A stretch of 53,501 nt of DNA. It comes from Thermoplasmatota archaeon. GTDB lineage: Archaea; Thermoplasmatota; E2; UBA202; JdFR-43. Below are positions 1 to 53,501 of the stretch, in pieces. How positions within the stretch are numbered: the stretch's first letter is position 1; every line of letters starts with the position of its first letter. Location: positions 1 to 53,501 of the forward strand of contig JAWAYL010000004.1 in assembly GCA_038818725.1 (NCBI GenBank). Direction: 5' to 3'. The notes beneath the pieces were generated by a model. The model made no database searches and was not told where the DNA came from. It saw only the letters and a program-made list of their open reading frames with translations. Made by a program: the position numbers and the translations under genes.

Positions 1-181
1 TAAGCCAATTATAAATAAAGAAAAATGCATAAAATGCTATCGATGCTGGATTTTTTGCCCGGACGCTACAATAGTAATTGAGGAATTTCCTATTATTGAT
101 TACAATTACTGCAAAGGATGTGGAATATGTGCAAATGAATGTCCTGTAAATGCGATTTCAATGGAGAGGGAGGGGAAATGA
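1..181 (+). CDS. porD: 2-oxoacid:ferredoxin oxidoreductase delta subunit (2x[4Fe-4S]), 5'-truncated by the window edge
   Basis: Hand translation from base 2: KPIINKEKCIKCYRCWIFCPD...YNYCKGCGICANECPVNAISMEREGK*. It has two ferredoxin motifs, and its TGA (179-181) overlaps the porA ATG (178). Not in the ORF track. Confidence 0.9.
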   Translation, partial: KPIINKEKCIKCYRCWIFCPDATIVIEEFPIIDYNYCKGCGICANECPVNAISMEREGK

Positions 182-1290
182 TAGTTATAGATACCGCAAA
201 TCATATTTCCGCTCTTGCTGCAAAAATGGCAAGGCCTAAGGTTATAGCTGCCTATCCTATAACTCCTCAAACAACAATTGTTGAAAGACTTGCTGAATAT
301 GTTGAAAAAGGAGAGCTTGATGCGGAATTTATAAGAGTTGAATCAGAGCATTCAGCGATGACAGCATGCATTGCAGCAGAAGCATGTGGAGTAAGAACTT
401 TTACCGCAACTTCTTCTCATGGCCTGCTTTTGATGCACGAAATGCTTCACTGGGCTGGACTCGCCCGCCTGCCAGTTGTGATGGTGAATGTAAATCGTGC
501 AATAGGACCCGGATGGAATATATGGAGCGATGCGAATGATTCGATGGCCCAGCGCGACACAGGTTGGCTTCACTTTTATTGCTCAAGCAACCAGGAAGTT
601 TTTGATACAATTATACAGGCATATAAAATTGCTGAAAATGAAGAAATTATGCTACCTGCAATGATTTCATATGATGGGTTTATATTGAGCCACACATCGA
701 TGCCAGTTGAAGTTCCTTCTCAAAAAGAAATAGATGAATTTTTACCTCCTTTTAAACCAGCATGGAACATTATTGATGAAACAATTACCCACGGAAACAT
801 AATCGAGCCATTTAACTATGCAAGGATAAGATATGATATGATGATTTCAATGGAAAAGGCAAAGAAAATAATTGAAGAAGTAGGAGAAGAATTTGGAAAA
901 AAATTTTCTCGCTATTACGGGCTAGTTGATGAATATAAATGTGATGATGCTGACTATGTAATAGTTGCGATGGCATCTATTGCTAGTGAGGCAAAATTTG
1001 CTGTTGATAGGCTTCGTAGCAGAGGAGAAAAAGTAGGGGTAGCTAATTTAAGAACGCATCGCCCTTTGCCATTTGAAAAATTGAAATATGATAAAATTAT
1101 TGTTATAGAAAGAGCTCTTTCCCCTGGACTAGGAGGTATAGTATATAATGAAATTAAGGGAAAAGTAAAGGAAGCATATGGTTTTATTGCTGGAATAGGA
1201 GGAATGGATGTGAGCTATAAAGATATTGAAAAAATGTATGAGCTTGCGAAAAAAGGAAAAGAAGGATTTTATCCTTTTGAGGTGAGTTGA
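178..1290 (+). CDS. porA: Pyruvate/2-oxoacid:ferredoxin oxidoreductase alpha subunit
   Basis: YPITPQT, ESEHSA, TATSSHGL and NRA motifs. True start is probably ATG 178 (GGAGGG upstream, ATGA overlap) rather than 139. Substrate specificity (POR vs VOR) not resolvable. Confidence 0.93.
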   Translation: MIVIDTANHISALAAKMARPKVIAAYPITPQTTIVERLAEYVEKGELDAEFIRVESEHSAMTACIAAEACGVRTFTATSSHGLLLMHEMLHWAGLARLPVVMVNVNRAIGPGWNIWSDANDSMAQRDTGWLHFYCSSNQEVFDTIIQAYKIAENEEIMLPAMISYDGFILSHTSMPVEVPSQKEIDEFLPPFKPAWNIIDETITHGNIIEPFNYARIRYDMMISMEKAKKIIEEVGEEFGKKFSRYYGLVDEYKCDDADYVIVAMASIASEAKFAVDRLRSRGEKVGVANLRTHRPLPFEKLKYDKIIVIERALSPGLGGIVYNEIKGKVKEAYGFIAGIGGMDVSYKDIEKMYELAKKGKEGFYPFEVS

Positions 1291-2183
1291 TGGCAATAAA
1301 AGATTTGCCAAAAGAAGAATATATTCTTAAAGGGCATGCGGCTTGTCCCGGCTGTCCTATTACAATTGCATTGCGCATAGCATTAAAAGCTCTCGGTAAA
1401 AAAGTTATATTTGTCGTTCCCGCTTCATGTAGTGCAGTAATTCAAGCCATATATCCAAAAACATCTTTTGCATTTCCTACACTTAATATTGCATTTGAAG
1501 CAAGTGCAGCAGCAGCTAGTGGCGTAGCATCTGCTCTAAAAATGCTGGGAAAAGAAGATATTACACCTGTTGTATGGGCAGGAGATGGAGGAACCTATGA
1601 TATAGGCTTGCAAGCTTTATCTGGAGCTCTTGAAAGAGGAACAAATTTCATATATGTTTGCTATAACAATCAGATGTATTCAAATACAGGCATCCAGAGA
1701 AGTGGAGCTACGCCTTATGGAGCATGGACAACAACAACATGGAGTGGGAAAAAGGAATATGAGAAAAATTTTGCAGAAATTGTAATGGCTCATCACATTC
1801 CTTATATTGCTACTGCTACAATTGCATATCCTGAAGACTTATATAGAAAAATGAAAAAGGCGAAGGAAATTGCTGGCCCCCGCTATATAGAAATTCTCGC
1901 CCCCTGCCCGCCTGGATGGAGATTTGATATGAGTAAAACTGTTGAGATGGCTAGACTTGCAGTTGAAACAGGAGCATGGGTTCTTTATGAAGCTGTTGAT
2001 GGAAAAATTGAGTTTAATCTTGAAAGCAAAAAAATTCTTGAAGGAAAGGAAAGGAAGCCTATTGAGGAATGGCTTAAAATGCAGGGAAGATTTGCCCATC
2101 TTAAAAGCGAAGATGTAGAAAAAATAAAGAAATGGATTGATGATAAATGGGAGCATTACAGGAAAATTTACTCAATGAAATAA
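1290..2183 (+). CDS. porB: Pyruvate/2-oxoacid:ferredoxin oxidoreductase beta subunit (TPP-binding)
   Basis: GHAACPGC, GDGGTYDIG...YNN TPP motif and PCP. GGTGA Shine-Dalgarno and overlap with the alpha stop. Confidence 0.93.
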   Translation: MAIKDLPKEEYILKGHAACPGCPITIALRIALKALGKKVIFVVPASCSAVIQAIYPKTSFAFPTLNIAFEASAAAASGVASALKMLGKEDITPVVWAGDGGTYDIGLQALSGALERGTNFIYVCYNNQMYSNTGIQRSGATPYGAWTTTTWSGKKEYEKNFAEIVMAHHIPYIATATIAYPEDLYRKMKKAKEIAGPRYIEILAPCPPGWRFDMSKTVEMARLAVETGAWVLYEAVDGKIEFNLESKKILEGKERKPIEEWLKMQGRFAHLKSEDVEKIKKWIDDKWEHYRKIYSMK

Positions 2184-2764
2184 AAAATTTATATAAAAAT
2201 AGAAAAGAAGAGATAGAGAAAAGAATAGAGGAATTTAAAAATAAAAAAAGAAAGGAAGAAATTCTTGCAGAACTTATATTTTGTCTTCTTACCCCTCAAT
2301 CAAAAGCAAAATTTTGCTGGCAAGCTGCAAAAAATATTTTAGAAAAAAAATTGAGTTGCGAGGAAGAAATAAGAAAAGAGCTTGAAAAAATAAGATTTAA
2401 AAATAGGAAGGCAAGATATGTTTTGAACGCAATGGAAAATTTTGATAAAATTAAAAATATAAAAAATATGAAAGCAAATGAAGCAAGAGAATATCTTGTT
2501 AAAAATATAAAAGGAATGGGATATAAAGAAGCAAGCCATTTTTTAAGGAATATAGGGTTTCTAAATTTTGCAATTCTTGATAGACATATTCTAAAAAATT
2601 TGAAAAATTTAGGAATTATAGATGAAATTCCAAAAAATCTTTCAAGAAAAAAATACATTGAAATAGAAGAAAAAATGAGGAAATTTTCTGAAGAAATTTC
2701 AGTGCCAATGAGCCATCTTGATTTGCTTTTATGGTGCAAGGAAACAGGAGAAGTTTTTAAGTAA
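2147..2764 (+). CDS. ogg: 8-oxoguanine DNA glycosylase/AP lyase (archaeal Ogg2 type)
   Basis: FCLLTPQS, RF.N.KA.Y, HhH motif IKGMGYKEASHFLRN, AILDRH and C-terminal DLLLW..ETG.V.K. Start codon uncertain. Confidence 0.9.
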   Translation: MGALQENLLNEIKNLYKNRKEEIEKRIEEFKNKKRKEEILAELIFCLLTPQSKAKFCWQAAKNILEKKLSCEEEIRKELEKIRFKNRKARYVLNAMENFDKIKNIKNMKANEAREYLVKNIKGMGYKEASHFLRNIGFLNFAILDRHILKNLKNLGIIDEIPKNLSRKKYIEIEEKMRKFSEEISVPMSHLDLLLWCKETGEVFK

Positions 2765-4418
2765 TGCTTCCATTAGTTAAAAATAAAACAAAGCCAAAAA
2801 TAACAAATCCTTCTCTTGTTTTTTCTTTTCCTCCAGCTTCGAGATGAATTTTTATTTTAGAAAAGGTTATAAAGAAGGCCTCTCCCAGCCCAATTATCGT
2901 ATGAGGAGGGATATCAAATGCGCCAGTATGATTGCTCTCTTTTCCAATAACACTAAAATTTACATAATAAGATGCGATGATTGTTTCATTTCTTCCATTA
3001 TATACACCCACCACATATCCAAATCCATAATCATTTTCTTCATATACTGCGCTATTAATGCCAGCGCTGATATAAAGCTCAACGTTGCTTCCTTCATTTA
3101 CGTATTCATATGCTCCTATGTCATAGCCGCTTCCTTGAGGTCTTGGTGTGCCATCGTAATCGATGGGTGGGGCGTTGTGGGGTGTGCCTGCATCTATGGC
3201 AATGCTACCTTCTTTTAAATGAAAATCCCATCTGTTTAAACTAACAAATAAGCTATTAATATCAAAGGAAACTAAGGAATTAACATCTTGATTGCTGTAG
3301 CTACTCCATTTTCCATTTTCAATATCGCTCGATGAAAATTCATCAGTGTAGGCAACTGAAATAACCCTCTCTAAATTATCATTATGGAATATGTTATAAT
3401 CTCCATGATAATTAGCGATGCTCATTTCTTCAAATGCCAAACCAATATTATCTCCTCCAGCCAATATACAGTTATACATGTATAAGCTATCAGATGAACT
3501 TTCCACCCATATATTGTATATTTTTGCATCTACAAAATCGCAATTTTGAAGTAAAATGCTTCCTTCTTTTCCATCCCAATCTAATTCAACATTTGCAATA
3601 TTATTTCCATATCCTAAACAATTGACAAGAGTTATATTGTCTTCCCATAGTTTATATCCAGAATTCCAGCAATGATGAGCTGAACATCTGCTCAATGTAG
3701 TATTTTTAGCACTGATATCAAATCCATCAAATACATCATAAGATTTACATCCAATAAATGAAAAGTTTTGCTGGTTTCCATGGCCGATGGCGAAGCCATC
3801 CACATTCTGGCTTCTATCAATAGCAGAATGAGCGGTGCAATTAATGAACAAACCATTGTAACAATCTTTTCCTCCAGAAGGAGAGGCATCGATTCCATAC
3901 AGGATAAAATTATATACTTCTACATTTTCCAAAATAAAATCATGGGTTCCATCCGCAATGCCAATACCATAAAAAACATTATAAACTTTACATTTGCTTA
4001 TTTCAATATTAGATGAATTTACAATCCATATTCCTGTATTATAATTGCATATTTCCATCCCTATAAATTTAAAATATTTTGAGTTAATAATTACTCCTGT
4101 GCTTTCTGCATTTTTTCCATCTATAATTGGCTTTTCTTCCATATAGGCTGAAAATATAATATAGTCAATTTCATTTCCTTCTTTTGAAATATAAACCTGT
4201 TCATTATAAATTCCTCCTCTTATATAAACCGTATCTCCAGCTTTTGCCACATTTGCTGCATGCTGGATTGTTTTCCATGGCAAATTAAATGTTCCAGGAT
4301 TGTTATCATTTCCCCAAGGAGCAACATAGTATGTATTATTAGAGGGATATGATTTTCCACTGTTTGGTAAGGGAAATAAAAATACGAAGGCAATTATTAA
4401 GCTAAATAATTTTCTCAC
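2757..4418 (-). CDS. Secreted right-handed beta-helix (pectate-lyase-like) protein with DUF1565-like N-terminus and choice-of-anchor-Q-like motif
   Basis: Signal peptide MRKLFSLIIAFVFLFP; YYVAPWGNDNNPGT..PWKTIQHA...GDTVYIRGG; repeated beta-helix turns; IDAG...D.DGTPRPQGSGYDIGAYE. GTG start. Confidence 0.8.
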   Translation of the reverse strand: MRKLFSLIIAFVFLFPLPNSGKSYPSNNTYYVAPWGNDNNPGTFNLPWKTIQHAANVAKAGDTVYIRGGIYNEQVYISKEGNEIDYIIFSAYMEEKPIIDGKNAESTGVIINSKYFKFIGMEICNYNTGIWIVNSSNIEISKCKVYNVFYGIGIADGTHDFILENVEVYNFILYGIDASPSGGKDCYNGLFINCTAHSAIDRSQNVDGFAIGHGNQQNFSFIGCKSYDVFDGFDISAKNTTLSRCSAHHCWNSGYKLWEDNITLVNCLGYGNNIANVELDWDGKEGSILLQNCDFVDAKIYNIWVESSSDSLYMYNCILAGGDNIGLAFEEMSIANYHGDYNIFHNDNLERVISVAYTDEFSSSDIENGKWSSYSNQDVNSLVSFDINSLFVSLNRWDFHLKEGSIAIDAGTPHNAPPIDYDGTPRPQGSGYDIGAYEYVNEGSNVELYISAGINSAVYEENDYGFGYVVGVYNGRNETIIASYYVNFSVIGKESNHTGAFDIPPHTIIGLGEAFFITFSKIKIHLEAGGKEKTREGFVIFGFVLFLTNGSIT

Positions 4419-4462
4419 GATTTAAAAAAAAATTTTTTATATTTAAGGATTGTGAGAAAATT
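4408..4462. repeat. Perfect 11-bp inverted repeat flanking a TATA-like box, with one arm covering the GTG start of the beta-helix gene
   Basis: AATTTTCTCAC (4408-4418) and GTGAGAAAATT (4452-4462), with a 33-nt AT-rich spacer. Confidence 0.7.
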
Positions 4463-4508
4463 CAAAAACAAAATATATCCATCAAAAGAAATGATAAAAG
4501 AAGCTATT

Positions 4509-5138
4509 TTAAAAAATTTTAACTCTTCTAAATCCTCTTCTTACAAAAGATGAAAAAGAATAAATTTTGCATTTGAATGGATTGAAAAAGCTATTTTCTC
4601 CTCCTATTATTACTCTTTTTTTCATTATTTCATCAATTGCGTCGTCGATGCTTTCCGCATTCATCTCTGTATATATTTTTCCCATTTCCCATAAATAGTG
4701 ACCATCACTTCCTGCCGTGAATGGTATGCTATTTTTATTTGCAAAATCAATTGCTTTTTTATTCTGGTAAGGAAAATTCCTTCCATTGATTGCTTCAATT
4801 GCATCCGCATTAATTTTTATTTTTGAAAATCTAAAAGGGTGAGCAACAATTGCTATTCCTCCTTTTTGATGTATCTCTTCTATAATGTTGTTTCTTGCAT
4901 TTATTTCTTCTTCTATTCCAATCGCAAGAATATGTCCTTTTGTTGTTTTTATTTCCATTCCAGGAATTACAATAAAATTTTTTGAAATTTTCATTGCCTT
5001 TCTTGCTCCTTCAAGAGTGTTATGGTCAACAACTGCTATTCCTGAAAAATTCATTTTTTTCATATATCTTATAATATCTTCTGGCTTTTCATTTCCATCA
5101 GAAGAATAAATTGTATGAATATGCATATCAAACTTCAT
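4509..5138 (-). CDS. PHP-domain metallohydrolase
   Basis: DMHIHT..SSDG, VVDH, G.EI, HILA, AHP and GSDGH metal-ligand motifs. Start ATG 5138 overlaps the metG stop (ATGA). Confidence 0.88.
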   Translation of the reverse strand: MKFDMHIHTIYSSDGNEKPEDIIRYMKKMNFSGIAVVDHNTLEGARKAMKISKNFIVIPGMEIKTTKGHILAIGIEEEINARNNIIEEIHQKGGIAIVAHPFRFSKIKINADAIEAINGRNFPYQNKKAIDFANKNSIPFTAGSDGHYLWEMGKIYTEMNAESIDDAIDEIMKKRVIIGGENSFFNPFKCKIYSFSSFVRRGFRRVKIF

Positions 5139-7240
5139 CTTATTACGCATCCATCCTTAACTTTTCCATCAATTTCTATTTCTCCTTCTTCATCTCTCAA
5201 AAATTTTCCATTATATTCCACTTTTCCATTTCTTGAAATCATTCTTATCTTAGAGAATTCTTCATAATCTATTTCCTCTTTAGCATCTTTTTTTATTCCA
5301 TCAATAAAAACATCACTTCCTTCTCTTCCTTTTGCAAGCAAAATAAAAGGTTTTCCTCCTTCATCCGCAGCAAGTAGCATTCCTTTTGATGCTACGCCTC
5401 TTATTTTCGCCTCTTTTAGATTTGCAAGATATACAATTTTTTTATTTATCAGCTCTTCTTTTTTGTACCATGGCTTTATTCCCGCAACAATTTTTCTTTT
5501 TCCTAATTCCCCAACATCGAGCTCAATTATGTAAAGCTTATCTGCATTTGGATGCTCCTCTATGCTATTTATTTTTGCAACCCTTAAATCAATTTTTGAA
5601 AAAGGTTCTTCAATTATATCTTTTAACTCTATTTTGCTGAAAAGAGGGTATGGGGAAGGTAATTCATTTTCCTCTATTTCTTCCAAAGCATCTTCCCATT
5701 TATGGCTATGAATGCTATCTTTGTATCCAAGCATTTTCCATATTTTTTCAGCTGTTTTTGGCATATATGGGGCGGATGCTATTGCAAGAATTTTTACTAT
5801 TCTAAGGCAAACGTTTATTATGCTTTCGCATCTCTCTTTATCCTCTTTAATATATCTCCATGGTTCTGAAGAATTTATATATTGATTTCCTATCTGAGCA
5901 ATTTTCATCACTCTTTTTATTCCTTCTTTAAAATTGCATTTTTCAATCATTTCCCCAGCTTCAATAAAATTTTTTTTAGCTTCTTCGAGAGCAATCTCAT
6001 CAATTTTATCCGCTTTTTTATATCTTGTTACTCTTCCAAAATTTTTATATGCAAAAGAAATTACTCGATGAATGAAATTTCCATAAATTCCAACAAGCTC
6101 ATTGTTATTTTTTGCAACAAAGTCTTCCCAATGCCAGCTGGCATCATGCTTCTCTGGCATATTTACAGCTAAATAATAGCGTATTGCATCAACATTAAAT
6201 TTGCTAACTATATCTGGAAGCCATATTCCAATACCGCGAGATTTAGAAAATTGCTCTCCAGACAGGGTAAGATATTCATTTGCTGGCACATCATACGGCA
6301 GGTTAAGCCCGCCATGCGCCATCAGCATTGCTGGCCATATGATAGTATGGAAAGGGATGTTGTCTTTTGCAAGGAAATAATAATGCTTTGCATTGCCTTG
6401 CCACCATTTTTTCCATTCCTCACTTTTTCCAATTTTTTCAGCCCATTCCATTGAAGCAGAGAGATAGCCAATCACTGCCTCAAACCATACATATATTCTC
6501 TTATTTTCATATCCTTCAAATGGCAACTCTACTCCCCAAGTTAAGTCGCGAGTTATGGCCCTGTCTTTAAGTCCTGATTTTATGAAATTTATCGTAAAAT
6601 TGATAACATTGTCACGCCACCATTTCTTATCTTCAAGCCATCTCAGCAATTTTTCTTCAAATTCAGATATTTTAAAGAAAAAATGTTCTGTTTCTTTTTT
6701 AACTGGCTTATCTCCACAAATTTTGCATACTGGCTGAATTATTTCAATTGCTTCGAGAGTTTTTCCACAGTCAATGCATTGATCCCCTCTTGCTCTTCCA
6801 TTACAATATGGACATATTCCTTCAACATATCTATCTGGCAAAAATCTTTTACAATTTTCGCAGTATAAAGCAAGAATTTTTTTCTTATAAATATAGTTTT
6901 TTTCATATAGCTTTAGGAAAAATTCCTTAACAACTTTTTTATGGAAATCGTTGCTAGTGCGAGAAAAATTCTCAAAATATATTCCAAAATCTTCTATATT
7001 TTTCAAATGCTCTTCATGATAGCGATCAACAATTTCTTTTGGATGCTTCCTTTCTTTTTCAGCAGTTATTGTTATAGGAGTGCCATGCTCATCGCTCCCA
7101 GAAACCATAAGAACTTCATTCCCTCTCATCCTATGATAGCGAGCAAATATATCGCCAGGGAGCAAGCAACCCGCAAGCGTCCCTAAATGCAGTGAGCCAT
7201 TTGCATATGGCCATGCAACTCCAACAAATATTCTTTCCAT
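5135..7240 (-). CDS. metG: Methionine--tRNA ligase with C-terminal tRNA-binding domain
   Basis: AWPYANGSLHLGT, GSDEHG, zinc knuckles (CENC, CPYC, CIDC, CKIC), YVWFEA, KDNIPFH, QFSKS and an EMAP-like C-terminus. Confidence 0.97.
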   Translation of the reverse strand: MERIFVGVAWPYANGSLHLGTLAGCLLPGDIFARYHRMRGNEVLMVSGSDEHGTPITITAEKERKHPKEIVDRYHEEHLKNIEDFGIYFENFSRTSNDFHKKVVKEFFLKLYEKNYIYKKKILALYCENCKRFLPDRYVEGICPYCNGRARGDQCIDCGKTLEAIEIIQPVCKICGDKPVKKETEHFFFKISEFEEKLLRWLEDKKWWRDNVINFTINFIKSGLKDRAITRDLTWGVELPFEGYENKRIYVWFEAVIGYLSASMEWAEKIGKSEEWKKWWQGNAKHYYFLAKDNIPFHTIIWPAMLMAHGGLNLPYDVPANEYLTLSGEQFSKSRGIGIWLPDIVSKFNVDAIRYYLAVNMPEKHDASWHWEDFVAKNNNELVGIYGNFIHRVISFAYKNFGRVTRYKKADKIDEIALEEAKKNFIEAGEMIEKCNFKEGIKRVMKIAQIGNQYINSSEPWRYIKEDKERCESIINVCLRIVKILAIASAPYMPKTAEKIWKMLGYKDSIHSHKWEDALEEIEENELPSPYPLFSKIELKDIIEEPFSKIDLRVAKINSIEEHPNADKLYIIELDVGELGKRKIVAGIKPWYKKEELINKKIVYLANLKEAKIRGVASKGMLLAADEGGKPFILLAKGREGSDVFIDGIKKDAKEEIDYEEFSKIRMISRNGKVEYNGKFLRDEEGEIEIDGKVKDGCVIR

Positions 7241-7445
7241 AAATGTGTATATAGAGCATTTAAAAATATGTTGTGGTATTTATTTTTGCATAATCCATTT
7301 CCAAAGAGGCAAGAAATCAATTATCCTATTCCCGATTTTTTAGCTTATTTTCATAATGCCAATTCTCTTAAAGTTTGAAGCTTTATTAGCAATCTCATTC
7401 ATTAAATTAAAATAAATAAAAATATATTTTAAAAAATTATTCTAT

Positions 7446-8609
7446 TTGTTGAAAAGCAAGGTTGCAATTGTTAAAAATGAAAACATATATGAAGCAACTT
7501 TTAAAGCACTGGATTATTTAGAATATGATTTAAAAGGAAAAATACTGATAAAGCCAAATTTAACACTGGATGTTAGCAAGCAAAGAAGAGCTTGCACAAA
7601 TCCAGAAGTAATAGAAGCAATTATAGATGCTATAAGAAGTGGCGGTGGCCAAGCTTATGTTGGAGAAAGCTCGATGGTTGGATGCGATACAATGAAAGCT
7701 TATGAGAAAAGTGGATTAAAAGAAGTTTGTGAAAGGAAAAAGGTTAAATTTATTGATTTCAATAGATGCGAGCCATTAAAAATAAAAATAGAAGGAGAAT
7801 TTTTAAAAGAAATAGTTGTTGCTAAAGAAATTCTTGATTTTGATAAAATAATTTCTGTTCCTGTAATGAAAACGCATGTTTTAACAGGAGTTACTCTTGC
7901 TATGAAAAATATGAAAGGCTTGCAATATAGAAATGAAAAAATAAGGCTGCATGAAAAAGGAATAAAAATGCTCCACATTGGCATAGTTGATATAAATGTT
8001 TCATTTAAGCCATATCTTGCTGTAATTGATGCCAGCTATGCGCAGGATGGCGAAGGGCCGGTTGCTGGGAATGTGAGGAAAATGGATTTAATCATAGCAA
8101 GCAGGGATGTTGTTTCTGCTGATGCAAGTGCATGCAGGGTTATGGGAATAAATCCTTATGAAATATATCATATAAAAAGAGGAGAAGAAAGAAGGCTTGG
8201 AAAAATAAGAGACGTTGAACTGCTTGGAGAAAAAATAAAAGATGTTAAAGAAAAATTCGAAAATCCTGTAAAAAGCAATAGGATAAAGTATAGAATATTT
8301 GATTTTGGAATGATGCTTGCATCAAGATTGAAAGGAACTAATAAAGAGGAAAACGCTTATAAAACAATAGCGGAACTTATGAAAACAAAGCCATTTATCA
8401 GCAATTATTGCAAAAAATGCGGAAAATGTACAGAAATATGTCCTCAAAAAGCAATAGAGAATTTTAAAATAAATCATGAAAAATGTGTTTCATGCATGAT
8501 ATGCATGGAAGGATGTCCTTTTAATGCAATAAAGATAGAGAAAATATCTCTTTTAAGAGGAATAAAAGAGATTATAAGATTTACTCCAGAGTTTTTTAAA
8601 AAATTATAA
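7446..8609 (+). CDS. DUF362-domain protein with C-terminal 2x[4Fe-4S] ferredoxin
   Basis: IKPNL, TNPEV, GES, PVMKTH and GVTLAMKN motifs; CKKCGKCTEICP and CVSCMICMEGCP. TTG start. Confidence 0.85.
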   Translation: MLKSKVAIVKNENIYEATFKALDYLEYDLKGKILIKPNLTLDVSKQRRACTNPEVIEAIIDAIRSGGGQAYVGESSMVGCDTMKAYEKSGLKEVCERKKVKFIDFNRCEPLKIKIEGEFLKEIVVAKEILDFDKIISVPVMKTHVLTGVTLAMKNMKGLQYRNEKIRLHEKGIKMLHIGIVDINVSFKPYLAVIDASYAQDGEGPVAGNVRKMDLIIASRDVVSADASACRVMGINPYEIYHIKRGEERRLGKIRDVELLGEKIKDVKEKFENPVKSNRIKYRIFDFGMMLASRLKGTNKEENAYKTIAELMKTKPFISNYCKKCGKCTEICPQKAIENFKINHEKCVSCMICMEGCPFNAIKIEKISLLRGIKEIIRFTPEFFKKL

Positions 8610-9317
8610 AATAGTTATTACAAAGGCAATAAGGGCGACAATTGATATCGATATTAAATTTACATCGCTATTATTCAATATTGCATCAGATGAATTCATT
8701 GTCCCTTTACCTTTTGCTTGGAATGTTGCTCCTAAAAATGAATCAATATGGCAACCAACAATCCCTAAAAAAGCACATAAAAAAACATTGGATATGCTTA
8801 TTCCTAAAAGAAAATAGGCAGAAATTGAAATAATAAAAGCTCCAATAATTGCAATAATTTCTCCAAGCAAGGAAATTGCTCCGTTTGTGCCTGGTGAGAC
8901 TTTTTTTAAATTTATTATCATATATGCATTGTTTGAAAAAACTCCTATTTCAGAAGCCATTGTATCTGAGAGAGCCACTGATATTGAAGCAACAAATGGT
9001 ATGGAAAAGTCTGTATTTAAGTAAAAAGAAAATAATGCTATAAATGCAGGTATTATCCCATTTGCAATAACATTTGAAGCCTTTCTTGATTTTCTTTCAA
9101 GAAGCCTTCTTTTCTTAAAATTATGTCTATAGTGCGTTACAATTGCTCCAAAAACAAGAAAAATAAAAAGTAGAAAAAACCAGCCAAAACCTTTAGTAAG
9201 AATTATTGCTAAACCTATTGCAACTGCAGAAACTGCTCCTGTTAAATCAAGTATTCTTAAATAAAATGAAAGAATGCCAAATATAAAGCATATAAGAATT
9301 TTAAATAAAATGCTCAT
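8604..9317 (-). CDS. DUF92 / TMEM19-family membrane protein
   Basis: Multiple TM segments; R....[29 protein letters not shown] and N..VN motifs. ATGA overlap with the rtcB stop. Confidence 0.88.
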
Positions 9318-10777
9318 CCTTTCACTACACCAAGCGGGACCATCCTTGCAACCTTCAATGATAAGCCTGCTCCATGAGTGGCATTTACAACCATGCTAAC
9401 ATCTTTGTATGCATCTGGACTTTCTTCTGCCATTACAACCATGCTCGCAGGATGTGCATATATTCCTTTTTCCTCAAGCATTCTTGCAATTTCTGGACCA
9501 CGCCATTTTCTTTTTGCCTCTTCTCTTGACATAACTCTCCCCGCTCCATGACATGTTGAGCCAAAAGCTTCTTCAGCTTTTTTTGTTCCTTTAAGCAAGT
9601 AGCTTTCGCTTCCCATATCTCCTGGAATTAAAACAGGTTGCCCAATGTTGCGATATTTTGCTGGTATATGCTCGCTATCTGGTCCAAATGAGCGTGTTGC
9701 ACCTTTCCTATGAACACATACCTTCATTCTTTTCCCATCAACTTCATGCTCTTCAATTTTTGCTATATTATGGCAAACATCATAAACTATTTTCATTCCC
9801 ATATCTTCCGCATCTTGCTTGAATATCTTTTCAAATGACTGGCGAACCCAATGCACAATCATCTGCCTGTTAGCCCATGCAAAATTTGCAGCGCATGCCA
9901 TTGCCTTAAAATATTGCTCTCCTTCCTTGCTTTTTAATGGGGCGCAAGCCAGCTGGCGGTCTGGCAGCTCTATCTTATATTTTTTAACCGCTTGTTCAAG
10001 CACATGAAGATAATCAGTGCATATCTGATGACCGCAACCTCTTGAGCCTGTATGAATCATTACAACAATTTGATTTTTCTCAATTCCATAAACTTTTGCT
10101 GCATTTTCATCAAATATTTCCTCGACTCTCTGAATTTCAAGGAAGTGATTTCCGGCTCCAAGTGAACCAACTTGGGACATGCCTCTTTCCTTTGCCTTCT
10201 CAGAAACTGCCTCGCTGCTTGCCTCCTTCATGCATCCATTTTCTTCTAAATACTCTAAATCTTCTTCCCATCCATAGCCATGTTCAACTGCCCATTTTGC
10301 TCCCATTTCTAAAACTTCATCAAGTTGAGCCCTGTTAAGCTTTACTTTTGCCTCACTTCCTACTCCTGAAGGAATATTTTTAAATAGCTCGTCAGTCAGT
10401 TCTTTTATTATGTTTCTGTTTATCTGCTCAAACTTAATATTTGTTCTCACCAGCCTAACACCACAGTTTATATCAAAGCCAACGCCTCCAGGAGAAATTA
10501 CTCCTTCTTCATATTCAGTTGCAGCCACCCCTCCTATCGGAAAGCCATAGCCCCAATGTATATCGGGCATTGCAAGAGATTTTCCAACTATGCCTGGCAA
10601 TGTTGCAACATTTGCAGTTTGCTCCGGAGCATTATCTTTCCTTATGGAGGGAAGCATTTCAGGTAATGCATATATAAGCCCTGGAACTCTCATGTTGAGC
10701 TTTCCATCTATTCCTCTGTAGCTCTTTGGTATTTCATATCTGTAATCATCTATTTTATTTAATGGTCCATTCCACAT
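9314..10777 (-). CDS. rtcB: RNA-splicing ligase RtcB
   Basis: [57 protein letters not shown] and HGAGR. 487 aa, no intein. Confidence 0.97.
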
Positions 10778-10785
10778 TTTCTCAC

Positions 10786-11193
10786 CTATATATCAAACAA
10801 TACCTTAATAACAAAGCCTTTTTTATTTCTTTTTATCTCAAGCATATGATATGCTACACCTTTTATTTCAATTCCATATCCATGCTTTTCCCTATCATAT
10901 TTTTCTCCATATGCAATTGCTTGCAATTTATTATTTATCTCTACCTTGAAGTCGCCAAAAACAAGTTTTTCAACATCATGCAAATAAATAAGTTCCGAGA
11001 GCCAATCAACTAGAAGCATTTCATCATCCCCTTCCTTTTTTATTTCAATTCTTTTTTCAATTTTCCCCTCAATTTTCCCTTTATTTGTTATTATTGAGAA
11101 CATTCCTCTTGCTGCATTCTCAAATGCTTCTTCAAGATTTTTCCCATATGCTTCTATTCCAATATCAGCGGTATGCTCAATTATTCTGTACAT
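10786..11193 (-). CDS. Archease (RtcB activator)
   Basis: EHTADIG...G.NLEEAF.NAA, DWL.ELI, IKGVAYH and C-terminal DI. Directly upstream of rtcB. Confidence 0.94.
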
Positions 11194-11221
11194 ATTTAAT
11201 AAGTGAGAAGAATTATAAATA

Positions 11222-11283
11222 TATTGGGGGAAGGTAAAAAAGAATTAAAACATGTGGAGGCTATTCTAACCCTTCCCCTCATA
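11222..11283. repeat. GC-rich inverted repeat (potential hairpin) in the archease/lhr divergent intergenic region
   Basis: GGGGAAGG (11227-11234) and CCTTCCCC (11271-11278), extendable with a wobble and a mismatch. Confidence 0.5.
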
Positions 11284-11422
11284 AATATTATAGAATTTAT
11301 TTTTAAATTTTTCGGATTTTTTGGGGTTAATAAAAAATCAAAATAAATATTGCTTACTTTTTATGCAACCAACCCTCTTGAAATAGCACTAAATTATATA
11401 AATAAGTTATCTTCTAATTATT

Positions 11423-14029
11423 GTGCTTGATGAAAGAATAATTGAAGGAATAAAAGAGCTCGGATTCAAAAAATTAACCCTGGCACAGATAAAAGCAATT
11501 CCCCATATATTGAAAGGAAGAAATTGTCTTATAATAGCTCCAACTGGTTTAGGAAAAACAGAAGCAGCGTTAATTCCAGTATTTCATTTATTAACAAGAG
11601 AAAAAAGAGAAGGAATAAGTATTCTTTATATAACCCCATTAAGAGCTCTAAATCGCGATTTGCTGAAAAGAACAATTTTATGGAGTAAAAAACTCGGAAT
11701 AAAAATATCAGTGCGCCATGGGGATACGCCAGCCAGTGAGAGAAGGGCGCAAACAATAAAGCCGCCAGATATGCTTATTACAACCCCAGAAACTATTCAA
11801 ATTCTTCTTGTGAGTAAAAAAATGAGAGAAAAAATGAGAAACGTTAAATGGGTAATAATAGATGAAGTACATGAATTGATGGATGAAAGAGGAGCACAAC
11901 TCACCGTAGCGCTTGAGAGATTGAAAGAGATTGCCAACGATTTTCAAAGAATTGCTATTTCTGCAACAGTTGGAAATCCTGAAGAAGTTGCAAAAGTTTT
12001 TTGCAGTGAAAAATATGAAATAATAAATGCGATGGAGGAAAAGAAAATTGAAATAGATGTTGAAATGCCTAATATAAATTTTGATGAGGAGGATATAAGA
12101 GTAATTATGAATAAAATTAAAGAAGAAATAGATTCTCATAGAGCAACTCTTTTATTTGTAAATACTCGTGACTCAGCGGAAGTGCTTGCATCAATGCTTT
12201 ATGAACTAGGAGCAAATATAGAAATACATCATGGTTCTCTTTCAAAAGAAGTAAGAATAGAGGCAGAGGAAAAATTTAAAAGAGGTGAGATAAAATCTCT
12301 TGTATGCACTTCCTCGCTTGAGCTTGGCATAGACATAGGGCATGCGGATTTTGTAATACAATATAATTCCCCTCGCCAGGTAAATAGAATTCTTCAGAGG
12401 GTTGGAAGAAGCGGACATGGAGTTGGTAAAATATCGAGGGGTAAAATTATTGCAACAAATAGTGAAGAATATGAAGAAGCGCTTGTAATTTCAAAAAGAG
12501 CAATTGAAAATAAAATAGAAGAATTAAAGATGAGAAAAAATCCTCTAATAGTTTTAGCAAATCAGTTAATAGCAATGGCTGTTGAATATGGCGAGCTATC
12601 TGAAGAAAAGGCTTATGAAATAATAAAGAGAGCATATCCATTTAGAGAATTAAGTAAAGAGTTGTTCAGAGATGTTTTAAATCAGTTAGCAAAGCAAGGA
12701 GTAGTAATATATAGAGATGGTTTAATAAAAAGAAGAAGAAAATCTCTATTTTATTTTATAGCAAATATATCAATGATTCATGATGAAAAAAGTTATGATG
12801 TTATAGATGCTTCTTCAAATAAAAAGATTGGAAAACTTGATGAAAGTTTTGTGAGCAATTATTGCTGCAATGGCTTCAGGTTCATAATGAAGGGAAGAGC
12901 ATGGGAAGTTGTAAATATAGAAAAAGATGTTTATGTAATACCTTCTTCAAAAACAGATATTGTTCCAGATTGGACCGGAGAAGAAATACCTGTTCCTTTT
13001 GAAATAGCAATGGAAGTTGGAAGGCTGCGCAGGCTCGTGGAAGAAGGAAAGATAAAGGATAGGATTGTTGAAGAAGAAATTGATAGGCAAAAAAGAAGCA
13101 GGTTTTTAATGCCAAATGATAGGATAATAACAATAGAGAAAGAAGGAGAGGAGGTATATATAAATACCCATTTTGGAACAAAAGTAAATGAAACTTTAAG
13201 CAGGATAATTGGAGCATTGATATCTCAAAAAAAGGGGGAATCTGTTATCACAGGGAGCGATGCGTATAGAATTTATTTTAAAAATTGCAAGATGAGAAGT
13301 GAGGAAATAAAGGAAATTATTTTAAAAATCCCTCCAAAAAGCATTGAGACTTTTATCAAAATAATTCTTAAAAATAGCTCATTTATAAAATGGGAAATGG
13401 TAAAAGTTGCAAGAAAATTTGGGTTGATTGAAAAAGATGCAAGTTATGATAAAATTTTTATTGAAAAGTTAATTGATATTTTTGAAGGAACTCCTTTTAT
13501 GAAAGAAGTTATAGATAAAACCATATGGGATAGAATGGATATAGAAAATACTGAAAAGGCTATTGAAATGATAAGAAAAGGAGAAATAAAGTTAGTTATT
13601 CAGAATATATCTCCAATTACAATGTATAGCAAAATAGGAAGAGAAGGATTTATAAAACCGTCAATTGATAAGTCAATCATTGAAGCATTAAGAAAAAGAC
13701 TTGAAGAAACAAGAATAAAAATTTTTTGTATTAATTGCTCAAACTCTTTTGAAACAAGAGTTTATCGCTCTCCAACAACTTGTCCAAAATGCTCATCAAA
13801 AATGATCGCGGTATTAAAAAGAGATTTAAAAGATAAGAAATCTCTAATTAAGAATGCTTCACTTGTTGCTGAATATGGAAAAAAAGCAATTCTTGTGATG
13901 GCTGGCTATGGAATAGGCGCTGATACAGCAGCGAGAATACTCGCCCTGCAAAAAGATGGGGATGAGTTACTTAAAGAAATATTAAAAGCGGAAATTACAT
14001 ATGCAAGAACAAAAAAGTTCTGGGCATAA
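11423..14029 (+). CDS. lhr: Lhr-family SF2 helicase with C-terminal Cys-rich zinc ribbon
   Basis: APTGLGKT, TPETI, DEVH, SAT, HHGSL, SSLELGID and QRVGRSGH; CINC...CPKC near the C-terminus. GTG start. Confidence 0.93.
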   Translation: MLDERIIEGIKELGFKKLTLAQIKAIPHILKGRNCLIIAPTGLGKTEAALIPVFHLLTREKREGISILYITPLRALNRDLLKRTILWSKKLGIKISVRHGDTPASERRAQTIKPPDMLITTPETIQILLVSKKMREKMRNVKWVIIDEVHELMDERGAQLTVALERLKEIANDFQRIAISATVGNPEEVAKVFCSEKYEIINAMEEKKIEIDVEMPNINFDEEDIRVIMNKIKEEIDSHRATLLFVNTRDSAEVLASMLYELGANIEIHHGSLSKEVRIEAEEKFKRGEIKSLVCTSSLELGIDIGHADFVIQYNSPRQVNRILQRVGRSGHGVGKISRGKIIATNSEEYEEALVISKRAIENKIEELKMRKNPLIVLANQLIAMAVEYGELSEEKAYEIIKRAYPFRELSKELFRDVLNQLAKQGVVIYRDGLIKRRRKSLFYFIANISMIHDEKSYDVIDASSNKKIGKLDESFVSNYCCNGFRFIMKGRAWEVVNIEKDVYVIPSSKTDIVPDWTGEEIPVPFEIAMEVGRLRRLVEEGKIKDRIVEEEIDRQKRSRFLMPNDRIITIEKEGEEVYINTHFGTKVNETLSRIIGALISQKKGESVITGSDAYRIYFKNCKMRSEEIKEIILKIPPKSIETFIKIILKNSSFIKWEMVKVARKFGLIEKDASYDKIFIEKLIDIFEGTPFMKEVIDKTIWDRMDIENTEKAIEMIRKGEIKLVIQNISPITMYSKIGREGFIKPSIDKSIIEALRKRLEETRIKIFCINCSNSFETRVYRSPTTCPKCSSKMIAVLKRDLKDKKSLIKNASLVAEYGKKAILVMAGYGIGADTAARILALQKDGDELLKEILKAEITYARTKKFWA

Positions 14030-14058
14030 ACATTTATAAGCATAATTGTTTTAATTTT

Positions 14059-16122
14059 GTGGCTATAATAAATTTAGAAAGTCTAATCGAGAAATGGGAA
14101 AGATTTTTTTATGATTACTATAAAGAAGAAATTGAGGAAGCATCTCTTCACTATCCAGAAAAGAAAAGCTTATTTCTCGATTACTGGCGGCTTGATAAAT
14201 ACGAGCCAGAACTCGCTGAATATTTACTCGAAAATCCTTATCGAAGCATTTATTGTGCAGAAGAAGCTCTGAGTAGGATTGATATAATAGATGATGCAAA
14301 ACTCCATTTCAGAGTGAAAAATCTTCCAGAAACAAAAAAAATAGAAATAAGAAATTTAAGAGCTCAACATCTTGGAAAATTTATATCTGTTGACGGACTT
14401 GTTAAAAAAGTTACTGAAGTAAGACCAAAACTTGAGGATGCGGTTTTTCAATGCCAGAAATGTGGAGCGATAATAAAAGTTCCACAGGAAGAAAATATTG
14501 TTATTGAGCCATTAGAATGCTACAAAGACCAAGGAGGATGTGGAAGAAAATCATCTTTTAAGCTTTTAACTGAAAAATCTCGCTTTATTGATGCTCAAAA
14601 AATAGAGCTCCAGGAAAGCCCAGAAGGGCTTAGAGGAGGCGCCCAGCCAATGAGGCTTGTTGTATATCTTGATGATGATCTAGTTGGACAGATTGTTCCT
14701 GGGGATAGAATAAGTGTAAATGGTATTTTAAGGGTGCAGGCAAGGAGAAGCGGTAGGATAAAATTTTCTGAGTTTAATAGAGTTATGGATGCAAATAGCA
14801 TCGAAATTAAGGAACAGGCATTTGAGGAAATTCAGATAAGTGAAGAAGATGAAAAGCGTATAGAAGAGGTGAGTAAAGATCCGCTCCTTGTGCCAAAAAT
14901 AGTCGCATCTATTGCTCCGACAATTTATAGTTTAGAAATGGAAAAAGAAGCATTAGCTTTGCAGCTGTTTGGAGGAGTTCCAAAAATAATGCCCGATGGA
15001 ACAAGAATAAGAGGAGATATCCATATTTTGCTTGTTGGCGATCCCGGCACCGCAAAAAGCCAGCTGTTGCGATATATTTCAGAACTTGCTCCTCGTAGCA
15101 TCTATACTTCTGGAAAATCAAGCAGTGCAGCTGGACTCACTGCAAGTGCTGTAAAAAGCGATGAATTTGGTGAAGGAAACTGGACACTTGAGGCGGGGGC
15201 TCTTGTGTTAGCTGATTTAGGTATAGCTTGTGTTGATGAACTTGATAAAATGTCTCCAAAAGATAGAGAAGCTTTACATCAGGCGATGGAACAGCAGGAA
15301 ATAAGTGTTGCAAAAGCAGGTATAAATGCAACATTAAAGGCGAGGTGTGCCTTACTGGGCGCCGCCAATCCAAAACTTGGAAGATTTGATGAGGCAATTC
15401 CTATTGCTGATCAAATAAACATTCCTCCAACCCTTCTTTCAAGATTCGATTTAATTTTTCCTCTAACTGATAAGCCAGATAAAATAAGAGATGAGGAAAT
15501 GGCAACTCATATATTAGAAGCGCATAAATATGGGGAAAGATTGCAAAAGGAAAAAAATCTGGAAATAGAGAAAATGAAACCATTTTTTGAGCCAGAATTT
15601 CTGCGAAAATATGTTGCATATGCAAAAAGAAATGTGTTTCCAGAAATGACTGTTGAGGCAATGGAAAAAATTAAAAAATATTATGTAGAAATGAGGGCAA
15701 AATCAAGAGAAATAATACCATTCACTCCTCGCCAGCTCGAGGCATTTATAAGAATAGCTGAGGCATCTGCAAGGATGCGTCTCTCAAATGTTGTAACTGA
15801 AGAAGATGCAGAAAGAGCAATAAGAATTGTGGAATATTTCCTTACAAAAGTAGGGCTTGAAAAAGAATTTGAAATGTTTAATATTGATAGAATTGCAACA
15901 GGCATATCGAAAAGCCAGAAGGATAAAATGGTTATTCTTACAGAAATAATAAGGGATATATGTAGGGAAAGTGGTTCATCTGCGAGTGTTGAAGAGATAG
16001 TTGCGAGAGCAGTTGAATATGGGATGGATAGAGAAACGGTTGAAAGTTTAATTGCAAAAATGAGGAGGGAAGGAATAATATATGAGCCAAAAAATGGGAG
16101 ATATAGGGTCACAAATGAATAA
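14059..16122 (+). CDS. mcm: Replicative helicase MCM
   Basis: Zinc finger, Walker A GDPGTAKS, Walker B CVDELDKM, LLSRFDL arginine finger and a winged-helix tail. No intein. GTG start. Confidence 0.97.
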   Translation: MAIINLESLIEKWERFFYDYYKEEIEEASLHYPEKKSLFLDYWRLDKYEPELAEYLLENPYRSIYCAEEALSRIDIIDDAKLHFRVKNLPETKKIEIRNLRAQHLGKFISVDGLVKKVTEVRPKLEDAVFQCQKCGAIIKVPQEENIVIEPLECYKDQGGCGRKSSFKLLTEKSRFIDAQKIELQESPEGLRGGAQPMRLVVYLDDDLVGQIVPGDRISVNGILRVQARRSGRIKFSEFNRVMDANSIEIKEQAFEEIQISEEDEKRIEEVSKDPLLVPKIVASIAPTIYSLEMEKEALALQLFGGVPKIMPDGTRIRGDIHILLVGDPGTAKSQLLRYISELAPRSIYTSGKSSSAAGLTASAVKSDEFGEGNWTLEAGALVLADLGIACVDELDKMSPKDREALHQAMEQQEISVAKAGINATLKARCALLGAANPKLGRFDEAIPIADQINIPPTLLSRFDLIFPLTDKPDKIRDEEMATHILEAHKYGERLQKEKNLEIEKMKPFFEPEFLRKYVAYAKRNVFPEMTVEAMEKIKKYYVEMRAKSREIIPFTPRQLEAFIRIAEASARMRLSNVVTEEDAERAIRIVEYFLTKVGLEKEFEMFNIDRIATGISKSQKDKMVILTEIIRDICRESGSSASVEEIVARAVEYGMDRETVESLIAKMRREGIIYEPKNGRYRVTNE

Positions 16123-16414
16123 TATTTCCATGAAAATATATAGAGTAGGAAATGATGTTCTTGTTGCTGCATGTGACACTGAACTTTTAGGAAAAACTCT
16201 CAGAGATAATGATATAGAATTCAAAGTCTCTGAAAAGTTTTACAAAGATATTATAGGAGATGAAGAGCTATTAAAGAAAAATTTAAGTTTGGCTACAATA
16301 GGAAATCTTGTAGGGGAAAGGTGTGTAAAATGTGCTATTGAAATGGGTCTTGTTGAACCAGAAAATATTATAAGGATTAATGGTATTCCTCATGCTCAAT
16401 TTGTTGTAATTTAA
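16115..16414 (+). CDS. DUF424-family protein
   Basis: VAACD.ELLGK, FY.....D, ATIGNLVGE.CV.CA...G and I.I.GIPHAQ. Start is 16115 or 16130 rather than 16082. Confidence 0.85.
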   Translation: MNNISMKIYRVGNDVLVAACDTELLGKTLRDNDIEFKVSEKFYKDIIGDEELLKKNLSLATIGNLVGERCVKCAIEMGLVEPENIIRINGIPHAQFVVI

Positions 16415-16415
16415 G

Positions 16416-17360
16416 ATGTTCTGCGTTGAATGTGGTAAGGAAGGAAAGACATACAATGGCTTGTGTCTTGATTGCTATTTGAAAAAAGAGTTGATAAGAA
16501 TACCTGATGAGGTAAAAATAACCTTTTGTAAGGGATGCGATGCTTACAAAATAAAGGATAAATGGCTTAGAGGAAATTTCAATGAAGATTTGGAAGATTA
16601 TATAAGAAAGAACATAGAAGCAAATATATTTTTTGAAATTGAATTGGAGGATAATTTAGTGATATGCAGGGGTTTTTTTGAAGGAAAAGAAATTTTGAAA
16701 GAAAAGGAAATAAAGATAAAAATAAAAGAAGGTTTATGCAATCAGTGCTCTTTATTTAGAGGAGGCTATTATGAGGCAGTTTTACAGATAAGGGGGGCTG
16801 ATGAAAAAGAGAAAAAAATTATAGATGAATTTATTAAAAGAAATGTTGAGACTAAAAAAACATTTATATCAAAAAAATTAAGGGTAAGAGGAGGTATAGA
16901 TTATTATATAGGAAATAAGAAAGTTGCATCGAATATAGCAAAGGAATTAAAGGAAGAATTTAATGCAGAATATATTTTTTCATCCTCTCTTTTTGGAGTA
17001 AAAAACGGAAAGAGGGTTTATAGAGATACACATCTTATAAGATTGCCGGAATATAAAGTAAATGATTTCATAAATTTTGAGGGCAATTTATATAGAATAG
17101 TCTCAATAGGTAAAAGAATAGAAATTGAGGGAATAAATGGAGAAAAAAGAATAATATATAGAAATGAAATAAGATTTGCTAATAAAGTCGATGTAAATAA
17201 AAGAAAAGGTATATTAGTGCATGAAGATGAAAATGGCATTTATGTAATGGATGAGAAAACTTATAGAACAATTTTCTTTAATAAACCAAAAAATTGGGAA
17301 AAAGGAAAAGAAATAAAAATATTTGAATGGGAAGGAAATTTCTATTTGTTGATAGAATGA
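16416..17360 (+). CDS. nmd3: NMD3-family ribosome biogenesis protein
   Basis: FCVECG...CLDC, CKGC, CNQC...GYYEAVLQIRG, G.DYY.G and G.RVYR motifs. Confidence 0.9.
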   Translation: MFCVECGKEGKTYNGLCLDCYLKKELIRIPDEVKITFCKGCDAYKIKDKWLRGNFNEDLEDYIRKNIEANIFFEIELEDNLVICRGFFEGKEILKEKEIKIKIKEGLCNQCSLFRGGYYEAVLQIRGADEKEKKIIDEFIKRNVETKKTFISKKLRVRGGIDYYIGNKKVASNIAKELKEEFNAEYIFSSSLFGVKNGKRVYRDTHLIRLPEYKVNDFINFEGNLYRIVSIGKRIEIEGINGEKRIIYRNEIRFANKVDVNKRKGILVHEDENGIYVMDEKTYRTIFFNKPKNWEKGKEIKIFEWEGNFYLLIE

Positions 17361-17992
17361 AAGTGATATCATTTGATTTAGATGGAACACTTGTATCAAC
17401 AGATTATGTAGATGCAGTATGGCTTGAAAAGATTCCCCAGATATATTCTAATAGGTATGGCATTTCATTTCAAGAAGCAAGAGAATATGTTGAGAAAGAA
17501 TATTTAAAAGTTGGTCCTGAAGCACTAGAATGGTATGACCTCGATTATTGGATAAAAAAATTTAATTTGGGCATTAAATCAGAGGATATTCTTAAAAGTT
17601 GCGTAGAAAAATTATATCTCTATCCAGATGCCTCCACAATTCTTAAAAAATTTAGCAAAAAATATGAATTAATAATGATTTCAAATGCATCACGCCAGTT
17701 TATAGAAGTAGAGACAAGTTTTCTTGGAATTAAAAAATATTTCCGAAGAATATTTTCATCAGTTAGTGATTTCAAAAAAACAAAAAAAGACGAAGAAGTT
17801 TATAAAAAAGTATGCAATATTTTAGGTAAAAATAGCAACGAAATATTTCATGTCGGCGATAACTACGAATTTGATTATATTGTTCCATCAAAAGTTGGTA
17901 TAAAAGCATTTTATCTTGATAGAAAAGAAAACATGGATGGGGAGAATGTAATTAAAAATCTTTTAGAGTTGGAAGAAAAAATAAATTTTTAA
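17357..17992 (+). CDS. HAD-superfamily hydrolase
   Basis: FDLDGTL, ISNA, K and VGDN motifs. ATG 17357 overlaps the nmd3 stop. Confidence 0.88.
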   Translation: MKVISFDLDGTLVSTDYVDAVWLEKIPQIYSNRYGISFQEAREYVEKEYLKVGPEALEWYDLDYWIKKFNLGIKSEDILKSCVEKLYLYPDASTILKKFSKKYELIMISNASRQFIEVETSFLGIKKYFRRIFSSVSDFKKTKKDEEVYKKVCNILGKNSNEIFHVGDNYEFDYIVPSKVGIKAFYLDRKENMDGENVIKNLLELEEKINF

Positions 17993-18007
17993 AACATATT
18001 ATTAACT

Positions 18008-20679
<2,672 letters not shown>

Positions 20680-20715
20680 TAGATGGTAATATTATCTATA
20701 ATAAAAATTTTTGGA

Positions 20716-20788
20716 TGGGCCCGCCCGGATTTGAACCGGAGTCTCTGGCTCCCAAGGCCAAAAGGATACCAGGCTACCCCACGGGCCC
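20716..20788 (-). tRNA. tRNA-Pro (UGG), intron-less, CCA not encoded
   Basis: Minus strand GGGCCCGTGGGGTAGCCTGGTATCCTTTTGGCCTTGGGAGCCAGAGACTCCGGTTCAAATCCGGGCGGGCCCA. Acceptor stem GGGCCCG/CGGGCCC, anticodon loop CT-TGG-GA, T-loop GGTTCAAATCC. Confidence 0.95.
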
Positions 20789-20831
20789 ATAAAAATCGTA
20801 AATTAAAAAAGGATATAAAACTTTTCTATTC

Positions 20832-21488
20832 ATGAAAAAAATTGCCGCATATCTCGTGTTACTCTTTACCCTCTTCATTATATATTCTTCTGTAGCAATG
20901 AGTTTATTTTTTAATTCAGGTTTTGAAATTTCTTCTTACACTTTGATTTTTGGTTTAATTTTCAATTTTTTAATAATGTTTATTCCATCTCTCCTTTTCG
21001 TTTATCTATATTATGAAGGAAATATCATGAAAAATCTTTATTTCAGAAAAGAAGAGGCCATAAAGTCTATATTTTTTGGATTTTTAGCAACATTAATTTT
21101 TATCTTTATCCAAGGAATGATATTAATAATTACGGGTTATGAGGAAAGCAACCCGCTGGCGGAAAAAATTGTTGAAATCGTAAGAGGAAATTTATTTCTT
21201 TTATTTTTTATACCACTTATATCATCTATAAGTGAGGAAACTTTTTATAGAGGAGTAATTCAAAATTTACTCGAGCAAAAGTTGGGCATTTATTCGATTT
21301 TTCTAACATCTATAATTTTTGCAGTCGCACATCTTGAATATAAAACAGTTTTTCAAATTTTGATGCCTTTCTTTTCTGGAATTCTTCTGGGTTTTTTAAT
21401 GTATAAATTTAAAAACATTTTTGCACCAATATCAGCTCATTTCTTTTATAATTTTTTTAGCTTGTTTTTTAGCGTTTTTTATGGATAA
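20832..21488 (+). CDS. CPBP/Abi (CAAX-like) intramembrane metalloprotease
   Basis: Multi-TM protein with SEETFYRG, FAVAH and AHFFYN motifs. Confidence 0.9.
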   Translation: MKKIAAYLVLLFTLFIIYSSVAMSLFFNSGFEISSYTLIFGLIFNFLIMFIPSLLFVYLYYEGNIMKNLYFRKEEAIKSIFFGFLATLIFIFIQGMILIITGYEESNPLAEKIVEIVRGNLFLLFFIPLISSISEETFYRGVIQNLLEQKLGIYSIFLTSIIFAVAHLEYKTVFQILMPFFSGILLGFLMYKFKNIFAPISAHFFYNFFSLFFSVFYG

Positions 21489-21536
21489 ATGTAAATCATT
21501 TTCATTAACTTTATTTATCCAAAAATAATTAAAGAT

Positions 21537-22676
21537 GTGCATCCAAGTGAGAGAATAAAAGGAGAAAAGAGCAAAAAATTATGGAATAAAAAAATTGCCT
21601 TCGGAATCACTGGTAGCATTGCTGCTATTGAATGTGTAAAAATAGCCCACGAGCTTATAAGGCATGGAGCAAATGTTTTTCCAATAATGACAAAAGATGC
21701 TTGCAATATATTGCACCCTGAAGCAATGAAATACGCAACAGGAAATGATGCAATAGTTGAATTGACAGGAAATGTAGAACATGTCTCTCTTGACGCTGAC
21801 TTACTTCTGATTGCTCCATGCACAGCAAACACAATTTCCAAAATTGCAAATGGCATCGCAGATAATGCCCTTACTACTTTTGCTCTTACTTTCGAGAATA
21901 AAATTTTAATTGCCCCTGCAATGCATGAAAAAATGTTTAAAAATAAATTTATTGAGGAAAATATAAGAAAATGCATTGAAAGAGGAATTAAATTTATTTT
22001 CCCTAAAATTGAGGAAGGAAAAGCAAAGATGGCAGGCAATGAAGAAATAGTTGAAACAGTTATAAGAGAGTTAAGAGGAAAAGATAAAGAAGGGAAAAAA
22101 GTACTTGTTATAGGCGGCTCAACATATGAGCCCATAGATGATGTAAGGGTTTTAACAAACCTTTCTTCTGGAAAAATGGCGAGAGCAATTTCAATAGAAG
22201 CATATGAAAGAGGGGCAAATGTTGAAACATGGTTTGGTGGAATAAGTAGCTTCCCTTTTATTCCAAATAAAAGTTTTTTTACAATAAAAGATTTAATAAA
22301 TCTTATTAAAAAAGCAAAAAAATATGATGCAATCATAAATTGTGCAGCAATTTCAGATTTCATTGTAAAAAAAAGAAAAGGAAAAATAGAGAGTGGAAAA
22401 AAATTTAGTATTTCTCTTAATCCTTCTCCAAGAATAAATCCGATGCTTAAGAAAATAGGTAAAGTTGTTATTGGTTTCAAGCTAGAAGATAAAAATATTT
22501 TTGAAAGAGCGCATAAAAGGCTTTTAGAAGACGAGATAGATTATATAATAGGAAATAAAATTAATAGTATAGGAAAAGATTATACGGAGATATGGATAAT
22601 AGGAGAAAAAGGATTAATTGAAAAAGTCAAAGGTAAAAAAGAAGAAATTGCCAAAAATATTGTTGATTTAATATGA
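21537..22676 (+). CDS. coaBC: Bifunctional phosphopantothenoylcysteine decarboxylase/synthase
   Basis: GITGSIAA, HV, APCTANT.SKIA.GIAD, APAMH, GSTYEPIDDVRV.TN.SSGKM and AAISDF. GTG start. Confidence 0.94.
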   Translation: MHPSERIKGEKSKKLWNKKIAFGITGSIAAIECVKIAHELIRHGANVFPIMTKDACNILHPEAMKYATGNDAIVELTGNVEHVSLDADLLLIAPCTANTISKIANGIADNALTTFALTFENKILIAPAMHEKMFKNKFIEENIRKCIERGIKFIFPKIEEGKAKMAGNEEIVETVIRELRGKDKEGKKVLVIGGSTYEPIDDVRVLTNLSSGKMARAISIEAYERGANVETWFGGISSFPFIPNKSFFTIKDLINLIKKAKKYDAIINCAAISDFIVKKRKGKIESGKKFSISLNPSPRINPMLKKIGKVVIGFKLEDKNIFERAHKRLLEDEIDYIIGNKINSIGKDYTEIWIIGEKGLIEKVKGKKEEIAKNIVDLI

Positions 22677-23512
22677 AAGTAATTGCTTTTGCCCCTGCCC
22701 ACATAACAGGTTTTTTTGAAATATTTTTAAAAGAAAATAGTGAAGAAAGTGGTTCAAGAGGAGCAGGATTTTGCCTCTCTCTTGGTAGCTATGCATCAGC
22801 TGAAAAAATTGATAAAAAAAATATAGTAATTGAAGGGAATATTGGAAATGGTGAAGTTACGAAAGTTGCTTTAAAAAAAATTGCAGAAGGAGTGAAGGTG
22901 AGAGTTAAAAATCAACTCCCTTTTTCTCAAGGGTTTGGCATCAGTGCAAGCTCAACACTTTCATCTTGCCTTGCGGCTTCTAAGCTTTTAAAAATTGATC
23001 CATCAAAAGCAATAAAGGCGGCGCATGCGGCTGAAGTAGAAAGTAGAACTGGTCTTGGAGATGTGGTTGCCTCCTCAATTGGAGGAATGGAAATTAGGTT
23101 GAAAGAGGGAGTAAATGGGGTAATAAAGAAGATTGATTTGCATAAGAAAATAATTGTTGCTGTTATTGGTAAAAAAATTCATACAAAAAACATAATAGGA
23201 GACGAAAATAGGAGAGATATTATAAATGATGTTGGAAGAGAATGTTTAAAAAAATTTGTCAGCAAGCCAACTATAGAGAACTTTTTTGATTTGTCTTTTT
23301 ATTTTGCTGAAAATAGCGGGCTTGTAAGTGAAAAAATGAGAAGAATTTTAAAATATGCAAACATAATAGGAAAAGCATCGATGTGCATGATTGGAAATTC
23401 TGTTTTTGCAATTTACAATAGGAAGATTGAAAAATTTCTCTCAAAATATGAAAAATATGTTTGCAATATAGATAATTATGGAGCAAGAATATTAACAACC
23501 TTTTTCCCTTAA
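22673..23512 (+). CDS. pok: Pantoate kinase (archaeal GHMP family)
   Basis: AFAPAHITGFF, GSRGAG, P.SQGFG.SA, AH.AEV...TGLGDV and MIGNSVF. Coupled to coaBC. Confidence 0.9.
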   Translation: MKVIAFAPAHITGFFEIFLKENSEESGSRGAGFCLSLGSYASAEKIDKKNIVIEGNIGNGEVTKVALKKIAEGVKVRVKNQLPFSQGFGISASSTLSSCLAASKLLKIDPSKAIKAAHAAEVESRTGLGDVVASSIGGMEIRLKEGVNGVIKKIDLHKKIIVAVIGKKIHTKNIIGDENRRDIINDVGRECLKKFVSKPTIENFFDLSFYFAENSGLVSEKMRRILKYANIIGKASMCMIGNSVFAIYNRKIEKFLSKYEKYVCNIDNYGARILTTFFP

Positions 23513-23602
23513 ATGTTTTTTAAAGCATTCTTTATGCCAGTACTTGCCATTTTTATAAATTTCATCTTTTTCTATTTCTTTTTTGCAATATGAACATTCC
23601 AT
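23492..23602 (-). CDS. 36-aa zinc-finger microprotein, C-x2-C-x16-H-x2-C (LIM-finger-like)
   Basis: Hand translation MECSYCKKEIEKDEIYKNGKYWHKECFKKHLREKGC*. TTTATAAA box (23622-23629) about 23 nt upstream and host-like codons. Below the ORF-track cutoff. Confidence 0.72.
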   Translation of the reverse strand: MECSYCKKEIEKDEIYKNGKYWHKECFKKHLREKGC

Positions 23603-23629
23603 GCTGATAAATATTTTTGGTTTTATAAA

Positions 23630-25498
23630 TTAAATTGATTCTCTTGTTATAACTGCGATACCTCTTTCAAAATCAATCATTTCTTCTCTATTTAGCATAC
23701 ATTGTCCAACTGCAATAAGCTCGTCCTCCTTATTTACTATCAATGCTTCATCATATGGTCTCAATTGGTTGCAAGCATCTAATACAAATTTTGCAAAAAC
23801 ATTTTTTCCTTTTTTTACAAATGGTATAGCATCATCTGCAATATATACTCTCATTTTTGGTTGACTGAAATGTTTATGCAATATTTTTGCTCCTTCTTTT
23901 TTAAGAGTGAAAAAGCCATCAGACGCACGCATTGAAACAACGTGTTTCCCATCACAGATAACATTCCTTATTTTCCCTGTTTTTTTAGATTTAACTATCT
24001 CTATTTTTCCACTAAAAAGAGCGTTTCCTGCACCTTTTCCAAATTGATAATCAGCAATTGCCTTTATTTTTCTTAAATCAAAATCCCGACTTTTTTTTCC
24101 TGTCTTTTCATACTCAACATATTTTAAATTTTTTAATTTTCTCCATATCTTTGATTTTTCTTTTCTTGCTTCATAATCAAGATTTTCTGGAAAAATTGAT
24201 TGAGCAATTGGATAAATCTCATCAAGTTCTGCGGGAACTAAGCCAAAAGGAGATTCTATAAAAACATTTGCCTCAATTTCCTTTATCCATTCATTTTTAG
24301 TGGAATAGGGTTTTGGCAAATCATCAAAAATTACACTTTCATCAAAAAATGGTGTATATCTTTCAATAATTCTCTTCTGCAATCTATATACTATCGGACG
24401 ATGCATTGAATATTTGCTACTGTATATGAAAGCCCTATCTTTAGATATATTTTCATACCTTTCAAGCCATTTTTTATTTTTCTTCATTATTTCCATCGCT
24501 TCTATTAGCATTGGATGGCATGCTGCTCTTCTTTCAACAACTTCCATAAGATAACCATGTCTTATTGCTTCTCTAATTTTTTTTAATTCATTAAAAGCTT
24601 GTAAAAGATTATGCTTTGCAATAATTCTTTCTCTCTCTTTTCTTTCCATTTTCTTAATTTCATCTGCAGAATATGAATTACAAATCTTACAATTGCAAGG
24701 TATTTCTACCATTTCCTGAAGCTTTTTTGTTCCATCTGGAAATATAAATCTATTGTCCTTGGCATATTTAACATATGATGCAGAGTCAAAGATATCGCAA
24801 CCCAAGGCAACAGCCATTGGAAAAATCAATGGATGACCTGCTCCAAAAAGATGAACAGGCCTTGAAGGAGGAATATATTTTTTACACTCTATTATTATTT
24901 CAGCGAGTTTTTTATATTCTTGATTTTCCATCAGGGGAACAACACCACCTATAGGGTAAATATCTGCTCTTAATTTTGCCATCTCTTTTGAGCATTTTCT
25001 TCTCAAATCTCTGTAAATTCCTCCTTGAATTGTGCATGCAAGCAACATTTCTCCTTTTTCATTTATACTTTCTTTTGCTCTTCTTATTGTTTCCTCTGTC
25101 TCCTTTTTAACAATTTCATATTCTTTTTTTTCTGAAAATATATCAAGAATTGTTCCTATATCACTACCAATTTCTCTCTGAAATTTCAATATTTCAACAG
25201 CATCTATTTTTACTCCATATTTATAAATCTGAAAGGAGCCAGAATCTGTCATTATTGGTTTATTAAACTCAAGCATGGAATGCAAACCTTTCTCAATAGC
25301 TTCTTTTCTCAATTTTTCATCATTGTAGATGATATAAGAATTTGTTATTATGGCATCTGCCATCGGAATTTCATCAATTTTCACTAAATCTATATGAGGA
25401 TTTATCACTGGCAAAAGAGTTGGAGTTAAAATTTTACCATGTTTTGTATGGATTATACCAATTCTCGCAAGTCCATCCCTTGCTTTTATTTCAAACAT
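23630..25498 (-). CDS. tgtA: Archaeosine tRNA-guanine(15) transglycosylase with C-terminal PUA domain
   Basis: MFEIKARDGLARIG, DSGSFQ, HLFGAGHP, FDSASY and CNCKIC...HN zinc site; PUA tail. Real start is ATG 25498, one base after the nrdJ stop. Confidence 0.95.
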   Translation of the reverse strand: MFEIKARDGLARIGIIHTKHGKILTPTLLPVINPHIDLVKIDEIPMADAIITNSYIIYNDEKLRKEAIEKGLHSMLEFNKPIMTDSGSFQIYKYGVKIDAVEILKFQREIGSDIGTILDIFSEKKEYEIVKKETEETIRRAKESINEKGEMLLACTIQGGIYRDLRRKCSKEMAKLRADIYPIGGVVPLMENQEYKKLAEIIIECKKYIPPSRPVHLFGAGHPLIFPMAVALGCDIFDSASYVKYAKDNRFIFPDGTKKLQEMVEIPCNCKICNSYSADEIKKMERKERERIIAKHNLLQAFNELKKIREAIRHGYLMEVVERRAACHPMLIEAMEIMKKNKKWLERYENISKDRAFIYSSKYSMHRPIVYRLQKRIIERYTPFFDESVIFDDLPKPYSTKNEWIKEIEANVFIESPFGLVPAELDEIYPIAQSIFPENLDYEARKEKSKIWRKLKNLKYVEYEKTGKKSRDFDLRKIKAIADYQFGKGAGNALFSGKIEIVKSKKTGKIRNVICDGKHVVSMRASDGFFTLKKEGAKILHKHFSQPKMRVYIADDAIPFVKKGKNVFAKFVLDACNQLRPYDEALIVNKEDELIAVGQCMLNREEMIDFERGIAVITRESI

Positions 25499-25499
25499 T

Positions 25500-27683
25500 T
25501 TATCCACAAGTTGAGTAGCCACAGTGCTTGCATATCCTGCATCCTTCCTCATATATAAGAGGTGAGCCACAATCAGGGCATACCCCTATAGGATATATTT
25601 CCTCTCCTTCTTTTTCTTCAAAATGATCAAGTCTTGGTGTTTCAAAAACCCCCTCACCTTTCACATATTCTTCTATTGCTTTAGCTATTGCATCTGGGCA
25701 AGAGAGAATTTTCATACCCTTCAAAAGATTTGAAGGATTTGGGCATCTTATCAGTTTAAGCTGTTTTATTATTGCCTCTGGCCTTACTCCAGATCGGAGA
25801 CAAAGTGAAACCAACCTTCCTACTGCCTCAAGCTGAGCATCTGCGCATCCCCCTGCTTTCCCCAATCTTGCAAATACTTCAAAAAGCCCTTTCTCATCCT
25901 CATTCATCGTTACATACAGGTTGCCACAACCAGTTGGGAGCTTTCTTGTTATGCCTTTCATTACCGCAGGGCGGGGGCGGGGCATACTCTTTTTTGTTGT
26001 TATTACTTGCTCGGGTCTGCTTCCGAATCTATAAACAGTTATGCCCTTGCATTTCATTTCATAGGCTAGCATATATGCATTTCTTACATCATCAATTGTT
26101 GCATCTTCTCTTAAATTTATTGTTTTTGAAGTAGCATTGTCGACATGTTTTTGAAAAGTGGCTTGCATCATTACATGCCATTCTGGAGGAATATCTAAGG
26201 CGGTTACAAAAATTCGCTGTATCTCTTTTGGGATAGCATCTATGCCTTGAACGGAGCCATTTCTTTCTGCAATTTCTTCAAGCAATTCATTGCTTAAAAA
26301 TCCTTCTTCTTCTGCAATTTTTTTGAAATAAGGATTTATTTCATACAATTTATCATCTTTATCAAGAACATTTCTTGTAAATGAGATTGCAAAAAATGGC
26401 TCAATTCCAGATGAACAGCCAGCAATTATTGAGATGCTACCAGTTGGTGCAATTGTTGTAACTGTTGCATTTCTCATTGCTTCATATTTTCTATAATATA
26501 TGCTCTTTTTAAAATTTGGAAATGAACCGCGATTTTTCCCAAGCTCAATAGAAGCATTCTTTGCTTCTTTCTGTATAAATGACATTATTCTATCAGCTAA
26601 TTTTAAAGCCTTTTCATCCATATAGGAAATATTTAACTGAACAAGCATATCCGCAAAACCCATTATTCCCAGCCCTATTTTTCTGTTGGCAAGCGTCATT
26701 TCTGCAATTTGTGGAATCTGGTATCTATTCATGTCAATTACATTATCAAGAAAATGAACCGCCTTCCATACAACTTCTCTCAATTTTTCCCAATCTATTT
26801 CTCCGTTTTTAACAAATTTTGCAAGATTTATTGAACCAAGATTGCATGATTCGTAAGGCAAAAGAGGTTGCTCTCCACATGGGTTTGTTGCTTCTATTTC
26901 TCCTATTTCAGGTGTAGGATTATGGCGATTTATTTCATCTATGAATATTATTCCTGGCTCTCCTGTTTTCCATGCTTCCTCGACGATTTTATCAAATACC
27001 ATTCTTGCATTGATTTTTTTAACTGCCTTTTTTGTCCTCGGATTTATTAATTCATAATCTTCTCCCTTTTTAACTTTCTCCATAAATTCGTCAGTGACTG
27101 CAACAGAAATATTGAAATTTGTAAGCTCCTGTGGGTTTTCCTTGCAAGTTATGAATTCAAGTATATCTGGATGATCTACTCTAAGAATGCCCATATTGGC
27201 GCCCCTCCTCCTTCCTCCTTGCTTTATTACGTCTGTTGCGGAATTAAAAACTTTCATAAATGAAACCGGACCACTTGCAATTCCTCCTGTACTTTTCACA
27301 ATATCTCCTTTGGGCCTAATACGCGAAAAAGAAAAACCGGTTCCACCACCGCTTTGATGTATTAATGCAGTATATTTTAGAGTTTCAAAAATTTTATCCA
27401 TTGAATCTTCAACTGGCAAAACAAAACAAGCAGAAAGCTGTTGAATATTTGTTCCAGCATTCATTAGAGTTGGAGAATTTGGCAAAAATAACAAATTTGA
27501 CATTATTTCATAAAATTCTTTTTCTGATTTTTTTGCATCCTCCCCATATTTTTCATCAGCAAGCGAAATATTTTTTGCAATCCTATGAAACATTTCTTCT
27601 GGAGTTTCTATAACATTGCCATTCTCATCTTTTTTGAGATATCTTTTTTCTAAAACTTTTATTGCATTTTCAGTGAGTTTCAT
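25500..27683 (-). CDS. nrdJ: Adenosylcobalamin-dependent (class II) ribonucleotide reductase with C-terminal TSCPD-like and zinc-ribbon domains
   Basis: PNSPTLMNAG, LSACFV, GGGTG, RRGANM, TNPCGEQ, CNLGS, IAPTG and SKTIN; C-terminal CPDCG...C..CGYS.C. No ATP cone, no intein. Confidence 0.92.
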   Translation of the reverse strand: MKLTENAIKVLEKRYLKKDENGNVIETPEEMFHRIAKNISLADEKYGEDAKKSEKEFYEIMSNLLFLPNSPTLMNAGTNIQQLSACFVLPVEDSMDKIFETLKYTALIHQSGGGTGFSFSRIRPKGDIVKSTGGIASGPVSFMKVFNSATDVIKQGGRRRGANMGILRVDHPDILEFITCKENPQELTNFNISVAVTDEFMEKVKKGEDYELINPRTKKAVKKINARMVFDKIVEEAWKTGEPGIIFIDEINRHNPTPEIGEIEATNPCGEQPLLPYESCNLGSINLAKFVKNGEIDWEKLREVVWKAVHFLDNVIDMNRYQIPQIAEMTLANRKIGLGIMGFADMLVQLNISYMDEKALKLADRIMSFIQKEAKNASIELGKNRGSFPNFKKSIYYRKYEAMRNATVTTIAPTGSISIIAGCSSGIEPFFAISFTRNVLDKDDKLYEINPYFKKIAEEEGFLSNELLEEIAERNGSVQGIDAIPKEIQRIFVTALDIPPEWHVMMQATFQKHVDNATSKTINLREDATIDDVRNAYMLAYEMKCKGITVYRFGSRPEQVITTKKSMPRPRPAVMKGITRKLPTGCGNLYVTMNEDEKGLFEVFARLGKAGGCADAQLEAVGRLVSLCLRSGVRPEAIIKQLKLIRCPNPSNLLKGMKILSCPDAIAKAIEEYVKGEGVFETPRLDHFEEKEGEEIYPIGVCPDCGSPLIYEEGCRICKHCGYSTCG

Positions 27684-27720
27684 AATTGCTATAATATTGT
27701 TTATTAAAATATTTTCTCAT

Positions 27721-27942
27721 TTAAATTGTCTCAAGCGAAAACATTACTCCTGTTCCTTTTAAAACAGATTGTATTTTGTCAGCAAACCATAGCAAGGTAT
27801 CTATGTCTGGTTCTCTATCCCATTCATAAACAAAATCATAGTTTCCTCTAACCGCTTTAAGACCCAGCTGAAATAATCTATCTTTGACTTCAGATGGTCT
27901 CGCTCCCTCACTGCTGAATACAAGTGTTATATAAGTTTTCAT
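27721..27942 (-). CDS. Small hypothetical protein (73 aa, possible ferredoxin/ACT-like fold)
   Basis: Clean ORF with alternating beta/alpha pattern (FSSEGARPSEV...GNYDFVYEW...FSLETI) and a TATA-like box upstream. Fills the nrdJ-feoA gap. Confidence 0.75.
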   Translation of the reverse strand: MKTYITLVFSSEGARPSEVKDRLFQLGLKAVRGNYDFVYEWDREPDIDTLLWFADKIQSVLKGTGVMFSLETI

Positions 27943-27984
27943 TGATAATAAATAAAAATTGATATAAAAAATTTTGCAGTAAAA

Positions 27985-28000
27985 TTTAGGTTAGCCGAAA
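27985..28000. promoter_or_regulatory. DtxR/IdeR/MntR-type metal-responsive operator upstream of feoAB
   Basis: TTTAGGTTAGCCGAAA is a near-palindrome resembling the DtxR-family box (TTAGGTTAGCCTAA core). It lies immediately upstream of the feoA TATA-like TTTTTAAATA (28003-28012). Confidence 0.75.
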
Positions 28001-28029
28001 TATTTTTAAATATTCATAATTTCTGCTTT

Positions 28030-28260
28030 GTGGAAATTTCATTAACTGATCTAGAAATAGGAAAGGAAGGGAAAATTGTAAGAATAGAGGGCGGATTTGG
28101 TTTTAAAAGAAGATTAAGAAATGTTGGATTAAGAGAAAATAAAATTATAAGAAAAGTAGCATCTCATCCTTTAAATGGGCCAATAGTAGTTGAGATAGAT
28201 GGAAGAGAAATAAGCATTGGCAGGGGGATGGCGAGGAAAATATTTGTTGAGATAAAATGA
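28030..28260 (+). CDS. feoA: Ferrous iron transport protein A
   Basis: SH3-like: L.DL..G..G.I..I.GG....RRL..G, P..GPI.V.I.G...SIGRG.A.KI.V. GTG start. Confidence 0.93.
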   Translation: MEISLTDLEIGKEGKIVRIEGGFGFKRRLRNVGLRENKIIRKVASHPLNGPIVVEIDGREISIGRGMARKIFVEIK

Positions 28261-29957
28261 AGATAGTTTTAATGGGAAATCCTAATGTTGGAAAAAGCAT
28301 CATCTTCTCCCGCCTCACTGGTGTAGGCGCAATAGTTTCAAATTACCCAGGCACAACTGTTGATTTTACAAAAGGAAAAATGAAGCTTGGTGAAAAAATA
28401 TTTGAAATTATAGATGCGCCAGGAACATATTCTTTAAGAGCATCAAATAAGGCGGAGGAAGTTGCGAAAAAATTGTTTGATGAAGCAGATTTAATAATAA
28501 ATGTTGTTGATGCAACAAATCTCGAAAGGAATTTATTTTTAACGCTTGAAATTCTTGAAGAGAAAAAGCCTGTTATTATTGCTTTAAATTTATGGGATGA
28601 AGCGAAGCATAAAGGAATTGAAATAGATTTAAAAGAGCTTGAAAAAATTCTTGCTACGCCTGTTGTTGCAACAGTTGCATTAACTGGAGAAGGAATAAAA
28701 GAATTGGTGGAAAGAATAAAGGATGCAAAAGCTAAGGAAAGAAAGAAAAGTAGCGATGATGAAAAATGGGCGGAAATAGGTAGAATTATAAGAAATGTTC
28801 AAATAGTTAAGCATCGCCATCATACTTTAGGAGATAGGCTGTCTGAAGCTTCAATAAAGCCATTAACTGGTTTGCCAATAGCAATACTCATTTTATTCTT
28901 ATCTTTTTTATCAGTCCTCTTCGTTGGAGAAGCTCTAATAAATTATTTTTTCAATCCACTTTTTGATATCTATAAAACATTTTTAATAAAGTTTAGCAAT
29001 TTTCTTGGAGAAGGAATAATTCATGATATTATTATAGGTAAATTAATCAATGGCCAAATAGATTTTATGCAATCATTAGGAATAATTACAACAGGTTTGT
29101 ATGTTCCATTTGGTATTGTTCTTCCTTATGTATTTTCATTTTATCTAATTCTTGCAATAATTGAAGACACTGGGTATTTACCTCGCTTATCAACTTTGCT
29201 AGATAATATTTTCCATCGCCTTGGAATGCATGGCTCTGGCGTAATATCTCTTTTCCTCGGCTTGGGTTGCAATGTTCCTGGATTGCTTTCTACAAGAATA
29301 CTTGATACAAAAAAACAGAGATTTATAGCAATAACTCTACTAAGTATAGCGATTCCATGCATGGCACAAACCGCAATGATATTTGCCCTTCTTGCTAGAT
29401 ATGGTATAAAATATATTCTTATAGTTTATTTAACCCTTGGGATGATCTATATTGCGGGGGGTTTATTATTGAACAGATTTTTAAAAGGAGAAAGCACTGA
29501 AATATTTCTGGAAATTCCTCCTTACCGCCTTCCCAGCATTTCATCAATTTTCAAGAAAACATGGCTGAGAATAAAATGGTTTCTTTTAGATGCTATTCCA
29601 TGGCTTTTCACTGGTGTTTTTATAACAAGCATTCTTTACTCTTCAAGCATATTTTCAAAAATCGCAGAAATATTTTCACCACTTATGCAGCCAATTTTCG
29701 GGCTGCCTGGCGAAGCAACTCTACCTCTTCTTATGGGTTTTCTTAGGAAGGATTTGGCGATCGGGTTGCTTCTTCCACTTGGGCTGAATGCGGCGCAGAC
29801 AACAGTAGCGGTAATAGTGCTTGCAATTTATTTCCCATGTGCTGCATCTTTTGCAGTTTTGCTTAAAGAGTTAGGAAAGGATGCAATAAAATCAATTTTA
29901 ATTATGCTCCTTACTGCTCTATTTGTTGGATTTATCATGAAGACAATACTTATTTAA
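28257..29957 (+). CDS. feoB: Ferrous iron transport protein B
   Basis: GNPNVGKS, NYPGTTVD, DAPG, DATNLERN and NLWD GTPase motifs; Gate domains EDTGYLPR, GCNVP and PCMA. Confidence 0.95.
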   Translation: MKIVLMGNPNVGKSIIFSRLTGVGAIVSNYPGTTVDFTKGKMKLGEKIFEIIDAPGTYSLRASNKAEEVAKKLFDEADLIINVVDATNLERNLFLTLEILEEKKPVIIALNLWDEAKHKGIEIDLKELEKILATPVVATVALTGEGIKELVERIKDAKAKERKKSSDDEKWAEIGRIIRNVQIVKHRHHTLGDRLSEASIKPLTGLPIAILILFLSFLSVLFVGEALINYFFNPLFDIYKTFLIKFSNFLGEGIIHDIIIGKLINGQIDFMQSLGIITTGLYVPFGIVLPYVFSFYLILAIIEDTGYLPRLSTLLDNIFHRLGMHGSGVISLFLGLGCNVPGLLSTRILDTKKQRFIAITLLSIAIPCMAQTAMIFALLARYGIKYILIVYLTLGMIYIAGGLLLNRFLKGESTEIFLEIPPYRLPSISSIFKKTWLRIKWFLLDAIPWLFTGVFITSILYSSSIFSKIAEIFSPLMQPIFGLPGEATLPLLMGFLRKDLAIGLLLPLGLNAAQTTVAVIVLAIYFPCAASFAVLLKELGKDAIKSILIMLLTALFVGFIMKTILI

Positions 29958-29977
29958 GGCTTTTTGATATTTTCTTT

Positions 29978-32428
29978 ATGAAATTCATTTCATTGCTACT
30001 TGGTTTGCTATTTATAACACCCATTAATTATGAAATTCCTATTGAAGGAAATAGTGTTTATGAAAATGCCTGTAGATACAATATCCAAGGATGGATCTAT
30101 GTTCATATAGAAGGAGATGCATATAAGCGTGGCTACCAACATGGATGGCTTTTATATGCGGAAATAACAGATATGATTTATAGATGGAGCAATATTATTC
30201 ATAATTGTCCATTTATTATAAAATATTTACCAGTTGATGTAAATTCATCAAGATATGAAAAGATATCTGCGAGATGGTGGAATGAATGCAAAAAAATCTG
30301 TATGAGAATATTTTGGCCTTATTATCCAGACGAATATAAGGAGGAAATAAAAGGGATAGCTGATGGAGCAAAGGCGAGAGGAGTTAAAATATATGGAAAT
30401 GATATAACCTATGAAGATATTCTCACCCTCAATGAAATGTATGAATTGATGAGCATACTGACAAATTTTCCGAAAGGATTTCATTTTTTGAGAGATATTT
30501 TTAATGCCTTTTCTATCGGAGATTTTTATGAATTTGCTCTATCATTTTATCCAGCTCATCATTGCAATGGTTTTGCAGCTGTTGGAAATGCAACAAAAGA
30601 TGGAAATATTGTTATAAGTGATAGTGTGTGGTGTGGCGGATGGTGGTATAGCTACTATATAGCTCAAAGATGGAATGTAATTCTTGATATAGAGCCAAGC
30701 AACGGGCATCGCTTGATTATTTCAACTTCTCCTGGCTATATATGGAGTGATGAAGATTTCTGGCAAAATGATAATGGGCTGGCTATGATTGAAACAACTT
30801 TCATACAGGGATTTTTTAAATTGCATGGTATACCTCTTGCAATAAGGGCAAGAATGGCAATTCAATATGGAAATAATATAGATGATGTAATAAAATATCT
30901 TCTTGAGGGAAATACTGGGGTGATGAATGCTCAATGGCTTATTGCTGACGCAGAAGAAAAGGAAATAGCACTTCTTGAATTTGGTTTGTATCATCATAAT
31001 GTGATAAGAAAAAAGGATGGATTTTTATGGAGTGCAAACAATCCCTTTGATTTTAGAGTAAGGAGAGATATTATAGGATATGAATTTCTTAAAGCACCTT
31101 TCTTTAGGCTGGCTCACATTATGCTAAATGCAACTGGCTATCAATATTATACTCTTTTTTATACTCCTTCCGAAAGAGATATAAAATTTGAAGAGCTTGG
31201 CAATCAATATTATGGAAAAATAGATAGCGAGATTGTAAAGAAAATAATGTTTTCTCCACCAATAACTGATTTTACAACAGATTGCAAAATAACAGACGGA
31301 AATTTAATATTTAACAATTCTTTGTGGGCATTTTTTGGAAACCCAACATATGTATGGAATACCTCTTCTTTAAATAAATTAAAAGGTGTTGTTGATGTAC
31401 CTCCAGCTGGCTGGGTTAAAATTGATGGAGTTGCTTATAACTTTACTCCTAATTATGAGAAAAATGAAGTTATCAAGGGAAGAGGAGGTAAGCTTTTATG
31501 GATTTTTGAATTTGGAGATAAAAATCATGAATATGCAAGCTTAAAAAGCGATGGAAAAAATATATATGCGTATTTTAATAAAACTTTATATGTTTTAAAT
31601 GAAAATGGAAGCTTAATAATTGAGAAAAATTTTGGCGAAGAAATAAACGATTTGGAAATAAAAGATGAATTAATATACGTTGCAACTGATGAAAATTCTT
31701 ATTCTTTTTCTATTGATGGAAAAATTTTATGGAGAGGAGAAGGAGGAAAGGATATTGAAATAGGAGATAAGATTTATGTGAGCAATAATCTTATGGAATA
31801 CAAGGATAAAATATATTATGTAGAAGGAAATAAAATTTATTGTGATAAATGGAGCTATAATGCAAGTGGAAAAATTTTGTCTTTATTGATAGTAGATGAT
31901 ATCTATGTAGGAGCAATTGATGGTATATATTGCTTAAACAAAAACGGCGAATTAAAATGGAAACTAAATACTGGATGGGGGATTATAGATATAGATTGCA
32001 GCAGTGAAATATATGCTGCTTGTTTAGATGGAAATTTATATTGCATTGATAAAAATGGATTAAAAAAATGGATTTTTACAACAAATGCATCTCTTAAAGG
32101 AATTGATGCGTATGGAGATAAAATTTTTGTTTCATCAACAGATGGAAGATTTTATGCAGTTAATAAAAGTGGAAAAGTTGATTTCAGCTTCTCGCCAGCT
32201 TATGAAATAAATGGCTTGTATAATTTCATTACAACCCCTATATCAAAGCCAGTTGCAATGAATGGAAAAGTATTTTTTTCAGCAAATGGAAAGATATATT
32301 GCATGGATGCGGAAACAATTGAAATTATAAATATAGAAAAGAAAAATGAATCAACCATCTTAATTTTAATTGGAATAATTGCTCTGCTTGCTTTAATCTA
32401 TATCCTATTAAAAAAAAGAAGAAAATAA
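29978..32428 (+). CDS. Secreted, membrane-anchored C45/phospholipase-B-like Ntn hydrolase fused to a PQQ-like beta-propeller
   Basis: Signal peptide; YVHIEG..Y.RGYQHG, EE..GIADG and HCNGF.AVG.AT.DG (Cys nucleophile), IETT; propeller repeats (G.LKW, G..KW); C-terminal TM plus KKRRK. Confidence 0.78.
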   Translation: MKFISLLLGLLFITPINYEIPIEGNSVYENACRYNIQGWIYVHIEGDAYKRGYQHGWLLYAEITDMIYRWSNIIHNCPFIIKYLPVDVNSSRYEKISARWWNECKKICMRIFWPYYPDEYKEEIKGIADGAKARGVKIYGNDITYEDILTLNEMYELMSILTNFPKGFHFLRDIFNAFSIGDFYEFALSFYPAHHCNGFAAVGNATKDGNIVISDSVWCGGWWYSYYIAQRWNVILDIEPSNGHRLIISTSPGYIWSDEDFWQNDNGLAMIETTFIQGFFKLHGIPLAIRARMAIQYGNNIDDVIKYLLEGNTGVMNAQWLIADAEEKEIALLEFGLYHHNVIRKKDGFLWSANNPFDFRVRRDIIGYEFLKAPFFRLAHIMLNATGYQYYTLFYTPSERDIKFEELGNQYYGKIDSEIVKKIMFSPPITDFTTDCKITDGNLIFNNSLWAFFGNPTYVWNTSSLNKLKGVVDVPPAGWVKIDGVAYNFTPNYEKNEVIKGRGGKLLWIFEFGDKNHEYASLKSDGKNIYAYFNKTLYVLNENGSLIIEKNFGEEINDLEIKDELIYVATDENSYSFSIDGKILWRGEGGKDIEIGDKIYVSNNLMEYKDKIYYVEGNKIYCDKWSYNASGKILSLLIVDDIYVGAIDGIYCLNKNGELKWKLNTGWGIIDIDCSSEIYAACLDGNLYCIDKNGLKKWIFTTNASLKGIDAYGDKIFVSSTDGRFYAVNKSGKVDFSFSPAYEINGLYNFITTPISKPVAMNGKVFFSANGKIYCMDAETIEIINIEKKNESTILILIGIIALLALIYILLKKRRK

Positions 32429-32454
32429 ATTAAATATCAATTTTATTTACATTT

Positions 32455-33231
32455 GTGGAAAGAAGAGACATAAAAGTTGCAATTCTCAGAATGGAAGGAA
32501 CAAATTGCGAGGAGGAAAGCTTAAATGCCTTTCTTCGCCTTAAAGTAAATGCTGAATATGTTCATCTAAAAGAATTTGAAAGAAAAAAAAAGAATTTGAT
32601 GGACTATCACTGCATATTTTTGCCCGGCGGTTTTTCAGGCGGCGATTATGTGAGGGCGGGCGCAATCTTTGCATCCCGCCTGAAGGCAAGCATTTTTAAG
32701 GAACTTGTTAGATATGTTGATGAAGGATATGCTATTGTTGGAATTTGCAATGGTTTTCAGGTGCTTGTTGAAATTGGACTTCTTCCCGCTTTGAATGGAA
32801 TAGCTGATGAGCCTGAAGCTTGTCTTGCAACAAATGATTCAAACAGATTTGAATGCAGGCAAACTTTGCTAAGGCATGAAGGAAATTGCCAATTAACAAA
32901 AAATATTAAAAAAGGGAAAATTTGCCTAATTCCATGTGCTCATGCAGAGGGAAAATTAATTTTCAAAAGCGAGGAATATGCTGAAGAAGTAAATGAAAAG
33001 CAGGTTGTTTTCAGATATGTAAATGAAAATGGCAAGGAAGATGGCTATCCTTTTAATCCAAATGGTTCATATGCAAATATTGCTGGAATAACTAATCCAC
33101 AAGGAAATATTTTAGGTATGATGCCACATCCAGAAAGAGCATTTTATAGATGGCAAAATATTAACTGGCATAGAGGAGATGGAAAAAGTATATTTGAAGG
33201 AATAATTAAATATATAGAGAAAAGATGTTAG
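32455..33231 (+). CDS. purQ: Phosphoribosylformylglycinamidine synthase glutaminase subunit
   Basis: EGTNCE, PGGFSGGDY, GICNGFQ, AHAEG, NPNGS and MPHPER. GTG start. Confidence 0.95.
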   Translation: MERRDIKVAILRMEGTNCEEESLNAFLRLKVNAEYVHLKEFERKKKNLMDYHCIFLPGGFSGGDYVRAGAIFASRLKASIFKELVRYVDEGYAIVGICNGFQVLVEIGLLPALNGIADEPEACLATNDSNRFECRQTLLRHEGNCQLTKNIKKGKICLIPCAHAEGKLIFKSEEYAEEVNEKQVVFRYVNENGKEDGYPFNPNGSYANIAGITNPQGNILGMMPHPERAFYRWQNINWHRGDGKSIFEGIIKYIEKRC

Positions 33232-34169
33232 CAAAAATAAAGGGCAATTTTGTTGAAGGGAAAAATAGAATTAGCTTAATTGAAGCATGCTATCTTCTTG
33301 AAAAAGGAAAAATTGAAATAGAAAAAGACGGAAAAAGAATTGATTTTGAAGATTTTTTAAAATATGCTGTTTCTGTTTTCAATGATTTTGAAATAAAATA
33401 TCTTGTATATCGTGATTTAAGAGAGCGTGGATATATAGCAGAAATTGATGAAGATTTTTTATTATATGAGCGTGGAAAGAAACCTCCAGCTGAGCCTTCA
33501 TTTATTGTAAAAGCTATTTCTGAAAGAGCTAATTTTAAAATAAAAGATGTTATTGATTGGCTTCTGCAAAATGAGAAAAAAATAGTGATTGGAGTTGTTG
33601 ATGAGGAAGGAGATTTAACCTATTATTCAATTAAATTTTTTGAAATTAAATCTGATATAAAAAAAGAATGCTATAAAGGCGATATAGTGGTGCTTAATGA
33701 TAGAAGTGTTATTTTTGATGAAAAACTGATAAATAAAGTAAGGGAGGAAGGAATTGGAAGAGATTTTGGTAAATATGCCCAGCTTTCTTTAATGGAAACC
33801 GCATATATGGCAAAAAATGGAGCAAATCTAATTAAGGATGGAGACAAAATAAGTTTTGAGGATTTTATGAAAAAAGTAAAATCTATTCAGCCAGATATAA
33901 AGGAGAGATTAAAGGTTTATGAAGATTTGAAGAATAAAGGTAAGCTACCAAAAACAGGCTTCAAATTTGGCTCTCATTTTAGAGTTTATGAAGGAAAAAT
34001 ACAGGAGCACGCCCCTTATCTAGTTCATGTGATAAAAAATAATTATACCTCAACATGGGCCGAAGTGAGCAGGGCGGTGAGGCTGGCGCAATCTGTTAAA
34101 AAAGAAATGATATTTGCAGTCGTTGGAAAAGAGATAAAATATATAAGAATAAAAAGAATTACTCCATGA
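33225..34169 (+). CDS. endA: tRNA-splicing endonuclease, alpha2 (tandem-repeat) type
   Basis: Two repeats (SLIEA.YL...VYRDLR.RG and SLMETAY...VY.DL..KG); catalytic region KTGFKFGSHFRVY, HA and VKK in the second repeat. Confidence 0.92.
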   Translation: MLAKIKGNFVEGKNRISLIEACYLLEKGKIEIEKDGKRIDFEDFLKYAVSVFNDFEIKYLVYRDLRERGYIAEIDEDFLLYERGKKPPAEPSFIVKAISERANFKIKDVIDWLLQNEKKIVIGVVDEEGDLTYYSIKFFEIKSDIKKECYKGDIVVLNDRSVIFDEKLINKVREEGIGRDFGKYAQLSLMETAYMAKNGANLIKDGDKISFEDFMKKVKSIQPDIKERLKVYEDLKNKGKLPKTGFKFGSHFRVYEGKIQEHAPYLVHVIKNNYTSTWAEVSRAVRLAQSVKKEMIFAVVGKEIKYIRIKRITP

Positions 34170-35339
34170 ATGAAGAAAATTGCAATAATATTTATATTTC
34201 TTCTGCTATCAAATATTTGTTATTCAAAAAGCGATAAGAAAGAAATAAAAATTGCAATTTATAACTCAATATCTCCTTCAGTAAAGCTTTTAGAAAGAGC
34301 ATTTAGATATGCATGGGAAGAAAATGGAATAGAATATGAAATCATTGCAAAAAGAATTGATTTCAGAGATGTTATTAATGGGAGTTTAGAAAATTATGAT
34401 ATTCTTGTAATAGGGGCTAGTGGGAGGCAATATTTTCATGGATTGATAAAAAAATGGAAGGAAGAAATTAAAGAATTTATTGCGAATGGAGGAGGTTATA
34501 TTGGTATATGTGGAGGAGCTAACATTGCATCAAAAGGATATGAAAAGCCAAGACATTTTTTTGATTTTATAATAAACATGGCATGCCTTGAAATAGTTGA
34601 TGCATACATAAATGATGATCAGGATGAGGAATGGCAGTATTTATGGAAAGAAGTAGGCGACTCAAGAATCCCTATTAAAAATGAAATAATTCCTCATCCA
34701 ATTTTTGAGAATCTTTCATATCGCTATATTACTTATGGCGGCGGGCCAGGAATGTATGGAATAAAGGAGGCAAAACCAATTGCAGTTTATGCAGAGGAGC
34801 CAATGGAAGTAGCACCTTTGCATTACTGGATATGGGTTGGAAAATGGATTCCATATAAAGAAATTAAAACAGATATAAAGCAACATTATTCAATTGTTGA
34901 ATCTAAATATGGAAAAGGGAAAGTAATTGTTTTCAGTCCTCACCCAGAAATACCATGTGGAATGAATGGAAGCGTTTATGAATTTTTTGGAATTTCAATA
35001 TACGGCATACCTAGATATGTATATTCATGGGTTAATGGAAATAATACAAATATGAGTTATAATTGGTGGATTTTGAGGAGGGCAATTGCATATTCATTGA
35101 ATTTACCTCTTCCTCCAATGGAAGAACTTTTTATTTACTTAAGATATACTGATGGAGAAGTAAATGCCTACGTGGAGAATGCAGAGAAAGTTATATTTTA
35201 TGTTGATGGTGAGGTATATGAAATTAAAAATGAGCCACCATTTAAAATTTCTGTAAACGATGGAAAAGCTCATATTATAAAAGCAATTGCTATAAAAGGA
35301 AATGCAAAGGCATGGGATGAAATTTTTTTAAATACTTAG
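34170..35339 (+). CDS. Secreted class I glutamine-amidotransferase-like (BPL_N-like) protein with C-terminal Ig-like domain
   Basis: Signal peptide; I.EFI.NGGGYIGICGGA (nucleophile-elbow Cys), GGGP and FSPHPE; C-terminal V.FYVDG...PPF...H.IKA.A. Confidence 0.72.
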   Translation: MKKIAIIFIFLLLSNICYSKSDKKEIKIAIYNSISPSVKLLERAFRYAWEENGIEYEIIAKRIDFRDVINGSLENYDILVIGASGRQYFHGLIKKWKEEIKEFIANGGGYIGICGGANIASKGYEKPRHFFDFIINMACLEIVDAYINDDQDEEWQYLWKEVGDSRIPIKNEIIPHPIFENLSYRYITYGGGPGMYGIKEAKPIAVYAEEPMEVAPLHYWIWVGKWIPYKEIKTDIKQHYSIVESKYGKGKVIVFSPHPEIPCGMNGSVYEFFGISIYGIPRYVYSWVNGNNTNMSYNWWILRRAIAYSLNLPLPPMEELFIYLRYTDGEVNAYVENAEKVIFYVDGEVYEIKNEPPFKISVNDGKAHIIKAIAIKGNAKAWDEIFLNT

Positions 35340-35795
35340 CTTCCATATCTCATCACCTAAATGATGAATGTTTTCAACTGCCTTTCCCTTCTTCTCTTTT
35401 TTTATTTCTTCCGCATCCTTCAAAGCTATACCAACTGCAATAGGATTTCCTCTCCCATCTTTTACCCATACAATATCTCCTTTTTTTATTTCATTATCTA
35501 TCTCAACTATGCCTGGCGCCATTACATCCGCGCCACCAATTATATGCTTTATTGCACCGTCATCAACTGTTAAAAACCTCTTTTTTGGGTTATAAATCCT
35601 TAGACCCAGCAAATTTAGGAAAGGTTTATCATCTATAAAAAAAGCGGTAAATTTTTTGTTTATAAACAGTATTCTCATATTTTTAAATTCTGCAATTTCC
35701 GCTTCTCCATCTATTCTGCAATCAAGTTGCTTTTCTATCTCATCAAAAATTTTTCTGGCATCCTTTTTTCTCAAAACATGTCTATTCTTGAACAT
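35328..35795 (-). CDS. PUA-domain RNA-binding protein (MCT-1/Tma20-like)
   Basis: RH.LRKKD, P..L..G, VDDGAIKHI.GGADVM.PGI, A.G.A and GKA..NIHH.GD.IW. Likely start ATG 35795. Confidence 0.9.
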   Translation of the reverse strand: MFKNRHVLRKKDARKIFDEIEKQLDCRIDGEAEIAEFKNMRILFINKKFTAFFIDDKPFLNLLGLRIYNPKKRFLTVDDGAIKHIIGGADVMAPGIVEIDNEIKKGDIVWVKDGRGNPIAVGIALKDAEEIKKEKKGKAVENIHHLGDEIWKLSI

Positions 35796-35842
35796 AAAAA
35801 TAATTTTCTCAAAATTTAAATACTTATTTCCTATAACAGAGC

Positions 35843-36004
35843 ATGCTTGAAGGAAGATGCATAAGCTGTGGAAGGGGTTTAACAATTGAAGGGCATGCTC
35901 AATTTCCTTGTCCAGAATGCGGAACTATTATAAAGAGATGCAGGAATTGTAGGGCTCTTTCAGCAAGATATAAATGCAACGAATGCGGTTTCGAGGGACC
36001 ATAA
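35843..36004 (+). CDS. Small double zinc-ribbon protein (DUF1610 / HVO_2753 family)
   Basis: Hand translation MLEGRCISCGRGLTIEGHAQFPCPECGTIIKRCRNCRALSARYKCNECGFEGP*. TAATG overlap with EF-1beta, a conserved archaeal arrangement. Not in the ORF track. Confidence 0.93.
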   Translation: MLEGRCISCGRGLTIEGHAQFPCPECGTIIKRCRNCRALSARYKCNECGFEGP

Positions 36005-36264
36005 TGGGAAAGGTAGCAATAAAGTTTAAATTGATGCCATCTGATATTTCACTCAATCTTGAATCAATAAAAGAGAAAGCAGAAAAAGCAATGCCAAACT
36101 ATGCAAAAATTGTAAAACATGAGATATTGCCAGTAGCATTTGGATTAAAAGCTTTGCTTTTAACTGTTGTTATGCCTGATCAAAGTCCAGATGAATTAAT
36201 TGAAAAACTTGAAAAAATAGAGGGTATAGAGAGTGTAACAGTTGAAGAAGTTGGCTTAATTTAA
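36004..36264 (+). CDS. ef1b: Translation elongation factor 1-beta
   Basis: MGKV.I.FKLMP, P.AFGLKAL and IE.V.VEEV.LI. Real start is 36004. Confidence 0.94.
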   Translation: MGKVAIKFKLMPSDISLNLESIKEKAEKAMPNYAKIVKHEILPVAFGLKALLLTVVMPDQSPDELIEKLEKIEGIESVTVEEVGLI

Positions 36265-36368
36265 ATCTAAATTTTTTATTCTAACCTATTCTTTTGTGGA
36301 ATGATAGAGATGTTGATTTAAGATAATGAGCAGCAATAATGCCAAAGTAAATCTTTCATACTCATTTT

Positions 36369-36553
36369 CTATCTTTTCCTGCTATAGAAAATAGGTGAAT
36401 TAAAAGACAAACTTTTTACGATTTCTTCATCTATTGCAATACAACGCCTATTTATGATTTTCTCAAAGATTCGTGACTTCCCGCGTAAAGGCTAGCGATT
36501 AACTTAATTTCTATTTTCTTTTTATCCCAACGAAAAATATTTTTTGGAATTAA
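36369..36553 (-). pseudogene. Degenerate IS6-family transposase relic
   Basis: Two frameshifted minus-strand fragments, LIPKNIFRWDKKKIEIKLIASLYAGSHESLRKS* and KIINRRCIAIDEEIVK, resemble from memory the N-terminal IF.R....K..A.LY/SHES.R and IAIDE (first catalytic Asp) segments of archaeal IS6 transposases. No clear terminal repeats. Confidence 0.5.
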
Positions 36554-36577
36554 TCCTCAAATCCTCGACGCCTGTGA

Positions 36578-39864
<3,287 letters not shown>

Positions 39865-39918
39865 GCGGAATAAATAATAAAATACTTAAATTTTTATCTA
39901 TGTAAGCCATTTATTATT

Positions 39919-40755
39919 GTGCTATCAGATGTCCAGTCGCGCAAACCGGAAGCAAATTTCAAGCTCACGAGAGTAGGAGTTAAAGGAATTAAAAAGCCAG
40001 TTTGCATAAAAAGAAAGGAAAAGGTTGTTAATCTTATAGCAAACATAGAACTTTTCGTAGATTTACCACCAACAAGAAAAGGAAGCGATCTTTCAAGAAA
40101 TGCAGAAATAATAGAAGAAATAGTTGATAGCTCGGTAAGGGAGCCATCAAAAAGTTTAGAGGATTTATGCGAAAAAATAGCGGAGGAAATGCTTTTAAGG
40201 CATGAATATGCGAGCAGATCGGAGGTAAGAATAAGCTCCGACTATTTCCTTGAAAGAAACACGCCTGGCGGGAAGAAAAGCCTTGAGCCATATAAAATAA
40301 TGGCGGTTGCAATAAAAGAAAGAGGAGGAGCAACAAAAAAATTTATAGGTGTTGAAGTTGTTGGAATGACAGTTTGCCCTTGCGCAATGGAAAATATAAA
40401 AGCAAAATATGGTAAAATTTGTTCTCATAATCAGAGAAATGTCGCAAGTGTTTTTATTGAAAATGATGGAAGCGTAGATGCTGATGACATTATTTCAATA
40501 ATAGAAAAATCAATGAGTATGCCTACTTTTGAAATATTGAAAAGAGGAGATGAAATGGAAGTAGTTAAAAAAGCACATGAAAATCCAAAATTTGTTGAGG
40601 ATGTTGTAAGAGATATTTTAAAGGAAATAGTAAATAGATATAAAAATCTTCCAGATAGCACAGTTGTAATTGCAAGGAGTGAGAGCTTTGAATCAATACA
40701 TAAGCATAATGCATTTGCAGAGAGAATTACAACCATAGGAGAGTTAAGAAAATAA
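39919..40755 (+). CDS. mptA: GTP cyclohydrolase MptA/FolE2 family
   Basis: DVQ, RVGV.G, KG..LSR, G.TVCPC, HNQR, LKR.DE, P.FVED.VR and ESIH.HNA. GTG start. Confidence 0.9.
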   Translation: MLSDVQSRKPEANFKLTRVGVKGIKKPVCIKRKEKVVNLIANIELFVDLPPTRKGSDLSRNAEIIEEIVDSSVREPSKSLEDLCEKIAEEMLLRHEYASRSEVRISSDYFLERNTPGGKKSLEPYKIMAVAIKERGGATKKFIGVEVVGMTVCPCAMENIKAKYGKICSHNQRNVASVFIENDGSVDADDIISIIEKSMSMPTFEILKRGDEMEVVKKAHENPKFVEDVVRDILKEIVNRYKNLPDSTVVIARSESFESIHKHNAFAERITTIGELRK

Positions 40756-40781
40756 TTTAAATTGTTAAGCCATTATATTCA

Positions 40782-41411
40782 ATGATAGGGATATGCGAGC
40801 AGCATGGATTTTATAGAGGAGAGAATTGCCCTTATTGCAAAAGGAAAGGAAAATTTCTGATGAATGATAAAGAAGCAAAAAAATTGAGTAGCTTAATGGT
40901 TGGAATATTGCGCCATTTCCCTCAAAATTTTGATTTGAAAATTGATAAAAATGGATGGGTAGAAATAGATAAGATGGCAGAAGCAATAAAAAATAAAGTT
41001 GAAGGATTTTACTGGGTAAGAAGAAAGCATATTGAAGCAATTGCAACAACTGATGAAAAAGGAAGATATCAGATAAAGGAGGGAAAAATAAGAGCAACTT
41101 ATGCTCATACAATAGATGTTGATTTATCAGATTTGCCAGATGCAGATGCTGATGAACTTTATTATCCTGTAACAGAAGAAGAACTTGAAATTGTGCTTGA
41201 GCAGGGATTGCTTCCAGTTGATAGAAATAAAGTCCATTTAAGTGGAAGCATTGAAAAGGCTGTTGAAGCTGGAAAAAGAAGATGTGAAAATCCAGTTATA
41301 CTTAAAATAGATGTAAAAAAAGCAATTGAAGATGGAATTAAGATAAAGAAAGCAGGAAATGAAGTATATATAGCAGATAAAATAGATGGAAAATATATAA
41401 GCAAGATATAG
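40782..41411 (+). CDS. kptA: RNA 2'-phosphotransferase KptA/Tpt1 with N-terminal C/H zinc-ribbon-like extension
   Basis: LS.L..GILRH.P, DEKGRY, IRA.YAHT, R.KVHLS and A..AG.R. Confidence 0.92.
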   Translation: MIGICEQHGFYRGENCPYCKRKGKFLMNDKEAKKLSSLMVGILRHFPQNFDLKIDKNGWVEIDKMAEAIKNKVEGFYWVRRKHIEAIATTDEKGRYQIKEGKIRATYAHTIDVDLSDLPDADADELYYPVTEEELEIVLEQGLLPVDRNKVHLSGSIEKAVEAGKRRCENPVILKIDVKKAIEDGIKIKKAGNEVYIADKIDGKYISKI

Positions 41412-41445
41412 AAATTAATTTAAACTTTTCATAAATAACAAAGTA

Positions 41446-42894
41446 ATGGAAACTCTCTCGCCTTTAGAAAAAGAATTGCTTTTAAAGCTCGCAGAAAAAA
41501 ATGGAAGAGCAAGCATTGAAGAAATTGAGATGGATTTAGTTAAGGCAATGAATGCCGCCTCCTGGCTTCAATCAAAGGGGCTTTTAGGGAGTGAGGAAAA
41601 AATTGTCAGAGAATATTTATTAACAGATGAAGGTGAAAAGTTTTTAAAGGATGGACTGCCCGAAAAAAAGATAGAGGAAGGAGAGATAAGGGAGCTTGAA
41701 GGAAAATTCGGTAAAAAATTTGCAATTCTGCTTGGCTGGGCTATAAGAAAAGGATGGTGCAGAGTCGACGAAATAGGAGACAAAAAATATGTTAAAATTA
41801 CAGATAAAGGAAAAAAAGAGATGCCCGCAAGGCAGGCAGAGGAAGTAGCTCTTGAAAGAATAAAAAAAGGAGATTATAATATAGAAGAAGAAATATTAAA
41901 TATTTTGAAGAGGAGAGATGCAATAAAGGAAAAGAAGAAAATTGCAAGAAGCATTTTTCTCACTGAAGAGGGATGGAATATTATCAGAAAAGGAATAAAA
42001 TTTGAAGAAGAAATTTCTCAACTAACTCCAGAAATGCTGAAAAATGGAAGTTGGAAAGATAAGAAATTCAGAAAATATGATGTAAAAGCATTTTCTCCTT
42101 CTATATATCCTGGAAAATTGCATCCATTAAGCCAACTTATAGAAAAAATAAGGAGAATATTTTCATCAATGGGATTTAAAGAAATAAAAGGAAATTATAT
42201 TGAATCATGTTTCTGGAATATGGATGTTCTTTTTATTCCGCAAGACCATCCTGCAAGAGATATGCAGGATACATTTTATTGCAAGCTTCAAAAAATGGAA
42301 ATAGACGAAAAAATGCTTGACGTTGTTGCAGAAATACATCAAAATGGAGGAAAAACTGGTTCAAAAGGATGGGGTTATAAGTTTAGTAAAGAAGAGGCAA
42401 AAAAAGCAATTTTAAGAACACATACAACTGTAAATACAATAAGATATTTAATAAATAATCCTTCTCCTCCTGCAAAAGTTTTTTCCATAGAAAAGGTTTT
42501 TAGAAGAGAAAATATAGATGCAACCCATCTTCCAGAATTTTATCAGATTGAAGGAATAGTTTATGAAAAAGGAGCAAATTTTTGCATGCTAAAAGGTATA
42601 CTAAAAGAATTTTATTCAAAAATGGGGTTTGAAAAAATAAGATTTCGCCCTTCTTATTTTCCATATACCGAGCCATCGATGGAAATTGAGGTAGAATTCA
42701 ATGGCAGATGGATTGAGCTAGGCGGTTCTGGAATTTTCAGGCCGGAGGTTACAGAGCCATTTGGGATAAAATATCCTGTGCTTGCATGGGGGCTTGGGCT
42801 GGAAAGAATGGCGATGAACTTATTGGGGCTTAATGATATAAGGATGCTTTATTTTAGCGATATAGAATGGCTTCGCTCACTGCCCCTGCTTTAA
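41446..42894 (+). CDS. pheS: Phenylalanine--tRNA ligase alpha subunit (archaeal long type)
   Basis: G.LHP, FWN.D.LF.PQDHPARDMQDTF, LRTHTT, VFRRE..DATHLPEF.Q, FPYTEPS and AWGLG.ER. Confidence 0.97.
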   Translation: METLSPLEKELLLKLAEKNGRASIEEIEMDLVKAMNAASWLQSKGLLGSEEKIVREYLLTDEGEKFLKDGLPEKKIEEGEIRELEGKFGKKFAILLGWAIRKGWCRVDEIGDKKYVKITDKGKKEMPARQAEEVALERIKKGDYNIEEEILNILKRRDAIKEKKKIARSIFLTEEGWNIIRKGIKFEEEISQLTPEMLKNGSWKDKKFRKYDVKAFSPSIYPGKLHPLSQLIEKIRRIFSSMGFKEIKGNYIESCFWNMDVLFIPQDHPARDMQDTFYCKLQKMEIDEKMLDVVAEIHQNGGKTGSKGWGYKFSKEEAKKAILRTHTTVNTIRYLINNPSPPAKVFSIEKVFRRENIDATHLPEFYQIEGIVYEKGANFCMLKGILKEFYSKMGFEKIRFRPSYFPYTEPSMEIEVEFNGRWIELGGSGIFRPEVTEPFGIKYPVLAWGLGLERMAMNLLGLNDIRMLYFSDIEWLRSLPLL

Positions 42895-43677
42895 TTTTTT
42901 CAGCAGATTTTTCAATAAATCCGTTCTTGTTACTATTCCTTTAATTTTTTCATCTCCTCCTACTATTGGTAAGCAACCAACTTCATTTTTTATCATTATT
43001 TCAGCAGCTTCTTTTATTGTTATTGTATCTTTTGCTACTATTGCTGGACTTTTCATTACATCTCTAACAAGTAAATTTTTTATATGAGAACTTTGCTTTC
43101 CAAGGGATATGCCTTTTTTAAGTTTTGCAAAAGCATTTGCAATTTCCCAGTCAGAAATTATTCCAACTACTTTACCATTTTCAAGAACAGGAATTCTTGC
43201 TATATCCTTATCAATCATCAATCTTCTTGCATGAATAACTCTATCATCTGGAGAAACTGAAATTACTGGAAAACTCATTATTTCTTTTATATTTCTTTCG
43301 TCATCAACAAGTGGGAGCAAATCAGCTTTTGTTACCACACCAACCAAACGATCATTTGAAACAACAGGAAGCATTGTTGGACCAGGTTCGCCAACAGTTT
43401 CAAGTATTTCCTCAATTGGTGTGTCTGGCGAAACGGTATCAAATTTTTTCTCCATAACAGTCATTGCATGCATTCTTGCAGGCGTTATTCCTCTGCTTCT
43501 TATGCTTCCTAGCTTGTCCGCTATTTTGTTATCTGTTACTATTCCAACAAGTTTTCCATCTTCAATTACTGGAGCTTTTGTTATTTTATATTTGTCCATT
43601 AGCTGAAGTATATAATCAACATCATCTCTTTTATTTACATAAATAACTTCTTTTGTCATTATATCTTTTACTTTCAT
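42877..43677 (-). CDS. CBS-domain protein (four CBS repeats)
   Basis: V.DIMT..V, PV.E.GKLVGIVT, V.DVM and G.LP.V...GIVT.TD. GGTGA Shine-Dalgarno. Confidence 0.9.
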   Translation of the reverse strand: MKVKDIMTKEVIYVNKRDDVDYILQLMDKYKITKAPVIEDGKLVGIVTDNKIADKLGSIRSRGITPARMHAMTVMEKKFDTVSPDTPIEEILETVGEPGPTMLPVVSNDRLVGVVTKADLLPLVDDERNIKEIMSFPVISVSPDDRVIHARRLMIDKDIARIPVLENGKVVGIISDWEIANAFAKLKKGISLGKQSSHIKNLLVRDVMKSPAIVAKDTITIKEAAEIMIKNEVGCLPIVGGDEKIKGIVTRTDLLKNLLKKLKQGQ

Positions 43678-43685
43678 AAAATCAC

Positions 43686-44228
43686 CTAAAGCTCAGCACA
43701 AAACTCGCAGAGCATTCTTCCATTTACTTCTATAAGTTTGTCGGTTGTCATTCCACATTCCTCACACATCCCAGGCGTTGTTTCGCTTCTTTCGTATTCA
43801 ATTCTCTCTTTTGTTATTCTTGCCCATTCTTCAATCAAATCAATGAAAAGAGGGGAAAATTGAACAATATCTCTTTCAGTAATTACTCCAACAAGCTTTC
43901 CATTCTCTATAACTGGCAATCTTCTTATTCTATTTTCTCCTAGCAATTTCAAAGCTTTTTCAATCTTTTCATCTGGAGAAATGCTAACTAAAGGAGAACT
44001 CATCACGTCTTTTACCTTTATTTTTGAAGCATCTTTTCCCTCAGCAACAATTTTTTTGAGAATATCACTCTCTGTTAATATTCCAACTGGCTTACCGTTT
44101 TCAACAACAATTACACTCCCTACTTTTTCATTTTTCATTTCCTTAGCTGCTTCAAGAACTGTTGCCTTACTCTTTATTATAACAGGGGCTTTGCTCATTA
44201 TGTCTCTCACAAGTATCTCTTTTTTCAT
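43686..44228 (-). CDS. CBS-pair protein with C-terminal zinc ribbon
   Basis: Two CBS repeats followed by GMCEECG...LCEFC. Confidence 0.9.
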   Translation of the reverse strand: MKKEILVRDIMSKAPVIIKSKATVLEAAKEMKNEKVGSVIVVENGKPVGILTESDILKKIVAEGKDASKIKVKDVMSSPLVSISPDEKIEKALKLLGENRIRRLPVIENGKLVGVITERDIVQFSPLFIDLIEEWARITKERIEYERSETTPGMCEECGMTTDKLIEVNGRMLCEFCAEL

Positions 44229-44399
44229 CAATGAATATTAAAATATAAATAAAAAACTTTTCCATGCTTGAGTATTTCAGAATTCCCAACGATGATTCTT
44301 TTACAACAATTTTTAGGAAATTTTGTTGTTTTCTCTATATTCATCATTACGATAGACTTTTTCTTTCACTTTCAGAGATATTGTGCTTGAATATGTTAT

Positions 44400-45671
44400 T
44401 TACTGAGCGAAAAGCTCTTCTTTAGCTTTTTCTACTTCTCTATAAATTTTTTCTACCTTTAAATTTAATTTTTTATCATTCAGAAGCAATTTTCCATTTA
44501 TTATAACCTCGCTTACATTCATTCCGCTTGCGGAATAAACAATATTTGAAACTAAATTGTGGCAAGGAATAAGATTTGGAGAGCTTCCATCAATGCATAC
44601 TAAATCCGCTTTTTTACCTTCCTTTATTACGCCACCATCTATACCAAGAAAGCGATAAGCAATTGTTGTTGCCATATCAAAAACTTCCTGAGCATTTGCA
44701 ACAGTTGCATCCCATCTATGCTGTTTATGTATAAGAGAACAAAATTTCATTGTTTCGAACATATCAAGCTTATTGTTGCTACCCGCCCCATCAGTGCCAA
44801 GCGTAACAAAAGCATTTCTTGCTAAAAGCTCTGGCAAAGGAGTGAAGCCGCCGGTGGCGAGCTTCATGTTGCTTATTGGATTATGGGCAACGCAAGCTTT
44901 TGATTTTGCTATTTCCTTTACTTCTTCTTTTGTGAGCCAGCAGCAATGGGCGAGAATTGTTCTTCTTGTAAGCAATCCATTATTTTTTATTTGCTTTAAA
45001 GGTCTTATACCATAATTTTTAATGCAGTCATAAACTTCCTTTCTTGTTTCAGAGCAGTGAATATGAATATATGCATTATATTTTTTTGCAATTTCTCCAG
45101 CTTTTTTTAAAGTCTCGGGTGAGCATGTATAAACTGAATGAGGGGCAACAACTGGTTTAACTATTTCATCATTTCTCCATTTCCTTAAAAATTTTTCACA
45201 TTCCTTAATAAGATTTTCTTTTTTCATCTCTGGAGTATCGAAATCAAGTATGCTGAAGCCAGCGAAGCATCTTATCCCAATTTTTTTTGCAATTTTTGCT
45301 ATTTCATCTTCATAAAAATACATATCAGCACAGCATGTTGTTCCACCAGATATCATTTCAAGAAATGCGAGTTTTGTTCCAGCAGAAATATGTTGCTTTT
45401 TTAATTTTGCTTCAACAGGCCATATTTTTTTAGTTAGCCATTCCTCAAGCTTCATATCATCTCCATAGCCACGAAAAAGAGTCATTGGTAGATGGGTATG
45501 CATGTTTATTAAACCAGGTATAACTATCTTATTTTTTATCAAAAAATCTGCTTCATGATTAATTTTTCCTATTTCAACAATTCTATCATCCTCTATATAA
45601 ATATCCCCTTCTATTATTCTCCTATTTGCATCTTGGGTAACTATTTTTGAATTTTTTATTAATATACTCAT
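44400..45671 (-). CDS. mtaD: Amidohydrolase, 5'-methylthioadenosine/S-adenosylhomocysteine deaminase-like
   Basis: PGLINMHTH, APHS.YT, HIHCSET, AHC, HNP.SNMKLA.G, LGTDG.GSNN and G.KAD. Exact substrate is inferred. Confidence 0.82.
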   Translation of the reverse strand: MSILIKNSKIVTQDANRRIIEGDIYIEDDRIVEIGKINHEADFLIKNKIVIPGLINMHTHLPMTLFRGYGDDMKLEEWLTKKIWPVEAKLKKQHISAGTKLAFLEMISGGTTCCADMYFYEDEIAKIAKKIGIRCFAGFSILDFDTPEMKKENLIKECEKFLRKWRNDEIVKPVVAPHSVYTCSPETLKKAGEIAKKYNAYIHIHCSETRKEVYDCIKNYGIRPLKQIKNNGLLTRRTILAHCCWLTKEEVKEIAKSKACVAHNPISNMKLATGGFTPLPELLARNAFVTLGTDGAGSNNKLDMFETMKFCSLIHKQHRWDATVANAQEVFDMATTIAYRFLGIDGGVIKEGKKADLVCIDGSSPNLIPCHNLVSNIVYSASGMNVSEVIINGKLLLNDKKLNLKVEKIYREVEKAKEELFAQ

Positions 45672-46295
45672 TTAATCGAGCAATATTATATTATATGGAG
45701 TTACAAAAGGATATTCACTTATCTCTCCTTCCACTTCTACCTTTCTTCCTTCAACATCCATTTTTTCTTTCAACAGCACACCTAAAACTCCTTCTTCATA
45801 AGCAAGCCTCATGATATATCCATCTCTATAAGGGACGACAGCTTTAACTACTCCTCTTACTCTTACTTTTCCTTTAGTTGGAACAAATGAAACTGCTTTT
45901 TCTTTTTTCCTGTAAAGTTCATAAAAATTTGCCCTCAATTCCTTTAATATATCTTCATCAGAAACAACAAAAGCAAGTTGATTTTCTTTTATTTCACCTG
46001 CAAATATATATGCTTTTGTAAGCCCAACCGCATAATTACCAATTGCTTCAGGATTCTCAACCGCATTTTTTATCTTAGCGGATGGTGTTGCAACAACCAC
46101 TTTTGCATCGGCTGGTGGCTCGATGCTTATTTTTTCAGCAACTATAAGAGGATTTTTTAATTCTGAAAGGCTCCATTTTTTAAGCAACTTGCAAGTTTTT
46201 TCTGGCACACTTTTTTTCCATGCAAGTTCAACAGCAACAGAAACTGCAACTATTCCAACAACTAATCCAGCAATAAACCCTATTACACTATCCAT
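45672..46295 (-). CDS. Hypothetical membrane-anchored protein (N-terminal TM, degenerate PLD-like core, OB-fold-like C-terminus)
   Basis: TM GFIAGLVVGIVAVSVAVELAW. C-terminal VRVRGVV...VEGRKVEVEGEISEY is OB-like. Stop abuts the mtaD ATG. Likely start 46295. Confidence 0.65.
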   Translation of the reverse strand: MDSVIGFIAGLVVGIVAVSVAVELAWKKSVPEKTCKLLKKWSLSELKNPLIVAEKISIEPPADAKVVVATPSAKIKNAVENPEAIGNYAVGLTKAYIFAGEIKENQLAFVVSDEDILKELRANFYELYRKKEKAVSFVPTKGKVRVRGVVKAVVPYRDGYIMRLAYEEGVLGVLLKEKMDVEGRKVEVEGEISEYPFVTPYNIILLD

Positions 46296-46396
46296 GTCTA
46301 AAATATATTTTTGATTATTAAGCTTTATCATTTTGCCTGACAACTGCTAACATTTATCAAAGAAAAGGATTATTAAACAATGCTACATTACATTTA

Positions 46397-47596
46397 ATGA
46401 GTTTTGAAAATATGTATTCAGCAAGGGTAAAAAGAATTCGCTCTTCTGAAATTAGGGAATTGCTTGAAATTTCTCAAAAACCAGGCGTTATATCTTTTGC
46501 AGGTGGTTTGCCAAATCCAAAAGCATTTCCAGTAAATGATATAAAGGAGATAGTAAATAAAATTCTTGAAGAGGAGCCCGTCAAAGCTTTGCAGTATGGC
46601 GCGACCGGCGGGCTGGCGGAATTCAGGGAGGAGCTAGTAAAATATGCAAAAAAGCATGGAATTGAAACAAAATTTGATGAAGTTTTCATTACAGTTGGCT
46701 CACAACAAGCATTGGATATAGTTGGGCGAGTTTTTATTGATGAAGGAGATATTATTTTTGTTGCATTGCCTACTTATTTGGGAGCGATAAATGCATTTCT
46801 TGCATATGGAGCAAAACTTGTTGGTGTGCCACTTGATGAAAATGGTATGAGGGTCGATTTGCTTGAGGAAAAGATAAAAGAGTTAAAAAAGAAAGGAGAA
46901 AAACTTAAAATGATTTATACAGTGCCTACTTTTCAGAATCCAGCAGGAGTTGAGCTTTCTGAGGAAAGAAGGAAAAGAATGGTTGAAATTGCAAATGAGC
47001 ATAACCTAATAATTGTTGAAGATGAGCCATATGAGAGGCTAAGATTTGAAGGAAAACCATTAAAAGCAATAAAATCATATGATAGCGAAGGAAGAGTAAT
47101 ATATATGGCAACATTTTCAAAAATACTTGCGCCTGGCCTCAGGCTTGCTTATGTGATTGCAAGTGAGGAGCTTACTAAAAAGATGATTGTTGCAAAGCAA
47201 TCGATGGATTTATGTGCTCCTGGATTTACTCAGGCAATTGCATACCATTATATAAAGAATGGCTATATTGAAAGGCATATACCAAAAATTATAGAAATGT
47301 ATAGGAGGAAAAGAGATATAATGCTAGATGCTTTAGAAGAATATTTCCCGCCAGGATGTAAATGGACTAAGCCGAGAGGAGGAATGTTTTTATGGGTTGA
47401 ATTGCCAAAGCATATAAGCACAATTGAAATGCTGCCAGATGCTATAAATGAGAAAGTTGCATATGTTCATGGAAAGGCTTTTCATGTTGATGGAAGTGGA
47501 GAGAATACAATGCGCCTTAATTTCACAAATCCAGAAGATGATATGGTTAGAGAAGGAATAAGAAGACTTGCAAATGTTATAAAGAAAAGAATTTAA
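46397..47596 (+). CDS. PLP-dependent aminotransferase, class I (2-aminoadipate/aromatic type)
   Basis: ISFAGGLP, LQYG.T.G, GSQQALD, PTFQNPAG, EDEPY, TFSKILAPGLR and GGMFLW. Confidence 0.92.
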   Translation: MSFENMYSARVKRIRSSEIRELLEISQKPGVISFAGGLPNPKAFPVNDIKEIVNKILEEEPVKALQYGATGGLAEFREELVKYAKKHGIETKFDEVFITVGSQQALDIVGRVFIDEGDIIFVALPTYLGAINAFLAYGAKLVGVPLDENGMRVDLLEEKIKELKKKGEKLKMIYTVPTFQNPAGVELSEERRKRMVEIANEHNLIIVEDEPYERLRFEGKPLKAIKSYDSEGRVIYMATFSKILAPGLRLAYVIASEELTKKMIVAKQSMDLCAPGFTQAIAYHYIKNGYIERHIPKIIEMYRRKRDIMLDALEEYFPPGCKWTKPRGGMFLWVELPKHISTIEMLPDAINEKVAYVHGKAFHVDGSGENTMRLNFTNPEDDMVREGIRRLANVIKKRI

Positions 47597-48031
47597 CTAT
47601 TCTTTTATTTGGCCATTCATTACAATATTTTTAACAACATTTTCTATTCTTTCAATAGCTTCTTTTATTTTGCCAATTTTTATAGAGGTATCGGGATCAA
47701 GCTCTTTTTCTTCCAGAAGAGAAATATATCCTTTTGCTATTGCAATTGGATTAAAGAAATAATGGGCAATTTCTTCCCTGAAAATTTTTTCCTTAGCCAA
47801 GCTTTCATCTATAAATCCGAAATAGAAAATTGTTTCTCCATTTTCAATTATTGGATATAACCTTATACTTTTGCTATTTTTTAAATATTTCAACTTTTTC
47901 CTCGCCAACCTATCTGCAAAAATTAATTCCTTCTCCTTACTCAAAATAAATACACCATGCCCACTATCTATGCTCGTTATATTTTGCTTTTTGTTTACTA
48001 TTTTATTATAGGAGAGCATTTCTTCAATCAT
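47597..48031 (-). CDS. Stand-alone PAS-fragment + HisKA (DHp)-like protein lacking an HATPase domain
   Basis: GHGVFILSKEKELIFAD (PAS-like start); EEIAHYFFNPIAIAKGYISLL...IERIENVVKNI (H-box helix pair); stop 12 residues later. Own TATATATA box about 24 nt upstream of ATG 48031. Confidence 0.72.
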   Translation of the reverse strand: MIEEMLSYNKIVNKKQNITSIDSGHGVFILSKEKELIFADRLARKKLKYLKNSKSIRLYPIIENGETIFYFGFIDESLAKEKIFREEIAHYFFNPIAIAKGYISLLEEKELDPDTSIKIGKIKEAIERIENVVKNIVMNGQIKE

Positions 48032-48072
48032 TAAACAATAAATGCGAAATCTATATATATTGCTAACTTTAA

Positions 48073-49212
48073 TCAAAATTGTTCCCACAGAGCAATTCTT
48101 TTTGCCTCCTCATATATTTCTTTCAATGGTATTTTCCTCTTTTCTGCAATCTTCCTGCAATCTTCATATTCTGGTGATATGCTCACTATTTTTCCATTAT
48201 AATATCCTATTTTAACATTAACTTCACCATATTTTGTTTCTATTTTCCTTATTTCTCTTTCAAGAATATCTCTCTTAACTTTATAATATCTTATGCCTAA
48301 AGTAGTTGTCTCTTCAAATATTATTTTTTTAATTTCCTCGATTTTATCATCTGTTGCTAAAACTTTAAGCAAACCTCCAATTCTTCCTTTTTTCATAATT
48401 GCTGGCAAAATAAATGCATCTTTTGCCCCACTTTTTATTATTTTTTCAATCAAATAGGGAAAAAACTCTGGATTCATATTATCTATATTTGTCTCTATCA
48501 TATAAATTCCTTCCTCATCAACTTCCTTTCCAATAACAATCCTTAAAAAATTTGGAATTGCAAGCTTCTTTGCTCCCATTCCATATCCAATTTTTTTTAC
48601 TTCAATTTCAGGGAAGGCAAATTCTGCTAAGCCAAGCAACGCGGCGCCAGTGGGTGTGGTTGTCTCTCCTTCAAGTGATGAAAAAATCACTGGTTTTCCT
48701 TTAAGCAGTTCAAGAGTTGCAGGAGCCGGCAAAGGAATGATGCCATGCTCACATTTAACTTTTCCCCTTCCAAGAATAGGAGGAGAAGAATAGAGCTTTT
48801 CTATTTTTAAATATTTTAATGCAATTAGAGTGCCAACTATATCAACAATTGTATCAACTGCTCCAAGCTCGTGGAAATGCACCTTTTCAATAGCTATTCC
48901 ATGAATTTTTGCCTCTACTTTTGCAATTTCTTTAAAAATTTTTTTTGCTTTCTCTTTTATATCTTTATCAATTTCGCTTTCATCTATTATTTTTGAAATA
49001 TCCTTCAAGTTTCTGAATTTTTTATCAGATGAATAAATTTTTAGAGAAGTTCCTTCAACAACATCTTTAACTTTTTTTGCTTCTATATTTACTTCTATTC
49101 CAAGCTTATCAACTTCTTCCCTTAATTTTTTTAAAGGAAAGCCTGCATCGATAAGAGAAGCAAGAAACATATCCCCGCTTATTCCAGATACTATATCAAT
49201 ATATGCAATCAT
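48073..49212 (-). CDS. larC: Nickel pincer cofactor biosynthesis protein LarC
   Basis: GISGDM, AEA..HG....VHFHE.GA.D.I.DIVG, P.PAPAT, TTPTGAA, ETNID, MKKGR.G, ETTTLGIR and PEYEDC. Confidence 0.94.
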   Translation of the reverse strand: MIAYIDIVSGISGDMFLASLIDAGFPLKKLREEVDKLGIEVNIEAKKVKDVVEGTSLKIYSSDKKFRNLKDISKIIDESEIDKDIKEKAKKIFKEIAKVEAKIHGIAIEKVHFHELGAVDTIVDIVGTLIALKYLKIEKLYSSPPILGRGKVKCEHGIIPLPAPATLELLKGKPVIFSSLEGETTTPTGAALLGLAEFAFPEIEVKKIGYGMGAKKLAIPNFLRIVIGKEVDEEGIYMIETNIDNMNPEFFPYLIEKIIKSGAKDAFILPAIMKKGRIGGLLKVLATDDKIEEIKKIIFEETTTLGIRYYKVKRDILEREIRKIETKYGEVNVKIGYYNGKIVSISPEYEDCRKIAEKRKIPLKEIYEEAKRIALWEQF

Positions 49213-49949
49213 TTTATCCTCCTTTCTATAAGATGGGCAGCAACTCCTGCCCCAAATCCATTATCAATATTAACAACAACTATTCCAGGAGAGCAGCTGT
49301 TTAGCATGCCCATTAATGAAGCAAGCCCACCCAATCCTGTTCCATATCCAATGCTTGTAGGAACCGCTATAACCAGCGAAGAAGTAAAATTTGATATTAT
49401 TGTTGGAAGTGCTCCATCCATTCCAGCAACAGCAATAACAACGCTTGCATTTTCAAGCTCCTCAGCAAAATTAATAAGCCTATGAATGCCAGCAACTCCC
49501 ACATCATATATCCTTTTTACCCTGCTTCCAAGCTCTTCAGCGGTTATGCTCGCTTCTTCCGCCACCCTTATATCTGCGGTGCCTGCGGTTGCAACTACTA
49601 TATAACTTTTTCTCCTCGATTTTTTCTTTTTGCCTATTACAATCATTCCACATTCTTTATAATATCTACAATTTTCTAAATGTTTTAGCATTTCATATAT
49701 TTCATCATTTGCCCTTGTTATGAAAATTTTCTCCCTTGAAAGCATTTCCTCAACAATTTTTTTTATCTGCTCCTTTGTTTTCCCTTCAGCATATATCGCT
49801 TCTGGAATTTCTCTTCTTATCCTGCGATGAAAATCAATTTTTGCAAAACCAAGCTCTTTAAATGGCAAAATTTTCAGCATTTTTTTTGCTTCCTCAATAC
49901 TTATTTTTCCTTCTTTTAGCTTTCGAAGCAACTCATCAACTTCCATCAT
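49209..49949 (-). CDS. larB: Nickel pincer cofactor biosynthesis protein LarB
   Basis: D.HR..R..IPE.IYAEGKT, AGTAD..VAEEA, DVGVAGIHRL, AGMDGALP, VPTSIGYG and NIDNGFGAG. Confidence 0.95.
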   Translation of the reverse strand: MMEVDELLRKLKEGKISIEEAKKMLKILPFKELGFAKIDFHRRIRREIPEAIYAEGKTKEQIKKIVEEMLSREKIFITRANDEIYEMLKHLENCRYYKECGMIVIGKKKKSRRKSYIVVATAGTADIRVAEEASITAEELGSRVKRIYDVGVAGIHRLINFAEELENASVVIAVAGMDGALPTIISNFTSSLVIAVPTSIGYGTGLGGLASLMGMLNSCSPGIVVVNIDNGFGAGVAAHLIERRIK

Positions 49950-50070
49950 GTCAATAAAATTGTAAAATTTAAATTTTTATGATATAGGCAATGTTTCTTC
50001 TGCTTTATATGCCTATAAAAAATTTAGTATCAAAGTGCAAAAATAATTTATATCATGCATTAATAACCAC

Positions 50071-51339
50071 ATGTTCAATCCAAAAATGGAAAAAATAAGC
50101 AGAAAGGAGCTTGAAGAAATTCAGCTTAAAAGGCTTAAAAGAATAGTTATGCATGCTTATAAAAATGTTCCATTTTATAGAAAAAAATTTGATGAAGCTG
50201 GAATAAGCCCAAGAATAAAAAGTTTGGAAGATATAGAAAAGCTTCCATTTACAACAAAAGATGATTTCAGAAAAAATGCTCCTTTTGGATTGCTTGCTTA
50301 TCCCTTAGAAAAATATATTGAACTGCATGCTTCTTCTGGAACAACTGGCGAACCAATAACTGTTTGCTATACAAAAAAAGATATTGAAGTGTGGGCTGAA
50401 GTGATGGCTCGCTGCTTGGCTATGGCTGGATTAACTAAAAATGATATATTTCAGATTCCAATCCCATATGGCACATTTACTGGAGCTTTTGGCTTCCATT
50501 ATGGGGGGCAGAAAATAGGAGCGCTTATTATTCCTACTGGCAAGGGAGAGAGCGAGAGACAGATAAGGCTTATGAAATATTATGGAACAACTTTCATAGC
50601 AGGAGTTGCTTCTTATGCTTTGCATCTTTCAGAAGTAGCGAAAAAAATCGGGATTGAGCCATCTGAACTTAAAGTAAGGAATGGAATCTTTGGAGCGGAA
50701 ATTTTCACAAAAGCAATGAAAGAAAGGATAAGCAGAGATTGGAATATGGATGTTCATGATATATATGGTTTAACTGAAATGTGCGGGCCAGGTGTTTCTG
50801 CTGATTGCGATGAGCATGATGGATTGCATTTATGGGAAGATCATTTCTTTCCAGAGATAATTGATCCAAAAACTGGAGAAAAGATTGAAAAAGAAGAAAA
50901 AGGCGAGCTTGTTTTAACAACTCTAACTAAGGAAGGATTGCCAGTTATAAGATATAGAACAAGAGATATAACCTTTTTTTATGATGGAATATGCAATTGT
51001 GGGCGAACCCATTTAAAGCATGCCTTTATAAAGGGAAGAAGCGATGATATGATAATAATAAAAGGAACAAATATATTTCCAAGCCAGATAGAAGAAATTA
51101 TAATGAAAGATGCTCGTCTTGGAAATAACTGGCAAATGATTATAGATGATAATTTAAAAGTAATAGTAGAAGGAGCTAAAGAATATAGCAATGAAGAAAA
51201 AAGAAAAATTGAAGAAGAAATAAAAAAGGAGATAAAAATAATTACTACGCTAAGCGTTGATGTAGAAGTTGTGCCTCCTTTTTCCCTTCAAAGAAGCGAG
51301 GGAAAAGCAAAAAGAGTTATTGATAGAAGAAAAATTTAA
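50071..51339 (+). CDS. paaK: Phenylacetate--CoA ligase family
   Basis: LPFTTKDD, HASSGTTG.P, YGLTE..GPG, EIIDP.TG, GELVLTTL.KEG.P.IRYRT.D, GRSDDM..IKG.N.FP and GKAKRVID.R. Confidence 0.92.
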   Translation: MFNPKMEKISRKELEEIQLKRLKRIVMHAYKNVPFYRKKFDEAGISPRIKSLEDIEKLPFTTKDDFRKNAPFGLLAYPLEKYIELHASSGTTGEPITVCYTKKDIEVWAEVMARCLAMAGLTKNDIFQIPIPYGTFTGAFGFHYGGQKIGALIIPTGKGESERQIRLMKYYGTTFIAGVASYALHLSEVAKKIGIEPSELKVRNGIFGAEIFTKAMKERISRDWNMDVHDIYGLTEMCGPGVSADCDEHDGLHLWEDHFFPEIIDPKTGEKIEKEEKGELVLTTLTKEGLPVIRYRTRDITFFYDGICNCGRTHLKHAFIKGRSDDMIIIKGTNIFPSQIEEIIMKDARLGNNWQMIIDDNLKVIVEGAKEYSNEEKRKIEEEIKKEIKIITTLSVDVEVVPPFSLQRSEGKAKRVIDRRKI

Positions 51340-51374
51340 ATAAAAAATTTAATTTATTTTTTTGGAGGCTGAAA

Positions 51375-53501
51375 ATGAATAGCAGGATATTGAAAAGGAT
51401 AGGGGGTTTGTGTATTGGGGTAGTGATAATAATTAGCTCTTTTACAGCAAGGATAGAAAACAAAGTCAATGCAACACAAAGCTTAGAAACATTGAATGAG
51501 AATATGGACGCCGGCGGATATAGCCAATATTTCAATGATACATGGAAGTTTAATATTTCAACGCTTCAATGGACAAAACTTTCCCCTGTAAAATCCCCAC
51601 CACCTCAATGTCATGCAACGCTATTGAATATCGGCAATAGCAAACTTATACTTACTGGTGGAATAAAGATGGTCGGGGATATAGGTGTTGGATCTTTAGA
51701 AGATAATATTTGGTATTATGATATATTCCAGAATACATGGCTATCTCCCACCGTAAATTCCCGAAGCTGGCGTAAATTTGGATACGACCAAGATATGTCT
51801 TTCTATTTCCCGTATCCTTCTTTGCCCAATAACCAACAGTTTGTTAAATATTGGAACTGTTCTGGAGGATTCCGCTTCCTCCTTACGGCGGATATAAACG
51901 CGGATGGAAAAGTTGAATTGGTAGGGGACACAATTGAAGGTAATGAAGGTAAACTGCGAGTTTATTCTTTTTCAGGTGTGATTCTAAAGGAAATCAATAT
52001 TAGTGGCGATATGTATCCGTGGGGAGATTTTGCGGGTGGGCTGGGTGTCCTTGCTGATATTTGTGGAGGTGTGAATGGCTCAGAACCCTCGGATGGGGTA
52101 CCGGAAATATTGGGTTGGAGTAAAACTAATGGCACGACAGGTAACATATATGTGTATAGTGGGGGGGCACCTGGAACACCACCTTTGGGTATATTGTTAA
52201 AAACATTCCAGAGATTTTGTGCTGGTGACGGGGGTTGGTGTCCTGTAGATGTGATAAATAAAACAACCGGATCGGTTCTTACTCTTCTCTTTGCAAATTA
52301 CTGGGGCAACCCTCGGGGACCAGTACTTTGGAATTATGAAACAAATACACAATTATGGTACTACAGTATTGGACCATGGTGTGGACGAGATACGATGATA
52401 ACAGGTGATTATGATAATGACGGAAAAATCGAAATTTTAATGGGCGGTTTCTCCACGCATAATGGGGGTTGGGGTAATGGTGTTGGAGGAAATACTACAA
52501 CTACAGACAGTAACACATATGCAATATTTATAAACGAATATGGCTGGGAGAAATGGACAAAGATTATAGGAGAAGGTGGAATATTTGTAAGGGCTAGTGA
52601 TTTGGACAATGATGGCTTAACAGAAATTATACTCATTGAAACACATGGTGGCGCATACCCCGGATCATGCAAAGTTCATATCGCAGATACATCGACTGGT
52701 AACATTCTAAATACATATTATGGGCCTTTTAATGGCGGAGGATGTCAAGGCTCCGCTGTTGCAAATGTAACTGGCGACGATAAAAAAGAAATAATAATTA
52801 ATTTTGAGGACGGGGTATTAAGAATCCTTGACTCAAATCTTAACTTAACAAATAGTATATCAGGAGTAAAAGGTACTGTGGTTATCAATGATATTAATGG
52901 TGACGGAAAAAATGAAATCATTGTTGCCAATAACATGGCACAAAAATTGCAAGTATTTACAGGAGAATTACTGGAATTATGGAATTATTCTTATCTGGGA
53001 AAAATGGAGGTAATTTTATCAGATTTGAACAACGACGGTTACAATGAAATTATTCTGTATGGCTCTAACGGAATCGAAGTGCTTGGTGTACATGTTGAAG
53101 AAAATCATGCACCTGTTGCAGTTAATGATAGCTACACTACTGATGAAGATGTGGTTTTGAATATTCCAGCTCCAGGAGTATTAGCAAATGATTATGATGC
53201 TGATGGAGATACTTTAACTGCAATTCTTGTAAGCAATCCATCTCATGGAAGCGTTATTTTTAATTCAGATGGCTCATTTACCTATATACCAGAAGCAAAT
53301 TATCATGGTGAAGATAGCTTTACATATAAAGCAAATGATGGAATAGCTTATAGCAATGTTGCAACAGTTTATATTACAATAAATAGCATAAATGATGCTC
53401 CTGTTGCAGTTGATGATTATGCAACTGTAAATGAAGATTCATCTGCAAATATGATAGATGTTTTATCAAATGATTATGATATAGATGGAGATACCTTAAC
53501 A
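51375..53501 (+). CDS. Large secreted surface/adhesin-like glycoprotein (kelch-like fragment + FG-GAP/VCBS propeller + tandem Ig/cadherin-like repeats), 3'-truncated by the window edge
   Basis: Hand translation: 709 open codons from ATG 51375 (GGAGG upstream). Signal peptide; Ca-binding loops DINADGKVE, DYDNDGKIE, DLDNDGLTE, DINGDGKNE and DLNNDGYNE; then NHAPVAVNDSY...DGSFTY.P..NYHG.DSFTY..ND. Absent from the ORF track because there is no stop in the window. Confidence 0.9.
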   Translation, partial: MNSRILKRIGGLCIGVVIIISSFTARIENKVNATQSLETLNENMDAGGYSQYFNDTWKFNISTLQWTKLSPVKSPPPQCHATLLNIGNSKLILTGGIKMVGDIGVGSLEDNIWYYDIFQNTWLSPTVNSRSWRKFGYDQDMSFYFPYPSLPNNQQFVKYWNCSGGFRFLLTADINADGKVELVGDTIEGNEGKLRVYSFSGVILKEINISGDMYPWGDFAGGLGVLADICGGVNGSEPSDGVPEILGWSKTNGTTGNIYVYSGGAPGTPPLGILLKTFQRFCAGDGGWCPVDVINKTTGSVLTLLFANYWGNPRGPVLWNYETNTQLWYYSIGPWCGRDTMITGDYDNDGKIEILMGGFSTHNGGWGNGVGGNTTTTDSNTYAIFINEYGWEKWTKIIGEGGIFVRASDLDNDGLTEIILIETHGGAYPGSCKVHIADTSTGNILNTYYGPFNGGGCQGSAVANVTGDDKKEIIINFEDGVLRILDSNLNLTNSISGVKGTVVINDINGDGKNEIIVANNMAQKLQVFTGELLELWNYSYLGKMEVILSDLNNDGYNEIILYGSNGIEVLGVHVEENHAPVAVNDSYTTDEDVVLNIPAPGVLANDYDADGDTLTAILVSNPSHGSVIFNSDGSFTYIPEANYHGEDSFTYKANDGIAYSNVATVYITINSINDAPVAVDDYATVNEDSSANMIDVLSNDYDIDGDTLT
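53109..53501 (+). repeat. Tandem 288-bp (96-aa) Ig/cadherin-like repeat units within the surface protein
   Basis: CCTGTTGCAGTT(A/G)ATGAT at 53112 and 53400, and AATGATTATGAT...GATGGAGATAC in both units. Confidence 0.85.

Follow-up and report, generated by a model that had tools for sequence, protein, structure and literature searches.

Zinc-finger micro-proteins of archaea are so far mostly Cys4 ribbons, and C(P)XCG motifs form Cys4 zinc-ribbon sites of this kind. Passages in PMC6562870 and PMC10716476 describe HVO_2753 and HVO_0758 of Haloferax volcanii, stand-alone zinc-finger micro-proteins shorter than 70 aa with zinc-binding Cys motifs, as important for stress adaptation, biofilm formation and swarming. 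LIM domains, on the other hand, are treated as essentially eukaryotic two-zinc modules for protein interaction, and the prokaryotic versions described are attached to peptidases. That prokaryotic peptidases carry LIM and 'LIM-like' domains goes back to Burroughs, Iyer and Aravind 2011 (PMID 21547297), as cited in PMC5322733 and PMC4506424. Here we describe a 36-residue protein from an archaeon that is likely to be a real, selected microprotein with a single zinc site resembling finger 1 of LIM domains. Like the two Haloferax proteins it stands alone, but those use C(P)XCG motifs whereas the present protein is predicted to fold as a LIM-type C2HC treble clef, and no sequence relationship to HVO_2753 or HVO_0758 was detected. 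Among archaeal zinc-finger micro-proteins it would represent an additional class, C2HC.

The window, that is the whole stretch of 53,501 nt that was analysed, belongs to a Thermoplasmata/Thermoplasmatota MAG, so the sequence-only reading was right in calling the host a non-Asgard archaeon. The following features are relevant for the microprotein gene:

23492..23602, minus strand: coding sequence of the microprotein, stop codon included (from the list of open reading frames and from orthologues with open frames)
23492..23512, no single strand: 21-nt convergent overlap, codon-for-codon antisense (LREKGC-stop of the microprotein against LTTFFP-stop of the kinase)
23622..23629, minus strand: TATA-like box TTTATAAA, with its start 27 nt ahead of the ATG and directly after the tgtA stop
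23455-23451, 23446-23443 and 23434-23430, minus strand: oligo-T runs, candidate archaeal termination signals, read from the sequence

Translation of 23492..23602 on the minus strand yields MECSYCKKEIEKDEIYKNGKYWHKECFKKHLREKGC, 36 residues, and upstream of M1 inspection of the sequence found no other start codon in the same open frame. The gene is flanked by tgtA, from which it lies 27 nt downstream, and by a gene for a protein with GHMP-kinase fold. The tgtA product carries the Pfam domains TGT, TGT_C2 and PUA. The GHMP-kinase-fold gene, which we take to be pantoate kinase as the earlier reading did, follows dfp and is convergent with the microprotein gene. Both the position between these two genes and the reading frame proposed earlier are borne out, and the proposed spacing C-x2-C-x16-H-x2-C can be read directly as C3-x2-C6-x16-H23-x2-C26.

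Using a family profile, intact orthologues of 36-40 amino acids were detected in 26 of the 197 genomes of the class, each time in single copy. All 26 carriers belong to one order of Thermoplasmata MAGs and cover 10 of the 77 genera of the class, and the family is absent from the other Thermoplasmata among the 197 genomes. In six-frame searches the identity of the orthologues falls with taxonomic distance, from 83-86% within the genus to 53-78% within the family and 44-65% in a second family. C3, Y5, C6, G19, K20, W22, H23, C26, R32, G35 and C36 are invariant, including all four putative zinc ligands. At position 29 the family has K, Q or E, never Cys. In one relative four residues follow the Cys that corresponds to C36, so this Cys need not be the terminus of the protein. 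One genus of the same family and a number of further genomes lack the gene altogether, which indicates that the microprotein is dispensable; in one of them (G029) tgtA and the kinase gene converge directly. Three further candidates were discarded during the search: a 722-aa fusion of tgtA and the microprotein in G025, which is due to a run of N in the scaffold, the 156-aa frames of genus g7, which match the microprotein weakly and encode an unrelated protein, and P0155 (551 aa), a member of one protein cluster that turned out to be an unrelated chemoreceptor-like sequence.

Selection was estimated from the 28 codons outside the overlap with the kinase gene. Here the pooled pS is 0.89, i.e. saturated, and pN is 0.20, which gives a pN/pS of about 0.22. 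The invariant C, G, I and R residues are encoded by two to four synonymous codons, and among the related genomes searched no copy with an internal stop or a frameshift was found. Open frames of the same length in 26 genomes together with strong purifying selection are not expected by chance. At the level of sequence comparison this shows that 23492..23602 encodes a real protein kept by purifying selection.

The microprotein gene seems to have its own promoter. The TATA-like box is located at the spacing that was noted before for other operon-head genes of the window, ten of which have such a box starting at -24 to -30. Of 20 orthologous loci, 18 have a box of the same kind that starts at -25 to -29, compared with a background frequency of 3-5%, although the orthologues are not independent and the intergenic DNA is AT-rich, so that a nominal P overstates the case. 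These loci include those with an exonuclease gene or a divergent nadA upstream. The fixed distance between box and ATG points to an own TATA promoter and to an mRNA that would be leaderless or nearly so. Downstream, the three oligo-T runs at 23430..23455 lie 37-62 nt past the stop codon of the microprotein, within the 3' end of the pantoate kinase gene, and may serve as terminators. A scan found no hairpin terminators of bacterial type; as this promoter/terminator scan is made for bacteria it is uninformative for an archaeon.

The sequence-only reading had assigned the microprotein to the LIM-type fingers, and this is supported by several searches. The Pfam LIM model (PF00412) matches with 26.2 bits (cut-off 22.9, E 1e-5), where residues 3-28 align to positions 1-28 of the 58 model positions, and LIM is the best Pfam family for all 18 orthologues compared. 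In six-frame searches of whole genomes LIM scored above its cut-off in 7 of 21 genomes and just below in the others. However, one of 14 control prokaryote genomes also gave a LIM match above cut-off in such a search, which makes the Pfam match weak on its own, and the argument is therefore carried by the reciprocal searches. Searching the PDB with the family profile returned 31 chains, and numbers 1 to 29 are without exception LIM proteins that match through finger 1. The top match is MLP (2o13, E 1.8e-5), and the 31-residue N-terminal module of LASP-1 (1zfo) is among them; RING proteins are absent from these matches at E<10. The same profile gave 136 matches at E 0.001 among 1.84 billion representative proteins. 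Three short full-length matches are the family itself, and ten out of ten sampled longer matches are also matched by Pfam LIM. These ten comprise multi-LIM proteins (one from Euglena), two LIM proteins with a DA1-like peptidase, and others with single or spaced fingers. In this global search of 1.84 billion representatives no member of the microprotein family turned up in Asgard or other archaea.

The predicted structure agrees with this assignment. AlphaFold2, run with the family alignment, gave a model with a mean pLDDT of 87.9 that consists of a zinc knuckle, a hairpin and a helix. C3 and C6 are placed on the N-terminal knuckle, followed by a beta-hairpin (14-17 and 20-23) with H23 at its end and an alpha-helix (24-34) that starts with C26. 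In this model a single Zn(II) would be bound by C3, C6, H23 and C26. C36 is situated about ten residues further down the helix than C26, predicted to be out of reach of the same zinc. Among the best Foldseek matches from the PDB, LIM domains are in the majority (rmsd 0.4-1.3 A over 22-29 columns), with E-values of at least 0.28 that are non-significant at such a short chain length, and AlphaFold is possibly biased toward LIM folds. The suggestion that H30 takes part in a second metal site is not supported, as the family has H, W, Y or M at this position.

Compared with finger 1 of eukaryotic LIM domains (PF00412; 2O13 MLP/CRP3, 1CTL/1CXX CRP1/CRP2, 1IML CRIP, 1ZFO LASP-1) the microprotein has the ligand pattern in common. 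For LIM this pattern is C-x2-C-x16-23-H-x2-C, and the microprotein has x16, with x17 in three orthologues. Shared is also the core, i.e. the I after the knuckle, G-K-x-W-H and C-F, with F or L at position 27. The predicted arrangement of knuckle, hairpin and helix superposes on the LIM fingers in the model comparison. In difference to LIM domains the microprotein has no second finger. A contiguous C-x2-C-x16-21-C-x2-C/H/D, which in LIM begins two residues past the fourth ligand and would bring the ligands to eight and the zinc ions to two, is missing, position 29 is not the Cys that comes next in LIM, and the chain ends at residue 36-40 with one further Cys, C36. Instead, the helix runs on for about ten residues to the invariant Gly-Cys, and one zinc site is predicted instead of two. 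Moreover, a LIM finger is part of a larger protein, whereas here the finger is the whole 36-aa protein, archaeal and confined to one lineage. Because the second finger is missing, the microprotein is not a LIM domain but, judged from its sequence and model, a mononuclear treble clef similar to LIM finger 1 ('half-LIM'). That such a finger can exist as an autonomous protein is plausible, since the LASP-1 N-terminal module reportedly folds as an independent unit.

The second group of close relatives are the DA1-type LIM-like proteins of prokaryotes (P0040, P0027). In hhalign all 36 columns of the family align to a finger of the LIM and DA1-like protein P0040, its second, with a probability of 95.8; the alignment takes in the helix and a Cys opposite C36. 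However, the DA1-type proteins have 300-360 aa and carry further CxxC pairs and a DA1-like peptidase domain, and the Cys of P0040 opposite C36 opens a further Cys-rich stretch (CCVCC), whereas the microprotein ends there. Membership of the DA1 type, which is defined by CxxC/H pairs beside a PF12315 domain, does not apply to a protein that has no peptidase domain. In sequence comparison and predicted fold, nothing stands closer to the microprotein than the CCHC finger at the N-terminus of LIM domains and the spaced 'LIM-like' fingers that bacterial DA1-type peptidases carry.

Among the other treble clefs, RING-H2 (PF13639) comes nearest. Ligands 1, 2, 5 and 6 (site 1) of its cross-brace have their counterparts in C3/C6 and H23/C26, and its helix resembles the motif C-[FL]-x-x-W-L of the microprotein; in some orthologues it matches almost as well as LIM (best E 6.4e-5). 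Nevertheless, ligands 3, 4 and 8 of the eight-ligand C3H2C3 set are missing in the whole family, and the protein of the window reaches 15.3 bits against a cut-off of 27.3, for which reason RING-H2 was rejected. FANCL_C, DUF2175, FCS and TRASH also matched below their own Pfam cut-offs. DUF2175 (PF09943), a family from archaea whose members have about 98 aa and begin with a C2HC-like finger, had been named as the main alternative. Residues 2-34 of the microprotein weakly resemble positions 4-38 of its profile, but the remaining 60 residues are missing, the score of 12.9 bits falls short of the cut-off (25.1), and none of 21 genomes contains a match above cut-off. Of the weak genomic DUF2175 matches in this order, one translated frame (G010) is ribosomal protein L24e, another is the microprotein itself, and a 65-aa frame from G008 yielded no assignment. 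For TRASH/zf-FCS (PF08394, PF06467), zf-FCS scores 15.4 bits against 22.4 and the third ligand of the microprotein is an invariant His, not Cys; Arc_trans_TRASH was seen in three of 18 members.

As to function, the analogy with LIM fingers makes a small zinc-stabilised adaptor for protein binding most likely, in which the invariant Gly-Cys end would probably offer a free thiol for an intermolecular contact, be it in a homodimer, with a bridging metal or with a partner. The intermolecular role is suggested for C36 because this residue is invariant yet too far from the zinc site. Taken alone, this part of the proposal (protein adaptor and C36) is tentative and we give it somewhat less than even chances. 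The net charge of the orthologues ranges from -2.4 to +5.5 and the pI from 5.2 to 9.4, and such a variable charge argues for protein binding and against a generic nucleic-acid binder. The gene neighbourhood differs between the carriers. In one family and one further genus tgtA or an exonuclease gene (xth) lies upstream and the pantoate kinase gene opposite, in one genus a redox-type protein with the motif C_GCAxxG_C_C is encoded downstream, and in one genome the neighbours, named by eye from their translations, are presumably a formate-tetrahydrofolate ligase (upstream) and an M28-like aminopeptidase (downstream). Across these three unrelated contexts no consistent partner gene was found. A DA1-like peptidase (PF12315), sought as a partner in trans, gave no match over cut-off in 41 related genomes.

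Several other explanations have to be weighed against a LIM-finger-1-like adaptor. At 33% G+C of the host genome an open frame of merely 36 codons that overlaps the 3' end of the kinase gene might be no gene at all, either arising by chance or being conserved on account of the tgtA 3' region, the terminator of the kinase gene or an RNA element, for which there is a weak Rfam match (RT-6, E 0.11). Chance is already refuted by the pattern of substitutions, in which amino acids are conserved despite saturated synonymous sites; the frame is moreover open over a constant length in all 26 genomes, conservation of the protein extends over three unrelated genomic contexts, and RT-6 stays with 19.5 bits far from its gathering score of 46.7, so that this explanation has a vanishingly small probability. 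It is very improbable, too, that the protein belongs to another archaeal finger family, namely DUF2175, TRASH/FCS or the zinc-ribbon micro-proteins, and not to the LIM-type fingers. The E-values that speak for it (DUF2175 0.07-0.13, zf-FCS 0.003-0.017, Arc_trans_TRASH at best 0.024) go along with scores far below both the curated cut-offs and the LIM score, and those families use Cys-only sets (C2C2 or Cys3), not C2HC ligands. More has to be said for a nucleic-acid binder, whose helix would contact DNA or RNA in the manner of GATA fingers, perhaps tRNA together with the archaeosine transglycosylase, or which would act as a transcription regulator. The helix is rich in Lys and Arg (K24, K28, K29, R32, K34; R32 invariant), the gene follows tgtA directly in several genera, and there is a weak likeness to ribosomal L24e in sequence and to small proteins of the 40S subunit such as uS14 in predicted fold. 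Yet the charge is not conserved, the adjacency to tgtA is interrupted by the exonuclease gene or missing elsewhere while the microprotein is unchanged, and genomes with tgtA can lack it, which leaves nucleic-acid binding an unlikely function.

The origin of the resemblance is a separate question. A CCHC treble clef that arose within this lineage could owe its likeness to LIM solely to core residues that the fold demands (I after the knuckle, GK-x-WH, C-F), without any shared ancestry; the likeness covers merely some 26-36 residues, the genomes of the one order that carries the family have no full LIM domain, and RING-H2, FANCL_C and PHD treble clefs match weakly as well. Against convergence of this kind speaks a match that is reciprocal and specific for LIM in both the PDB, with 29 LIM chains ahead of everything else, and the sampled global matches, and that includes non-ligand positions and, towards the DA1-type finger, the entire helix up to C36. 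We hold it to be the less probable explanation, albeit one to be taken seriously over a length of 36 residues. Binuclear treble clefs in general are said, by Burroughs and colleagues in 2011, to have arisen from mononuclear forms, and a mononuclear, autonomous finger is what one would expect if a precursor of binuclear LIM domains had survived. In PMC4506424 a reviewer comment cites Burroughs et al. 2011 for the derivation of the binuclear FYVE finger from a mononuclear form via a LIM-like intermediate. But a family that is restricted to 10 of 77 genera in one order, forms three short clusters among the 1.84 billion representatives, is absent from other Thermoplasmata, is unseen in Asgard and other archaea in the global search and was lost repeatedly is highly unlikely to be such a relic, and the earlier idea of a possible ancestral LIM-like module is not supported. 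A distribution over a single order, marked by several losses, agrees instead with a gain specific to this lineage; a LIM-like repeat of bacterial origin may have been transferred and truncated, or the finger may have emerged independently. With its narrow distribution the family has no bearing on the origin of eukaryotic LIM domains. A combined version, in which an autonomous LIM finger 1 shares ancestry with the bacterial and eukaryotic LIM and LIM-like fingers (as mononuclear relic or as domesticated repeat) and C36 completes an intermolecular metal or thiol site, appears rather improbable to us; if true, such a site would be a mode not known for LIM proteins.

For the preferred reading, a LIM-finger-1-like microprotein with one zinc, selection on finger 1 alone in an archaeal order would mean that half of the domain can be a complete functional unit. 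With 36 residues the protein would also serve as a natural model of minimal size for treble-clef folding and zinc binding. It is neither hidden nor unannotated as had been assumed. The exact sequence is already present in an NCBI-derived protein collection, and GenBank holds relatives, all from Thermoplasmata/Thermoplasmatota MAGs. Their isolate labels (B78_Guay9, JdFR-43, HyVt-387) presumably denote MAG series from hydrothermal sites. Most of them are named 'hypothetical protein', but MFO8132673.1 and MGC9308351.1 bear the name 'LIM domain-containing protein'. Among the papers searched, none links 'LIM domain' with Thermoplasmata. The family is annotated but not studied, and what is new is the stand-alone mononuclear form.

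The overlap with the pantoate kinase gene covers the last six codons and the stop codon of the microprotein gene. The reported length of 21 nt is correct, whereas the claim that every convergent junction of the window has the same overlap is not: the others overlap or abut by 0-23 nt (8, 6, 6, 12, 4, 18, 0, 23). Among the orthologous loci the identical 21-nt overlap is present in 15 of 20. The end Gly-Cys-stop of the microprotein is kept also at loci without kinase overlap (L005, L017-L019, L032-L037), and the C-terminus of the microprotein is therefore selected in its own right. The kinase tail [AT]xF[FL]P, on the other hand, is present only where it overlaps the microprotein gene, and at loci that lack this overlap the C-terminus of the kinase is near ARIL or ARLI. 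The tail thus looks like a by-product of the overlap, and with a kinase C-terminus that is the reverse reading of the microprotein C-terminus the locus provides a clear, small example of overprinting.

The pantoate kinase gene converges on the gene of the 36-aa microprotein, a single zinc finger resembling the first finger of LIM domains, and in 15 loci their overlap has the same fixed length, 21 nt. The kinase has a five-residue C-terminal tail, [AT]xF[FL]P, only where it overlaps the microprotein (loci L001-L016; window 23492-23512), and this tail is the exact antisense reading of the microprotein end, REKGC and its stop codon. Kinases without the overlap end near ARIL or ARLI. The kinase tail looks as if it was overprinted onto the 3' end of the microprotein gene. 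An RT-6 RNA candidate across the convergent overlap (window 23463-23527, minus strand) reached 19.5 bits in Rfam (E 0.11), below the gathering score, which is 46.7, and was regarded as a chance match.

The synteny is retained in a second taxonomic family, where locus L039 (contig C24 of genome G025) carries tgtA, the peptide gene and then, on the opposite strand, pantoate kinase and dfp. The peptide has a loop that is longer by 4 residues and a C-terminus reading KSKGC. An apparent tgtA-peptide fusion of 699-722 aa at this locus (3180-3384) is false, as a run of N separates tgtA and the peptide. In the genus g14 a gene for a C_GCAxxG_C_C putative redox-active protein invariably lies some 40 nt beyond the peptide gene, downstream and on the same strand (L032 4146-4658; also L033, L034, L037, L018 and L019); the protein matches PF09719 with an E-value of 3e-19. 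The two genes may form a unit hinting at thiol chemistry, an arrangement conserved within this one genus only. A low-molecular-weight phosphatase/ArsC-like gene lies on the opposite strand at the g14 loci.

Among the proteins matched by the profile of the microprotein family, P0020 (441 aa), P0031, P0078, P0080 and P0132 are metagenomic proteins in which as many as eight C-P-x-C...GKEWHK-x-C-Y fingers follow one another in tandem at wide spacing. They are arrays of single LIM-finger-1-like units; P0020 matches both LIM and Prok-RING_1. A remote match to the family (E 4.6e-4) is P0142 (L064/L065 4001-4171), a protein of 56 aa with a single CCHC finger, CFYCNKPI...GRYYHKACF. Its gene adjoins a D12-class (MethyltransfD12) DNA methyltransferase gene and an HNH gene, and the contigs, crowded with small ORFs, look like virus.

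With its GTG start at 25570, the longest tgtA ORF overlaps the ribonucleotide reductase gene that lies upstream (window 25496-25570). Alignments with relatives begin only at residue 25 (MFEIKARDG), so translation probably starts instead from the ATG at 25498. This codon is one base past the reductase stop codon (25500-25502) and, if it is the true start, would make reductase and tgtA a tight tandem. The C-terminal tail of the reductase is rich in Cys (CPDCGSPLIYEEGCRICKHCGYSTCG; window 25500-25580, minus strand) and is probably a zinc ribbon. Antisense to dfp (21537-22676, plus strand) runs an ORF of 321 aa (window 21515-22480, minus strand). It is most likely no more than a shadow ORF, arising from the purine-rich codons used in this genome of 33% G+C.

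Follow-up and report, generated by a model that had tools for sequence, protein, structure and literature searches.

A kinase-less, histidine-kinase-type phospho-acceptor protein of 144 residues and its receiver-linked family in hydrothermal Thermoplasmatota

Introduction

What can a protein do that carries the phospho-acceptor hairpin of a histidine kinase and then simply ends? The question is raised by a short gene in the genome of a Thermoplasmatota archaeon (1.117 Mb in 57 contigs, 32.7% GC, rated 91.5% complete). The window, meaning the whole 53,501-nt stretch of DNA that was analysed, is the entire contig C4 of this genome. A first-pass annotation, made from the letters alone, had described the product as an orphan phospho-acceptor (DHp) protein and had proposed that it may belong to an undescribed archaeal phosphorelay, or to a split or pseudo-kinase signalling system. 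Is it a remnant of a kinase or a protein in its own right? And if the latter, with what might it exchange phosphoryl groups?

The gene, its setting and its promoter

The gene lies on the minus strand:

47597-48031 (-): gene of the 144-aa kinase-less DHp protein (open reading frame and translation; stop codon at 47597-47599)

Its 144 codons translate into a protein that ends NGQIKE*, exactly as first quoted. The start at 48031 is supported by orthologues from seven other genomes, whose first Met is the same one (M.EM..F.K). Outside the genus of the window, at least seven genomes encode orthologues of 169-171 aa; the reading frame of one (locus L038) is broken by a stop. In two congeneric genomes the gene likewise lies between larB-larC and a convergent gene for an aminotransferase, and their proteins are 88% and 69% identical to the one described here. 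Both halves of the protein have dN/dS values of 0.15-0.22 against these two congeners; the 144-aa protein is under purifying selection, and its gene is a real one and not a chance reading frame. It does evolve faster than its surroundings, with 69% identity to the congener G001 compared with 80-90% for the neighbouring gene products.

The upstream neighbour is larC, for which the Ni_insertion/LarC domain match was confirmed at 48073-49212. Synteny with larB-larC and the aminotransferase is limited to the genus; in other genera the gene sits after genes for an adenylate-forming enzyme and a transglutaminase-like protein, convergent with rad50-mre11. A receiver or kinase gene adjoins it in none of the 11 genomes examined. 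Whole-genome scans with PF02518 and PF00072 placed every match on contigs other than C4, which bears out the initial observation that the window holds no HATPase or receiver gene. The related contigs come from metagenome-assembled genomes of Thermoplasmatota or Thermoplasmatales from hydrothermal settings (JdFR-43, Guaymas B78_G9, Auka AUK bins and HyVt-387).

Directly upstream of the start codon are elements of a promoter:

48032-48085 (-): the gene's own promoter region (34 invariant columns across 9 genomes)
48053-48065 (-): TATA-like element TAGCAATATATAT, centred about 26 nt before the ATG, in the 41-nt spacer that follows larC
48072-48082 (-): upstream box ACAATTTTGAT, overlapping the larC stop
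48036-48062 (-): inverted repeat CAATATAT / ATTTATTG, flanking the TATA-like element

The 70 nt upstream of the gene are conserved above the level of the protein, which is about 40% identical across the nine genomes. The boxes CAATTTTG, TAGCAATATATAT and ATATATTGT are invariant or nearly so in these genomes, whose upstream genes differ, and the TATA-like element in the larC spacer, which had been read at the outset as the gene's own TATA box, is invariant across genera even where another gene lies upstream. The composite motif occurs once in the source genome; a regulon search with it returned two weak look-alikes (C7:5889 and C10:16292). The spacing between the TATA-like element and the ATG implies a leaderless or near-leaderless mRNA, and the region as a whole suggests a leaderless transcript that is tightly regulated.

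A DHp hairpin behind a shortened, PAS-like segment

The protein can be divided into two halves, with the most conserved residues in the second:

47816-48031 (-): N-terminal 72 residues, a shortened PAS-like remnant (weak PAS matches in orthologues, alignment deletions, AlphaFold2)
47600-47815 (-): HisKA-like DHp module, residues 73-144, two helices and a short loop (family profile A1, 124.6 bits)
47726-47767 (-): H-box AHYFFNPIAIAKGY, residues 89-102 (79-sequence alignment, database homologues, ThkA/KinB alignment)
47600-47617 (-): C-terminal tail NGQIKE (family motif G-[E/K/Q]-I-x-E, then stop)

Residues 88-136 match Pfam HisKA (PF00512) with E=6e-5 and 23.4 bits, below the curated cut-off of 26.9 bits, and all orthologues give a similar sub-threshold match (19-25.6 bits). 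When the module profile is searched against the PDB, it finds ThkA (3A0R, E=2e-4) and KinB (3D36, E=6e-4), with His90 aligned to their H-box His. AlphaFold2, run with the 79-sequence alignment, predicts a helix at 77-107, a five-residue loop and a second helix at 113-139 with pLDDT 88-97, so that the protein ends five residues past helix 2. The highest-probability Foldseek matches of this model in the PDB are the DHp domains of GacS (7N0E; TM-score 0.84, rmsd 2.1 A over 58 residues, probability 1.0, E=0.1) and ERS1 (4MTX), plus LOV-kinase chimeras; none reaches E<=0.001, as a helical hairpin is so simple a fold. NCBIfam yields weak, partial matches to kinase models only. The HPt domain (PF01627) gives no match at E<=10, and only two helices are predicted; PF10090 and PF14689 have no match in the 144-aa protein. 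The sole sequence hint of kinship with Spo0B or ChpT comes from a paralogue, which matches SPOB_a weakly (E=0.008). The C-terminal half is thus likely, by homology, a divergent HisKA-type DHp hairpin, and the H-box hairpin that was noticed at first sight has gained profile and structural backing.

The other half is the weakest part of the original description, which spoke of a truncated PAS-like segment. In favour of it are weak PAS_8/PAS_9 matches in the orthologues, confined to residues 24-52, which represent the first 30 or so profile positions (one orthologue passes the PAS_8 cut-off). The 144-aa protein itself has no PAS match, and AlphaFold2 models its first 72 residues as five strands of low confidence (pLDDT 30-69). 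According to the 79-sequence alignment, about 25 residues of the N-terminal half and linker that orthologues of other genera possess have been lost in the genus of the window, and a shortened PAS remnant would fit these observations.

The codon of His90 occupies 47762-47764, and the H-box reads AHYFFNP, with Tyr91 at H+1 instead of the usual acidic residue. Twelve positions are invariant in the 79 aligned sequences (F84, H90, F92, N94, P95, I98, A99, G101, A125, R128, E130 and G140), and E144 is nearly so. The phospho-acceptor His that the early reading had singled out is one of the twelve; lack of conservation at this position, which could have told against that reading, is not what the alignment reveals. 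Among some 160 database homologues the box is HYFFNP in 102; the H+1 residue is Tyr in 110, His in 21 and Phe in 13 of 160 (144 together), and Glu or Asp in nine. Asn stands at H+4 in 153 of the 160, and Pro at H+5 in all of them. A subgroup of stand-alone 71-aa modules has Pro at H+4, and in a distant small paralogue of the source genome (C6:27886-28293) the His is replaced by Tyr. Conservation extends to the very end: proteins that stop at the module have a terminal Glu in 135 of 135 cases and Gly at -5 in 129 of these.

The residues around the His invite a functional reading. In four complete kinases, CrdS, HK1190, HK4262 and HK853, the acid at H+1 is required for kinase activity and dispensable for phosphatase activity, while the Thr or Asn at H+4 is required for phosphatase and dispensable for kinase activity (Willett and Kirby, PMC3510030). 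With the H+1 acid lost and the H+4 Asn kept, the family would, by analogy with the CrdS and HK853 mutants, naturally carry a 'kinase-minus, phosphatase-plus' residue signature.

A family with a constant C-terminal module

The source genome encodes four proteins with this module, the 144-aa protein and three paralogues found by a search of the genome's frames. They have the last 71 or so residues in common and all stop there:

Contig C9: paralogue of 432 aa with three PAS domains
Contig C6: paralogue of 280 aa with two PAS domains
Contig C32: paralogue of 1411 aa, REC-GAF-PAS(x7)-GAF

Family profile A1, built from these four modules, has 3-13 matches per genome in 37 of 37 relatives, which belong to two families, f1 and f2, of the same order; it has no match in three genomes of families f3-f5. 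In a sample of 301 genomes of the phylum, at E<=1e-8, the module is present in all 10 genomes of f1 and all nine of f2, and in 0 of 281 others. Among 1.84 billion representative proteins only 185 match at E<=1e-3. In the roughly 120 strong matches the module always forms the extreme C-terminus, and the longest of these proteins has 1982 aa; fragments and stand-alone 71-aa modules make up the lower end of this range of protein lengths. A member of 1551 aa (P0102) is also among the matches. In all 81 loci that were fetched the module is followed at once by a stop codon, and it ends at the stop in 135 of the 145 database proteins whose match spans to the profile end. These counts speak for a natural C-terminal end, and the search across the phylum that had been proposed early on has provided both the paralogue count and the varied fused sensors.

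Does any member have a catalytic (CA) domain? HATPase_c was found neither in the 29 homologues with precomputed Pfam annotation nor in the 81 loci. The N-termini of the 29 carry PAS, GAF, HAMP with CHASE4, or HisKA_7TM. The NCBI name of the homologues, 'PAS domain S-box protein', leaves the module itself without annotation. In one database protein, two modules are joined to a KAP P-loop NTPase. The source genome was found to have none of the PRC-barrel/CdvA-like, PAS-HisKA-only proteins known from its sister genomes; AcidOD1 is a 70-aa receiver-associated domain of Aciduliprofundum.

The 144-aa protein is the smallest architecture in a lineage-specific family of one hydrothermal Thermoplasmatota order (families f1 and f2), in which a constant C-terminal module of 71 residues is joined to variable sensors (PAS, GAF, REC, HAMP/CHASE4, 7TM) or to none. 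A simple truncation or pseudogene, which a full HATPase domain in relatives would have indicated, is ruled out: no relative has HATPase_c after the module, the gene is under purifying selection and orthologues exist across genera. A genuine histidine-kinase-type DHp protein without a catalytic domain is supported.

Receivers dedicated to the module

If the family lacks kinases of its own, what are its partners? The source genome has five paralogous single-domain receivers (on contigs C11, C43, C16, C8 and C32) with the motif GFTAxFGTxWA, in all of which the acidic pocket, phospho-Asp, Thr and Lys are intact. The TTG start codon of the C32 receiver follows a Shine-Dalgarno-like GGTGA and overlaps the final codons of the gene for the 1411-aa module protein; the other four receivers have no linked partner gene. 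Across the family, downstream sequence suffices in 76 loci, and in 24 of these a receiver gene overlaps or abuts the stop of the module gene; the proportion varies with the size of the module protein: 14/17 for proteins of at least 600 aa, 7/24 for mid-sized and 3/35 for short ones. More than 30 further module-receiver pairs were read from match coordinates. There is also a natural fusion, P0154, with the order TM-PAS-module-receiver and no CA domain; its receiver scores 111 bits against the subfamily profile, compared with 36-39 bits for other receivers of the genome.

The receiver subfamily (E<=1e-25) and the module co-occur: exactly the same 38 of 41 genomes, the source genome included, have both. 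These genomes are related and are not independent samples, so the co-distribution may be one evolutionary event, a single gain. The module is the genomic partner of a dedicated, apparently phosphorylatable subfamily of single-domain receivers. The term orphan thus holds for the gene's own neighbourhood and fails for the family, whose receivers lie elsewhere in the genome. For the 144-aa protein the partner is deduced from the family only, since there is no signalling gene beside it in the genomes examined: the cognate receiver is adjacent or fused in the family (the 24 of 76 loci and P0154) and is not adjacent to the 144-aa gene in the 11 genomes. A role in phosphotransfer or phosphatase signalling, as first conjectured, fits the tight link to receiver genes.

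Complete kinases and kinase rows

Six frames of the source genome match HATPase_c: GyrB, Topo VI B and four complete kinases. None of the six is a stand-alone CA gene, and the split-kinase system first entertained is not supported. All four kinases carry their own H-box (RHDxxN or HELKTP). The one on C40 is paired with a REC-wHTH regulator; those on C6, C28 and C2 have the RHDxxN box and no adjoining partner gene, and the C6 and C28 kinases are cytoplasmic. An output domain accompanies just two receivers of this genome, of which one already has a kinase of its own as partner. Between the module profile and the DHp domains of the four kinases there is no match even at E<=10. Complete kinases are present in all f1 and f2 genomes, often in smaller numbers than module proteins.

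Eight regions of relatives were fetched for the reason that a kinase match lay near a module or receiver match on one contig. Six show the gene order full HK, module protein, receiver; the seventh reads module, receiver, HK; and in the eighth (L123) there is only a receiver, about 0.8 kb upstream of the kinase. In the locus L117 the module protein has a receiver domain at its start, with intact catalytic residues; in the source genome's 1411-aa paralogue that N-terminal receiver is without its acidic pair. Among the unselected set of 80 loci, a complete kinase lies directly upstream of the module gene in 0 of 37, and the HK-module-receiver row is therefore lineage-limited.

What might the protein do?

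The reading that we prefer, at a probability of roughly 0.55, is that the family represents kinase-less DHp proteins directed at phosphorylated receivers, acting by regulated dephosphorylation or back-transfer. The 144-aa protein would form a homodimer through its hairpin and would be incapable of autophosphorylation. The receivers of the subfamily, presumably phosphorylated by the four complete kinases of the genome, would dock on the protein. We infer such docking, with chemistry at His90 and Asn94, where signal-dependent removal of the phosphoryl group from the receiver, by phosphatase action or by back-transfer to His90, would be the most likely chemistry. Phosphatase-type chemistry is favoured because the H-box keeps the H+4 Asn and has lost an acid that is needed only for kinase activity; a phosphatase is more likely than a relay step. 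This smallest member retains next to nothing of a sensor, and its promoter is very conserved and includes an inverted repeat that resembles an operator; its activity would therefore probably depend on the amount transcribed, and one may speculate that dosage rather than ligand binding controls it.

Several observations bear on the phosphatase reading from the other side. The HisKA match is under the Pfam cut-off, the Foldseek E-values are above 0.001 and the hairpin is a simple fold. In some kinases the phospho-acceptor His is not strictly needed for phosphatase chemistry, and an invariant His is equally well explained by a phosphotransfer (relay) role. Conservation of Asn-Pro could reflect a helix kink alone. 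Kinase adjacency is seen only in regions that were picked for having both genes on one contig.

Could the module instead be a step in a multistep relay? Spo0B and ChpT are DHp-derived dimers able to act as phosphotransferases, and a sensor-equipped analogue would pass phosphoryl groups from kinase to receiver to the module His to a second receiver. Such a role agrees with the invariant His, and two receiver types do exist, as long members start with a receiver domain (DD, D, T and K intact in relatives) and a stand-alone second receiver follows; the order HK, REC-...-module, REC in L117 is what the scheme would call for. The 144-aa protein and most short members, however, have neither receiver type nearby, the N-terminal receiver of the source genome's long paralogue has lost its acidic pocket, and with only two output-domain receivers in that genome, one of them taken by a kinase, there is no clear terminal acceptor. 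The loss of the H+1 acid with the H+4 Asn kept is the signature of a phosphatase, although transfer would still be compatible with it. A relay step is possible, with the odds clearly against it.

Three other explanations appear considerably less probable. The hairpin might be an adaptor that works without phosphorylation, as a scaffold for dimerization or receiver binding in which the His is structural. Protein-protein interaction roles have been proposed for such proteins (Galperin et al., PMC5847659), and both the distant C6 paralogue with Tyr for His and the 71-aa subgroup with Pro at H+4 could be accommodated; but the 79 sequences are uniform at H, N and P and vary at nearby helix positions, and the partner receivers retain every phosphorylation residue, which makes an adaptor improbable. 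No more likely is an acceptor of the split-kinase type, whose His90 would be phosphorylated in trans by the CA domain of a separate, complete kinase before the module phosphorylates receivers. Complete kinase genes adjoin module genes in several relatives, the KAP P-loop NTPase is fused to two modules in one protein, and in Methanosarcina, H-box-less kinases that hydrolyse ATP and may phosphorylate another partner have been discussed (PMC11784639). That idea is rendered very improbable by the lack of a stand-alone CA gene, by the H-boxes that all four kinases have of their own, by the missing H+1 general base for autophosphorylation and by the failure of the module profile to match the kinases' DHp at E<=10. 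Finally, the protein might be a dominant-negative inhibitor forming mixed dimers with a kinase DHp, as RetS does with GacS, or a decaying kinase remnant. The top high-TM Foldseek match is the GacS DHp from the RetS-GacS complex, and the protein is small, has a reduced sensor and evolves faster than the products of the adjacent genes (69% against 80-90%). A mixed dimer with any of the four kinases is unlikely because the module and the kinase DHp (H-boxes RHDxxN or HELKTP) belong to different sequence families, as the profile result at E<=10 indicates; decay is excluded by dN/dS of 0.15-0.22, conservation across genera and the lack of a CA domain in any family member. Inhibitor or remnant is the least credible of the three.

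Relation to known systems

The suggestion of an undescribed system has to be given up at the level of the architecture class. Galperin et al. (2018, PMC5847659) described 'nonenzymatic HK-like proteins', mainly from Archaeoglobi and Methanomicrobia, which combine PAS/GAF sensors with a HisKA-like domain at the C-terminus, conserve the His and lack HATPase; the class is also labelled 'HisKA, no HATPase', or 'possible incomplete histidine kinase' in P2CS. The same paper describes REC-(PAS)n-HisKA regulators such as A. fulgidus AF_1472 and proposes a phospho-acceptor, phosphotransfer or phosphatase role for the class. The present family agrees with it in the PAS/GAF/REC sensors, the C-terminal HisKA-like domain, the conserved His, the lack of HATPase and a misleading or absent annotation. 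The 144-aa protein belongs to the class as it has every defining feature; clear PAS, GAF and REC domains are found in the paralogues, and the 144-aa protein has a PAS remnant only. The family differs in being sharply bounded within one Thermoplasmatota order (the A. fulgidus proteins being compared by description), and in lying under the HisKA cut-off, with Tyr at H+1, an invariant G-E-I-x-E end and dedicated receivers. A Thermoplasmatota family with this H-box signature, C-terminal motif, co-distributed receivers and a minimal 144-aa form seems to be unrecorded.

How does the module compare with DHp domains of established function? Zhu et al. are said to have found in 2000 that domain A of EnvZ alone, an isolated DHp without CA, dephosphorylates its receiver. 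The hairpin with H-x-x-x-N-P and the H+4 Asn are common to EnvZ domain A, CrdS/HK853 and the present family; the EnvZ, CrdS and HK853 forms are fragments or mutants of complete kinases, whereas the family is naturally CA-less and naturally without the H+1 acid. Spo0B of Bacillus and ChpT of Caulobacter resemble it in being DHp-derived, in not autophosphorylating and in exchanging phosphoryl groups with receivers, but they keep a C-terminal CA-like pseudo-domain and have no sensors, while the 144-aa protein ends right after the hairpin. ThkA (3A0R) and KinB (3D36), from thermophilic bacteria, are the best sequence matches among solved structures, and their aHEIRNPl..i.Gf aligns with aHYFFNPi.iAkGY; unlike the present protein, both are kinases complete with a CA domain, and Glu and Arg occupy their H+1 and H+3 positions.

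Implications

A wider scheme can tentatively be put forward, though we would not call it probable: a three-part archaeal logic of complete kinase, kinase-less DHp co-sensor and receiver-only protein, in which DHp-only proteins would serve as sensor-gated relay or sink stations and the 144-aa protein would be a minimal form, dosed by transcription and acting on unlinked receivers. If true, this would represent a sensor-equipped archaeal counterpart of Spo0B and ChpT, even without a pseudo-CA domain.

Kinase-less HisKA proteins have been catalogued in archaea, and a soluble, minimal member of 144 aa offers a tractable, clean and cheap test case. Its assets are a residue signature that predicts a phosphatase-only DHp, five intact receivers and four complete kinases as candidate partners in a 1.1-Mb genome, and a natural module-receiver fusion. 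Phosphatase or relay activity, if shown, would give a function to a class whose members now go by 'PAS domain S-box protein' or, wrongly, by the name of kinases, and would throw light on the control of receiver-only proteins, of which archaea have many.

Evolution and promoter of the 144-aa gene

The 144-aa gene (47597-48031, minus strand) changes faster than its surroundings, as its protein shares 69% identity with that of the congener G001, compared with 80-90% for its five neighbours (window 44400-49949), yet it is under purifying selection. In one MAG the orthologue (L038:3665-4186) is interrupted by a stop codon in frame, which separates its PAS-like half from the HisKA-like module; the cause is pseudogenisation or an error in the assembly.

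The promoter (window 48032-48085) has 34 invariant columns across nine genomes, a DNA conservation that exceeds that of the protein (~40% identity), and it stays with the gene in differing genomic contexts. Its CAAT/ATTG boxes form an inverted repeat flanking a TATA-like element, and this arrangement suggests an operator for a regulator. The promoter also has a CAATTTTG box in common with a promoter-like element of ~50 nt, TCAATTTTGATTTTATAGAACAATTTTGCTAACAGTTAGCTTTATAAAAA, near-identical copies of which are found on at least five contigs of the source genome, three of them at or close to contig ends:

C5:37616-37660, copy of the element
C7:5889-5937, copy of the element
C27:13120-13170, copy of the element
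C43:7777-7830, copy of the element
C51:6627-6665, copy of the element

Paralogues and variant forms of the module

The 1411-aa paralogue on contig C32 of the source genome carries an N-terminal receiver domain (L012:1408-1720). In the genus of the window the acidic pair of this receiver is gone (IIVASREE), but homologues from other genera retain the DDE, Asp, Thr and Lys. A receiver may thus be on its way to becoming a pseudo-receiver. At the other end of the gene (C32:10150-10185, in L018), the TTG start of the downstream receiver gene overlaps the final 8 nt of the module gene, and a Shine-Dalgarno-like GGTGA lies within the codons of the module's conserved C-terminal G-E; thus a protein motif and a translational coupling signal overlap.

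A 136-aa frame (C6:27886-28293, minus strand; L019:1483-1890) has a C-terminal half distantly related to the module (18 bits), with Tyr in place of the His (EISYDLLNTLIACRGYLE), and an N-terminal half without a Pfam match. This frame may represent a His-less derivative.

Among database proteins the module also occurs in unusual architectures: a TM-PAS-module-receiver fusion (P0154), two modules after a KAP-family P-loop NTPase (P0151), and stand-alone modules of 71 aa, such as P0139, whose H+4 residue is Pro; the 145-aa P0150 has the same H-box variant.

Proteins with a PRC-barrel/CdvA-like region

P0147, P0153, P0157 and P0163 combine a PRC-barrel/CdvA-like coiled-coil region, a PAS domain and a C-terminal HisKA without HATPase. 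Proteins of this type, of ~400-530 aa, are present in genomes of both families f1 and f2, and were sought in the source genome and not found there. Examples are:

G003 C62:2816-2998, PRC-barrel/CdvA-like PAS-HisKA protein
G008 C9:8235-8417, PRC-barrel/CdvA-like PAS-HisKA protein

Three of the four P-numbered proteins have E or D at H+1 of the HisKA. These proteins may tie kinase-less signalling to cell-division-type proteins.
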